From: Octopus vulgaris
Lineage: Eukaryota
Assembly (NCBI GenBank): GCA_951406725.2
Contig: OX597825.1
Location: 5,208,001 to 5,272,000 of the forward strand
DNA length: 64,000 bases
Direction: 5' to 3'
A model generated the notes under the pieces. That model saw only the letters and a program-made list of their open reading frames with translations, ran no database searches and was not told where the DNA came from. A program made the translations under genes and the position numbers. Position 1 is the stretch's first letter. Each line of letters begins with the position of its first letter. Below, one piece after another: positions 1 through 64,000 of this stretch.

Positions 1-112
1 CGGAGCCGCGTGGAGCTAAGGTGTTTTCGCTCATAAACACACACATCGCCCGATCTGAGATTCGAACCCGCGATCTCTCGACCGCGAGTCCGCTGCTCTA
101 ACCACTAGGCTA
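1..112 (-). mobile_element. tRNA-derived SINE family C, 5' head (truncated by window edge)
   Basis: Reverse complement reads tagcctagtggttagagcagcggactcgcggtcg...ggttcgaatc...gagcgaaaacacct, matching the head of copies at 7120 and 60187. Confidence 0.8.
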
Positions 113-446
113 TGTGTGTGTGTGTGTGGTTGAGAAACGCTGGTTTAGACCTTCCGTAAATGTAGTCACCACACTGTCCCATATAAGGGCGCAGTTCCTA
201 AAAATTCTCCATTGTAGATCTTATCTTTGTTGAGATTTATCAGTTGGCTGTAAGAGACTCAACTACTCTCTGGCCTTCAATTGAAAGTCCACTGCTTGCG
301 ATGAAACATTTTCTATGTGCCTAAGCTAGGACTGCGGTCACCAAGTTTTTATTAATATTTTTTTTGTTTTTGTTTTTGCATCACGAACCGGAGGATCATG
401 AGCAGAACAAAACACAATAAAATGCATAATATATAATTTAAGAAAT

Positions 447-890
447 TGGTTTCAAGCTTTGGCACAGAGCCAGTAATTTCGGGGAAGTAGTAAAACGCAT
501 TACCCCTCTGCTCAAAAGTGGAATTGTCTTATCGACACCGGAAGGAGGTAATGTAAAATCGACCTCGGCAGAATTTGAACTCAGAACGTAGAGACAGACG
601 ATATACGGCGAGCTGGCAGAAACGTTAGCACGCAAGGCGAAATGCTTAGCGGTATTTCGTCTGCCGTTACGTTCTGAGTTCAAATTCCGCCGAGGTCGAC
701 TTTGCCTTTCATCCTTTCGGGGTCGATAAATTAAGTACCAGTTACGCACTGGGGTCGATGTAATCGACTTAATACCTATGTCTGTCCTTGTTTGTCCCCT
801 CTGTGTTTAGCCCCTTGTGGGTAATAAAGAAATAGATATACGGCTAAGCATCTTGCCTGGCATGCTAACGAATCTACAAATTTACCCACC
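447..890 (-). mobile_element. Old SINE family A copy, interrupted by a younger copy
   Basis: Degenerate core (tcgacctcggcagaatttgaactcagaacgt) at about 557-600 resumes after 844 (gctaagcat...tgctaacga). Confidence 0.75.
607..834 (+). mobile_element. tRNA-derived SINE family A, full length, tail type a
   Basis: A-box-like tggcagaaacg, B-box-like gagttcaaattc, core gcctttcatcctttcggggtcgataaattaagtaccag. Flanked by direct repeat gatatacggc (600-609, 835-844). Confidence 0.92.
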
Positions 891-1070
891 TTGAAACATT
901 TGCCAAAAGTGCTGTGCAAAGCGATCGAAAGGCAGATCTATTGGTTGGGAATCGAAACTATTAGATCTGCGCCCATCACCTTATCAAGCGTTAATCCTTT
1001 ACCGAACCGCTGACATAATTTAAAATATTACATGTGCATGATACATGTATAATACGTTATGTATTAGATA

Positions 1071-1462
1071 GGCGCAGGCGTGGCTGAGTGGTAAGAAGCT
1101 TGCTTCCTAATCAAATGCTTTTGGGTTCAATTCGACTGCGTGGCACCTTGAGCAAGTGTCTTCTACTATAGCTACGGGCCGACCAAATCCTTTTGAGTGG
1201 ATTTCGAAGACGGATAAAAGCCCGTCGTACATATTTATGTGTGTGCGCGTCTTTGTGTCTGTGTTTGTCTCTCTATCATCGCTTGTTCACCGGTGTTGGT
1301 CTGTTTACGTCCCCGTAACTTAACGGTTCGCCAAAAAACAATGATAGATTAAGTACTAGGCTTTAAAAAAACAGTCTTTGGGACGACTTGTTCGACTAAA
1401 ACCCATGAAGACGGTGCCCCAGCAAGGCCGCAGTCAAAGGATTGAAACAAGTAAAAGAATAT
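1071..1462 (+). mobile_element. SINE family B (tRNA-like head, CORE-like ccttgrgcaagtg, internal microsatellite)
   Basis: ggcgcaggcgtggctgagtggtaag...caccttgagcaagtgtcttctactata...gccccagcaaggccgcagtc; many other copies in the window. Confidence 0.85.
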
Positions 1463-1744
1463 AAGACAAAAAGAGAAGAAAAAAAGCATTCTGTAGGCTG
1501 CGACCTGATATTGGTTTGCATCAGGGTGGGTGAAGAACCCTGCGGTAGGAACCAATCTCAACGGCAGTGAGTTTTAGCGCCTGCAAACGACCTTGAGGTT
1601 TGTAGCTGTTTGTGTTTAGAGAAGCATACCACATGATATGATATTGTTGTCTTGATATTACTAGCGATTGCATATATCTGTGTGTCTGTGTCCTTGTGCG
1701 CGCACGCATTGGTATGTGTGAATTTTTGCTTTTGTTCATGAGAG

Positions 1745-1951
1745 CTGTACAATGTGCCTTTGGGTGGGTACGTATCTTTTTTCACTTGAGTGCGGCATAC
1801 TGGAGCACCGCCTTCCAAGAATTCTTAGTCGGATGGATCCATCCGCGTAATTCTTTTATCCTGGCGGCTTCTTTCATCGAACCGTTAAGTTACGTAGATA
1901 TATACACACCAACACCGCTTGTCTAGCCGTGGTGGGGAACAAACGCAGACA

Positions 1952-2045
<94 letters not shown>

Positions 2046-2470
2046 TACATATGTGTGCGTGCATGTATACGACAGGCTTCTTTCAGTTTCCGCCTACCAA
2101 ATCCATTCACAAGGCTATAATAGAATACACTTGCCCAAGGTGCTGCGAAGTGTTACTGAACCTAGTACCACGTAGTTCGGAAGCAAGTTTCTTATTTCTT
2201 TATTGTCTACAAGGGGCTATATATAGAGGGGAACAAACAAGGACAGACAAACGGATTAAGACAATTATATCGACCCCAGTGCGTGACTGGTACTTAATTT
2301 ATCGACCCCAAAAGGATGAAAGGCAAAGTCGACCTCGGCGGAATTTGAACTCACAACGTAACGGCAGACGAAATACCGCTAAGCATTTCGCCCCGTGTGC
2401 TAACGGTTCTGCCAGCTCGCCGCTTTAGTTGGGAAGCAAGTTTCTTACTACCCAGCCACGCCTGTGTAGG
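1745..2470 (-). mobile_element. SINE family B copy with expanded (CA)n(TA)n, interrupted by SINE A
   Basis: ctggagcaccgcctt (1800), ggcttctttcagtttccgcctaccaaatcc (2075), head resumes after 2426. Confidence 0.8.
2195..2425 (-). mobile_element. SINE family A, tail a, with 22-bp TSD
   Basis: TSD tagtt(c/g)ggaagcaagtttctta at 2173-2194 and 2426-2447. Confidence 0.92.
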
Positions 2471-2507
2471 CGGGTGTGTCCTTTTCAGGGTACATTTGTA
2501 CATATAT

Positions 2508-2660
2508 ATATTTCTTTACTACCCACAAGGGGCTAAACACAGAGGGGACAAACAAGGACAGACAAAGGGATTAAGTCGACCCCAGTGCGTTGGAACCGCA
2601 TATGTAAATACGGCTACGAATTTCGCCCGGCGTGCTAACGTTTCTACCAGCTCGCCGCCT
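2508..2660 (-). mobile_element. SINE family A, internally deleted
   Basis: Tail a and head present, core missing. Confidence 0.75.
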
Positions 2661-2665
2661 TCTCT

Positions 2666-2702
<37 letters not shown>

Positions 2703-2879
2703 TTTGTACATATATAGGTTTGTGTATAACACTGTATGTGTGCGAGCGTTGGAACCGCATATGTATATTTACGGTGTGTATAACAGCGAAAATTATAAGC
2801 GTATAAGCATGTGTATATTTTGGGGAGAATATTTGAAAATATAAATACTGTATATATAGCTGTGCTTATGGGGATGTGC

Positions 2880-3189
2880 CTGTCATAAAACGTGTGTGTG
2901 TGAGTGTGTGTGTGTGTGTGTGTGAAAGTGTGTGTGTGTGTGTGAGTGTGTGAGTGTGTGTGTGTACTTTCGTGTAACATAGCGTGTATGTCATTGTGTA
3001 ATGTGAGGAAATTATACTTATCCTTACCACTGCACACGCGCATTAGCACTAACTACATCTACTCTGATTTTGTATAATTTAGCGTAGTTTTATGTGTCTT
3101 CATGTATGTGCTTCTGAATGTTGTGTTCTTTTCTGTGTATTTCTCTGTGCATGTGTCATGCATGTATGTGTCCTGTGTGTATTTGTGCA

Positions 3190-3220
<31 letters not shown>

Positions 3221-3490
3221 ACATAGAGTCTATACACACACATATTTACATATGTATTTATATATATATTATATATATATACACACATATAAATATATAT
3301 GTATGCATGTATGTATGTATGTGTGCGTATGTATATATATGCATATATATGTATGTGTGTGCGTGTGTATATATATATATGTATACGTACACACACACAC
3401 ACACACACACACATATATGTATGTGTGTGTATGTATATGTATCCATATATACCTGCATACATACATATACACACACATACACACATGTTT
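2880..3490. repeat. Compound (TG)n/(TA)n/(CA)n microsatellite region
   Basis: Direct inspection; source of spurious HT/YI/CV ORFs. Confidence 0.9.
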
Positions 3491-3902
3491 GACTGATTAA
3501 GAGATTCAGTTCGCAATTTACGCAGTTCCGAGTTCGATTTCGCTACACGGCACTTTGGCCAACTTGGCTTCAACAACGGCCTACAGTTAATTAATGATAT
3601 GTCATGAATGGAATTTGATTGAGGAATTCAGGAGCGAGGTTGCCTTCTCTCTACATTAGAAATCGCTTATTGTGATCGTTTTTTGCTCCTGCTATAGTGT
3701 AGACGGAATGGTTCAGTTAATATCAATTGATAGCATTAATTACTAAGTTGATATGATTAATGGGATCAATATGATGCACAAAAAAGCTTTGAATTCTGTG
3801 CCCCAGCATGGGCACAGTCCAATGATTCATGACTATAAACACACATACATACTCAAACACGCACATAGACACACACACATTCATAAATTATTTTCTATAT
3901 AC

Positions 3903-3938
<36 letters not shown>

Positions 3939-4019
3939 AGAGAAACAGACAGAGATAGTTATACTTACACACACACACACACACTCACACACGCACACAC
4001 ACACACGCGCGCGCGTATA

Positions 4020-4240
4020 TGTGTATATGTTTGTGTGTCTGTATTTGTCCCCGCAGCGTCGCTTGACAACCGATGCTGGTATGTTTACGTCCTTGTAACT
4101 TAGCGATTCGGCAAAAGGGGGTGATAGAATAAGTACTAGGCTTACATAGAATAAGTTCTGGGGTAGGCTTGCTCAACTAAAGGCGGTGCTCCAGCATGTC
4201 CACAGTCAAATAACTGAAACAATTAAAAAATAAAATAAAA
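4020..4240 (+). mobile_element. SINE family B, 3' half
   Basis: cgcttgacaaccgatgctgg...gatagaataagtactaggctt...ggtgctccagcatg. Confidence 0.85.
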
Positions 4241-4247
4241 AATATAT

Positions 4248-4278
<31 letters not shown>

Positions 4279-4685
4279 GAGAGAGAGAGAGAGGGAGAGT
4301 AAACTGTACAATTATGTTTTTCTCCGTCCATTTCGACGAGGAGCGGTCGGTGGTTCGATCAATTGATATACCGATTCATTGAATAAAGTTTGATGTCGCT
4401 GAGTGTTCCATACGCAGGTATTACCATAAAAGAACGATTCTATGACAGAAACACAGCATGTTATTGCGCGAGACAGCCAGTCCTTGGTCCGCATTCAGTG
4501 TTTGTGTATGGCACACACACACACACACAATATATATATATATATGTATATATATATATGTTGTATAAGGTTTTGATAGGCATTAGGCAGTAATAAAACA
4601 CTTGTCGAAGGTGCCGCGCACTGAGACAGAACGCAGAACTACGTGGTTAGAATGTAAAATTTTTTACTCATTGAATTATAATATA

Positions 4686-4877
4686 CGACGGGGTGTTGAA
4701 AATTTCCTGGTTTTTAGGGTATCGTGAAAGGCCAAGTTGGAACCCCTGCTTTCCGAGCTCTTTTACAGGGCTTAGAAAAAAGTGAAGGTTCGCAGCCATT
4801 ATGTGAACCTGAGAGGAGAATATGCTAAACGAAATAATAAATTATCCCTAAAGCCTTGAACTTTACAGCAGATCCCA
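4686..4877 (+). mobile_element. Short non-autonomous mariner derivative
   Basis: TA|cgacggggtgttgaaaatttc ... gaactttacagcagatccca|TA imperfect TIRs; internal gtgaacctgagaggagaatat encodes VNLRGEY, resembling the mariner C-terminal GxYVE motif. Confidence 0.65.
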
Positions 4878-4879
4878 TA

Positions 4880-4915
4880 TTATACATGCATATACATACA
4901 TATACATACATATAC

Positions 4916-4991
<76 letters not shown>

Positions 4992-5017
4992 GTATGTATG
5001 TATGTATGTATGTATAC

Positions 5018-5062
<45 letters not shown>

Positions 5063-5082
5063 TATATATATAATAGTAATTG

Positions 5083-5156
<74 letters not shown>
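4880..5156. repeat. (TA)n-rich microsatellite block
   Basis: Direct inspection. Confidence 0.95.
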
Positions 5157-5162
<6 letters not shown>

Positions 5163-6197
5163 ACTATTGATTCTTCGTCTCTTACGACGGTGCGTCTTGT
5201 ACAGTTTCTCATTGTATCATAACATACGTGGCTGAGTATTCCAAGTCCATATGATACTCATCACGAAATATTCTGTTAGATTCTGAATGATTCGGCCTGT
5301 GACAAAGAAGCTCGTTTGTATTATATAAGTTTTGTCCATCATAATTTTTTCTCTCCTCCTCTGATAGTTTCTGCCCGCCTGAGTTTAATTAAGTCTGAAG
5401 TTTGGGTCTATCAACGGCTACATGAGGTGTTTGCATAATATAACACGGACTGAAATCGAAACCTCGACCTGATCAAGGAAAAACGATCTCCTTAACCACT
5501 CGGCTACTCCTTCACCTATTCGCATACACGCTCAGACATGCTCTCACATTGTTATATTATATAACACGACACACACACACACATATACATCGATACCTAC
5601 ATTCATACATACATATGTACACACACACACATATATATATACTTAAATACATACATGCATACATACTAATATACATACATACCTAAATACTTACATAAAT
5701 TCACACATACATATATACATACATGCATGCATACATTCATACATCCATACATATACACATCTATCCATCTATCCATACATATATATATACATACATCCAT
5801 GCATATACACACTCATCCATCCATCTATCCATCCATCCATACATACATATATAATTCCATGTGTGTGTGTGTGCCTGTGTGTGTGTGTGCCTGGGTCTAT
5901 GTGGATGTATATGCGCGGGTTTAGGTATCCGACTATATTCACAAGTGTGTGTATGTGTGTGTGTGCATGCGTTAGTATGTATGTGTATATGCAGTCATAC
6001 ATGTGTGTGTGTGTGTATGTGTGTGTGCATGTCTGTGTCTGTGTGTGCGTCTCTCTGCCTATAATTCTCCCTCCTCATGCGTGTGTGTGTGTGTGTGTGT
6101 GTATCTCGGTGAGACTCGCCTGCTAGTAGCATTCCGCACATTGTTTAGCACAGCACTCGGCTCTCTACTGACACATTGACCTAAATACTGCTCTCGT

Positions 6198-6535
6198 TGT
6201 GGAGGTGATGGTAGTGGTAGTGGAGGCGGTGGTGGTGCTGTTGGTGGTGGCGGTGGTAGTAGTGGTGTTGGTGGTGGAGGTGGTGGTGGTGGTGGTGGTG
6301 GTGGTGGTGGCGAAGTTTATTAACAGCATGTATTAAAGGTAGTCGTTCTGGTGGCGGCGGTGACGGGTAGTAAAATGTTGCCCTTGGAAGAGTAACTAGC
6401 AGTGGCGGGGATGTGGTGGCGCTGGTAATGGCTGTGGTGGTGGTGGTGGTGGTGGTGGTGGTGGCAGTGGTGGTGCTAGTGCTGGCGGCGGCGCGGGTGG
6501 TGTGATTGCTGTCACTACTGATGTTACTTGGCTGT
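6198..6535. repeat. Degenerate (GGT)n trinucleotide repeat
   Basis: Runs of ggtggtggt with substitutions. Confidence 0.9.
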
Positions 6536-6601
6536 GGAGGCAGTGAGTTACATCAGTCTCTTTCTCATGCTACACACGCTCATTAACACACACACACACA
6601 G

Positions 6602-6658
<57 letters not shown>

Positions 6659-7119
6659 CACAGATGCACACACTCACACACGCATACACACAAAGGCACG
6701 CACATACACGCATACACCGGCCCGTTACAAACATTTCGCACATACTCACTCACACACTAATTTTGAATAAATATTAGAATGAATAAGAGTCAATGGGCGA
6801 GGGACTCTACATGCTCTTCCGATCTGCTAGAAATAGTAACCAAAACCGTTCTTAAAGTACACCCTACTGAGAATAAAAAACGAATGGCCAGGTTACGTAA
6901 TAGAGAATGGATCCTGCGTTCCCTTCGTGTATCATGGCGGCTGAAATACTTTCCATGGTGGGACGAGTCTGGTACTTCTCAAACTTTTATTAAAGTTTCA
7001 TTTCACGGTGGTGCTCCATCATGACCGCAGCCACATGGCGGAAACGAATAAAGGAATTCTTTTAATACTGCTCTTTCAACATCCACCTCTTAGCTACGGA
7101 TCAACTATATTATGTAAAT

Positions 7120-7495
7120 GTGGAGATGCAATGGCCCAGGGGTTAGGGCAGCGGACTCGCGGTTGTAAGATCGCAGTTTCGAATCCCATACCGGGTGTTG
7201 TGAGTGTTTATTGAGCGAAAACACCTAAAGCTCCATGAGGCTCCGGCTGGGGTAAGGGTGCGAACCCTGCTGTACTCTTTCACCACAACTTTCTCGCACT
7301 CTTTTTCTGTTGTACCTGTATTTCAAAGAACCAGTCTGGTCACACTCTGTGTCACGCTGAGTCCCACCGAGAACTACGTTAAGGGTACATGTGTCTGTGG
7401 AGTGCTAAGCAATTTGCACTTCAATTTCACGAGCAGGCTTTTCCGTTGATCGAATCAACTAGAAACCTCATCGTCGTAACCGACGGAGTGTCACG
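7120..7495 (+). mobile_element. SINE family C (tRNA-like head), tail 1, with 11-bp TSD
   Basis: Head tggcccaggggttagggcagcggactcgcgg...gtttcgaatccc. TSD attatgtaaat at 7109-7119 and 7496-7506. Possibly one of the described octopus tRNA-Arg SINEs (not verified). Confidence 0.9.
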
Positions 7496-7508
7496 ATTAT
7501 GTAAATAG

Positions 7509-7822
7509 GGCGGTGAGATGGCAGAAACGTTAGCACACCGGGCGAAATTTAAGCGGTATTTCGTCTGTCTTTACGTTCTGAGTTCAAATTCCGCCGCAGT
7601 CGACTTTGCCTTTCATCCTTTCAGGGTCGTTAAATTAAGTTCCAGTCGATAAATCAAGTACGATCTAATCAACTGGCCCCTTCCCCAATAATTTCAGGCC
7701 TTGTGCCTAGAGTAGAAAAGAATATACTTTGTGGTATAAGTACCAGTTGTGTCCTGGGTTCCATCTAATCGACTGCCCCACCTTCCCCAAAATTTCGAGC
7801 CTTATGCCTAAAGTAGAATAGT
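7509..7822 (+). mobile_element. SINE family A, tail type b, with duplicated 3' end
   Basis: Head and core, then ccttgtgcctagagtagaa; tail repeated at about 7735-7822. Confidence 0.85.
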
Positions 7823-7960
7823 TATAGTATATTAGGTTGCCTGATGAAATACGGTGTCCCTACAAGTAATTAATACATACATACAAACATGCATACATGC
7901 ACGGTCGTCCATAAATAAATAGAGAGACAGATAGATTGACAGATAGCTTCATACATAGAT

Positions 7961-8023
<63 letters not shown>

Positions 8024-8293
8024 TAGTTTTCTAATGCTTTTTACCATGAACTGATTAATGAAACATGAGTAATAATTCCAATTCATGAGAAAACTAAATT
8101 AAAACTAAGCGTAATTTCCCGTGATATCCGGTGCCCTCGATTTTCGTTCAAAATCCTTTCTGACATTGCTTGGCCTACTTTTTCTCCCATAATCCCCAGC
8201 TGAAAACTCGTCTACAATATGTCCGTTATATAATCTCTCGTAATGTGAACCACGAGTTCGGGAGAGAGTACGAACTGTTTGAGTTAACAACTG

Positions 8294-8326
<33 letters not shown>

Positions 8327-8395
8327 CACACACACACTCTCTCTCTCTCTCCCTCTCTCTCCCTCTCCCTCTCATTCTCTCTCTCTCAATCTCTG

Positions 8396-8439
<44 letters not shown>

Positions 8440-8898
8440 TCTGATACATAACCATCGCAAAGAACCAGTCGTTTATCCCTTTCAACGTTTTGACTATCTC
8501 CGGATTGCCTGGCGATTAAACATCAGAGACTGGATCAAAAGGGATAGCCTCTTAGTTACACGGCCCCTTTCTCAGCGGTCAGTGCAAATCAGAGTTCTCC
8601 GTGTGTGTGACCTGCACAAATGTCACTATGGAGCTACTGTGGATGAGTTTCGAGCACGTCCTGTATTGTACTCTTGTAAAGACTGCGCGCGACTATTTCC
8701 CTCGCCACGCTCTAATAAGAATATTATTAAAAGGTACATTTTTTTTTTCAAGTAGTGAGCTGGCAGAATCGTTAGCATGGCGGACAAAATGCTTCACGGC
8801 GCTTCGTCCGACTTTTTGTTCTCAGTTAAAATTCCGCCGAGGTCGGTTTGTCTTTCAACCTTTCATACCAGAAAAACACTTACACACGCATACACACA

Positions 8899-8986
<88 letters not shown>

Positions 8987-9070
8987 CATATATATACCAG
9001 AGTAGGCATATAAATGTGAAACAAGGTGGGACAAAAATAGTACTCGAATACCGGAGGTAGAGTAATACGG

Positions 9071-9243
9071 TTTATTATTAAAGCTGCAAAAACATCACAA
9101 AAACTGCTACTCAGAGTTTCCCCCGTCCCCTTTCATCGGGCATTTGGCTTTCAGAATCACAGCTGTGCGACGAACGGGAACGTGAATCTCTGAGTAGCAG
9201 ATTTTATGATATTTCGTGATTTTTTTGCAACTTTAATAATAAA
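9071..9243. repeat. Long imperfect palindrome; each arm carries a hammerhead-like motif
   Basis: tttattattaaagctgcaaaaa...ctgctactcagag versus ctctgagtagcag...ttttttgcaactttaataataaa. Confidence 0.85.
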
Positions 9244-9348
9244 GTATATGTATACTTACGCGCGCGTGCACACTCACACACATACCACATCTTTTATGTA
9301 TACACATTAACAGATATATATATATATATATATATATTATATACACAC

Positions 9349-9442
<94 letters not shown>
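9349..9442. repeat. (GATA)n microsatellite
   Basis: Direct inspection. Confidence 0.95.
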
Positions 9443-9443
<1 letters not shown>

Positions 9444-10259
9444 TGTTTCGGAAAAGATCACGGTAACCTCGGTCAATAATGTCAGATGTTAACACATTTA
9501 TTTGCAAGTAAATAACTCTCTGTTTTAAATTTTTCCGGGTTCATAGGATAGATAGATAGATAGATAGATAGATTTACTGTTTACGTTGTGAAATACTCCT
9601 GATCTGAAGACGTATGTTCCAACATTGTTGTATTTTGGGAGTGAAATTCTACCTCGGAAAACACACTCACTGTCTGAAGCTCATTTATATTTACAAGCAA
9701 ATAAATGAGTCGTCAATTGATTGATATTGTGAAGGATTTACATTAACCGAGGCTTATTTTCTCCTTTTCGCGGGGATTTGTCATCGGGCAGGGACCATAT
9801 ATATATGACTGCGATGTATTGATTTGTCGGATAAATTAGTTCGTTTCTTTCCAATGTTACTTGAATTAACACCAAAAAGTAGGGGGTTCTTTATTGTTTG
9901 TCAATTGGTCAGTTATTTAACCAACCAACTAATTGATCGCGTGCTTAATCAGTTGGTCAAACAATCGACCCGTTGTTTGTCGAAGTCCTTTCACCACCAT
10001 CCACCCGGTCACGCTTCGATAGTCTGCGCGGCGTTTTGTTCAACAGCGAATCAATGGCGTGGCTGGAAACTTAGCGGAATGGATTAATCAAGTCAAGACC
10101 CGGTGATTTCTGTTTTCAAAGCTTTGACAAACTGGTGGAACGGAGGCAAGAAGCCGTGAAGGAGAATGTATTATTGACTTATATGCTAAAATTATTGACA
10201 AAAGATAAGGGATAAAATAAACGGAGACGGAAACGAACGAATTTATCTGACAACACAAG

Positions 10260-10296
<37 letters not shown>

Positions 10297-10352
10297 TGTG
10301 TGTGCGTGTGTCTATGTCTATAAGTATGTATGTATATATGTATGACGGCGAC

Positions 10353-10417
<65 letters not shown>

Positions 10418-10661
10418 TGGAGTGCAGCCATGCTAGGGCACATCCTTGAAGGAGTAATCAAACAAATTGATCCGAGTACTTATCTTTTAAAGTGCGATAC
10501 TTAATCTACCAATTGCCTTTGCCAATACGCTATGTCCCAAAAGCAGGCCAACACCTATTATCAAGCGGTAGGGTGTACACACGTACACACACATTACACA
10601 CACATACACACATAAACATATATCTATCTATATACACACACACACGCACACATGTATATAT

Positions 10662-10738
<77 letters not shown>

Positions 10739-11027
10739 GAGAGAGAGACAGACAGACAGACAGACAGAGAGACACAGAGACACACAGAGAGAAAGAGAGA
10801 GACAGAGACAGACAGACAGACAGATAGAGAGAATGGGATTCCATACACTTTTCGTCTACGAATTTCACTCACAAACAATCGGTTGGCTCTAGGCTATAAG
10901 TAGAAGAAACTTTCCAAAGTGCCCCACAGCGGGACTGAAACCTGTTTCTTAACCACACAATCATGCTAGCCAGATAAATGCTTTCTACCACGTACACACA
11001 CCCGTACACACACACACATACATATAC

Positions 11028-11077
<50 letters not shown>

Positions 11078-11091
11078 ATATACTTACATAC

Positions 11092-11143
<52 letters not shown>

Positions 11144-12228
11144 TATATACATGCATGCACACACACATATACAGATATATAAAAAAAAACAGCGGTACAT
11201 CAGCATGGCCGCAGCTCTGAGCTGAAACTAGAAAAATATGTATATATATATGTATATATATGTATGAAAGCAAGTGTTACTCCTTTCTAGACTCTTGGGA
11301 ATAAATGCTTAGCCTTTTCAAGCTCTCCCAAGAGCATTCATTTCAGAATCGTAATTATGTGGATGTAGCGGTGAGGGATTTCTCGCAGATCCGGAATCGC
11401 TGTACCACCATACGGCAACCTTAATTTGAAACAGGAACCTAGAAAACTATGAGCAAATATTTACACTAGACTAAAATGGTTTTGTATTTTGTTTTTCTTT
11501 CTGTTTTGTGTGTCTGTAAGTGCTCGCGCCTGTGTGTGTGTGTTTGTATTTGTGTTGTTTTTTTAGGTTCTGGATGACCTCGGTGTCCGTCCCATCTCTA
11601 TCATACGCATTGCTCCAGTCTTAGTAATAGCAGAAGCAAATGATACACTGTTACACATTTCTGATTCTCAGGTCATGCACTGATTGTCACCGTGGCAATG
11701 CAGTTTCTGCTGGTTCTGTACATCCTGGCCGAAATGTGTTAAAAAACTGATAACGAATAGGTTGAAATTTCGCATCGTTAATTCAGATACGGCAATTTAC
11801 AACCTACGTCAATATTGCACTGACACTTACACACACATACACACACACTCATACACATTTACATATATACATACATACATACATATATCAATACACACAC
11901 AGATATATATATAGAGAGAAAGAGTGAAAGAGATGCATGTATACATACACATATACGTACACACACGACCGAGTACATTGACATAAATTCACATAAACAT
12001 TTACCATGACAGGCCTAATTACATTCCAGTACATATACGAGTCTACACACGCGCGCGCATGCACATTCGCATACACTCATACGCGCGCGCACACATACAT
12101 TAGTGTGCCTTGTGATCCCATCCCAGATTCATAAGCAGCACATGACCTGGGATTCAAAATGAGTAACGATTTCTCATCTATACATGTATATATGTCTATA
12201 TATATATACATACATACATACATACATT

Positions 12229-12285
<57 letters not shown>

Positions 12286-12424
12286 ATGTATATATGTATG
12301 TATGTATGTATATATACATGTCTCACTTGATATATGAATGTAAATATACATGTGTGTGTATGTAATTTATACATGCATATTTACATTCATATATCAATTC
12401 AGACATGTATACATACATATACAT

Positions 12425-12510
<86 letters not shown>

Positions 12511-12582
12511 CTGGCGTCATAAATATGTAGAAACTTCGTGAGTTCACGTTCCTTCGAAGTTTCTGAATTCTTATGACGTCAG
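12511..12582. repeat. Hairpin adjacent to (TA)n
   Basis: ctggcgtcataa/ttatgacgtcag and agaaacttcg/cgaagtttct stems. Confidence 0.8.
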
Positions 12583-12811
12583 CAACACAGAATTCTCAGT
12601 GAAGTGAAATCGGCAGAGGAATTCGAACGACCGCTTTGGTCCAATGTTCTTACGCCCCTTATATCCTTCTCTTTTTTCCTTTTTTCTTTTTTTAATCCGA
12701 CACTTGGTGGAGTCTCCTGTCGAAAACGACATAGGAGCGTTCAGGTTTTTTGCTGAAGAACACTGGTCTAGGAATCCGACATTCAGGCGCTATCATTTAT
12801 ACCTTGATCAT

Positions 12812-13025
12812 GGCGGTGAGCTGAAATAATCGTTAGCACGCCGAGCAAAAATGTTCAGCTGCATTTCGTCCGTCTTTACGTTCTGAGTTCAACTTCTTCC
12901 GCGATCGACTTTGCCTTTCATCTTTTCGCAGTCGGTAAAATAAATTACCTGTTGAGAACTGGGGTCGATGTAATCGACTTAGCCACTTTCTAAAACTTGC
13001 TGGAGTTGTGTCAAAATTTGAAACT
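12812..13025 (+). mobile_element. SINE family A, tail b (diverged)
   Basis: ggcggtgagctg...tcgactttgcctttcatc...tgtgtcaaaatttgaaa. Confidence 0.8.
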
Positions 13026-13061
13026 TTTATCTGCTTCGAGATTTACCGTTCCCAAAAACGA

Positions 13062-13103
<42 letters not shown>

Positions 13104-13769
13104 AAGATAGTCGATAAAATCGATCCCAGCACTTGACTAATTCTTTATTGTATTGACTCCCAAGCGATGAAAGATGAAATCCATTTGAGCGGGATTTGAA
13201 CTCAAATCGTAGCGAATCCTGATAAATACTACAAAACATTTTTCTCTCGCACAAACTGTCATTTTGCCAGCGCGCCACCTGCATCCTTCTAAATAATTAT
13301 TTCGATGATATGCTCAAAAGCTGAAATTTAAAAGGGATGCAGGGTAATTGATTACATCGATCCCTGTGCTCAACTGGCACTTATTAATGTGGCCCCGAAG
13401 GGATGTAAAACAACGCCGACCCTGATAAAGTTGAACTTGTAATGTAAAACCGGAAGAATTTCTGCGAAACATTTTGCCTGCAAGCTAACGATTCCACCAG
13501 TTTGGCGCCTTCATTCTGTCACATAACGATAAGAATATATTTCACTTAAAACTACGTATTTCACAATCAAGCGATCACAAAATGATGATAAATTTTCTAT
13601 AAAAGTTTAGCAAGCTGTAGATTTTGTTGTTTGATTGCTAATTGTCTAATGCTGTTTACTTTTGCAAATAAACAATTCATTAATTCCTAAAAGCAAAGCA
13701 TTTTTGCATGTGACAATTGGCGGATCCTCCTCTTCTTTCGCCGATAAGAGGATTCATAGAGACATTAGT

Positions 13770-14068
13770 GAAGGCGCATGGCGTATTGTTTAGGATATTC
13801 GGCTCACGATCTTCTGATCGTGCGATCGAGTCCCAGCGGCGCGCTGTGTCCTAGAGCAAGCCACTTTGCTCCAATCTACTCATCTAGCAAAAATAAGTTG
13901 CCCTTGTAATCCAAAGGGTCAGCTTTGTTGCTGTCTGTGTCACGCAGAATCCCCTGAGAACTATATTAAGGGCACATGTGTCTGAGGAGTGCTCAGTCAC
14001 TTGCACGTTAATTTTACGAGTAGACTGTTCCGATAATCGAATCTATTAGAACACACATCGCCATAACT
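13770..14068 (+). mobile_element. SINE family C2 (different tRNA-like head, shares tail 1 with family C)
   Basis: gaaggcgcatggc...ttcggctcacgatc...gtgtcctagagcaag; tail ctgtgtcacgcagaatcccctgagaacta...cacttgcacgttaat. Confidence 0.75.
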
Positions 14069-14169
14069 GGCAAAATGCCAAGCTAAGATATATACACACA
14101 TATCTACATTTTCATAGACATACACACATATGTAGTTAGATATCGTTGTTTGATAATCCTTTCGACTAT

Positions 14170-14368
14170 ACGCACCAAGCATGTAATTTGGGTGGAATGG
14201 GTAAGTCTATTACATCGTTTCAGTGCGTAACTGGTATTTATTTTATCGATTCCAAAATGATGAAAGGCAAAGTCGACCTCGGCACAATTTGAAATCAGAA
14301 CTAAAGGAAAAACGAAATGCCGCAAATTATTTTGCCCGGCGCGGTTACGATCCTGTCAGCTCGCCTCC
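14170..14368 (-). mobile_element. SINE family A (diverged)
   Basis: gatgaaaggcaaagtcgacctcggc...cagctcgcc. Confidence 0.8.
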
Positions 14369-14570
14369 CAATCGTTGTTTCATAATAAGGACAATTATAG
14401 CACCACAAATGTTCCACTAATTAAACAAATTATTCCTGAGGGATGAGACACGATACACTGTGGCTGGTAGGATAAAATAAGACAAAACAGTCACTAAGTT
14501 ACTGTAACGTATTGTGTTGGTGAATGAATCACTAGCACCCAAGCGGATATCCTTCTTGTGGATTCACTTA

Positions 14571-14638
<68 letters not shown>

Positions 14639-14986
14639 TTAAACAGCAGAAGAGGAAATTTTATCAGAACTTACACCGTCCACAGCTGAGTATGATTGAA
14701 ACCTTTCCTGGTTCTAAACGGAAGTCAGATGTTTTCACGAGGTCATTTGTGGAAAATAATATCCATACCTACATACATACCTACATACATACATACATAC
14801 ATACATACATACATACATACATACATACATACAGATATTAATGATTGTTTAAATGTACACTTCTGTTTGAAAAATAGTTGAATATTGAATCGAAGTACCA
14901 CAGTGTGCATGTTTAGTAGTGTACCAATAATATATATATATGTATAAATATATATGTATATATATATATTCAGTTTCTATCAAACA

Positions 14987-15134
14987 GCAGGAGTGGCTGT
15001 GTGGTAAGTAGCTTGCTTCCCAACTACATGGTTCCGGGTTCAGTCCCGCTGCGTGGCACCTTCGGGCCGACCAAAGCCTTGTGAGTGGATTTGCTAGACG
15101 GAAACTGAAAGAAGCCCGTCGTATATATATATTT

Positions 15135-15197
<63 letters not shown>

Positions 15198-15406
15198 TAT
15201 GCGTATGTTTGCTTGTTTGTGTTTGTCCCCACAACATCGCTTGACAACAGATTGTGGTGTATTTACGTCCTAGTAACTTAGTGATTCGACAAAAGAGACC
15301 GATAGAATAAGTACTAGGCTTACAAGGAATAAGTCCTGGGGTCGATTTGCTCGACTAAAGGCGGTGCTCCAGCATGGCCCGCAGTCAAATCACGGAAACA
15401 AGTGTA

Positions 15407-15410
<4 letters not shown>
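14987..15410 (+). mobile_element. SINE family B with internal (TA)n(TG)n
   Basis: gcaggagtggctgtgtggtaagtagcttgc...gaagcccgtcg-(TA)(TG)n-...ggtgctccagcatggcc. Confidence 0.9.
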
Positions 15411-15454
<44 letters not shown>

Positions 15455-15639
15455 AAGTAATTAAGGGTTTAGCAACGATTTGCCTCACCACACACCGAAT
15501 TTAGAAATAGCAGTCAAAGAGTTATAGCTATTCTTTCTACTAAAAGGGAGATCTCAGTAAAACCACAGCACTTGAAAGGCAAACACAGACAGGCAATAGA
15601 GAAAGAAATGACGGCAATCTATCATACAATTTTAAGTCA

Positions 15640-15730
15640 CCTACGGACGTACGTTTCGAAATTAAGTTTTAGGAAAGCATAAGAATTAGATAATTATGTC
15701 TTACCCAACTTCTTTTCTCATCAGCGTAGG
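15640..15730 (-). ncRNA. Type I hammerhead ribozyme motif (Penelope-like element type)
   Basis: Minus strand: cctacg-CTGATGA-gaa...ttc-GAAA-cgtacg-TC-cgtagg. 6-bp stem I, palindromic stem III, GUC cleavage triplet. Confidence 0.85.
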
Positions 15731-15868
15731 ACACTACAATTATGAATAATTGTATATTAAATTTCGAGGTACTAGAAGGCATCATCTCAACTCAGTATCA
15801 GAGCGAGCTAAAGCCGTTACCAGTATGATTATTCCAAATTAATTAATTTCACCCTATATTATTACTGA

Positions 15869-15920
<52 letters not shown>

Positions 15921-17018
15921 TATCTATATGTATATATACATGTGTGAGTGTGTGTGTTTGTGCGAGCGAGTGCGGGCATATATGTGAATACATGTGTAGT
16001 GCATGTGAATGTATACGTAAAACTTTCTTGCATACGATGACCAAATTGCAGCATGGTAGTACTTAGCAGAAGGTTAATACCAGTTCAAATATGTTTGGGG
16101 CATATTCGAACCCGTAGAAAATATATCGAATATTTGATATAACATAGCAGCATTGCAGGTTGAACCCGAACTCTCAATCTCTTGGCTGCTTGTTCAGACT
16201 TCTATCCACTTCACGCCCTAAAAGTTTTATGCTTTTAATTAGAAAATGTTAGGCAAGTCTAAATTATGAAAGAGAATAAAATTCAAATATAAACTTCAAG
16301 GTAGTAGCCAGTACTATTGTTGATTGTAAAGTCTAACGTCCTTGGCCTACATATATGGAATTATATATTCAGACAATAATATTTTCAACGGATGTGTACA
16401 CATAGGTGTGTCCTTTGCTAATTTATTGATGTAAATTTTCATATATATACATATATATTTATGCATATTTCTATATATATATCTCTCTCTTCTCTCATTC
16501 TCTTTTCTCTCTTTCTTTCTCTCAAATTCTCTCTCTCACACACACACATTCCCCCTCTCTCGCTGCGCATGTGTGTTTACTTCCCTTCTCTCACCAACAT
16601 ATAGGCACACGATAAATACATACATGCATACACGCACATACATACATTTGTATGTATACATGTGTTGTGTGTGTGTGGGTGGATGGGGGGGCAAAAGAGG
16701 CCGATAAAATAAGTTCTAGGCTTACAATGAATGCAAAGAATAAGTCCTGGGGGCGATTTTCTCGACTAAAGGTGGTGCTCCATCATGGCCGCAGTCAAAT
16801 GGCTGAAATAAGTAAAAGAAAAGAATATATATATATATACATGCATACACACATATATATATATATATGTACATGCATACTCACACACATATATATGCAT
16901 GCATACACACACATATATATATATATGTACATGCATACTCACACACATATATATGCATGCATACACTCACATATATATATATATACATGCATACACAGAT
17001 ATATAGATATATATACAA

Positions 17019-17066
<48 letters not shown>

Positions 17067-17212
17067 CTTTCATCATTTATCTTGTTTCAGTCATTTTATT
17101 GCGGCCGCGCAGTGGGACTGAACCCAGAACCAAGGTACTTACAACACAGCCACTCCTACGCCTACTAATAATATTAAGTATTTATATGTGTGTATATATA
17201 TATATTTACATG

Positions 17213-17264
<52 letters not shown>

Positions 17265-17303
17265 CATATGCATACATATGTATACATACATATCTATATT
17301 TAC

Positions 17304-17364
<61 letters not shown>

Positions 17365-17599
17365 TATATACATATTAACAGAGATAGAGAGGGAAAGAGA
17401 GAGTGAGAGAACTAAATTGGTTTCTGACAGCTGTATAAAACGTATACATTCAAAACTTCCAAAAGTATCGAACCAATTCAGTACCAGACCCTACCTACAC
17501 ACGAACAATTTGCGCGCGTATATGTGCGTTAACAGCTGGTGATTCACTCCATCTCAGCTCAACGTTTCGCACCACATACTGTTGGCTCGACGACATTGA

Positions 17600-17669
<70 letters not shown>

Positions 17670-18445
17670 ATATAGATTATCTCGTAGGCAGAATTTCATT
17701 TAGTCGTGAACACTATGACGAGCATTTCGTACCTGGAACGTGCTTTTCATTCTAACAAGAATTGTGTGCGAATTGGTAATCGTTAACTGATACTGTATGT
17801 TGGAGAATGCTAAGTTCGACTCACTTGGATTAGAATCTGATCTGTGAGATATGATAATCGAAGTCAGCTGAAAGGTATTATCTCGGATTTTCTCCTCAAT
17901 GAGCTTGGAGACAGAGGAAATCTTCTTGCTCCTGTTAATACATGACGACGTTTATCCACTATGTTCCGCTGTCGATTAGGTCCCGAGCGTTTTGCTAAAC
18001 ACTATCTAATTCTATGCATATACCTGAATGAGTATATGCTTGAATGATTGTATCTGGTCTTAGTATCCAACATTTCCTTGAGAAGCTCAAATGGACTATA
18101 CTTTCATTCTCAAAATATCAAATACTGAAGCATAGTTCCGGATAAAACGGTTTAGAAATGTTCTACATCAGAACTATGTCACTATCTTAAAGAATTATTA
18201 AGTGTTTAGATAAATTATTGCAACTGACGACTGTTAAACTGTAACATATTTAAGGCGGCCAAGGAAACCACACACACGCAGACTCACTCACACGCACACC
18301 TAAAATACACACAATAATTCCAACCGCTCTACACAAGCAAACATTTCTAACTATTCTTTAATATGGATTCTAGAGAATTAAAACATTAGCAAGACTTGAC
18401 TTTTATTAAGCAACGGCAAGACTCCTTTCCAGTGTAAGCAGAATC

Positions 18446-18631
18446 AGGAAGACAAAAATTATTCGATTCAAATGAACCTTCGATCAAAACATAGCCAACA
18501 TAGCTAGACCCTTTGCCTTCCTTTTGGGAGTCTCTTCACCATACACTTATGTCACAATATATTTAACGTCAATAGCATAAAACTGGCTTATAGTTTCCGG
18601 GACAGCTCCACTTGTTAAAGCTCACAACAAG
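18446..18631 (+). pseudogene. Decayed Penelope-like element ORF fragment (RT thumb/linker region)
   Basis: Translates with a stop and frameshifts to RKTKIIRFK*TFDQNIANIARPF...HNIFNVNSIKLAYS...VKAHNK, resembling the PLE pattern RKIIWFNPPF..N..TNI...F...HKIFNRNT.KLSYS....IK.HN. Confidence 0.7.
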
Positions 18632-20062
18632 ATATAAGACTCACACAAAAAACAATCCCCACCCTAACCACCAGCTTGCAAAAGCAAAGCCTTCCTAAAT
18701 ATCTGGGGGTACTTTGGGAAAAAGAAGGTACGGGAGGATCAGTTACGATTTTATCCAACAAATTCCCCTCAGATTCACACAGTTATTGCAGCGGTCCTTC
18801 AGTTTATCTAAGCCTTCTAAAAGAATTCGGAATGTTGGGCCTCGAACCAGGCCTTTTGCGACATCCTTAAAGCCAGGAATTTTTCAGCACCCCCTCCTAG
18901 CTTAGTAATAAAACCACACCTCTCTAAGGTGAGTCATATAGATTAAGCAAATAGTGCCGAGAGGGTTTACCTCCAGTAACACTTTCAAAATTAGACACAA
19001 CCAGCACAGATAATCATTCAGGTTTAAGGACGAGGAGAAAACTACTTCTTTGTTGCGATACTGAAAATGTCCTCATAATGTTGATTATATTGGATAAAGC
19101 AGCACCACATACTAATGAACGGAAAAGGTGGTTATTTGGGAATTTCCAGATCTCGACTTTTTGTTTGTGGAAACAAGGCCAACTGTGAAAGCGAGTGTTG
19201 GGGTCGGTATTTGCTGTGACAATGGAATATTCCTCTGCAAAAAAGGAATGACCATATCGGAGATACAGTTAGGAAGAATTTCCTCAATATATTTAAAGAG
19301 TTAAATATAAATATTATACTTGATAAGAGTCCAAGTATGTTAAATTTTTGATTTAATCTCTAGTTTTAGACTATATTGAATTCTGCCTTGACAATAAACC
19401 AAATGATAATCTGCACTCTGTTAACATAAATTCCAACCAATATTCATAATGCTAAAGTACATATCCAGTTTATTGGTTGGCAAGCAAATGTAACTTGTAC
19501 TGCTCATAAGTAAAATCACGCATAAAAATTTAAAGGTCTCAAAGTGAAAATATATTACATTCAGAAGAGCAGAAATATAAATATACAGGAAAGTAGGAAA
19601 AGAAAGGTTATACGGTACAGCTCTTCCCACACTTTAAATATTCATTGTAATGTTGCCAGAATTTTCTTAAAACTTATAAATATGCATTCCCCCGTGCATT
19701 ATTGGTTTCATGAAATATTTAATATAAACAGCGTTTAGGTGTGTTACAAATGAGTTGCATAAAGGTTGCATAAAATGTATTGCTGCTTTCATATGAAGTA
19801 TAAATAGAAGAGACGTGTAGATGTAATTACGAGTACCAACAATTGGTCTCTCGACGGTAAGTACATTCTAAATTATCAATATATCGAGGTAACAACTTCT
19901 TTGCAGCCGGCGGCGAAACAAATGCAGTTTGCTAAAAATCTTCTTTGCAATAAGATTCTAGAATCTTCAGTACATATTCAGGGATTCAAAACGTCGCTTT
20001 ACTACTTTGCTATCCAAATATATCTCTAGTTTCTTGAATGTTAATATTTGCAAATAAAACAG

Positions 20063-20208
20063 AGGTGGGTGTGTGGTAAGTAGCTTGCTTACGTACTAAA
20101 TGGTTCCGGGTTCGGCCCCACTGCGTGGCACCTTGGGCACGCAGTGTCTTCTACTATAGCCTCGAGCTGACCAAAGACGGAAACTGAAAGAAGCCCGTCG
20201 TATATATG

Positions 20209-20273
<65 letters not shown>

Positions 20274-20470
20274 CTGTGTTTGTCCCCCCACCATCGCTTG
20301 ACAACCGATACAGGTGTGTTTACGACCCCGCCACTTAGCGATAGAATAAGTACTCGGCTCACAAAGAATAAGTCCTGGGGTCGATTTGCTCGACTAAAGG
20401 CGTTGCTCCAGCATGGCCGTAGTCAAATGACTGAAACAAATAAAGGAAAGAAAATAAAACAGAGAATAAA
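20063..20470 (+). mobile_element. SINE family B with internal (TA)n(TG)n
   Basis: Same architecture as the 14987 copy. Confidence 0.9.
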
Positions 20471-20715
20471 ACAGCGAATCTAGTAACGATCTGCGTAAGG
20501 TCTCAGACAGCAGAATGAATTTTATGTCTGGCTGAAACACTTTGGCACAGTTGTACGTATAATTTGCTTATGCATATATGACTACAAATGGGCTTAAGTT
20601 GTACACATATAAATATACGTATCTCTTCTATCTATCAAACTTTATTTAACCGCTCGCCTAACTCTTCTCACTCTCTTATAAAATACTCCCTCTCTCTCTC
20701 TCTATCTCTCTTCTT

Positions 20716-20797
<82 letters not shown>

Positions 20798-21486
20798 GTT
20801 TAACAAAATGAAGTAGCATGAAACAATTGTACTACTCTACCTTGGATATCCTTGTTGCTTATTTTGATTATAATCACCTCATTTGATTTATATGGATATA
20901 TATATATATGTATATATGTATATATAAAAGTACTTTCTTATAAACGGTCAAACGGTCAAGTTAAGCTTTGTATTAGACTGTCGGTGATAATAGTAGGAAA
21001 TATCTTAATGATCTGCGTACCTACATCCGTCACTCCTTTAAGTACACGTTAATTTGCTTCAATGGCAACCCTTCTCTTACACTCAACTTCCTTCTCTCTA
21101 TCTCCCTTTCTCTCTTTTCCTCTCTCTCTCTCTCTCTCTCTCCCTCTTCTCTTACATGCATCTTCCCCCACCCTCACTCACCAGCTTTCAATCTTTCACT
21201 TTTTTCCTTGACAGACATAATTCCTCTGTCGTATTCACTTCCTCAATCTCGAGATAAACTTCTATTCAGACACCCCAAAGCTTGTTTTGCGCTTTTTGTG
21301 GATCTTATCTTCCCGAAATAAAAATCATATCAACAAGAAACGGAGAAAGACAACCGGAATATATCCTCTCTAATGTTAAATTAGTGTTTAATTAATTCAT
21401 GGGACATTGATTAGTAATCTAACAAGAAATAAATATGCGGTGCGGAAAACAATGTGTGTCAATGACTAATGTTGCTTTTATCTTCA

Positions 21487-21690
21487 AAGCAGTGAGCTGG
21501 CAGAATCGTTAGCGTGCCGGTCGAAATACCTAGCAGCGTTTCGTCCGTCCTTACATTCTGAGTTTAAATTCCGCCGAAGTCTACTTTACCTTACATCCTT
21601 TCGGGGTCGATAAAGTAAGTACCAGTCGATATAATCGACTTATCTTCTGCTCCGGAATGCTGGCCTTGTGCAAAAAGTAGAAAGCAATAT
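21487..21690 (+). mobile_element. SINE family A, tail b
   Basis: gagctggcagaatcgttagc...tggccttgtgcaaaaagtagaaa. Confidence 0.85.
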
Positions 21691-21705
21691 TGTTTTCATC
21701 TTCAA

Positions 21706-22100
21706 GGCGGTGTGTTGGTAAAATCGTTGAGCACGCCGTGCAAAATGCTTAGAGATATTTCGCTCGTCTTCACGTTCTGAGTTCAAATTCCGCCGAGGTC
21801 GACTTTGCCTTTCATCATTTCGGGGTCGATTAAATAAGTACCAGTTATACATTGAGGTCGATATAATCGACTTAATCCGTTTGTCTGTCCTTGTTTGTCC
21901 TCTCTGTGTTTAGCCCCTTGTGGGTAGTAAAGAAATGGGTATTTCGCTCGTCTTCACTTTCTGAGTTCAAATTCCGCCGAGGTCGACTTCGCCTTCTATC
22001 TTTTCGAGGTTGATAACATAGCTGTTAAGCAGTGGGGGTCGATGTAATCAAATTACCTCCTCCCTCGAAATTGCTGGCCTTGTGCCAAAATTGGAAGCCA
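21706..22100 (+). mobile_element. SINE family A tandem (head-core-tail a / half-head-core-tail b)
   Basis: Tail a runs directly into gtatttcgctcgtcttcac at about 21939. Confidence 0.85.
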
Positions 22101-23101
22101 ATATTGTTTTCATTTTCTCTGTAGATAAACGAGATAAGTGTAGATATTTTTAGTGCTATTCTGATAGCATCAGCAAAGCATAGCCTTGGCTGTAGTTGCG
22201 GAAGTAACAACGAAAGCATCTCTAAATAAACCTACGATGGTTGGTAGGCGTTGGAAAACATAATTACCGAATGAATAATCAGAGACGCCATCTGCAAGCG
22301 AAACAACAGTTAAGTTAGTGCTAACATATCCGCAGGGCGAGGTGCGTGATAAAATAAGTACCCATTGAACATTGGGGTTAATGTAATCGACTAATACCCA
22401 CAATGGAAATTATTACTGGCCGTGTACCTATTGAAGAAAGTTTTATATAAGTTGTTAAGCTGGTAGATCAGTTACCAGGTTCGACCTGTCTATTAACGCT
22501 ATTATTCCGGCTTGGCATTCTGAGTTCAAATACCGTGAAGGTTGCATTCCACTTTATTTATTCTTTTTTTTGCTTTTTGTTTTTTGTTTGGGGTAAAATG
22601 AGTAACTGACTACACCCTCTCCCTAAAAGTTCCGACCTTGTGCCTTTAATAGAAAGGATCATTAGATGTGTTAAAGCAGGAGTTAATTACATTACTGTAT
22701 CTAGTTCCGTCATGTTATGCTTCGAATACAAAACCATGCCGTGTTCAAACTAATAGTTCATCTCTTCTGGTTTCGGAAAAGATGAGCTCCAGTTAATTCG
22801 TGTCAAGTTATACCAAGTAATAGACATTGTAATTCAATTATAATACCCTGTTCTTGGATCTGATCCAAATGTGTTGATGATATACACATCTTGTTAGACA
22901 ACGCACAACTGCAAAGTCTATCTAGCGTTTTAGAGTTAATCCGCCATTTCTTTCTAGATTAGCAAAATTTATGCTTCCAGCTTCCCAAAACACATGATAT
23001 ATATTAATTTCAAATGTTGGCACAAAGTCAACAGTTTCGGGGCACAGGGTAAGTGGATTACATCAACCCCCACTGCGCAACTGCTTCTCATTTTATCAAC
23101 C

Positions 23102-23329
23102 TATTCCTTTATTGCCCACAAGGGGCTAAACACAAAGGGGACAAACAAGGACAGACATAGGTATTAAGTCGATTACATCGACCCCAGTGCGTAACTGGTA
23201 CTTAATTTATCGACCCCGAAAGGATGAAAGGCAAAGTCGACCTCGGCGGAATTTGAACTCGGAACGTAACGGCAGACGAAATACCGCTAAGCATTTCGCC
23301 CGGCGTGCTAACGTTTCTGCCAGCTCGCC
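23102..23329 (-). mobile_element. SINE family A, tail a, inserted into an older family A copy
   Basis: TSD ttttatcaacc at 23091-23101 and 23330-23340; host copy spans about 23015-23440. Confidence 0.92.
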
Positions 23330-23454
23330 TTTTATCAACCCCAAAACGATGAAACGCAAAGTTGCCTTTGGCAGAATTTGAATCCAGAATATAAAATCAG
23401 AAGAAACGCTGCTAAAAATTTTGTTCGATGCTCTAACGATTATTTCCCTCTCTA

Positions 23455-23635
23455 TTATAGGCACAAGGCCCGAAATTTTATGGAGGGGGTAGTTGATTAC
23501 ATCGAACCCAATATTCAACTGGTACTTAATTTATCGACCCCGAAAGGATGACATGTAAAGTTGACCTCGGCGGAATTTGAACTCAGAACGTAAAGACAGG
23601 CGAAATACCTATTTCTTTACTACCCACAAGGGGCT
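23455..23635 (-). mobile_element. SINE family A fragment with tail a/half-head junction
   Basis: cgaaatacctatttctttactacccacaagggg at about 23601-23633. Confidence 0.8.
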
Positions 23636-24641
23636 TACATGATTGACGTTACGAATATGTACATCACAAAATGCAAGTTATTCAAATTTCGCTTTTCTGC
23701 TACTGGAAATAACCGCTTTAGTCACTTTACGTATTGCAATTTTCTTTAATTTTTCTCACCAAGATCGATCCGTTGGCCAAAATTTTTCAAAGTTCTTTTT
23801 GTTCAATTTTTTTTCTTGACTACTTGCTCATAAATGGAGATGGTTTTAAAATTTATACCAAAAAACTGTTTATTCAAACCTTTTCAAAGTAATTAAGTAA
23901 CTACTGCTAACCACTTGAGGTTTATTTTGTTATACCGAATAACTTATACATACTCGCTGTGTATGCTATAAATAACAACAAAATATCCCTTAATTTTTAA
24001 CTCTCATTTTTCATAAACTACATTGAAAACTAGATCACCCCACTCTCTTTAAGATAGCATGTTAGTACAAGCATAAATTTATTTATAAACACCAGTAACA
24101 CTCCCACAGATGAATCGTAACTGCCAAACCAAAATGTTTTCCAATCATGGCTCCAAATTGTTTCTTCCTGTTAATGTTTCATTATGAATTCCATCATGTC
24201 GTAACGTAAACGAATATCCATACAATATATTAATTATTTATTATTATCAAAATAGTTTGAATTCAAAATTAATCTTCAACAAAATTAAAATTTTACATTA
24301 AATTTATGTAGAAAATATTAAAATATTTAAAAATATTAATGTACGCAGGTAAAAATACGTTAAATACGTTTTTTCGTAATTTGTAACGCAATTAGTAGCG
24401 CTGTAGCAGTTATTGTATGATGTAATCACTAACAAATGATCAATTATGCAATAAATTTCAATAAGAATTAGAATTTCATGTAATTTCGGTTTCTGGTTCT
24501 TCCCAGTTTATGCCTTACATTTATGGATTGCATTTCTAATTTATTTTATCGAGTCATTTAATTTTATAGTAATTATAGTGCCTCAGTGATTTGTTTTTCG
24601 AAGAATGTGAATTCAAAATACTGAATTAATCAAATGCACGC

Positions 24642-24705
24642 GGGAGTAGTGGTTAAGAGCGCGGGCTACTAACTCCAAGATTCCGTGTTCGATTCCAAGC
24701 AGTAA

Positions 24706-24776
<71 letters not shown>

Positions 24777-24950
24777 TCAAAAAATACCTTAGGAATGAGA
24801 ACCCAGGTTCGAAATTTTCCAAAGACACCTGATGAAGGCTGGCGGGTATATCAGCCGAAACGTTGTGTTAACAACAAACAAGATGAGGACAAATATCCGT
24901 CAAATGTAAATAATGTAAATAATTCTTCATCTCTTAAATATAGAACTGTA
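24642..24950 (+). mobile_element. Family D element: tRNA-like head + (AAT)n + hammerhead-bearing tail
   Basis: gtagtggttaagagcgcgggctactaac...gttcgattcc; (AAT)n; hammerhead motif; ends ctcttaaatatagaactgta. Further copies at 27112-27475 and 47685-47807. Confidence 0.88.
24824..24869 (+). ncRNA. Minimal type I hammerhead ribozyme motif
   Basis: gacac-CTGATGA-a-ggctgg(cgggtata)tcagcc-GAAA-cg-TT-gtgtt. Palindromic AACGTT stem III typical of dimer-acting PLE hammerheads. Confidence 0.75.
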
Positions 24951-25249
24951 TTTCACTGCTGTTAGTCTTTCCGTGCATTTACATAATTATTATTATTTCA
25001 GATACCGAGTCATGACACAGAGTTACTTAATTTTCAAGTTACCATTTGCGAACTAACATTCATTTTTATGGCGGGTAGGTGGGGTACATGGTGCGGTTTT
25101 TATCCAATAGTTCAGATTCTTTAATTAGATTTAGTGAATAAGGTACAAATATTCAAGGGTCGATGAATATGGAAATTCAACGGCAGAAATTGTAAAATCT
25201 TCGAAAGGCGTTATAAAATGGAGAGTGGTTTTATATATATATATATATA

Positions 25250-25460
25250 TGTTCTTTTATTCTTTTACTTGTTTCAGCCATTTGACTGCGGCCATGCTGG
25301 AGCACCGTCCTTAGTCGAAGAAATAGACTCCAGGACTTATTCCTTGTAAGCCTAGTACTTATTCTATCGGTCTCTTTTGCTGAGCACCTAAGTTACGGGG
25401 ACGTAAACACACCGACATCGGTTGTCAAGCGATGGCGAGGCGACAAAAACACATATACAT
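25250..25460 (-). mobile_element. SINE family B, 3' half
   Basis: ttgtttcagccatttgactgcggccatgctggagcacc...ggttgtcaagcgatgg. Confidence 0.88.
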
Positions 25461-25480
25461 ACATATATACATACATACAT

Positions 25481-25707
25481 ATCATTCCACTAACATTGAG
25501 AAATAAAAAAAAATTATCTTCAAACGAGTTTATCTGATAATTCATGAAAACATCGTTGGGATATAACATCAATTTAGAAGTAAACTGCAAAACAAATGAA
25601 TATCATGAATATTTATCAGAAATAGATAGGAACAAGTTGTAATTTAGTTTGTAATAAGATAACACAGAGATGCTAAGATATATACAAATCAATAAAAAAG
25701 TCGATAT

Positions 25708-25712
<5 letters not shown>
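25481..25712 (+). repeat. Left arm of ~230-bp near-identical inverted duplication
   Basis: Reverse complement of 26757-26991 with only scattered differences. Confidence 0.93.
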
Positions 25713-25755
<43 letters not shown>

Positions 25756-26152
25756 GAAGGGCTTCTTTCAGTTTTCGTCTACCAAAATCACTCACAAGGC
25801 TTTCTTACATTCTCTTGCAGAATTTCTCGCAAAGTTTAATGCAGTAATTCCAAAGGGTCTGGCTCTGAAGAGGCTTCCTTGTCCTTTTTATGAAGCGTCC
25901 TGTCCATTTCGTCGCAGAAGTGTTTAAGAAGTCCTTGGTAAAAAGGTATACGGCAGCAGGTAATTTACGAGTAAACTGCAATATTATTTGTATAGATGAT
26001 ATGAAACTGGAAGCAAAATAACAATAAGCAGTGTATTCTTTGCGCTAGGAAGCTATTATTTAATTAGTTAAATAATAGCTTCCTAACAAAAGACACACTG
26101 CATATTGTTATTTTCCTCCATTTTCTTATCACGTATATATATATATATAAGA

Positions 26153-26198
<46 letters not shown>

Positions 26199-26199
<1 letters not shown>

Positions 26200-26314
26200 A
26201 TAGAGGGCACCTTTACACATAGATGCCTCACGCTAGGAGGGACTCTTAAAGTCAAAAGTTTTGACTTTAAGAGTCCCTCCTAACGTGAGGCATCTATGTG
26301 TAAGTACCCTCTAT
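26199..26314. mobile_element. Fold-back palindrome, probable TA-flanked MITE
   Basis: tatagagggcacctttacacatagatgcctcacgctaggagggactcttaaagtcaaaa-g-ttttgactttaagagtccctcctaacgtgaggcatctatgtgtaagtaccctctata. Confidence 0.8.
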
Positions 26315-26417
26315 ATAATATAAATAAATAAATTTAAAGGAAAAAATTGATGGGTTTTTTCCCTTATGGGGTTTTCCCGCTAACTACTTGATAAATTCAT
26401 ATGAAGATTTTATCCTA

Positions 26418-26463
<46 letters not shown>

Positions 26464-26756
26464 CGATCTGTCAATATGTACGTGCATAATTTGATAAAGC
26501 TGGTCAACTTTTGAATGAAACTTTGACTCACTCATTATCTAAGCCAAGTTGGTAACTTTAAAATTCTAACACTGCATCTGTTGGCGTTTATCTTTTGATT
26601 CCCAGTTTGTGTTATTAAATTCAATAGAAATTAAATTCTTCCGAAAACACCGGACGTGTTTATGTCTCCGACTTCTTTCATAACATTACATTCAGTATCC
26701 AGAAATGATTTACTTCTTGTAAACTGTACATAATAATACACATATCCTCCTTGATG

Positions 26757-26991
26757 ATAAACATATCGACTTTTATTGATTTGTTGGATATATCTTAGCA
26801 TCTCTGTGTTATCTTATTACAAACTAAATTACAACTTGTTCCTATCTATTTCTGATAAATATTCATGATATTCATTTGTTTTGCATTTTACTTCTAAATT
26901 GATGTTATATTCCAACGATGTTTTCATGAATTATCAGATAAACTCGTTTGAAGATAATTTTTTTTATATTTCTCAATGTTAGTGGAATGGT
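26757..26991 (-). repeat. Right arm of ~230-bp inverted duplication
   Basis: See 25481-25712. Confidence 0.93.
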
Positions 26992-27111
26992 ATTTGGTTT
27001 GTGCCATTTGGTGCTAAACTCAAAGCTAGTGGGGTACACAATCTGCTTGAAGCTTCCTGTCCTTCCAAATATTTGGAGTGTTATTAGTTTCCTTTGTCTT
27101 AACAATACAAG

Positions 27112-27475
<364 letters not shown>

Positions 27476-27481
27476 TTAATA

Positions 27482-28311
27482 CAGGGTATCCCAGAATTAA
27501 AACTTAAAGCGCGACAGGTCACGCTCGTGGCCGTCAGGCACAGGTCACCAGGCCACGATCGTGGCCCAGATATGTGCATTTCATTTATGGGCGTCTGTTG
27601 GGGGTCTAATGTCACTCAAACGCTCTGATGTACCCCCCAGAATGCAAGAGGACTAATAGTTCAACTAATGACTTTTCAGATGATGTAAAACATTTTAACT
27701 ATTTTTTTTTATGTGTTCATGGTAGTCTCATTTTCACAAAATGCGCTCAGCAGTTCATGCTATGTAAGTGCAAATCCTAGCGCTTTACGGGTTAACTATC
27801 TATTTCAGTGAAATCGAACATGTTTTTAAAACTCACTTTTATTTTTGTTTATAATGTTTAATATGTATTAAAATTGTATAAATTTTTCATTTTGTTTATA
27901 ATTGTATAATTCTTATAATTTTTCTTGTAATTTTATTTTCTTTCCCGTTGGATTCCACTTATCTGTCCAAGGCGGCTTTTTTTCAATTTGGCTGCACACA
28001 TTTTCTTTACCTCCAGCTTCAGGAAGGACCAATAGTTTAGCTGAACTTAAAGAAAGCATTCAGTTAGCAGTGCAAGAGATAACTCCTGAAATGCTTCAAA
28101 ATGCGTCTCGCACGCTAAAGATAGATTTGACATTTGCTGGGATACAGACGGAGCACATGTTGAAAAAATTTCAATAAAATTTTGACGTGAGATTTATAAA
28201 TATATTTGTTTTGGTATCATAATTAAATAATAGACATAAAATTGTCTGTTTTCTTTTAAAATTAATTTGCTCGTTTTCATTGAAATAGGTTGTTGATCCT
28301 AAGACATTCTG
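27482..28311 (+). mobile_element. Deleted Tc1/mariner-superfamily transposon with transposase C-terminus relic
   Basis: TA|cagggtatcccagaatt ... gatcctaagacattctg|TA imperfect TIRs; 28025-28165 encodes RTNSLAELKESIQLAVQEITPEMLQNA then, after a frameshift, DICWDTDGAHVE. Confidence 0.75.
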
Positions 28312-28419
28312 TATAAGAAATAACTAATTGTTTATTAGTTAATCAGTTCAGTTATCACATAGAAATTGCTTAATATTTGTTTTCTCGACAATGATAATCA
28401 GTGATAACGGTATCCAAAC

Positions 28420-28780
28420 GGGCGTGGCTGTGTTTCCTCCACAAACACATGGTTTCTGGTTCAGTTACACTGCGAGGCATCCTGGACATGTATCTTCTAC
28501 TACAGGCCCAGGCCGACCAAAACTTTAAGTGGGTTTTGTAAACGGAAGCTGTGTGAATGTGGTGGGGCGAGCATCTTTGTGTTTGTCCCCACTACTGCTT
28601 GACCAACCCATGTTGGTTTGTTTACGTCCTTGTAACTTAGCGATCTGGCAAAATGAGGCCGAAAGAATAAGTACCAGACTTTAAAAAGCAGAAACACTGG
28701 TGTCCCATTGTTCAATTAAACCCTTCAAGGTAGTGCTCCAGCATTGCCGCTGATCGATGACCGAAACAAGTAAAAGATAG
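28420..28780 (+). mobile_element. SINE family B (diverged)
   Basis: ggcgtggctgtg...cttctactacaggcccaggccgaccaaa...gtgctccagcattgccgc. Confidence 0.8.
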
Positions 28781-29539
28781 ACGACTGGGCGACAGCACCG
28801 CTGACCAAATAGGAACCAGTTAAAATTGACCCCATAGGCCAACAGTCGCTATTACATTACATTACATCAGTTACATTGTGAATGTTACTATTAAACAATG
28901 TAACTATTAAACATATGACTATAAAACGTATTCTATCGCCCTACAACACTCAGTCATTCAATAAATCATTACATCGATCATATAACAGTAAAATTATAAG
29001 AAAGAAAAACTTCAGTGTATTGCAAGTCTGTGTCTTGTCCAGAGGTCGTATAACACAAATAGACGCTAGCTCAGAAGTAGACAGAAGAGACAAGAACCCT
29101 TGAGGTTTTCAATAGTTGACAAGATTATCAATATAGCTGACGTCTTTAAAAAGAAATGTGCTTGTGGTTGTCGAGTCGTTGATAAGACGGCCAATAAAGA
29201 ATAACATTTTACAGCTACTTATGTTCTTGATAATTCAGTCCAAAAGAGAGGAGACGGCTGATATTGCTGAACTTTTAAATATCATAGTTTTTAGTCTTTC
29301 TTCTCGCAAAGCACTCTGTTCAAATCTAGCCAGGGGCGATTTTATATTGCACTGAAATTGATTGACAAAGTTTTTCGGACTATTTTCTTCTTCTGAGAGA
29401 CGAAATTTTTTTTCTTTTCAATAATTCCGCCTGTGCAACAGCTTATTTCTGTTTTACACACGATATATCACTCTATATTCGAAGTATTAATTTTGCTGAG
29501 TAAGTTAAGTGTAATAACGCACATTTAACTGTAATTGTC

Positions 29540-29848
29540 CGACATCGAGTGTTCCAGTTGATCCGATCAACGGAACAGCCTGCTCGTAAATTGAATGTGC
29601 ATGTGGTTGAGCACTCCACAGACACCCGTACCCTTAAAGTAGTTCTCAGGGAGATTCAGCGTGACACAGAATGTGGCAAGGCTTGTCTTTTGAATTACGT
29701 ATAAAACTCATGCTTTCCAGTTGAGTGGATTGGAGCGCAGAGAAATAAAGTGTCTTGCTGAAGGGTACAACACGCCTCTGTGAATCGAACTTACGACCTT
29801 ACAATCGAGAGCCGAATACCTACCCTTATCAGTGGGTTACGCACCTTC
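29540..29848 (-). mobile_element. SINE family C2
   Basis: ttccagttgatccgatcaacggaacagcctgctcgt...gattcagcgtgacacaga...gagccgaatacc. Confidence 0.82.
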
Positions 29849-30394
29849 ACGCATATCTACTAGGTAACAGACGATGTACAAATATTGAAATTTCGACCAC
29901 ATCTGTTCACCTTCAAATAATTTGAACGCAGAAGGTAATGCCAACCATACTGAGCTGGTGACACCATTGGGCCTACAGCTTAAATTATTTGATGATAATA
30001 GGTTTCTGCTGTGGTTTTCTATTACTTTCAGAAATTTCAGCTTTTCAAGGTAGAATCATTATTTTCGTTAAAACCTTACTACAGTTTCTTGGTCTCAAAA
30101 TTTCTGTCCTTGTGTCAACATTTGGAACCAATACTGTGTACGCACCACGGAATAAGAGACCAGCTGAATATTGGAGACTGAATAGACCGAAATGCAGATG
30201 AAAATATTCTTTCTATTTTTGTGGTTTTGCCAATTCTGAGCCAGCAAATCTGAGGCGAGCAGAAAGCCGATAACATTGGCCCGAGCATAGAACTGGTATT
30301 TTTCATCGAACAGGAAAAGATGAAAGAAAAAGTCGGCCATGGGGAAATTTGAACTCACAACATAAAAATCAGAATTCAGATTAAAATATTTTTT

Positions 30395-30610
30395 TCTATC
30401 TTTTACTTTTTCCAGTCATTAAATTGTGGCCTCGCTGGAGCACATCATTGAAGAATTTTTAGTCGAACGTATCGACCCCAGTACTTATTTCTTTTAAAAC
30501 CTGGTACTTATTCTATCGGTCCGAAAAGCTACGTTACGGGGGGCGTAAGTACACCAGCACCGGTTGTCGAGCGGTGGCGGGGGAGGGACAAGCACAGACA
30601 GAAAGATACA
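30395..30610 (-). mobile_element. SINE family B, 3' half
   Basis: gctggagcac...cctggtacttattctatcgg...accagcaccggttgtcgagcgg. Confidence 0.78.
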
Positions 30611-31034
30611 CATATAGACTCAAATATTGAAAACGTAATCCATTTAACAAGACGTCTCAGACAATTAGAAAATTAAGTAGAATTAATAAACTGGGATTGG
30701 TTCAATCGATAATTTTACTTTTATCAAAATTAGTTTGAAAACTCTGGCTTTCTAACCTCCAGCTTACTTTTTAACTTTCCGATTAAGAATACCGCATATA
30801 CCAATAAATAACTGAAGATGAGCAGATTGCATAAAATTTAGCATGTCTATTTTATAATAATTACTGGTATCATTATATATTACCATATTTTATATCTTAT
30901 ATCTTATATGTAAAGAATAATATGTAACGAATAATATGTGTATTAATAATTGGGTATTCTACCAGCAGTATATTGGATAGATATTATCCCTTAGTGGGTT
31001 GGATTCACAAACCCAAACTTTCTTGAAATTATAT

Positions 31035-31075
<41 letters not shown>

Positions 31076-31254
31076 TAAACCAAACCAGAAAGGCTTCGTA
31101 AATTACGTAGAGAAAGCTACTATGGAAGACTCATGTAAGCGTTGATAAGTGGGTTCGATTCTGACTATGGCTGGCTCATCATTTTTCAGTCATTTATATT
31201 TAAAAGATGTCACTATAGGATAATATATATTAAGATATATCATTATATAGTATA

Positions 31255-31290
<36 letters not shown>

Positions 31291-31377
31291 TATATATACA
31301 CAGATGTGTGTGAGAATGTGTGTGGATGTGTGTGTGTAAGGAAACACATGAATATGTACATATGTAGGCATGTATGC

Positions 31378-31408
<31 letters not shown>

Positions 31409-31854
31409 TATTCCAAAAGTATGATGACAAGACTTTGTTACTTGACCCTGCCCACAAATTAATCGCTGGTCAAGGACGAAAGACTGGAAGCGAATATATA
31501 TATATATGAAATATCCGGTTAAACTTACAATTTTACCAGACAGTCTGGCGCTGTCTGTTGTATTATTTCAGGTTCCCAAATTAACACCGCATATTAAGGA
31601 AGTGGCGGACGTCCTTGTAACAGTTACAAGTTAATGACCACCGCCTCGGTTTTGACTCCCAACTGCAGGCGATACACTTGACCTATTTCACTTATGGATT
31701 CCACTTGGCCATCACAACTTCCTCCGAGACGCAGCCCTTGGATGTAAGATGTCGCAACGAAAGTGGAATAAAGGTAGAGAAAAAGCAGATCTGTAAAGCA
31801 ACGGATAAAATGCTTATTAGTATTTTGGGTCGGTTAAGGCCTCGACCTAGCAGA

Positions 31855-32050
31855 ACCATTAGCACACCGGGCTGATTGCTTAGCGGCATTTTCGTCCGTC
31901 TTTACGTTCTGAGTTCAAATTCCGCCGAGATCCACTTTGCCTTTCATCATTTCGGGGGCAATAAAATAAGTACCTTTTGAGCACAGGGGTTGATATAATC
32001 GACTTACTCCCTCTGCAAAAACTGCCGGCCTTGTGCTAAATTTTGACACG
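31855..32050 (+). mobile_element. SINE family A, tail b
   Basis: ttagcacaccgggc...gagttcaaattccgccgag...ggccttgtgctaaatttt. Confidence 0.82.
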
Positions 32051-32223
32051 AGTATTTTGGGTCGGTTATTGTTCAATTTCTTCTGCGACGTATTGCAATA
32101 TTGAATACATCACCATCGTTTTCGCTCCCAACTCTTTGAGTTCAAATTCCACTGAGGTCAAATTATTTGGCTTCAATTCTTTCAGAATCTTTAAATAAGG
32201 TACAATCTTCCTACAAACATCTG

Positions 32224-32309
<86 letters not shown>

Positions 32310-32571
32310 CCTTCTTTCTCTCTCATTCTCTCTTTATCTGTCTCTTTTAAGAAGACATTAACTGAGGTCACACTGAGAGAAGGATTGTCTTTGCCAGGTC
32401 AGAAGATGTCCAAATCATACTGTGTATTTCGTTGCCGTCTTCTAGCTAAAAATGATTCATTTAGATTGAAGGTTCCAATAAGACTTTCGTAAAATCGTAT
32501 TACTTTCTGAATTCCGATAATTTTTACTTTTCGTCCTCTACAGCCAACGAGTATCAGCAACATTAATTTAA

Positions 32572-32795
32572 CCCATCAAGTCCCACTGTCCTATAAACAG
32601 GACACTAAATGAAAACATCAAATAAGCTATATCACATTGTCTCAGTGTCCTATTTATAGGACACCGAGTATTTTCATTTCTACTTGAAGCAAAGGAGTTT
32701 TAATAATGATTTTTTTTCATTTTAACCCATTTTCAATCATCTGTAAAAAGTTTTAAGTAATATTCAAAAATTTAAATACTGTGGGGCTTAATGGG
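32572..32795. mobile_element. piggyBac-type MITE
   Basis: TTAA|cccatcaagtcccac ... gtggggcttaatggg|TTAA; internal repeated palindrome tgtcctat...aggaca. Confidence 0.85.
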
Positions 32796-33009
32796 TTAAG
32801 TTGCAGCAATCAGGAACTGCACCAAACTTATCTCCCTACAGAAGCAAACTGAGTGTTGTGCATTATCCAGTTGTTAGAATGTCGGTCTAAATATCTTGCG
32901 GTGATTAGTAATGAACCTTTAAGTTGTGAGTTCACATCTTATTAGGTCGATTCTGTATTTTATCCAACAGGGGTTAATAAATAAAGTACCAGTGAATTTC
33001 TGGAATCAG

Positions 33010-33362
33010 CTTAAAGTGTATTTGTAAAAGAAATATCGTTTTAACGGGTGACGTGTAAGCAGTTAGGTAGTCCCCCGCTGACGAAATTGAGCCAATTTAC
33101 GACACAAGAAAAGCGAAGGTTGTTCCCTGTAAATTAACAATAAAACCGTCTAGAAGTAGAACAAAAACATCAACAATATCATTTGAACAATTAAAAATGT
33201 ATTTTAGTGGACATGTCAAGTATGGAAGAAATAAGGACAATATTTTATGTTCCATTGACACGGTTCTTTCACGATAATAACGTGTGCAATGATGGAAATC
33301 TTCAAATAATAATTGTGTGATTTTATTACGGGCAGTAAAAATGGCTGATATCTGCCGCGCAC
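33010..33362 (-). repeat. Old dispersed repeat, inverted homologue of 38218-38570
   Basis: Shared blocks actgcccgtaataaaa, tccttatttcttccatacttgacat, gttttattgtta. Confidence 0.85.
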
Positions 33363-33394
33363 ACATAAATGCATACATATACACAAATACATGC

Positions 33395-33661
<267 letters not shown>

Positions 33662-35168
33662 AGACAATGTATAAATAGTAGATATTACATATTATTTTAC
33701 TGTAGTAAGTTCGACTTACAGTTGTTTCCGATAATTATTATAGGTTCGTTCCTTGATTAATTGTTCCATTGATCGGTGATCGGTTGAGAAAAATTGAACG
33801 ACCTTGAATGATTAATGCTATTCTTATAGGAGATATGGTACTCTGATGAGAGTCAAGTTATAAAAAGACGAATTTAACGCTAATCTGAAGAGTTATTCAA
33901 TACTATTTCTGCAGTAAATGTTTATGAAACTTTTATAAGAATAAGGTTGACAGTAACTTCAATAAGTTTCGGCCTCGTCTCGCAAAGACTACTCCGCTGA
34001 AACTGCGAAGTCACTCTCTTCCGTCTTCTTGTAAATTTTAATATATATGTTGCATGTTTGTGTGTGTGCGTGTGTGTGTGTGTGTGCATATATATATATC
34101 TATATATCTGTATACAGACAAAAGTGTTAAATATGTAAACAACGAGAGAAAAATGGAGAGCAGGGCAAGTAAACACAGAGAAAGAACCCTTCACCAGTAT
34201 TTGGCTGTCTATCTACTCCTCATTTTGAGCATTCAACGACAATATGAGTCTCCAAAGACTGTTGCTCCCATAAATTCTAAAATAAAATTGAGGATTTATG
34301 GAGGGTCAAATTTGGGAACAAAAGCAGAACAGGGGAAACATACAAGGAACGAAAACAAACATGGAAGGACGTTAGAACAGAACGAGAGGAAAATATTGAA
34401 CGCTGGGAGAAATATTTTCTTTGAAAAGAGAAAAGATGGAAGAAAGAGAAAAGAATGTCCAGTCCTTTGAAAGTCCGCGCAGAGAAAGAAAGAAGGTCAT
34501 ATGAGGAAAGGAAAGGTGGCCAATAGTCATGTGTGGGTAACGAAAATGAAAAAAGAGAAACATGGGAGAGAGGGAGAGAGAGAGAGAGAGAGAGAGATAA
34601 AGGCAGATAAAAGATGGTGAAAAAGGGATGGGGAGAAAATACCTATAAACACACACATATATGTATATGTATATATGTCAATCTGTACATGTGTATATGT
34701 ATTAGATTGTAAATGTGTCTACATAAGCTGTATCGTTCAAGTGAATTTAAAAGACAAGCAAAAGAATAGTATTTTATCTAATGTTCAAGCCGGTTCTGAA
34801 TGTATAGTAATTTTAATATGAATTTAAGCCGAGTTTAAAATATTTACACAAAAGCATGTGATTCACTATACAAGAATGTACTTTCCTATGCAACAATGTG
34901 TCTAACAATACAACAATGTCACTTAATTACAGTTCCTGCTGCTATGTATGTATTTACCCAGATATTATTATCGCTGCTATGTAAGCATTTACCTGACGAC
35001 AGTTGTTAAAATGTGAAAGTACTCGTGAAAATACAACAAAAAATTAAATAAATTGGGCAAATACGAGTAGGATGGAATTTAATAGAGTAAATGTAAGAAA
35101 ACATACCAAATAAACAATATACGTACGTGCATATAAATATATATATATACATACATACATATATATAT

Positions 35169-35211
<43 letters not shown>

Positions 35212-35878
35212 GAAGAAGAAGAAGAAGAAGAAGAAGAAGAAGAAGAAGAAGAAGAAAAAGAAGAATATTGCAACAAAGGAATAAATATATATTATGTAGA
35301 GGAATATCTATAATATATATATATATATTTGTATATATATATATATCATATATATACACATCCATGTATATATATATATATATATGCATTTGTGTGTATA
35401 TATACATATTAATATAATTATATATCTTTATACACATAATATAGATATATACGCACAATCATATATATATGTATATATATTGTACATAAATATATATAAA
35501 CATATAATACATACATACATACACATAAATATTAATGCATATTAGTGAGAAGATCCCTGTACAAATTATGAATTTTTAAACTTATTTTTACAGTTATATT
35601 TAATGCATAATAACTGAAAAGTCAGAAATCAGGAATCTACACATTATTAGCGAAGGACCATAACTTCTGCATTGAATAATATATACAAATATCTGCTTAA
35701 ACTTCTATACAATCTACATATTTTCATTGTTCCGTTTACAAATTTAATTAACAGGTTATATGGTTGAAGGTATTTTCTATTCAAGAATACAGGTAAAACA
35801 TTTTTGGTCATAATCACATGTGACACTGTACGTCTATATGTATGTTTGTTTATGCATATATATATATATGTGTGTGTG

Positions 35879-36142
<264 letters not shown>

Positions 36143-36149
36143 CCAAATA

Positions 36150-36417
36150 GGTATTGCATCGAATGTTGAGCGATTGCTTGGGAAAAGTATGGCGAATTGG
36201 AGGACGGGCCTGACAGGATACGGAAGAAGTTTAGGGAGAATAGAAATCAGGAGGGGTATCTTCAAGGGGAGTGATTGTCCCCACTGATCTTTCTACTTTG
36301 CTTGATACCACTAACACCGATTCTGAGGAAAGCAAATGTTGGGTATGTATTCAAAAGCCGCCAGCAAAAAAGTCAACCATTTGTTATTTATGGATGATCT
36401 CAAGCTTTATGGTAAAT
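36150..36417 (+). pseudogene. Non-LTR retrotransposon RT fragment, R4/Dong-like
   Basis: GIASNVERLLGKSMANWRTGLTGYGRSLGRIEIRRGIF / LSPLIFLLCLIPLTPILRKANVGYVF / KVNHLLFMDDLKLYGK, with two frameshifts. Confidence 0.9.
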
Positions 36418-36421
36418 ATGA

Positions 36422-36508
<87 letters not shown>

Positions 36509-36549
36509 TAAAAAAAATGAAGTTAACGCAGGTGTAATCAAATATTTTT

Positions 36550-36635
36550 ACTTTCGACACATGTTTCGAAAATTCCACTGATACTATTCAAAAGAATAAA
36601 TGGTATGAACAATGCAATCTTCTCCTCAGGAAAGT
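36550..36635 (-). ncRNA. Type I hammerhead ribozyme motif
   Basis: Minus strand: actttc-CTGAGGA-gaagatt...aattttc-GAAA-catgtg-TC-gaaagt. 6-bp stem I, GUC triplet. Confidence 0.85.
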
Positions 36636-36671
36636 GAAAAAAACGAAACTCGTCAAGAAGACATTTTAGCA

Positions 36672-36776
<105 letters not shown>

Positions 36777-37507
36777 CCTCTGCTTTCAGTGTTAAGTTAC
36801 TTTTGTTTTAATTTGACGAATAAAGCAAATAATTACCAAAATGTTGCAAAACTCAACACAATACATTTGTATGTATGTATAAATGTTTCTTTCTCAGTGA
36901 CATCAAAGCCATTATAGTTCCCAGTCATAAAACGATAGGCAACTTACTGTAACTTCTGAGGAAAAAAGACCCTCACTTTATTGCGTCCAAAGTTGATTTA
37001 AATTGGCAAAAGGAAAATACCCAAATTAATTTTTGTATTACAAGTTAGTGAGTGACATCTCCATTATAAATTCAATAAAATTTGAATGAATTTATTTTCA
37101 TTATTGAATGACTAAGTTGTAGACGTGAGCCGTGTGTAGAAATAATCACCATCATAAATATGAGTTTAATGTCATAAACTAGTACAACAGTTCTGCCATG
37201 AACGGGAGTGCGAGGCATTTCTTGCTGTATGGGAAAAATAATATCAACACTTTCAAGTTAAATTCACCAGAAAACTTTAAAGTGAAAGTAACAGCACCGG
37301 TGTTCGAATTGAGCATGGAGGAAAGGTAAATTATCATAATACCCTACACCTATACAGCACCTGGATTCTTGGCAGGTGGGGTTGAGGATATTACTTAAGC
37401 ATATTGTGATATTCATCTATATATTTATCCATCCATCCATCTCTCTCTCTCTCTCTCACTCACTCTCTCCCTGCTTCCCTCTTTCTCTCTCTCTCTCTCT
37501 CTCTCTC

Positions 37508-37548
<41 letters not shown>

Positions 37549-37695
37549 CAATTTAGCTAGGTGCAAAATTCACCTAAGGGTTATTAAATATCCAAAGAAT
37601 TTGTTGGTTTGTATTACCTATTTCGATAACAATGTTATTCCAATAGGTAAATAAAAAATAAGCATAAGTTTATTAATATATAAATATAAATAAGA

Positions 37696-37843
37696 AATGG
37701 AAAACTAAACAATAATTGAACAATTATGAACTCAATTCAATTTAAATATTTTATGCAAACAAATGACGTCTCATTGTGTTTGTATAAAATATTTAAATTG
37801 AATTGTATTCATAATTGTTCAATTTATAATTTTGTTTTCCATT
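37696..37843. repeat. AT-rich ~148-bp palindrome
   Basis: aatggaaaac...aattgaacaattatgaa...caattcaatttaaatattttat versus ataaaatatttaaattgaattg...ttcataattgttcaatt...gttttccatt. Confidence 0.88.
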
Positions 37844-37854
37844 ATATATATACT

Positions 37855-38190
37855 GGTGCAGACATGGCTGTCTGATTGTCAAGTTCGCTTTGCAACAACA
37901 CGGTTTCGGGTTCAGTCTCACTGAGCGATTTCGTAGGCAGAAATTGTGTGGAAACCCGCCATATATATACATAGATAGGTAGATATGTATACGTGTGTCT
38001 GTGTGTCTTTGTGTTAGAGTATGTCATAGCACCATTGCATGACGACAGGTGATTATTTGTATATGTCCCCGTGACATAGCGGTTCAGCAATCGCAAAAGA
38101 ACAGAATAAGGCCAGTCTTTAAAAAGAAGTTCTGCGGGCCATTGTTAATCTAATCTTTTCGAGGCAGCGTCCCAACATGGCTGCTGTAGA
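37855..38190 (+). mobile_element. SINE family B (diverged)
   Basis: ggtgcagacatggctgt...gggttcagtctcactg...gtccccgtgacatagcggttc...cccaacatggctgc. Confidence 0.72.
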
Positions 38191-38217
38191 AGATTAAAGA
38201 TTGTATGCACCTGTCTA

Positions 38218-38570
38218 TGCATGTGGCAGATGTGAGAGCCATTTTAACTGCCCGTAATAAAACCACACAATTATAATCTGAAGATTCACATTATTGCAGC
38301 GTTACTTGTCGTGAACCAACTGTGTCAATGAAACTTAAGACATTATCCTTATTTCTTCCATACTTGACATCTCTACTCAGAGATACTTTTAAACGTTTAG
38401 ATTATGTTCTTGATGTTCTTGTTCGATTTCTAAATTGTTTTATTGTTACTTTAGAAGAAATTACCTTCAGACATATTGTGTCTGTGATTTAGATTTCGTC
38501 TTTGGAAAACTACTGAACTATTTACACATTACCAGTTAATAGGAGATTTGTAGTAAAGATACACTTGATA
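38218..38570 (+). repeat. Old dispersed repeat containing a degenerate hammerhead-like motif (38273-38346)
   Basis: Homologous to 33010-33362; ataat-CTGAAGA...GAAA-cttaag-ac-attat. Confidence 0.8.
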
Positions 38571-38796
38571 TTTAATGAATATAATTACTTTGAGGAATCA
38601 GTATATTTTAGATCTGTGTCTAGAGAGGTAATTAGACAACCAGCATTATATAATCAACATATCATTGGGCAACGTGTGTAGAAGTACCTACATAAAACTA
38701 CAATTGCGAATGCGTATAGAAATACATAACCGGCAATGTATAATGTATATATGTTTATGCACGTATACACATACATATATCTATATATATATATGA

Positions 38797-38873
<77 letters not shown>

Positions 38874-38895
38874 CATATATATATATACATTACGA

Positions 38896-38948
<53 letters not shown>

Positions 38949-39320
38949 TAACGTGTATATGTGTATATGCATATATACATGGAGTTTGTAAATCACATTT
39001 TTAATATCCTAGGGATGGGGAATACAACAAAAGCATGAAGGCTTGTAGAAACGCACGTAACAATGCATTAAAGGATTTACGAATTTCCTTCTAATATAGA
39101 TATATACACTCACACATACATAGAAAATTCTTATAAGCTATCATTATCTTTAAAAAAAAATAATGATAAAGTCGCTCGCAAACATCATCAAAATAGACAA
39201 AATATATATTAAAAGTCAGGGTACAAAATGTACCCGTTTGCTAGAAAAGAGGAATTATAGAAAACAGGTGCATATTGTAACCTCACGTTTAATATAGACG
39301 TATATATATATTATATATAT

Positions 39321-39460
<140 letters not shown>

Positions 39461-39696
39461 CGAGAAATAATTCTTGTTTCTTTTTATGGAAACAAAAAAA
39501 GATACATAGTACTGCAAAGAAGAAGTGCTCAAGTGAAATTGAGACAGAGATAAAAGTCTTGAATATATTCACATATATATATTCACTTACAAGCATTAGC
39601 CGGACCGGTGTGCTACAGTACAAGACACCTTACCCAAGGTGCAAAACGAGCTTCTAAACCACACAGCCAAATCTGCACCTATGCATTACAAACTAC

Positions 39697-39728
<32 letters not shown>

Positions 39729-39758
39729 TGATGATGATGATGATGTTGATGTTGATGA

Positions 39759-39792
<34 letters not shown>

Positions 39793-40017
39793 GGTGATGT
39801 TGGTGATGATGATGATGATGATGTGGTGGTGATGATGGTGGTGATGATGATGATGATGATGATGATAATGATGATGATGATGATGACGACGATGATGATG
39901 ATGACGATGATAATGATGATGATGATGACGACGATGATGATGATGACGATGATGACGACGATGATGATGATGATGACGATGATGACGACGATGATGATGA
40001 TGATGTTAATAATAATA
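39697..40017. repeat. Compound (AAT)n/(GAT)n/(GGT)n/(GAC) trinucleotide repeat
   Basis: Direct inspection. Confidence 0.95.
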
Positions 40018-41733
40018 CTGAATTAGCTTGACTGCTTTACTAAACATATCTCATTTAATGCCTGAATGACATGAAAATACTTCCTGTCTGTAACAGAAAT
40101 AACCAGTGGAATACACCAAAGAATATTTTAGACATGACTCATATTTCAACAACTATATTTTACTTAATTTCTCAACTATTCTAGTTATTCATTGATTACT
40201 TTTCTCAAATATTGGCCTTTCAACAATTTCGTCAACATTTCACTTCAACTAACACCTGTATTTAACATAAAGAAATGATATATTTTTGTGTAGTTAACTC
40301 CTTCGCTTGCAGGTATGAAATCGCTTCAATAAAGTTTTGTAGTCGGGAATCTATAAATAACCGTTGCGACTATTAACAGACAAGTTCTTAAACAGCTGTG
40401 CATGGATCATTAAAGAATGGAATTCATCTAATTATGCAATAATAGATTAAACAAACATAGAAACTATTAGTGGCTAAATATATCGACTCTATGTAGTACA
40501 AGACTCAAAAGGGATTGGTGTGGGTATCTGGTGAGCAGCGCATATTATTGTTGTTGTTGTTAGATTATTTTACTAGATTATATTAACAGCTTATGGCGTA
40601 GAGGAATGGCTAAAACATACATATACGAGTATACACGTACAGCCAGTATATACATATGTGTGTGTATGCATATTTATATAGACACACATACGAACACGCA
40701 TACTCACAAACTGAGATGCTATTCGCCCTCTCATATATTTAATTAATTATACATTCACACAAATATACATTCACACAAATTATACTTTCACACATTCACA
40801 CAAATATATGTACTGAAGCATAAGGGATAATCTCAAAAAATTCACCCACATTTTGAATGTTCACGAACAGAAATTATATATACTAAGATAAAACAAAGTT
40901 TTATAAATCAACTTAAATATGACAAAAGAAGAATTTTATTAATTATCATAAATGATGGAGATCCTGGCTGTAATAATATTGACTGACTGGACTGCAAGCC
41001 CCACACATCATTAAATTCGGTATTTTGAGAGCATTTTCTTTCAAGTACCTGCTTTCATTTCATTAATTATTACTGGTTGTACATCATATTACTGATTTTA
41101 GGGGTTTTTTTCTTTTAAATATGGCCATTGATATGACGTCTGGTGACAGCCGGAGTATTTTATCCGCCCCACAGACTTTCATCAAGATTGGCCATATAAT
41201 GGCCTATCATAATGAAAAATGAAGGCACTTTATCTTGCTTGAATTCAATCCCCACTACATCCCGAAACACCTCGTAAATGCATGTCATAGCAGGTACCTG
41301 AGGCAAGCTGAAAATTACGGCACTAAATACTGTGTTATCAAAAGCAAAATGACATAACTTGAGATCGATGGTAAATTTCTAACAGCCCTCTCATCCCTCC
41401 TTCAGATCCTCAGACCATCAGAGTTATGTTTCTATTTTCTCTTCTCAATATCTCTGTTTCAAATTTATTTTTAATGCGAACAAAGGTTAATCAAGATAAT
41501 GGATCTATTCAAATTTGTTTTCAACACAGATTCTTTTTTCATTTCAGCTGCGTTCTCAAGCTTCCAGTTGCACTTTCAGATACATTTCCTTTCTTCAAAG
41601 GTCACGCTAATTTTAGCAGATTAATTGTAATGAGTTGCTACTGAAACAGAAGATATATTTAGCGAGTAATAGCTTGTCAAAATCCTGGATAAATTTGTGT
41701 GATATTCCATAAATATACATGTATATAAATATA

Positions 41734-42260
41734 CGAGGGTGAGTCAAAAAGTAATGCCATTTTGTTTAGGACAGGTATAATTACTAACACAGGAACATGT
41801 ATGATACATCAAAATGAAGCTTATTATGAGTTTATTGCTTATCCTTTTGGCAAAAAAAAATCGACCAGAATGACACCTTGAGCATCCCGAAAAGACAGTC
41901 ACCATGATTTTTGCAGCTGACTTTTGCGTCTCGAATTTTTTCGGTGGTGGTGACGTAGAGAGGCGCCAGTCCATCGACTTCCTCTTTGATTCCGGTTCAT
42001 AATGATGAACCCATGTTTCATCACCTGTTACGAGCCTTGTTGTCTCTTTGACTTTGCAGTGAAGAAGAGGCTCAAAGAACAGTCAACAGAATTTTACAGG
42101 GCAGGGATACATGCTCTCATTCGAAGGTGGGACACTGCTATTGAGAAGTAGGGATGTGATCCACAGAGGACCAGCTTCATTTTGATGTATGATACATGTT
42201 CCTGTGCTGGTAATTATAGCTGTCCTAAACGAAATGGCATTACTTTTTGACTCACCCTCG
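41734..42260. mobile_element. Rearranged mariner derivative with ~87-bp inverted ends
   Basis: TA|cgagggtgagtcaaaaagtaatgccat ... atggcattactttttgactcaccctcg|TA. Minus strand encodes RLVTGDETWVHHYEPESKRKSMDWRLSTSPPPKKFETQKSAAKIMVTVF; plus strand encodes AVKKRLKEQSTEFYRAGIHALIRRWDTAIEK. Confidence 0.93.
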
Positions 42261-42362
<102 letters not shown>

Positions 42363-42364
42363 AT

Positions 42365-42546
42365 GTCCCACAAGGTATTGTGTTAACCCACTCCTCTTCG
42401 TTCTCTACATCAATGACATTGTAGACGTTATCAAACACTGTACATTGAAAATATTTGCAGATGATTCCAAACACCAGAAGGCCATAAACAGTATGGGAGA
42501 CCGAACATGACTTCAGTCGGGTCTGTTTGCTGTTGTTTAATGGGCG
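42365..42546 (+). pseudogene. CR1/L2-like LINE RT fragment
   Basis: VPQGIVL / PLLFVLYINDIVDVIKHCTLKIFADDSK...*LQSGL...*WA. Confidence 0.9.
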
Positions 42547-42857
42547 TTTTCTTTCCTCAGTCGAGTTCCAGATTATCTTGTAATTTCGGTGGGTTATACT
42601 CTAGATTGCTCCAGTCTGGCCACCCCCAAGGAAAAACTAAGTTAAGAGCATTAGTTTCCTTGGAAGAAAGCATATAAGAAAACAAGGACGGATGTTTTGT
42701 TGTCCCATTTTTGTATCAAGTAACTGCCTGGATGTTTTGCGTTCTTGTCCAATTTTGTATTTATATATATATATATTATATATATATATACTTCCGTGGT
42801 TTAGAAGTATTTTGACGTTTATTTTTAGCGATGCATGTGTTCCTGTCGTACCCTTGT

Positions 42858-42893
<36 letters not shown>

Positions 42894-43861
42894 TCGAAAT
42901 CATGATATCAATTTAACCAGCATTCCTCTTGCAAACCTGGCGGAGGTAAGACGCTAATCTTGTGCAGGATTTTTATGTCTCTAAACCAGTTTGTCAATGG
43001 CGTGTACCTGTTTCTCACTTGCTAAGGCGAAATTCGTGCTTCGATATAAAGGAATAATATATTCACAGGTATTGTAGAAAAGATTGATCAGTCTAGAACG
43101 AAGTATCAAAAACTGCCGTTGCACCACAACAGCCAAAGATCAGTTTCACTGCCCTGTCCTACGTATTTCACACAATTCAACACTTGGTCAACAGAAATAT
43201 CTAAGTTCGCTCCCTTGTCCTATTTTCGAGTAATTTTCATTAGCATTAATGATATTTTTTATTATTGTTGTAATATCAATTGATAAAAATTATTCTAGTC
43301 TCACCAACTTAAGTATCGCAGCCTTAACTCTATGCTTTGTTCTTGTTTTTTTGTTTGGTTTTTTGGTTTTTTATTCATAATGAAGGCTACTCTGGCAAAT
43401 TTTCCAGATCCAGGAATGGCTGCTCTCTTAAGAAAATTGCTTCACAACCGAAGAATTTCGGATTCAATCAGAGGTAGCTTCTCCAGAAGTCTTGGCAAGA
43501 GCATTAGATTGACGAGACCATTGAAACCGGTGGTGTTGATTTTTCTGAAAAACCAAAATAAATCGAGATTCAGTTTTAGAATTTATAGTTGGTTGTTATA
43601 TTTATAGCCAAGAGCAAGAAAGCGGAAGAGAAACAGAAAGTGAAAGAGAAGAATATAGAATGTTAAAGGTTTTAGGGAGTTATAAGTGTTTTGGCAATTA
43701 ACTCAATGAGAAGGAGCGAGAGAGAGAGGCAGAGAGAGAGAGAAAGACAGAAGTTGTTAGAGAAAGAGAGACAGCGCGCAAGAGAGAGAACTAAGTCTTT
43801 TGGCCGTAGAGTTAGTGGAAGCTTCATGCCTTGCAGAAACGCTTTACAGAATTAATAGGAA

Positions 43862-44050
43862 GGCGGCGAGCTGGCAGAAACGTTACGTTCTGAGTTCAAA
43901 TTCCGCCGAGGCCGAATTTGCCTTTCATCCTTTCAGGGTCGATAAATAAAGTACCAGTTACGCACTGCAGTCGATGTAATCGACATAATCCCTTTGTCTG
44001 TTCTTGTTTGTCCCCTCTATGTTTAGCCCCTTGTGGGTAATAAAGAAATA
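43862..44050 (+). mobile_element. SINE family A, tail a (head partly deleted)
   Basis: ggcggcgagctggcagaaacgtta...gccccttgtgggtaataaagaaata; flanked by agaattaat repeats. Confidence 0.88.
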
Positions 44051-44456
44051 AGAATTAATTGATGTGAAATTAGCCGTAACCAGTTAACAAAACTGGGTCA
44101 TGTTTTTGGAAACTCCCAAAAGAAAAACGGGAAACGTGACATTCAATTTCTTTCCTTAGGGAGTAAGCAATAAATAATGACGAATTGGATATTGTCGTTT
44201 ATATTACTAATCAGCAAAAATATTGATTGATAACATTGAAACGACGCCGAATATTTGAAAAGTTGCTGAGATATATATTCAAAAGCTCAGAAGAATGAAA
44301 GCCTAGTTCGAATTCTGGTTACGGCAGTCTTTATGCATTTTCCTTACAGAATTGGAGTAGATTTAGAGAAATTGCATGAAATAACAGATTGGAGGTCAAA
44401 TACGGCAGAACTTCTATAGAAAACCTTGCAGAGTTGTTAATATTTACATATGTGAA

Positions 44457-44865
44457 AGCAGCGAGCTCGCAGAATCTTTAGCACGCCGTACAAAATGCTT
44501 TGCGGTATTTCGTCCGTCTTTACGTTCGGAGTTGAAATTTCATGGATGTTGAGTTTGCCTTTCATCCTTTCGGCCTCGATAAAATAAGTACCGAAATAAG
44601 TATAAAATAAAATAAAATAAGTACCGAAAATTACTGGCCGTGTGCCAAATTTTGAAATCAGTATCTACATATGTGAAGGCGGCGAGATGGCAGAATCGTT
44701 AGCACGCATCTCGTTCGCCTTTACGCTCTGAGTTGAAATTCCGCCGAGGTTGACTTTGCCTTTCATCCTTCCGGAGTCGATAAACTAAATACCAGTTGAA
44801 TATTGGGGCTGATGTAATCGACTTACCTCTCCTCCGAAATTACTGGCCTTGTGCCGAAAAATGAA
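44457..44865 (+). mobile_element. Two adjacent SINE family A copies, tail b
   Basis: Heads at about 44457 and 44677, each preceded by tacatatgtgaa. Confidence 0.82.
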
Positions 44866-44969
44866 ATCAGCTTATTCCATGTGTCATTAAAAATAAAAAG
44901 TAAAAAGTAAACCGACCTAACTTCGGGCCAACTTGAAAAGGTGCAGCTTCAGGAACTCTGCTGGTCTTC

Positions 44970-45340
44970 TTATCTTTTGTCTTTGACTTGTTTTCTAAAC
45001 AGCGGACATGCTGGAGCACCACCTTGAAGGGTTTAACTGCACAAACCGATTTCACTAATTATTACTTCAAGCCTGGTACTTTTTCTGTCGGTCACTTTTC
45101 GCCGAACCGGTAAGTTGCAAACCAACACCGGCTGTCAAGTGGTGTTGGGAAACAAACGCATTTAGAAAATCTCAAATATTGACATATACATACATATAAA
45201 TATGTATGTATGTGTGTATGTATGTATTCATATATGTGTGTTTGTGTGTGTGTGTGTGTGATATAATTTTATCTGTCAAATACACTCACAAGATCATATG
45301 TTTTGGAAGCAAGTTTCTCACTACACAGCCATGCCTGCCC
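44970..45340 (-). mobile_element. SINE family B (diverged)
   Basis: catgctggagcaccaccttgaagg...gccgaaccg...cacagccatgcctgc. Confidence 0.75.
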
Positions 45341-45564
45341 CTATCACAGTCCAGCCGGGGCTACAGAATATCCCTTCAAAAGTCGCCAGCAAGAACGCAA
45401 AAGTTCAGTTAGTCATTGCTACATGGAAACACTACATCAGTTTCGAAGTACATTTGGTAATCGAGGGACGAAAGACAGACGACCGGCATTTTGCAGCCAG
45501 ATTTAGATAACCTATAAATATTTATGATTCACAGTGTAGCAGCTGCTGTCTCACAGAATTTGGG

Positions 45565-45912
45565 GTGGCATTTCGTCTGCTGCTACGTTCTGAGTTCAAA
45601 TTCCGCCGAGGTCGACTTTGCCTTTCATCCTTTCGGGGTAGATTAAACAAGTACCAGTTACGTACTGGGGTCGATATAATCGACTTAATCCCTTTGTCTG
45701 TCCTTGTTTGTCCTCTCTGTTTAGCCCTTTGTGAGTAGTAAACAAATAGGTGTTCCGTCTGTCACTACGATCTGAGTTCAAATTCCGCCGAAGTCGACTT
45801 TGCCTTTCATTTTTTGGTGGTTGATAAATTAAGTACCAGTTACGTAGTGGGGTCGAAGTTATCGATTACTCCTCCCCCAAAATTTTGAGCCTTTTGCCTA
45901 GAGTAGAAACGA
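45565..45912 (+). mobile_element. SINE family A tandem (core-tail a / half-head-core-tail b)
   Basis: Junction aaataggtgttccgtctg at about 45744-45761. Confidence 0.85.
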
Positions 45913-45984
45913 ATATATGAATGCGAAAGAGATAGTTGAATAATTGTAAGCCTACTTTTGGGCCACACTATCTTCTGGCACTCC

Positions 45985-46217
45985 ATCGGAACAGTTTGCT
46001 CGTGAAATTAACGTGCAAATGCCCGAGGACTGCACAATCACGTGAGACAGAATGTGACAAGGCTGGCTCTTACGAGTACAGGTGGAACTCATTTTTATCA
46101 GCTTAGTTGTTGACAGAAGCTACATGTGATAAAGTGTCTTGCTCAAGAACACAATGCGCCGCAGGGTATCGAATGCACAATCTTACGATCGTGAATTGAA
46201 TGGCCTAACCACTTGGC

Positions 46218-46220
<3 letters not shown>
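45985..46220 (-). mobile_element. SINE family C2 (diverged)
   Basis: ggaacagtttgctcgtgaaattaacgtgcaa...aaagtgtcttgctcaagaacacaa...cctaaccacttggcca. Confidence 0.78.
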
Positions 46221-46248
<28 letters not shown>

Positions 46249-46254
46249 ATGTGT

Positions 46255-46578
46255 GTGTGTGCATGTATTTACGAATATATGTATGTATGTATGTATGTTT
46301 ATATGTATGTATTATGTGTGTATGTATGAATGTATATATTATGTATGTATGTTTATATGTATGTATTACGTGTGTATGTATGCATGTATGTATGTATTAC
46401 ATGTGTATGTATGTATGTTCATATGTTTATATGTATGTATTACGTGTGTATGTATTATGCATGTATGTCTGTATTATGTATGTATGTCTATATGTATGTA
46501 TTACGTATGTATGTACGTATATATGTATGTTTATATGTATGTATGTATGTATTACGTGTGTATGTATGTATGTATGCA
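46255..46578. repeat. Degenerate (TATG)n array with recurring tattacgtg units
   Basis: Direct inspection. Confidence 0.9.
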
Positions 46579-47089
46579 TAGATGGGAGAGAAAGAGACAG
46601 GGGGGGATTACGCGTGTGTTCGTAAGAGTTTTGATATTGCTAGCATAATAACAACAACCTCGACATTCTTGTAAGCGTGGAAACATGAGTAGCTACGCAC
46701 GTGGCTCATTGCAACTGGTGGGCGGCGATGGAACGACGAAGCCATGTTGATAGCGATACTCTAAGAGTGACAATTGTGGAGAAAATAACACCCAAGATTC
46801 TCACAGAACTTACTTGTCTGGCTTGAACTGTCTTTGATGTAGGAAAAAAAAAAGAAAAAAGAAATAGAATTCTTTATCATGTTTTATTTTGGATTGCTGT
46901 AGCTGAAACTGGAGATTTCGTTCTCTGTTCTTGATCTTTCTTTCTTTTCTTTTCATTTATAATTTCTTTTTATAGTTTGCTTTGTTCTTTTCTTTTGTTT
47001 GTTTTTTTTTTGTTGTTGTTTTTTTTTTGTTCAAATAAAATTATCTTGTACATCGTATGTGGCGCCTCCTACAAACGAGCCGAAAGTAT

Positions 47090-47535
47090 GACTGCTGCTG
47101 CTGCTACCACGACTACTGCTACTACTAACTACTACTACTAGTAGTAGTAGTAGTAGTAGTAGTAGTGTTGGTGGTGGTGATGGTTGTGCTGGTGGTGGTG
47201 CTCCTACTACTACCGCTACTATTATTACTACTATTACAGCTATTATTACTTCGACTATTACAGCTAGTGCTACTACTACTAATACTACTGTCTCTAGTTC
47301 TACTACTGCTACTACAAACACCCACACCACCACCACCACCGCTATCAACACTCGCACTATTACTCCGATGACGACAACTACAAACACCCCTACGACCACC
47401 TTCACAAACGAAATTACTACTACTGCTATAACCAAGATGACGCCGACTTCCTGCGCTACTAATACTACTACTACTACCACAACGACCACTTCTACAACTG
47501 CCTTTACAACAATCATTACCACCACCATCACCCCG
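47090..47535. repeat. Degenerate (ACT)n/(ACC)n trinucleotide low-complexity tract
   Basis: Direct inspection. Confidence 0.85.
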
Positions 47536-47684
47536 CTGTGTTGATGTAACAAAAACACGAATGATCCAACGAAGGATTATCTAGACAGGTCGTCGTTCTG
47601 CGAGAAAATAAAACAGCCAAGTCGCCCCATAAAGCATCAACTACTACTTATTAAAAGAAAAAAAGCCTAACAGGATTCATTGAA

Positions 47685-47807
47685 CATTATTTACATTTAA
47701 TGAATATTTATCCTCATCTTGTTTGTTGTTAACACAACGTTTCGGCTGATAAAACCTCCAGCCTTCATCAGGTGTCTTGGGGGAAATTTCGAAGCTGCGT
47801 TTTCATT
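47685..47807 (-). mobile_element. Family D tail fragment with intact hammerhead core (47731-47776)
   Basis: Minus strand: gacac-CTGATGA-a-ggctgg(aggtttta)tcagcc-GAAA-cg-TT-gtgtt. Confidence 0.85.
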
Positions 47808-48239
47808 TCATACATGCTTTCGTGGTAGACCTAGGGTCATTATTTTTGAGGGAAGTGGGTATAGTCGATACGAATGACTTCAATATTTAACTGGTACATT
47901 ATTTTATCAACCCCGGAAGAATAAAAGACAAAATAAACCTCAGAACTTAAAGGGCCGGAACAAATAACGCAAAGCATTTTATCCGACATCCACGCGATTC
48001 TACTAGTCACCATCTTTTGATGGTTTCTGATTTAGGCACAGGGCCAGTAATTGTCAGGGCGAGGTTTAGTCAATACCATAACTTTTTAAAGCTTAAGTTG
48101 TATTATATAGGTTACAATGTAATAACACTGTGTAACACGATTTCTGTCCTTGGGTAGCGACTGTTATTTCCTGTTTGCTTACCTCTAGAAATAAGGACAA
48201 ATGGCAAATGTCTCCTTCAAACTTTGCTTTTGTAATGAT

Positions 48240-48395
48240 ATTTATTCAAAACCCAAAGAATCCCTCCCCTATTACTCCTACTACTCCTGCTCATGATCAG
48301 AGATGCACATATTGTCATCCACAAGGCGACATGCTCAAGTGGTTACGGTCAAATAACTGACAAGCATATCTGTGCTACTGAGCAGAATATTTACT
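48240..48395 (+). mobile_element. Fragment of the repeat also seen at 49218-49603
   Basis: Shared ctgctcatgatcagagatgcacatat...gacatgctcaa...aactgacaagca...tgagcagaatattt. Confidence 0.85.
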
Positions 48396-48749
48396 ATAAT
48401 GATATTTCTACTTCAGCAACTCAGTGCTGAATCTGTCTGAAATGTAATGGAAAATAGATCAGTTTCACAACTATGATGTCCAGGTCATAAAAGCAAAGTC
48501 TGAAGGGAATTGTAGGAATTTCTTTTGGTTTCTGGATAGACACAAATAGAAAAAAAGGCTTACTGACCAAAGACTAAAAAATAAACAATACGTTGTTACA
48601 CAGTTTATTTTGGATCTAATTTCGGCCACTCTTATGTCTCCATCCTGTTTTCGGTAATAAAACTCTAAGACTTTACTATATATAGTTTTTCTTTCTTTGG
48701 GAGTAGCTATTTGGTAAGAAATTTGCTTCACGAAGACATGCATCAGAGT

Positions 48750-48851
48750 TCAGTCCTTCCACGAAGTGATACTTTGGGTAAGCTTCCTCTACTATAATCT
48801 CGAACCAATGAAAACCTTCTGATTAAACTTTGTACACATACACATCTATGT

Positions 48852-48902
<51 letters not shown>

Positions 48903-48910
48903 ATGTGTGT

Positions 48911-48953
<43 letters not shown>

Positions 48954-49135
48954 CTGTCTGTGTCTTTGTGTTCGTGTTTGTCTCCCACCACCGCTTGACA
49001 ACCAGTGTTTGTTCATGTTACCGTGACTTTGCGATTGCGCCCACAGAGATTGATAGAATAAATATCAAACTTTAAAGCATAACAATTGGGGTCGATTTTT
49101 GCGACTAAAACCCTTCACGACCGCAGACCAATGAA
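48750..49135 (+). mobile_element. SINE family B (diverged) with internal (TA)n
   Basis: ctttgggtaagcttcctctactata...ccaccaccgcttgacaacc...ggggtcgatt. Confidence 0.75.
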
Positions 49136-49139
49136 TAAG

Positions 49140-49217
49140 GTTGGTGCAGACGTTGATACACGATCATGCGTTACAGCTGCAACAATGATTATTGCAATTC
49201 CAACAGGAATTAGAGTA
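49140..49217 (+). pseudogene. cox1: NUMT: mitochondrial cytochrome c oxidase subunit I fragment
   Basis: Translates [26 protein letters not shown] versus conserved COX1 [26 protein letters not shown]. Confidence 0.9.
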
Positions 49218-49603
49218 GGTGGGGCCCAGTTAGAATTTTCTTCTGGTCGAGTAACCCAGCCCGCTCAAAAGGTCCCTGAATAAGGGTTGTTTAAGGATGT
49301 TGGACGAAACACCCATGTTTCCAGAGGTGAATTATTAAAACCCCAAAGAATTCCTCTCAACACACGGCTATAATGCTCCCCTACTACTTCTGCTCATGAT
49401 CAGAGATGCACATATCGTCAGCCACTAAGGGACATGCTCAACTGGATAAGGTCAAACAACTGACAAGCAAATCTGCGGTATTGAGCAGAATATTTGCTGT
49501 AGCCCATCTTTTATACCAAGACAAAACAATGTACATGATAACACTTAGAATCAGTTAAGATCAAAAGCCATGGGAGCCACTGCCTGGTGCTGCATCAGGG
49601 CAT
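49218..49603 (+). mobile_element. Probable 3' end of a non-LTR retroelement ending in (TTA)n
   Basis: Second partial copy at 48240; ends ctgcatcagggca followed by (tta)n/(tga)n. Clade not assigned. Confidence 0.6.
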
Positions 49604-49622
49604 TTATTATTATTATTATTAA

Positions 49623-49682
<60 letters not shown>

Positions 49683-49953
49683 GATGATGATGATGATGAT
49701 GATGAAGAAGACGGCGAAGTGCCAGAAGCGTTAGCGAGCCTGACAAAATATTTGACAGCATTTATTGAGGCTCTTTACGTTCTGAGGTCGACTTGTCTTT
49801 CATCCTCTCGGGGTCGATAAATTAACTACCAGCTGGTCGTGTAATCGATTTGCCATCCTCCTTTCAAAGTTACTGACTTTGTGTCTAAATTAATAATCGT
49901 TATTATTGTTAGTGTTGTTGTATAAGCTGTTAATTAAATTTAAATCACATTTC

Positions 49954-50436
49954 TTTTCGCATTGCAGTCATTTTGATTGACCTCTGCCTCCACTTATTTC
50001 CGAAATTACTTTATTAATATTTCTTTTTAACAAATTTACATATCAAACATTAGAGACCATGTCATATTCTAGCATTTTATGATATGAGCAGAAATAATAA
50101 ATTATCTTTCAAGAGTAGCAGGTTGTCACTTGAAACGTCCCCGAGACAACAGTTGTTAATTTTTGTTTTTAATTACCAACCAATAACGTCATTAAATCGT
50201 GGAAAAACCCCCAATAAAACCTTCATAACGGCATTTTCAATGTATCATTTTGGGGAGAAAATGTTTCTTCACAAGACTATTCATTATAAATATACCCACT
50301 CGAATACACGTGTGCATACACGGTATTCTCTCTGCCCTTTCACTTTCTTACACACACACATGCATATACATGTGTTTATGTTTAATTTACTTGTTGTTTG
50401 TTTTTGTTACAAGGACTTGTGTTTATGCCAAGGTCA
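49954..50436 (+). repeat. Local direct duplication, copy 1
   Basis: Homologous to 51984-52510. Confidence 0.9.
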
Positions 50437-50647
50437 TTAGAGGTCTAAGTAATTCCTCTTGCAATCAATCATTTAGCTGGTGACCTCCATTAATGGCTGA
50501 TCGAAGAGAGTAAGTTGAAGTCAGCTCAGAGTCCCGTCTGCGAAGTTTGCTTCAGACTGGACTCAGCTAAAGACACCCAAGACCCAAGCAATGGCCTTAA
50601 ACCGGAAAACGGATTAGGAGCGCCATTTTCTACAAAATATAATACCT

Positions 50648-50877
50648 ATTTCTTTATTACCCACAAGGGGCTAAGCAAAGAGGGGACAAACAAGGACAGA
50701 CAGGAGGATTAAGTCGATTATATCGACCCCAGTGCGTAACTGGTACTTAATTTATCGACCCCTAATGCATGAAAGGCAAAGTCGACCTCGGCGGAATTTG
50801 AACACAGAACGTAACGGAGGACAAAATACCGCTAAGCATTTCGCCCGATGTGCTAACGTTCCTGCCAACTCGCCGCC
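50648..50877 (-). mobile_element. SINE family A, tail a, with 21-bp TSD
   Basis: TSD tttctacaaaatataatacct at 50627-50647 and 50878-50898. Confidence 0.93.
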
Positions 50878-51271
50878 TTTCTACAAAATATAATACCTTC
50901 AACTGAAGTATAGAAACTTGAACGTAGTCTCTCCATTCCATGATTCGCAAAAAAAGCTTGCTTTTTGGTTTTACATCAGGCGTGAGAATCTAGACAAAGT
51001 TTCGATATCCGGTAGAACTGTTTAGATTGCATATACTAATATAATCATTGACATTAGGGCGGGGGGTTAGTAGGATCGTTAGCACCCCGGACAAACTGCT
51101 GAGCAGCATTTCGTCCGTCTTCGTGTTCTGAGTTAAAATTCCGGCGAGGTTGACGTAGCATTTTCATCCTTTCGGAGGTTGATAAGCTAATGATGTAATC
51201 CACTTAGCCCCCAACCCACGAAATTGCTGGCCTTGAGCCAAAATTTGAAATCATTATTATTGTTGCAGTTG

Positions 51272-51610
51272 AGCGAACGTCCCAGAGCTCGCAAGATGGG
51301 AGAAGTCCGAAACGTGGTCCTTTGCTATTCGTAAGACCCGCAGAAGAGAAAGCAGGTCAACCCCCGACACCGAGAGCATCGACAGATGGATGAATGCGCA
51401 TCGAGGCTCTGCGGTTCCGTAGGAAGTCGGGGACAAGAAACAGGAAGAAAGACTGAGAGAAAGTTGGGGCGAAAGAGTACAAAAGGGGTCGCCACCACCC
51501 CTCTGCCAGAGCCTCGTAGAGCTTTAGGTGTTTTCGCTCAATAAACACACACAACGCCCGGTCTGGGAATCGAAACCGCGAGTCCGCTGCCCTAACCACT
51601 AGGCCATTGC
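51272..51610 (-). mobile_element. SINE family C head with alternative tail 2
   Basis: Head ctttaggtgttttcgctcaataaacac...gagtccgctgccctaaccact; tail unrelated to tail 1; flanking ttgcagttg repeats. Confidence 0.85.
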
Positions 51611-51983
51611 AGTTGTGGTTCCATGACTACTATTATGAAGCTGGCAAACCGCCAGGACCATTAGCGAGTTCGAGAGAATGCATGACGGCATTTCCTGGGG
51701 ATCTTTACTTTCTGAGATAAAATCTTCTGAGTGGATGAAATGTCCACTAGATTACCATGTAAACTATATGCCCACCGCCTTTCAAAGTTGTTGGTTTTCT
51801 GTTTAAATTGGTAACCGTTATCGTTGTTATTATTGCATAAACTAAGTTGGCGAGCTGGCAAAATCGTTAGAACGACGGGCAAAATGCTTGGCGATATTTC
51901 ATCCGTTTTTACGCCCCGAGTTCAAATTCCACCGAGACCGACTTTGCCTTTCATTCTTTCGGGGTTGATAAAATAAATACCAG

Positions 51984-52510
51984 TTTTCTCATTGCTGTCA
52001 ATTTGATTGACCTCCGCCTCCACTTATTTCCCAAATTACTTTATTAATATTTCTTTTCAACAAATTTACATATCAAACATTAGAGACCATGTCATATTCT
52101 AGCATTTTATGATATGAGCAGAACTAATAAAATACTTTACAAGAGTAGCAGGTTGTCACTTGAAACGTCCCCGAGACGAAATAATGATAACAATTGTCAA
52201 TTTTTTGTTTTTAATTACCATGCAATAACGTCATTAAATCATGGAAAAACCCCGCAATAAAACCTTGATGACGGCATTTTCAATGTGACATAATGACAGA
52301 AGAAGAGTTTCTTCGCAAAACTATCCGTCATAAATACACATGCCTCCGTACATATGTCCATACACCGTTCCACTCTCTCCCCCTCCACACATTCTTACAT
52401 ACACATGCATATATGTTTGTGTGTGTGTTTAATGCACTTGTTTTGTTTTGTTTTGTGTTTTTGCTTTTCATGGGTGAGGAGCACAAGGACATGCATTTGA
52501 GCCAAGGACT
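51984..52510 (+). repeat. Local direct duplication, copy 2
   Basis: Homologous to 49954-50436. Confidence 0.9.
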
Positions 52511-52585
52511 CAGTGTTATTTTCATTTTTGCGTAATTCAGACGACAATTTAGTCACCGCACCCTGTACGTAGATATATATATATA

Positions 52586-52690
52586 TAATACACCGATGAT
52601 TACGTAATGTGCAAAATAATAAATAAAATGTATATATGTTGTATATATTTTATTTATTATTTTGCACATTACTTAATCATCGGTATATTA
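52586..52690. repeat. ~105-bp palindrome
   Basis: taatacaccgatgattacgtaatgtgcaaaataataaataaaat versus attttatttattattttgcacattacttaatcatcggtatatta. Confidence 0.9.
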
Positions 52691-52884
52691 TTGTTACTTT
52701 ATCTTTAATATTTCTATTATATATAATCTAGAAATTGTGTAATTTAATTTTTCATTTTGTATTGATAAAAGATGTTTTTTTCTAATTTATATATATATTA
52801 TATTTTGTGAAATTTGATTTAGTATTTCTAAATTGAATTTTTCCCTGTACGTTAGTAATAATATTCCCTCAGACACCTCCCCCC

Positions 52885-52941
<57 letters not shown>

Positions 52942-53418
52942 GATAGATAGATAGAAAGATAGACAGACAGACACATAGATAGATAGATTGATATACGAGG
53001 GGTTTCCTTCAACTTCTGTCTACCAAATCCACTCACAAAACTTTGGTCGGCCCGAGAAGATAATAGAAAACGCTCAAGGTGCCACGCAGTGAGACTGAAC
53101 CCGGAATCTTGTGGCAGAGAAGCAAACAGACATACAGACAGATAGAATGGTGAGATCTGCCTATGATTATTACTTATATTATATGGGTGACACCATCAGT
53201 ATTATTTCCAAAGATTTCGCAACATATTTTCACTTGATGCAAAATTCTAAGATTAATTTAATCAACTTTGGTTTAATAAATCGCAGTCGATGTAGAAATT
53301 TGTGGTTTAGGATTAAATTCTCCGGTTTATAAAATGAGTAGCCGGATATCACTTAATGTCTAATCCAAAACCTCAAATGGTGCTATAAGTACTGGAACAG
53401 TGAGCATGTTATAGGCAT

Positions 53419-53420
<2 letters not shown>

Positions 53421-53486
<66 letters not shown>

Positions 53487-53511
53487 TGTGTGTGTGTGTG
53501 TGTCTGTGTGT

Positions 53512-53598
<87 letters not shown>

Positions 53599-53608
53599 TG
53601 TGTTTGTG
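53421..53608. repeat. Long (TG)n microsatellite
   Basis: Direct inspection; a similar (GA)n(TG)n tract lies at 53814-53991. Confidence 0.97.
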
Positions 53609-53833
53609 TTTCTGTGTGGGTGAGTGTACCTTATTTCAGTTGGTGTAAGTCTGAAAATGGAGGCAAGTGAAAGAATGTTTTATATTTGGTTCATTAGTGT
53701 AAACAGTCACGAATTAGTCGAAGAGTTCTTGAAGGAACTGGTATACCATCAGGCATACATATTACACTGACATGTATGGCGATACGCGTATATGCTATGT
53801 GCGTGTGTATATAAGAGAGAGAGAGAGAGAGAG

Positions 53834-53909
<76 letters not shown>

Positions 53910-53928
53910 TGTGTGTGTGTATGTGTGT

Positions 53929-53981
<53 letters not shown>

Positions 53982-54247
53982 AGAGAGAGAGCATGTAGGT
54001 GGAGCTAGAAGTGCCTGTGTATTTTCAGAGACAGTAAAACACTTCCGAAACAACATCATTAATTCCCGTCTTCTTCCGACATAAAAATATTTTTTATGAA
54101 CTTTACTCCCAGCGAGTTTCCATTGATTTTCAATTCAGTACAGTTATTGTTTTCATTGGAATGAGTGGGGTGGAAAACGGGGGAATCATTAATGGTACGC
54201 TTCAAAGACGCTTCTTCCAAGTTCAGTACGCATAGAAATGTCTTCAC

Positions 54248-54283
<36 letters not shown>

Positions 54284-54379
54284 TGGGTACGCACCAACGA
54301 ACACAAATGCACTCGAATTAGGGTTTATATATGTGTACGGATGTAGAATGATAGATACTGAGAAACAGATCGATTTATA

Positions 54380-54506
<127 letters not shown>

Positions 54507-54629
54507 TGTATATATACATAGATATATATATATATGTATATATATACACACACACACAAAGGTATCGATATAAATATAATATAGATATGTTTATAAGCAC
54601 ATAGCGATGTATAATTGCATATTACTTAC

Positions 54630-54692
<63 letters not shown>

Positions 54693-54711
54693 TATGTATA
54701 CACGCACATAC

Positions 54712-54743
<32 letters not shown>

Positions 54744-54914
54744 GTATGAATGTGTACCATAAATATCTACATGTTTATATCTAAGCAGGCACATACATAT
54801 ACATACATATCTATTTACCTGTGTCTATCTATCTTTCTATATTATATATGCGTATATATATATACGTATATAGAGAGAGATTTATAGAGAGAGAGGAGGA
54901 GAGAGAGAAGGAAA

Positions 54915-55141
54915 TACATACATACATACATACATACATACTTACATACATACATACAGACATACATACATACATAATACATACATACATACATAATACA
55001 TACATACATACATACATACATACATACATACATACATACATACATACATACATACATACTTACATAATACATACATACATACATACATACATACATACAT
55101 ACATACATACATACATACATACATACATACATACATACATA
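54915..55141. repeat. (ATAC)n microsatellite
   Basis: Direct inspection. Confidence 0.95.
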
Positions 55142-55786
55142 GACAGATAGACAGACAGAAACTCTCTCATTAGTTTAGATTATTTGATTAACAGTGCAAT
55201 AAGTTCATTTCCTTTCACTGTAAAAAAATATTATTTGCTAACATTTACTTGCAATCCAAATTTCACCAATATACACTCAAAAGTCAATAAGTAAAAATAC
55301 ATTCACCAATGTAAGAATGTACTTACACAAAATACGTTCAGGAGCCGAACATTAATCTAACTTAGGAGTAACTACGGTGAAATTTCATTAATCTCTCTCA
55401 CACGTCCTTTCATTAATCTCTTTCGCCCGTCCTTACGTACCGAAGTTAGTACATTATATTCAATGTGACCAGTGAATGAAATTTTTATGTACCTACGTCT
55501 GCACTCTTGTCTGAAAAGAACGGATAACACATCTTTATATTTTGGTGGGAATGTGTATGAGTGCGCGTGCGTGGGTGTAGGTGTGTGTGTGTACATGAGT
55601 GTTTGTTATTCCTTTATTCATGTAGATTATGTCTTTATATATTTTTTCTGTCATAGGTTATGATCATTTGCTTTCTTTCCGACAACTTAATCCCACGCTT
55701 GCTCTCATTCGATCTCTCACTCTCCTCTCTATTTCTTTTCTCTCTGCTTCTCTCTTCTCTCTGTATCTATCTATCTATCTATGTAA

Positions 55787-55841
<55 letters not shown>

Positions 55842-55849
55842 TTTAGCGA

Positions 55850-55916
55850 CGCCACTGATGAAGTACAAATGACAAATTAATTTATTTGCTCATTGATACA
55901 GAAACTCGAGTTTGAG
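55850..55916 (+). ncRNA. Hammerhead ribozyme motif with weak stem I
   Basis: ca-CTGATGA-a-gtacaaatgacaaat(taattt)atttgctcattgatac-a-GAAA-ctcgag-TT-tg. Confidence 0.6.
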
Positions 55917-56070
55917 ATTAACTATAAAAAATTTTTTTCATTCTCCTTGAAATTGCTTTTATTCGTGGTTCGGGTTTTGACTGCCTTTTCTAGCATGCAA
56001 GGTATCCTGTCAAAGGTCACCTCTTTCGTGTATAAATAGTTCATGGTTTGTACACTATCATACATATATA

Positions 56071-56241
56071 TTAGGAAGTTAAAAGTTATCGCCGGTCTTA
56101 AAGTAACCATTCGTTTCGCACCTATAAAGCGCTTAGCAGTACAAGCGACTTAGTTTCTGACGAGTCGCCTTTAGTGCTAAGCGGTTCAAGGTGTAAAACT
56201 AATGGTCACCTTAAGATCGGCCATAACTTTTAACTACCTAA
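56071..56241. mobile_element. Fold-back MITE with mariner-like ttagg termini
   Basis: ttaggaagttaaaagttatcgccggtcttaaagtaaccatt...cgcttagca versus tgctaagcg...aatggtcaccttaagatcggccataacttttaactacctaa. Confidence 0.82.
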
Positions 56242-56520
56242 AAAAAATTGTTACTCTTCTAATAATTTAGAGTGTGCTTTTCTTTCGGATATATGAACCA
56301 CTGATGATGATGTGGATGTGTGTGTGTATGCGCGCGCACGTACGTGTGTGTTTCTGTTTACACAGCATAATTTATCATTTTACTTGGATATCTATCTTTC
56401 TGCCTTTCTATATATGTTTCAAACTCCATGGACAGACAAGTAGACAGCTAGATACATATATAGAATGTTATATAGCCAACAAATATAGACCGATGGATGA
56501 AATAGAATAGAATAGAATAG

Positions 56521-56582
<62 letters not shown>

Positions 56583-57124
56583 CATATATATATATAGATA
56601 GATAGATAGATACATACATACATACATACATACATACATACATACATACATACATACATAAGCAGATAGATAGATAGATCTATCTTTCTGCTTTTTTGTG
56701 GTTATTGTGTTGTGTTGACTCTTATTTCTAGCGATATTGGTGCCGCTTAGTAACCTTGTTCACTTTAGTGACGTCTCTCCACTTTTAGCGTTTAAATCCG
56801 TCTATGACTTCAGGTGTAGAATTACCCCATCGCTCGGTTTAACATTATCACCTGGCAAATTTGGAACCTTTTACGGAGTCGACTCTTTTGTAAGTCTTTT
56901 CAGATAGATCTCTGGCTTGAGGACACCTTTCCTTCCCCGCACTTTTCCACGAGTCTTCGAGACAATTCTCTTCACTAAAAGAAATTAAAAAAAAAATAAA
57001 ATCACCCAATTTCTTTCTGCACAACTTCGTTTACTTCATGTTAGATATCTGGTCTGGTCAGTTCTGACCCGTCTATAACACCTATAAGCGGATGACCTAT
57101 TTCCCTGAGTATTTCTCTTGAGAC

Positions 57125-57282
57125 GGCTTTTGATCTTCCGTGAGCAAGTGAGGCACAAATTTTGCTGCAACTCTTTTCATTTCTCTTTTCAATTCCTCCA
57201 AAAAATTCGTCCAGGACACACCGACCATATCAATAAGCTCAGCAATTGTTTGGTGACGGTCCTCCAAGATCAGATTAAACAA
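57125..57282 (-). pseudogene. Mariner transposase fragment (HTH/linker)
   Basis: LILEDRHQTIAELIDMVGVSW...EMKRVAAKFVPHLLTEDQK, a WVPHEL-like motif. Confidence 0.85.
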
Positions 57283-58521
57283 GAAAATTAGAGTATATCA
57301 TTTGTAAATCGTTTTTCAAGGAGAGAAAGTAAGAGCAGAGAGAATTTGCTTATAATAACACGGTCTTGATAATGATTTCCGTAACTGAATTTGGGTCACA
57401 ATTGGAAGAGATGCGTCTATCTTCGAGGTAACCCTTCTTTTCATCTGCCACAGCTCTTGGTATGCGAAATGCTTGCCCCACTGTTGGCAGCACCGGCTGA
57501 AATCTCATGAATACCATCTTTATTCAGGTGCTGTAGAACAATGACAAGAAAGCGTTAACAAGCAAATTGTAACGTATTTTCTATGAGTGTAACAGCAACA
57601 ATTAAATAGTTCTTTCACCTCAATTTTCATTCTCACGCTCTACCCCCTCTCTTTCTCTCTCTCTCTCTCTTCCTTTCTCTGACTATCTCTTCATCTCTTC
57701 CCAAATTACAATTAAGTCTTCTGGTCTCTTGTCAAGAGGGACTTTATGAAAGTTGAAGGACATCTCTACGTGATACACTTCGACCAAAATGATTCACTAT
57801 GTAACATTCGTACTTATAATGCCACCTCTTTTAACTATTTTGTTTATAACTCAACACTGCACACGTACACACGCATTCCCATGCGCACACACAATCACAC
57901 ACGATACACACACACACACACACACACATACACAATATATCCATTAGTCTAAATATTCGCACTTAGTATATTAACACCTGACCTGAACTTCAACGTAAGA
58001 ACTAAACTCACCAAGCTTGCATTTATTCACCGAGATATTACTAAACGCTACAAAATTGAAACTTTCATCGCCGCAATTAGCAACTGCTAATTAAAATTAA
58101 TGAGAAGTTCTTTAGGTGGACGTGGAGTTCAAGCCATCACTCGGGAATAGCGATCAGTTTCAACGCTTTGATATATGAGTAGTATAATCAATAAATCAAG
58201 GTTCTACATCACAGATTCGTTCCTCCTCATCAGTTTTGGAGAAGATGCTTATGTCTTTAACAATGAGCAGCGCCACCATAATGCGTAGTGCTACCGAATT
58301 ACACGACTGGCTGCAGTGTGCCATTGAACGTTGTTAGAGTCACATCAGAGCCCGAAGTACGAGATAAGAGCCAGTTATCCATTGTTTGTAAATCGATATC
58401 GTAACAACCCTCTCACTGTCTGAATATCTGCCTACGCAGGGGGTAGTTAACTACGAAATATTTACTACTACTGAGAGAAAGAGAGAGGAAGGAAAAAGAG
58501 AGAGGAGGAGAAAGAGAGAGA

Positions 58522-58682
58522 GGCACAGGTGTGGCCGTGTGGTAAGCACTTGCTTCTCAACAACGTGGTTCCGAGTTAAGTCCCACTGCGGGACATCTTA
58601 GGCGAGTGTCTTCTACTATAGTTTTGTGCCGACCAAAGCCTTATGAGTGGATTTGGTAGACGGAAACTGAAAGTAGCCTGTC

Positions 58683-58726
<44 letters not shown>

Positions 58727-58953
58727 GTGTGTGTGTATGCATGCATATATGTCTGTGTGTCTTTGTTTATGTGTCTGTCACCAATCACCGCTTGAGTTTA
58801 CGTCCCCAAATCTAGCTGTACAGCAAAAGAGAGCGATAGACTACATACTAACCTTTAAAAATGGAAGTCCTTGGGTCGGTTTCTTCGAGTAAAAATACCT
58901 TTCAAGGTGGTGCCCCAGCATGGCCGCAATCAACTGATGTGAAGCAAGTAAAG
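58522..58953 (+). mobile_element. SINE family B with internal (TA)n
   Basis: ggcacaggtgtggccgtgtggtaag...ggatttggtagacggaaactgaaag...gccccagcatggccgca. Confidence 0.88.
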
Positions 58954-59186
58954 CGTAAGAGTACCGCTTCATATTCTCACTCAATAAATAGACAACCGAC
59001 ATCAGTTAAATTGTAAAATAATTCAACGTTCGTTTCAAATTTTGGTGTAAGGCCGGCAATTCCGTTAAGTCGATTACATCGACCCCAGAACACAACGTGT
59101 ACTTATTTTATCCAACCCAAAGTAAAATAATTACTTATTACCATCGCTTACACATACATTGAGATTCACATGCATGTATACATACG

Positions 59187-59236
<50 letters not shown>

Positions 59237-59276
59237 CATACATACATACATACATACATACATACATACATACATA

Positions 59277-59488
59277 CAGGGTGACCAAAATGTAGGTTTA
59301 CACTTATCACGTAGGCACTTTAAATTTCTTTTAAAACATTTTATTACATTTAAATTTCTATCTTACAATTAACTAAATTAGCATAGAATAATTGCTTCAT
59401 ATTTTTCTATAATTAAGAACTAAACTGTTAATATGTGAATACAAAGGAGATAGTTGAATAACTGTGTACCTACTTTTGGGCCACCCGG
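59277..59488. mobile_element. Tc1/mariner-type MITE
   Basis: TA|cagggtgaccaaaatgtaggt ... acctacttttgggccacccgg|TA; right end repeated at about 45925-45970. Confidence 0.82.
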
Positions 59489-60186
59489 TATATAGGGTCA
59501 GAAGCGACTGTATGGTAAGAAGTTTGCTTCTCAACCACATGGTTCTAGGTTCCAGGTTCCAAGCTCAGTCCCTCTGCCTGGCACCTTAAACAAGAGTTTT
59601 CTACTATAGTCCCGGGTCGACCAAAGCCTTGTGATTTGGATTTTGCAGGCAGAATCTAGAATTTCGGTTGTATACCGCACGCCAGAAGTAAGTAGATGTC
59701 ATATGCAAAGTATTGTACCCTCTGCAACGGCGGAAAATATTTTAACCACCTCAAAACCAGGAACATTTTCAACAGAAGTTAAATTTCTAAGTACGAACTT
59801 CAGAATAAATACTATCATACTAACTACAGTAGAAGTATCGTATTATATTAAATCTTAAAAATGGAGCAGCAGTGTGTTTGAGTACTACCATAACGTGCAC
59901 TAGGCAAGCGGAAGTCAACAAAACAAACCCCACCAACTGTGAGAACCGGTTCCACCGCTCGAAAATGTGACGTATTTGGGTGATGATACGCTTAATTTTC
60001 GCACTTGGTTTCACCAGTTTGATGTGGTTTCTTTGGATAGAATTTTGAAAAGAAAGGCGTAGATGGGGCTATGAATTCAATATGGGCACTTTCAAAGGCA
60101 TTAAGTTCATTTTTAATTTGTTATGGCTTACTTAAAAGTCTTTACAAATACACTATTAACAAGAATGTATGTTTATCTCTCCAACG

Positions 60187-60568
60187 TAGAGGCACAATGG
60201 CATAGTAGTTAGGACAGCGGACTCGTGGTCATAAGATCGCGGTTTCGATTCCCAAACCAGACGTTGTGAGTGTTTATTGAGTGAATATGTCTAAAGATCC
60301 ACGAGGCTCCGGCAGGGGTGATGGCGAACCCTACTGTACTCTTTCACCACAATTTTCTCTCACTCTTTCTTCCTGTTGTACCTGCATTTCACAGGGCCAG
60401 CCTTGTCACACTCTGTGTCACGCTGAATCTCTCCGAGAACTACCTTAAGGGCACACGTATCTAAGGAGCACTCAGCCACTTGCACGTTGATTTCACATTT
60501 CACGAGCAGGCTGTTCCGTTGATCGGATCAACTGGAACCTTCGTCGTCGTAACCGACGGAGTGCCACG
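60187..60568 (+). mobile_element. SINE family C, tail 1, with 12-bp TSD
   Basis: TSD atctctccaacg at 60175-60186 and 60569-60580. Confidence 0.92.
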
Positions 60569-60841
60569 ATCTCTCCAACGCATTCACTTTGTCTATTATA
60601 TATATATGTAGGTATAACATGTATAATTACAAGGATGTAATGGTACAGTTTGGCATGTGCAGAATAACATGTTGAAAGTGAATAAGTAAACAGACAACTT
60701 GCACATTGCAGCTCATGTCGAACGTGATAACACACTCAAACCGAGCGAATTGAAACCGTCAGCGTTTGTTAGTTTCAAAGAAGAAGCCATGGATGTTGTA
60801 GTATGGAAATCTAAATTTATTTAGGGAGACAGCAAATGAGT

Positions 60842-60964
60842 ATCACCTGAGGAGATACATATGGATCTTGTTATACAGGTAAAACGTTAAATAATTTAAT
60901 TTAAACTTAACTTTAAATCCTGTATATACGAGGATCTGTATGTATCGAAACCTTTGATAGTGAT
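60842..60964 (+). ncRNA. Hammerhead ribozyme motif with very long stem II
   Basis: atcac-CTGAGGA-gatacatatggatc...tatacagg...cctgtata...gatctgtatgtatc-GAAA-cctttga-TA-gtgat; one mismatch in stem III. Confidence 0.75.
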
Positions 60965-61036
60965 TAAAATGCTGCCTAACCGTACTTACTCTTTCTTTTG
61001 ACTCTTACTTTTTACTTTTATGTATATATATGTATA

Positions 61037-61103
<67 letters not shown>

Positions 61104-61120
61104 CTATATATATATGTATC

Positions 61121-61151
<31 letters not shown>

Positions 61152-61429
61152 TTATATATTAATATGTGGGTGTATATATATATATATGTGACTGCGTATT
61201 TCTTTGAGCAATAGTCTCTAAGTGCAAACGTTCATTCATTGAGTACGTCATCTGAAAACATTTGTAAATATCTGTGAATGAATGAATGAATATGGTGGGT
61301 GTGTTTTCCGCTCCTAAAATCTTTATGTGAGAACTAAATAACTACTATTGAGTAACCTGTAAATTTTTTCTTATCGCAAAATTTTGATTCATGTGATAAT
61401 TTCATTAGACCCCGTAATACAGTAAAAAA

Positions 61430-61529
<100 letters not shown>

Positions 61530-61746
61530 TAAGTAAGTAATATACAGAAAAGCATAAGATTTATATTCAAAATAAAACAATTTTTTTAAAATAAGGAAAT
61601 GACTTTAAACGTGACATTTTGGGAGTCAATACAAGCAGATGAAACAGGAAATAAAATATATATGAAAACTTAGTAGTTACCTACTGGATGCACTACACAC
61701 ACACACACACACACACTGTATATATATATATATATATATATGCTTT

Positions 61747-62048
61747 GATTCTGTTGATCACCGTCCCTGTGCTCCAGATCTTGCCGCATCTGACTATCGT
61801 CTGGTCTCCAACGTGAAGAAACACTTGGCTGAGACCAGTATCGTAGTGATAATGATGACATATCGGTCGTTGATGACATTTTTGACTAAATGGCTGAAAG
61901 TTTCCTCACCAATAGGATCCAAGCACTGCAGCACCAAAAGCAGAAGTGTGCGGACCGCAAGGGAGACTATGTTGAAAAATAAGTCTCATTTGGACACATT
62001 CCATGGGTGTATCTAGGAGAGCCTAAGAAATCTTCAGCCGACCGCCGT
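61747..62048 (+). pseudogene. Mariner transposase C-terminal fragment with decayed right end
   Basis: HRPCAPDLAASDYRLVSNVKKHLA (YSPDLAPSDY-like), later RIQALQHQKQKCADRKGDYVEK*. Confidence 0.88.
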
Positions 62049-62624
62049 GTGTATAAGCGTTTGTGTGCTTATATATGTGTATGTGGGTGTTTATGCGTGT
62101 ATGTATGCATATATAGGAAAGTGTGAAGGCACTTAAATACATCGCATGTTCGTGTTCCTGTAGAAGTGTTATTATACAGCTAAGACATAATGGACTTTTC
62201 CAAAATATAACATTATGTTAATATACATTTAACTAGGAATACATATTGAATATTTCAATTGACTAAGAAAACAATATTTTGAGGATGTGTGTGTGTGTGT
62301 ATGTAGGTTTCACTAGATTTGTGGATGTGTACGTGGCTGTGTGTTCGTTGAGTGTTTATTTTACTGATTTGCATTTCAATGAAAAGCAATTATTCATTAA
62401 TGAAATTATTGTTTGTATTAAACAACTGCCAAGTCTGCGGCACCGCCAACATTCCCCACTGCCTTAGTCTAGTCTCCGTATTGTTTTCTTCTTTCGAAAT
62501 TAATATTCACACCATTTTTCATATTTTTGTCGCAGGTTTTTCTTCCTCTCCTTCTAGCTCTTCTTACTACTATATCTCTGTCTCTCTCTCGCTCTCTTTC
62601 TCTCATTTTCTTGCCACACATACA

Positions 62625-62677
<53 letters not shown>

Positions 62678-62791
62678 CTAAATTTAATTATTTAATTGTT
62701 ACAGTTAAAAAATTCTCAGTGACTGAAACCGGTACTGAAATGATTTTTATAAAATTATTTTAGCATTTTCTATCTTGACTTTTTTCCATAC

Positions 62792-62851
<60 letters not shown>

Positions 62852-62853
<2 letters not shown>

Positions 62854-63138
62854 GCGCAATAGCCCAGTGGTTAGGGCAGCGCACTCGCGGTCGTAGGATC
62901 GCGGTTTCGATTCCCAGACCGGGCATTGAGCAAAAACACCTAAAGCTCCACGAGGCTCCGGCAGGGGGTGGTCGCGATCCCTGCTGTACTCTTTCGTCAC
63001 AACTTTCTCTTACTCTTTCTTCTGTTGGTCTGCTCGCTTAGCCAGCGGGGTGGCATCATTTGAAGGCTAAATTAATGCGAAGCGCATTGTGACCAGCGAT
63101 GTGTAGCAACATCTGATAGCCTCGTCGGTCACGGTGAT
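62852..63138 (+). mobile_element. SINE family C head with alternative tail 3
   Basis: aggcgcaatagcccagtggttagggcagcg...ctgctgtactcttt; tail ctgctcgcttagccagcgggg...ggtcacggtgat. Confidence 0.85.
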
Positions 63139-63609
63139 ATATACTTATATATCCCTTCGCAGAGTGTCAAATTACTAATACATTTCTTGTGCCCGTCCTC
63201 GTGTCGTCCGTTTTTATTCGTTTATTTGAATTGTTTGTTTATTTGAATTAACTATATATAAGTATATATGTATGGCATGTGTGTGTGTGTGTGTGCATGA
63301 ATATATATACAGGAACGTGGGAGCACCAGAGTTTCTTGTGTATGCGAGTAACTACAGACGTCTACTAAAAGGTATTCTAATCGGAATAGGATTAACAGTG
63401 ATTAAAATCGAGGTACATTTTGACAAGTCCCCTGACGAATCACGTCAGCATCAATGATGCACTACATACAATACGGGCTTCCACAAAAAGTGCAAGTAAC
63501 GAATTCATTCACAAGGTTATTAGTCGGCTCGGCACTTGAGCAGAAACCCTTATTTAAGTGTCTATGTGTTCATGAACCTGAAACTATGCGAAACTGTGTG
63601 GTTGTAAAA

Positions 63610-63780
63610 TTAGCTCGGGGGATGGGAAATTGACTACCCCGACCTCAATGCTTTGCTGGTACTTATTTTATCGACCCTGAAAAAAATGAAACGTTCAGTC
63701 GGCGGAATTTGAACTCAGAATATAAAGCGGGACAAATTGGCGCTAAGCAACAAACGATCGATTCTGCCAGCTAACGGCCT
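63610..63780 (-). mobile_element. SINE family A (diverged)
   Basis: ctggtacttattttatcgaccc...ggcggaatttgaactcagaa...attctgccagct. Confidence 0.78.
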
Positions 63781-63880
63781 TAAAGATATATGTTTATAGG
63801 TGTAGAAATATATATAACATCTATAGATATGTATTACATACACACACACACACATATATGTATATGTATATATGTAAGTA

Positions 63881-63924
<44 letters not shown>

Positions 63925-64000
63925 ATTCTTCTTGTTTTCACTGCCAAACATCCATGCATATAGTGAAACCTTTTCAACCCAATTTCGATAGTTTTTTATA

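Follow-up and report, generated by a model that had tools for sequence, protein, structure and literature searches.

Three copies of one dispersed repeat lie in the window, by which we mean the whole 64-kb stretch of DNA that was analysed. All of them were located where the original prediction had placed them: copy 1 on the forward strand, copies 2 and 3 on the reverse strand, the last represented by its tail only. Their parts, including those of a pseudo-LTR (pLTR) of a Penelope-like element (PLE), are as follows.

24635..24709, + strand: 5′ boundary of copy 1 (a hairpin remnant) and its tRNA-Arg-like head, the head itself at 24642-24709
24687-24695, + strand: B box of copy 1, GTTCGATTC
24710..24774, + strand: (AAT)n spacer of copy 1, a part whose length varies from copy to copy
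24795..24950, + strand: 5′ part of the Penelope ORF frame in copy 1, with ATG at 24795, open through the hammerhead and ending at the long pLTR 3′ end
24824..24869, + strand: minimal type I hammerhead motif of copy 1, core intact, predicted cut after 24864
24824-28 and 24865-69, + strand: stem I of this motif, GACAC and GTGTT
24829-35, + strand: its core CTGATGA, followed by a bulged A
24837-42 and 24851-56, + strand: its stem II, 6 bp
24857-60, + strand: its GAAA, followed by the palindromic ACGT and the GUU triplet
27116..27269, - strand: tail of copy 2 with the short 3′ end, hammerhead at 27217-27164
27270..27384, - strand: (AAT)n spacer of copy 2
27385..27456, - strand: tRNA-like head of copy 2, with A box TGGCGTAGTGG and B box GTTCGATTC
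27456..27477, + strand: inverted 20-22-nt piece of the pLTR 3′ end at the 5′ end of copy 2, a Penelope-type 5′ inversion
47681..47807, - strand: copy 3, a 5′-truncated pLTR tail with the short 3′ end, hammerhead at 47776-47731, core intact

The (AAT)n spacer is present in copies 1 and 2, as had been claimed. The tRNA-like head with A and B boxes holds for copy 2, which alone among the window copies keeps both boxes; in copy 1 the A box is damaged by a 5-nt deletion. The extent given earlier for copy 2 was right in that the repeat is there, but its outermost part (27456-27477) is the inverted piece of the element's 3′ end and not head. The tail of copy 1 ends at 24950, and the TTTT at 24815 is private to this copy. 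The hammerhead architecture described for copy 1, on the same strand as the head, could be mapped from stem I through CTGATGA and stem II to GAAA, and the cut site derived from the motif coincides with the one predicted, after 24864. Copies 1 and 3 have the motif in full. In copy 2, where a core mutation had been noticed, it carries both G5>A and C11.1>T and is predicted to be inactive. Rfam called neither a tRNA nor a hammerhead in the window, the listing being mostly microsatellite matches, nor on copy 1 or a related locus (L065) at E≤10. ARAGORN found no tRNA in the window, and at a 70% threshold it gave only a poor fold of the head consensus. The window also holds abundant further dispersed SINE-like repeat families of about 230-450 bp (600-839, 2193-2426, 23099-23336, 50641-50879 and others). 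A hairpin-like stretch at 26217-26299, probably an inverted repeat, matches Rfam mir-306 at 48 bits (gathering threshold 52) and at 42 on the opposite strand.

We regard it as virtually certain that the head, spacer and tail together constitute the pLTR of an autonomous Penelope/Poseidon-type element. Such an element sharing the tail was found in the searched genome (G000, 2.8 Gb), and the whole unit is its pLTR. Among the 30 loci nearest to copy 1, Penelope-type coding sequence lies directly upstream of the head in two (L029 and L019). When loci were picked by the 3′ end of the ORF, the stop codon was followed by the head at a distance of about 39 nt in 26 of 30, and the tail was likewise present in 26 of 30, one of these 30 loci being the query's own. 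When they were picked by the 5′ end of the ORF, the tail ran into the ORF start in 21 of 30, and in four (L106, L109, L111 and L119) the head and spacer were found upstream of the ORF as well, forming a partial tandem. This partial tandem arrangement is the defining trait of pLTRs. A beetle homologue (39% identical) used as a query in the same genome brought up this Penelope family in all 30 loci retrieved, and in 25 of these 30, picked by their reverse transcriptase (RT), the head follows the ORF. Mobilization by a Penelope RT, as originally proposed, is supported. The loci inspected show solo, inverted or ORF-linked arrangements.

The body consensus, derived from 47 aligned segments, is one open frame of 782 codons. 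Homologues are 36-67% identical, and one copy gives an RVT_1 match over the cut-off with an E value of 4e-9 (4.3e-9). Pfam called no endonuclease on the C-terminal pieces of the ORF; the C-terminus carries a Cys/His and Y-x-G-E-T pattern, which we take to be of the PLE endonuclease type, and one homologue (P0020) is named 'predicted GIY-YIG superfamily endonuclease'. Four short ORF pieces gave no Pfam match (0/4), a sequence search against PDB gave none, and viral contigs contained no relative. On inspection there is no Zn-finger-like linker between RT and endonuclease, unlike in a second PLE family of the same genome, and this argues against a Neptune/Nematis placement. That second family (L019:2660-3060 and L321-L350), which has a Cys-rich linker in this position and is presumably Neptune-like, has an open frame of 691 codons and 1,530 first-look candidates. 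Further PLE anatomy is also matched by the element, including the pLTRs and the inverted 5′ copies (PMC8557442 and PMC11167929, in the portions available). In 57 of 90 head-picked loci there is an inverted 5′ copy. The 3′ ends cluster at tail positions 135-144 and 162-168, some 30 nt from each other, in line with the optional 3′ tail of 30-40 bp in PLEs.

The short copies (n = 54) and the ORF-linked copies (n = 86) have the same consensus, with divergences of 5.7% and 6.7%, and none of the 168 positions compared survives correction as a difference between them (best p 0.003). No PLE ORF body lies within the window. What the window contains are accordingly pLTRs, either solo or truncated.

The 19-mer of the hammerhead core has 8,169 exact matches in the genome as against 0 for its reversed control, and so the core is not a product of chance. 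The head word has 5,148 exact matches, the 3′ tail word 11,919 and a UTR word 30 nt upstream of the head 894, each with 0 for the reversed control. Scaling the 8,169 matches by the exact-match rate (38/108) gives an estimate of about 23,000 copies with a hammerhead, probably a minimum. A sample of 27 stretches of 10 kb, taken arbitrarily from the genome, contained 4 tail matches. Most copies are solo pLTRs beginning at the head, and there are about eight head-bearing copies for each ORF-linked copy. The first 30 exact 19-mer matches on one contig (C1, 170000-1340000; L131-L160) lie within 1.33 Mb, a density of about 23 per Mb as compared with a genome mean of 2.9 per Mb, and an enrichment near the chromosome end is possible. 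The repeat is present in sequencing runs of five organisms (X1-X20, organisms A-E) and is thus likely to predate several species splits. In six loci (L003, L008, L010, L024, L170 and L197) the 3′ ends of other retroelements, presumably R4/Dong-like, lie in or beside the (AAT)n spacer, which suggests microsatellite-targeted insertion into the pLTR.

The hammerhead, considered here as a motif only, shows the minimal-type features that the accessible part of PMC4209133 lists for PLEs: the bulged base, the G10.1-C11.1 pair, the palindromic stem III and the overlap with the ORF start. The original prediction of a Penelope-type minimal hammerhead agrees with this. Among 76 distinct Poseidon-like ORFs from metagenome contigs, many of which end before the motif region could be reached, a hammerhead-like motif was found in 13 rows, 30-211 nt after the match. 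The ten of these that were compared have the same core, with stem II sequences that are wholly different yet paired. A full-length homologue encodes the same hammerhead motif in frame. Since the ORF frame is open through the hammerhead, the ribozyme motif would be encoded inside the N-terminus of the protein, and the predicted cut would part the first ATG from the ORF. In the window the stretch concerned is 24795-24950, and a distant homologue (P0008, residues 18-34) reads TPDxG...PKRCVNN.

In 109 genomic copies picked regardless of the state of the core, non-CpG divergence amounts to 4.0% for the core, 5.6% for the stems and 5.2% for the flanks. A core no more conserved than its flanks had been named beforehand as counting against the prediction, and formally this is the outcome, since there is no clear difference; similar divergence is, however, expected of insertions that decay neutrally, and the core values fit such decay. 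It had also been claimed that loop II varies while the stems are kept. Loop II is indeed unlike in each of the three window copies, but across the 109 copies the loop, bulge and H17 diverge by 5.8%, as compared with 5.6% for the stems. All 11 core bases are kept in 47 of 108 copies. The only non-CpG core variant above 10% is at the tolerant position N7 (19 of 105 copies), which suggests that the source elements kept the hammerhead motif; this variant occurs in short and ORF-linked copies alike. A master lineage with TTTT before the hammerhead was considered and ruled out, as only 1 of 108 and 3 of 64 copies have it; TTTT was frequent among 30 loci only because these had been chosen as nearest to copy 1.

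The self-processing part of the original prediction is doubtful for these copies. The predicted cut falls 3′ of the head but 5′ of both 3′ ends, where the RT starts, and cleavage would part the head from these ends; we infer that head-bearing copies arise from uncut RNA. In a first sample of genomic 5′ ends, 5 of 20 fell within -2 to +2 of the cleavage site, two of them from one palindromic locus. In a second set (n = 51, with at least two loci, L525 and L527, recurring from the first), 17 fell within 0 to +16 and 34 in the 78 nt upstream of the site. This weak step after the cleavage site is suggestive; short fragments or the stem II hairpin could explain it. Four loci (L102, L111, L112 and L125) have internal deletions that jump from the N-terminal region of the ORF to the tail, a few bases from the predicted cleavage site, as if the RT had switched template at a cut end.

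The best match of the head among 35 distinct tRNAs of the genome, which sample some isotypes only, is tRNA-Arg (z 7.7-8.1 versus shuffles), and the head consensus has intact A and B boxes at tRNA spacing. In 10 metagenome relatives there is no head-like sequence between the ORF and the hammerhead (z -2.2 to 2.3). We consider it probable that the unit, as the pLTR of an autonomous Penelope/Poseidon element, carries in its tRNA-derived head an internal Pol III promoter, and a Pol III start is likely for the short copies in particular, in keeping with the original prediction. Two indirect signs point to Pol III, namely a pile-up of 5′ ends at the head and the lack of T4 runs on the sense strand.

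The 5′ ends were determined in 90 loci taken in order along C1 by the head word, of which 77 also have the tail; head and tail are thus linked, as had been claimed. In 64 of the 90 the 5′ end lies within -19 to +11 of the tRNA +1, in 15 beyond -60. In contrast, the ends of 40 loci selected with the UTR word range from -39 to -904, values that are lower bounds on length as extension stops at indels, and by an arithmetic estimate a copy is over 10 times more likely, per base, to end at the head. In head-to-head pairs the junction is a small hairpin at about -7 to +5, and bases preceding +1 are retained; the template accordingly extended a few bases 5′ of +1, like a Pol III leader.

The hairpin and a structured head could, however, stop the RT without any promoter. 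The copies may be ordinary solo pLTRs in which the head is a passive tRNA- or SINE-derived insert; transcription would be by Pol II, stalling or fold-back of the RT at the hairpin and tRNA-like structure would pile up the 5′ ends, and the T4 deficit would be due to chance or an A-rich strand bias. We consider this unlikely, though it is the best of the alternatives. The many 5′ inversions, found in 57 of 90 copies and often located at the hairpin, are in its favour, as is the Penelope promoter of D. virilis, which the available part of PMC2377424 describes as internal, TATA-less and LINE-like. Yet the pile-up is seen in non-inverted copies as well (20 of 33 begin within -13 to +11 of the tRNA +1), both boxes are intact in the consensus, and folding of the head is no stronger than that of shuffled sequences (z +0.76).

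The T4 runs bear on the same choice. The sense strand of the pLTR plus body (a 2.6-kb consensus) has zero runs of T4 or longer, as compared with 29-31 runs of A4 or longer. The probability of finding none is 0.043 under a synonymous-codon shuffle and 0.003 with third bases drawn from four-fold sites, and it is 0.017, 0.11 and 0.24 under Markov models of orders 0, 1 and 2, the last two values favouring chance and thus the passive insert. GGGG and three CpG words are likewise absent from the consensus. In the second PLE family of the genome, the ORF has 9 T4 runs (7.8 expected). The 76 metagenome Poseidon-like ORFs, of similar T content, have 235 (188 expected), and among the 32 relatives with at least 2.5 expected, none has zero, which speaks against a passive insert; these relatives are single, partly decayed and non-independent copies. 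Thirty decayed copies of the head-bearing family have 16 T4 runs where 85 are expected. The deficit relative to relatives may be taken as support for Pol III, not as proof.

Among the sequencing runs listed as containing the repeat there is no RNA run. Raw reads of three RNA-seq runs from one study (X21-X23), with the same species label as some of the runs that contain the repeat, were mapped on one locus (L063) at 85% likeness. The repeat draws about 600-800 reads per million in these runs. Depth is equal on both strands, 63-68% of the reads continue into unrelated sequence, and the three runs show neither a pLTR intron nor any start or end site, including RNA ends at the predicted cut site. 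The reads reflect read-through of embedded copies and bear on neither Pol III nor cleavage, although read-through alone is also what a passive insert would give.

Two other readings appear very improbable. In one, the tRNA-like head would be a processing signal in a longer Pol II transcript, with an RNase P-type cut at +1, and not a promoter. Eight of the 90 5′ ends lie exactly at +1, as such a cut would predict, but the head-to-head junctions retain bases upstream of +1, the cloverleaf is poor with acceptor and anticodon stems that pair badly, and the missing T4 runs are left unexplained. The other, put forward in the original prediction and now largely refuted, is that of an independent non-autonomous SINE lineage with a PLE-derived tail and hammerhead self-processing: the short copies are SINE-like in behaviour, head-bearing copies outnumber ORF-linked ones about eightfold, and Sm-alpha offers a precedent in the excerpts consulted, but the coding element has the head in each of its two pLTRs and comprises the spacer and tail as well, no diagnostic site separates short from ORF-linked copies, with the N7 variant in both, cleavage would remove the head, and 13 tail-less heads have no other body in common. 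An nhmmer search of the genome's own loci found no separate SINE with the same head on another body, and the other SINE heads in these loci match the pLTR head weakly.

Under the Pol III reading, transcription of a short copy would start a few bases upstream of the head. The RT/endonuclease of the element would bind the tail, prime inside it at one of the two sites about 30 nt apart and copy back to the 5′ end of the RNA, where it would often fold back on the hairpin and give rise to head-to-head pairs. Since a minimal hammerhead is not expected to cut without a partner, an RNA with a single pLTR would stay uncut and its head would be copied. In the full-length element, the promoter in the head of the upstream pLTR would drive Pol III through the terminator-free ORF, producing a full-length RNA whose two hammerheads could act as a dimer and cleave it; of all the steps proposed, this final one is the least secure. 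In its strongest form, the proposal is that a coding element captured a tRNA-type promoter in its pLTR and purged the terminators from its 2.5-kb ORF, that Pol III makes both its mRNA and SINE-like short RNAs, and that a dimer-dependent hammerhead at the ORF start tells them apart. This would have to be regarded as tentative, with somewhat less than even chances. A Pol III RNA would be uncapped, which poses a translation problem for a coding element.

Much of the anatomy has counterparts in known elements, as far as the available portions of the sources describe them. PAc of Anolis (PMC11167929) and the PLEs with hammerheads (PMC4209133) have the same partial tandem of pLTRs and inverted 5′ copies. 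Known Penelope/Poseidon elements share the single-ORF plan with RT and C-terminal endonuclease (the endonuclease being putative here). In PAc, as here, there are two alternative 3′ ends within the ORF start, separated by about 30 nt, and the PLE hammerhead of the minimal type I overlaps the ORF start (PMC4209133) just as it does in the present element. For PAc, uncut RNA is described as the main substrate, with no RNA-seq reads ending at the hammerhead site, and the function of PLE hammerheads is left open (PMC11167929). Hammerheads in pLTRs, solo truncated copies and opposite-strand pairs have been described before (PMC4209133). Unlike the known Penelope/Poseidon elements, the present one has a tRNA-Arg-like head with A and B boxes and an (AAT)n spacer in its pLTR, its 5′ ends pile up at the head and the whole unit has no T4 run. 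The candidate promoter is thus of tRNA type, in contrast to the internal LINE-like promoter of Penelope in D. virilis (PMC2377424).

Repeats combining a tRNA-derived head and a hammerhead on one strand are also known, according to the excerpts consulted: Sm-alpha/Sj-alpha of Schistosoma (PMC6765202, PMC2770079) are apparently transcribed by Pol III and present in tens of thousands of copies. They are non-coding, often tandem, derived from tRNA-Gln and cut by the ribozyme into monomers, whereas the unit described here forms the terminal repeat of a coding element and occurs in solo or inverted copies. Non-LTR retrozymes (PMC7229834; bioRxiv 10.64898/2026.07.22.740005) are short units with type I hammerheads related to PLE pLTRs, described as PLE derivatives and thought to use PLE enzymes. 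They are defined by head-to-tail tandem repeats and circular RNA, and the available portions of these two sources do not mention a tRNA head; here, in contrast, the parent PLE is present in the same genome with the same sequence. The octopus SINEs OK, OR1 and OR2 (PMC4824008, PMC4758252, citing Ohshima and Okada 1994) have tRNA-derived heads and a presumably similar host; OR1 and OR2 are cited there as CORE-SINEs. In the literature searched, mostly outside subscription papers, Repbase, Dfam and the octopus genome paper (PMC4795812), no tRNA-type promoter in a PLE pLTR was found. The apparent novelty is that the pLTR of a protein-coding element contains a tRNA-Arg-like head bearing A and B boxes.

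If the proposal is true, a coding retroelement under a tRNA promoter would represent an unusual mode of transcription for a protein-coding transposon. Pol III normally produces short non-coding RNAs. The element would indicate that a long ORF can be made compatible with Pol III and would raise the question of how an uncapped RNA is translated; it would also provide a candidate role for the PLE hammerhead. It would be a living intermediate between PLEs and hammerhead SINEs of the Sm-alpha type or retrozymes, offering a concrete route from PLE pLTRs to tRNA-plus-hammerhead repeats and animal retrozymes. Even without Pol III, a repeat family with some 23,000 copies or more moves from the SINEs to the pLTRs of Penelope-like elements.
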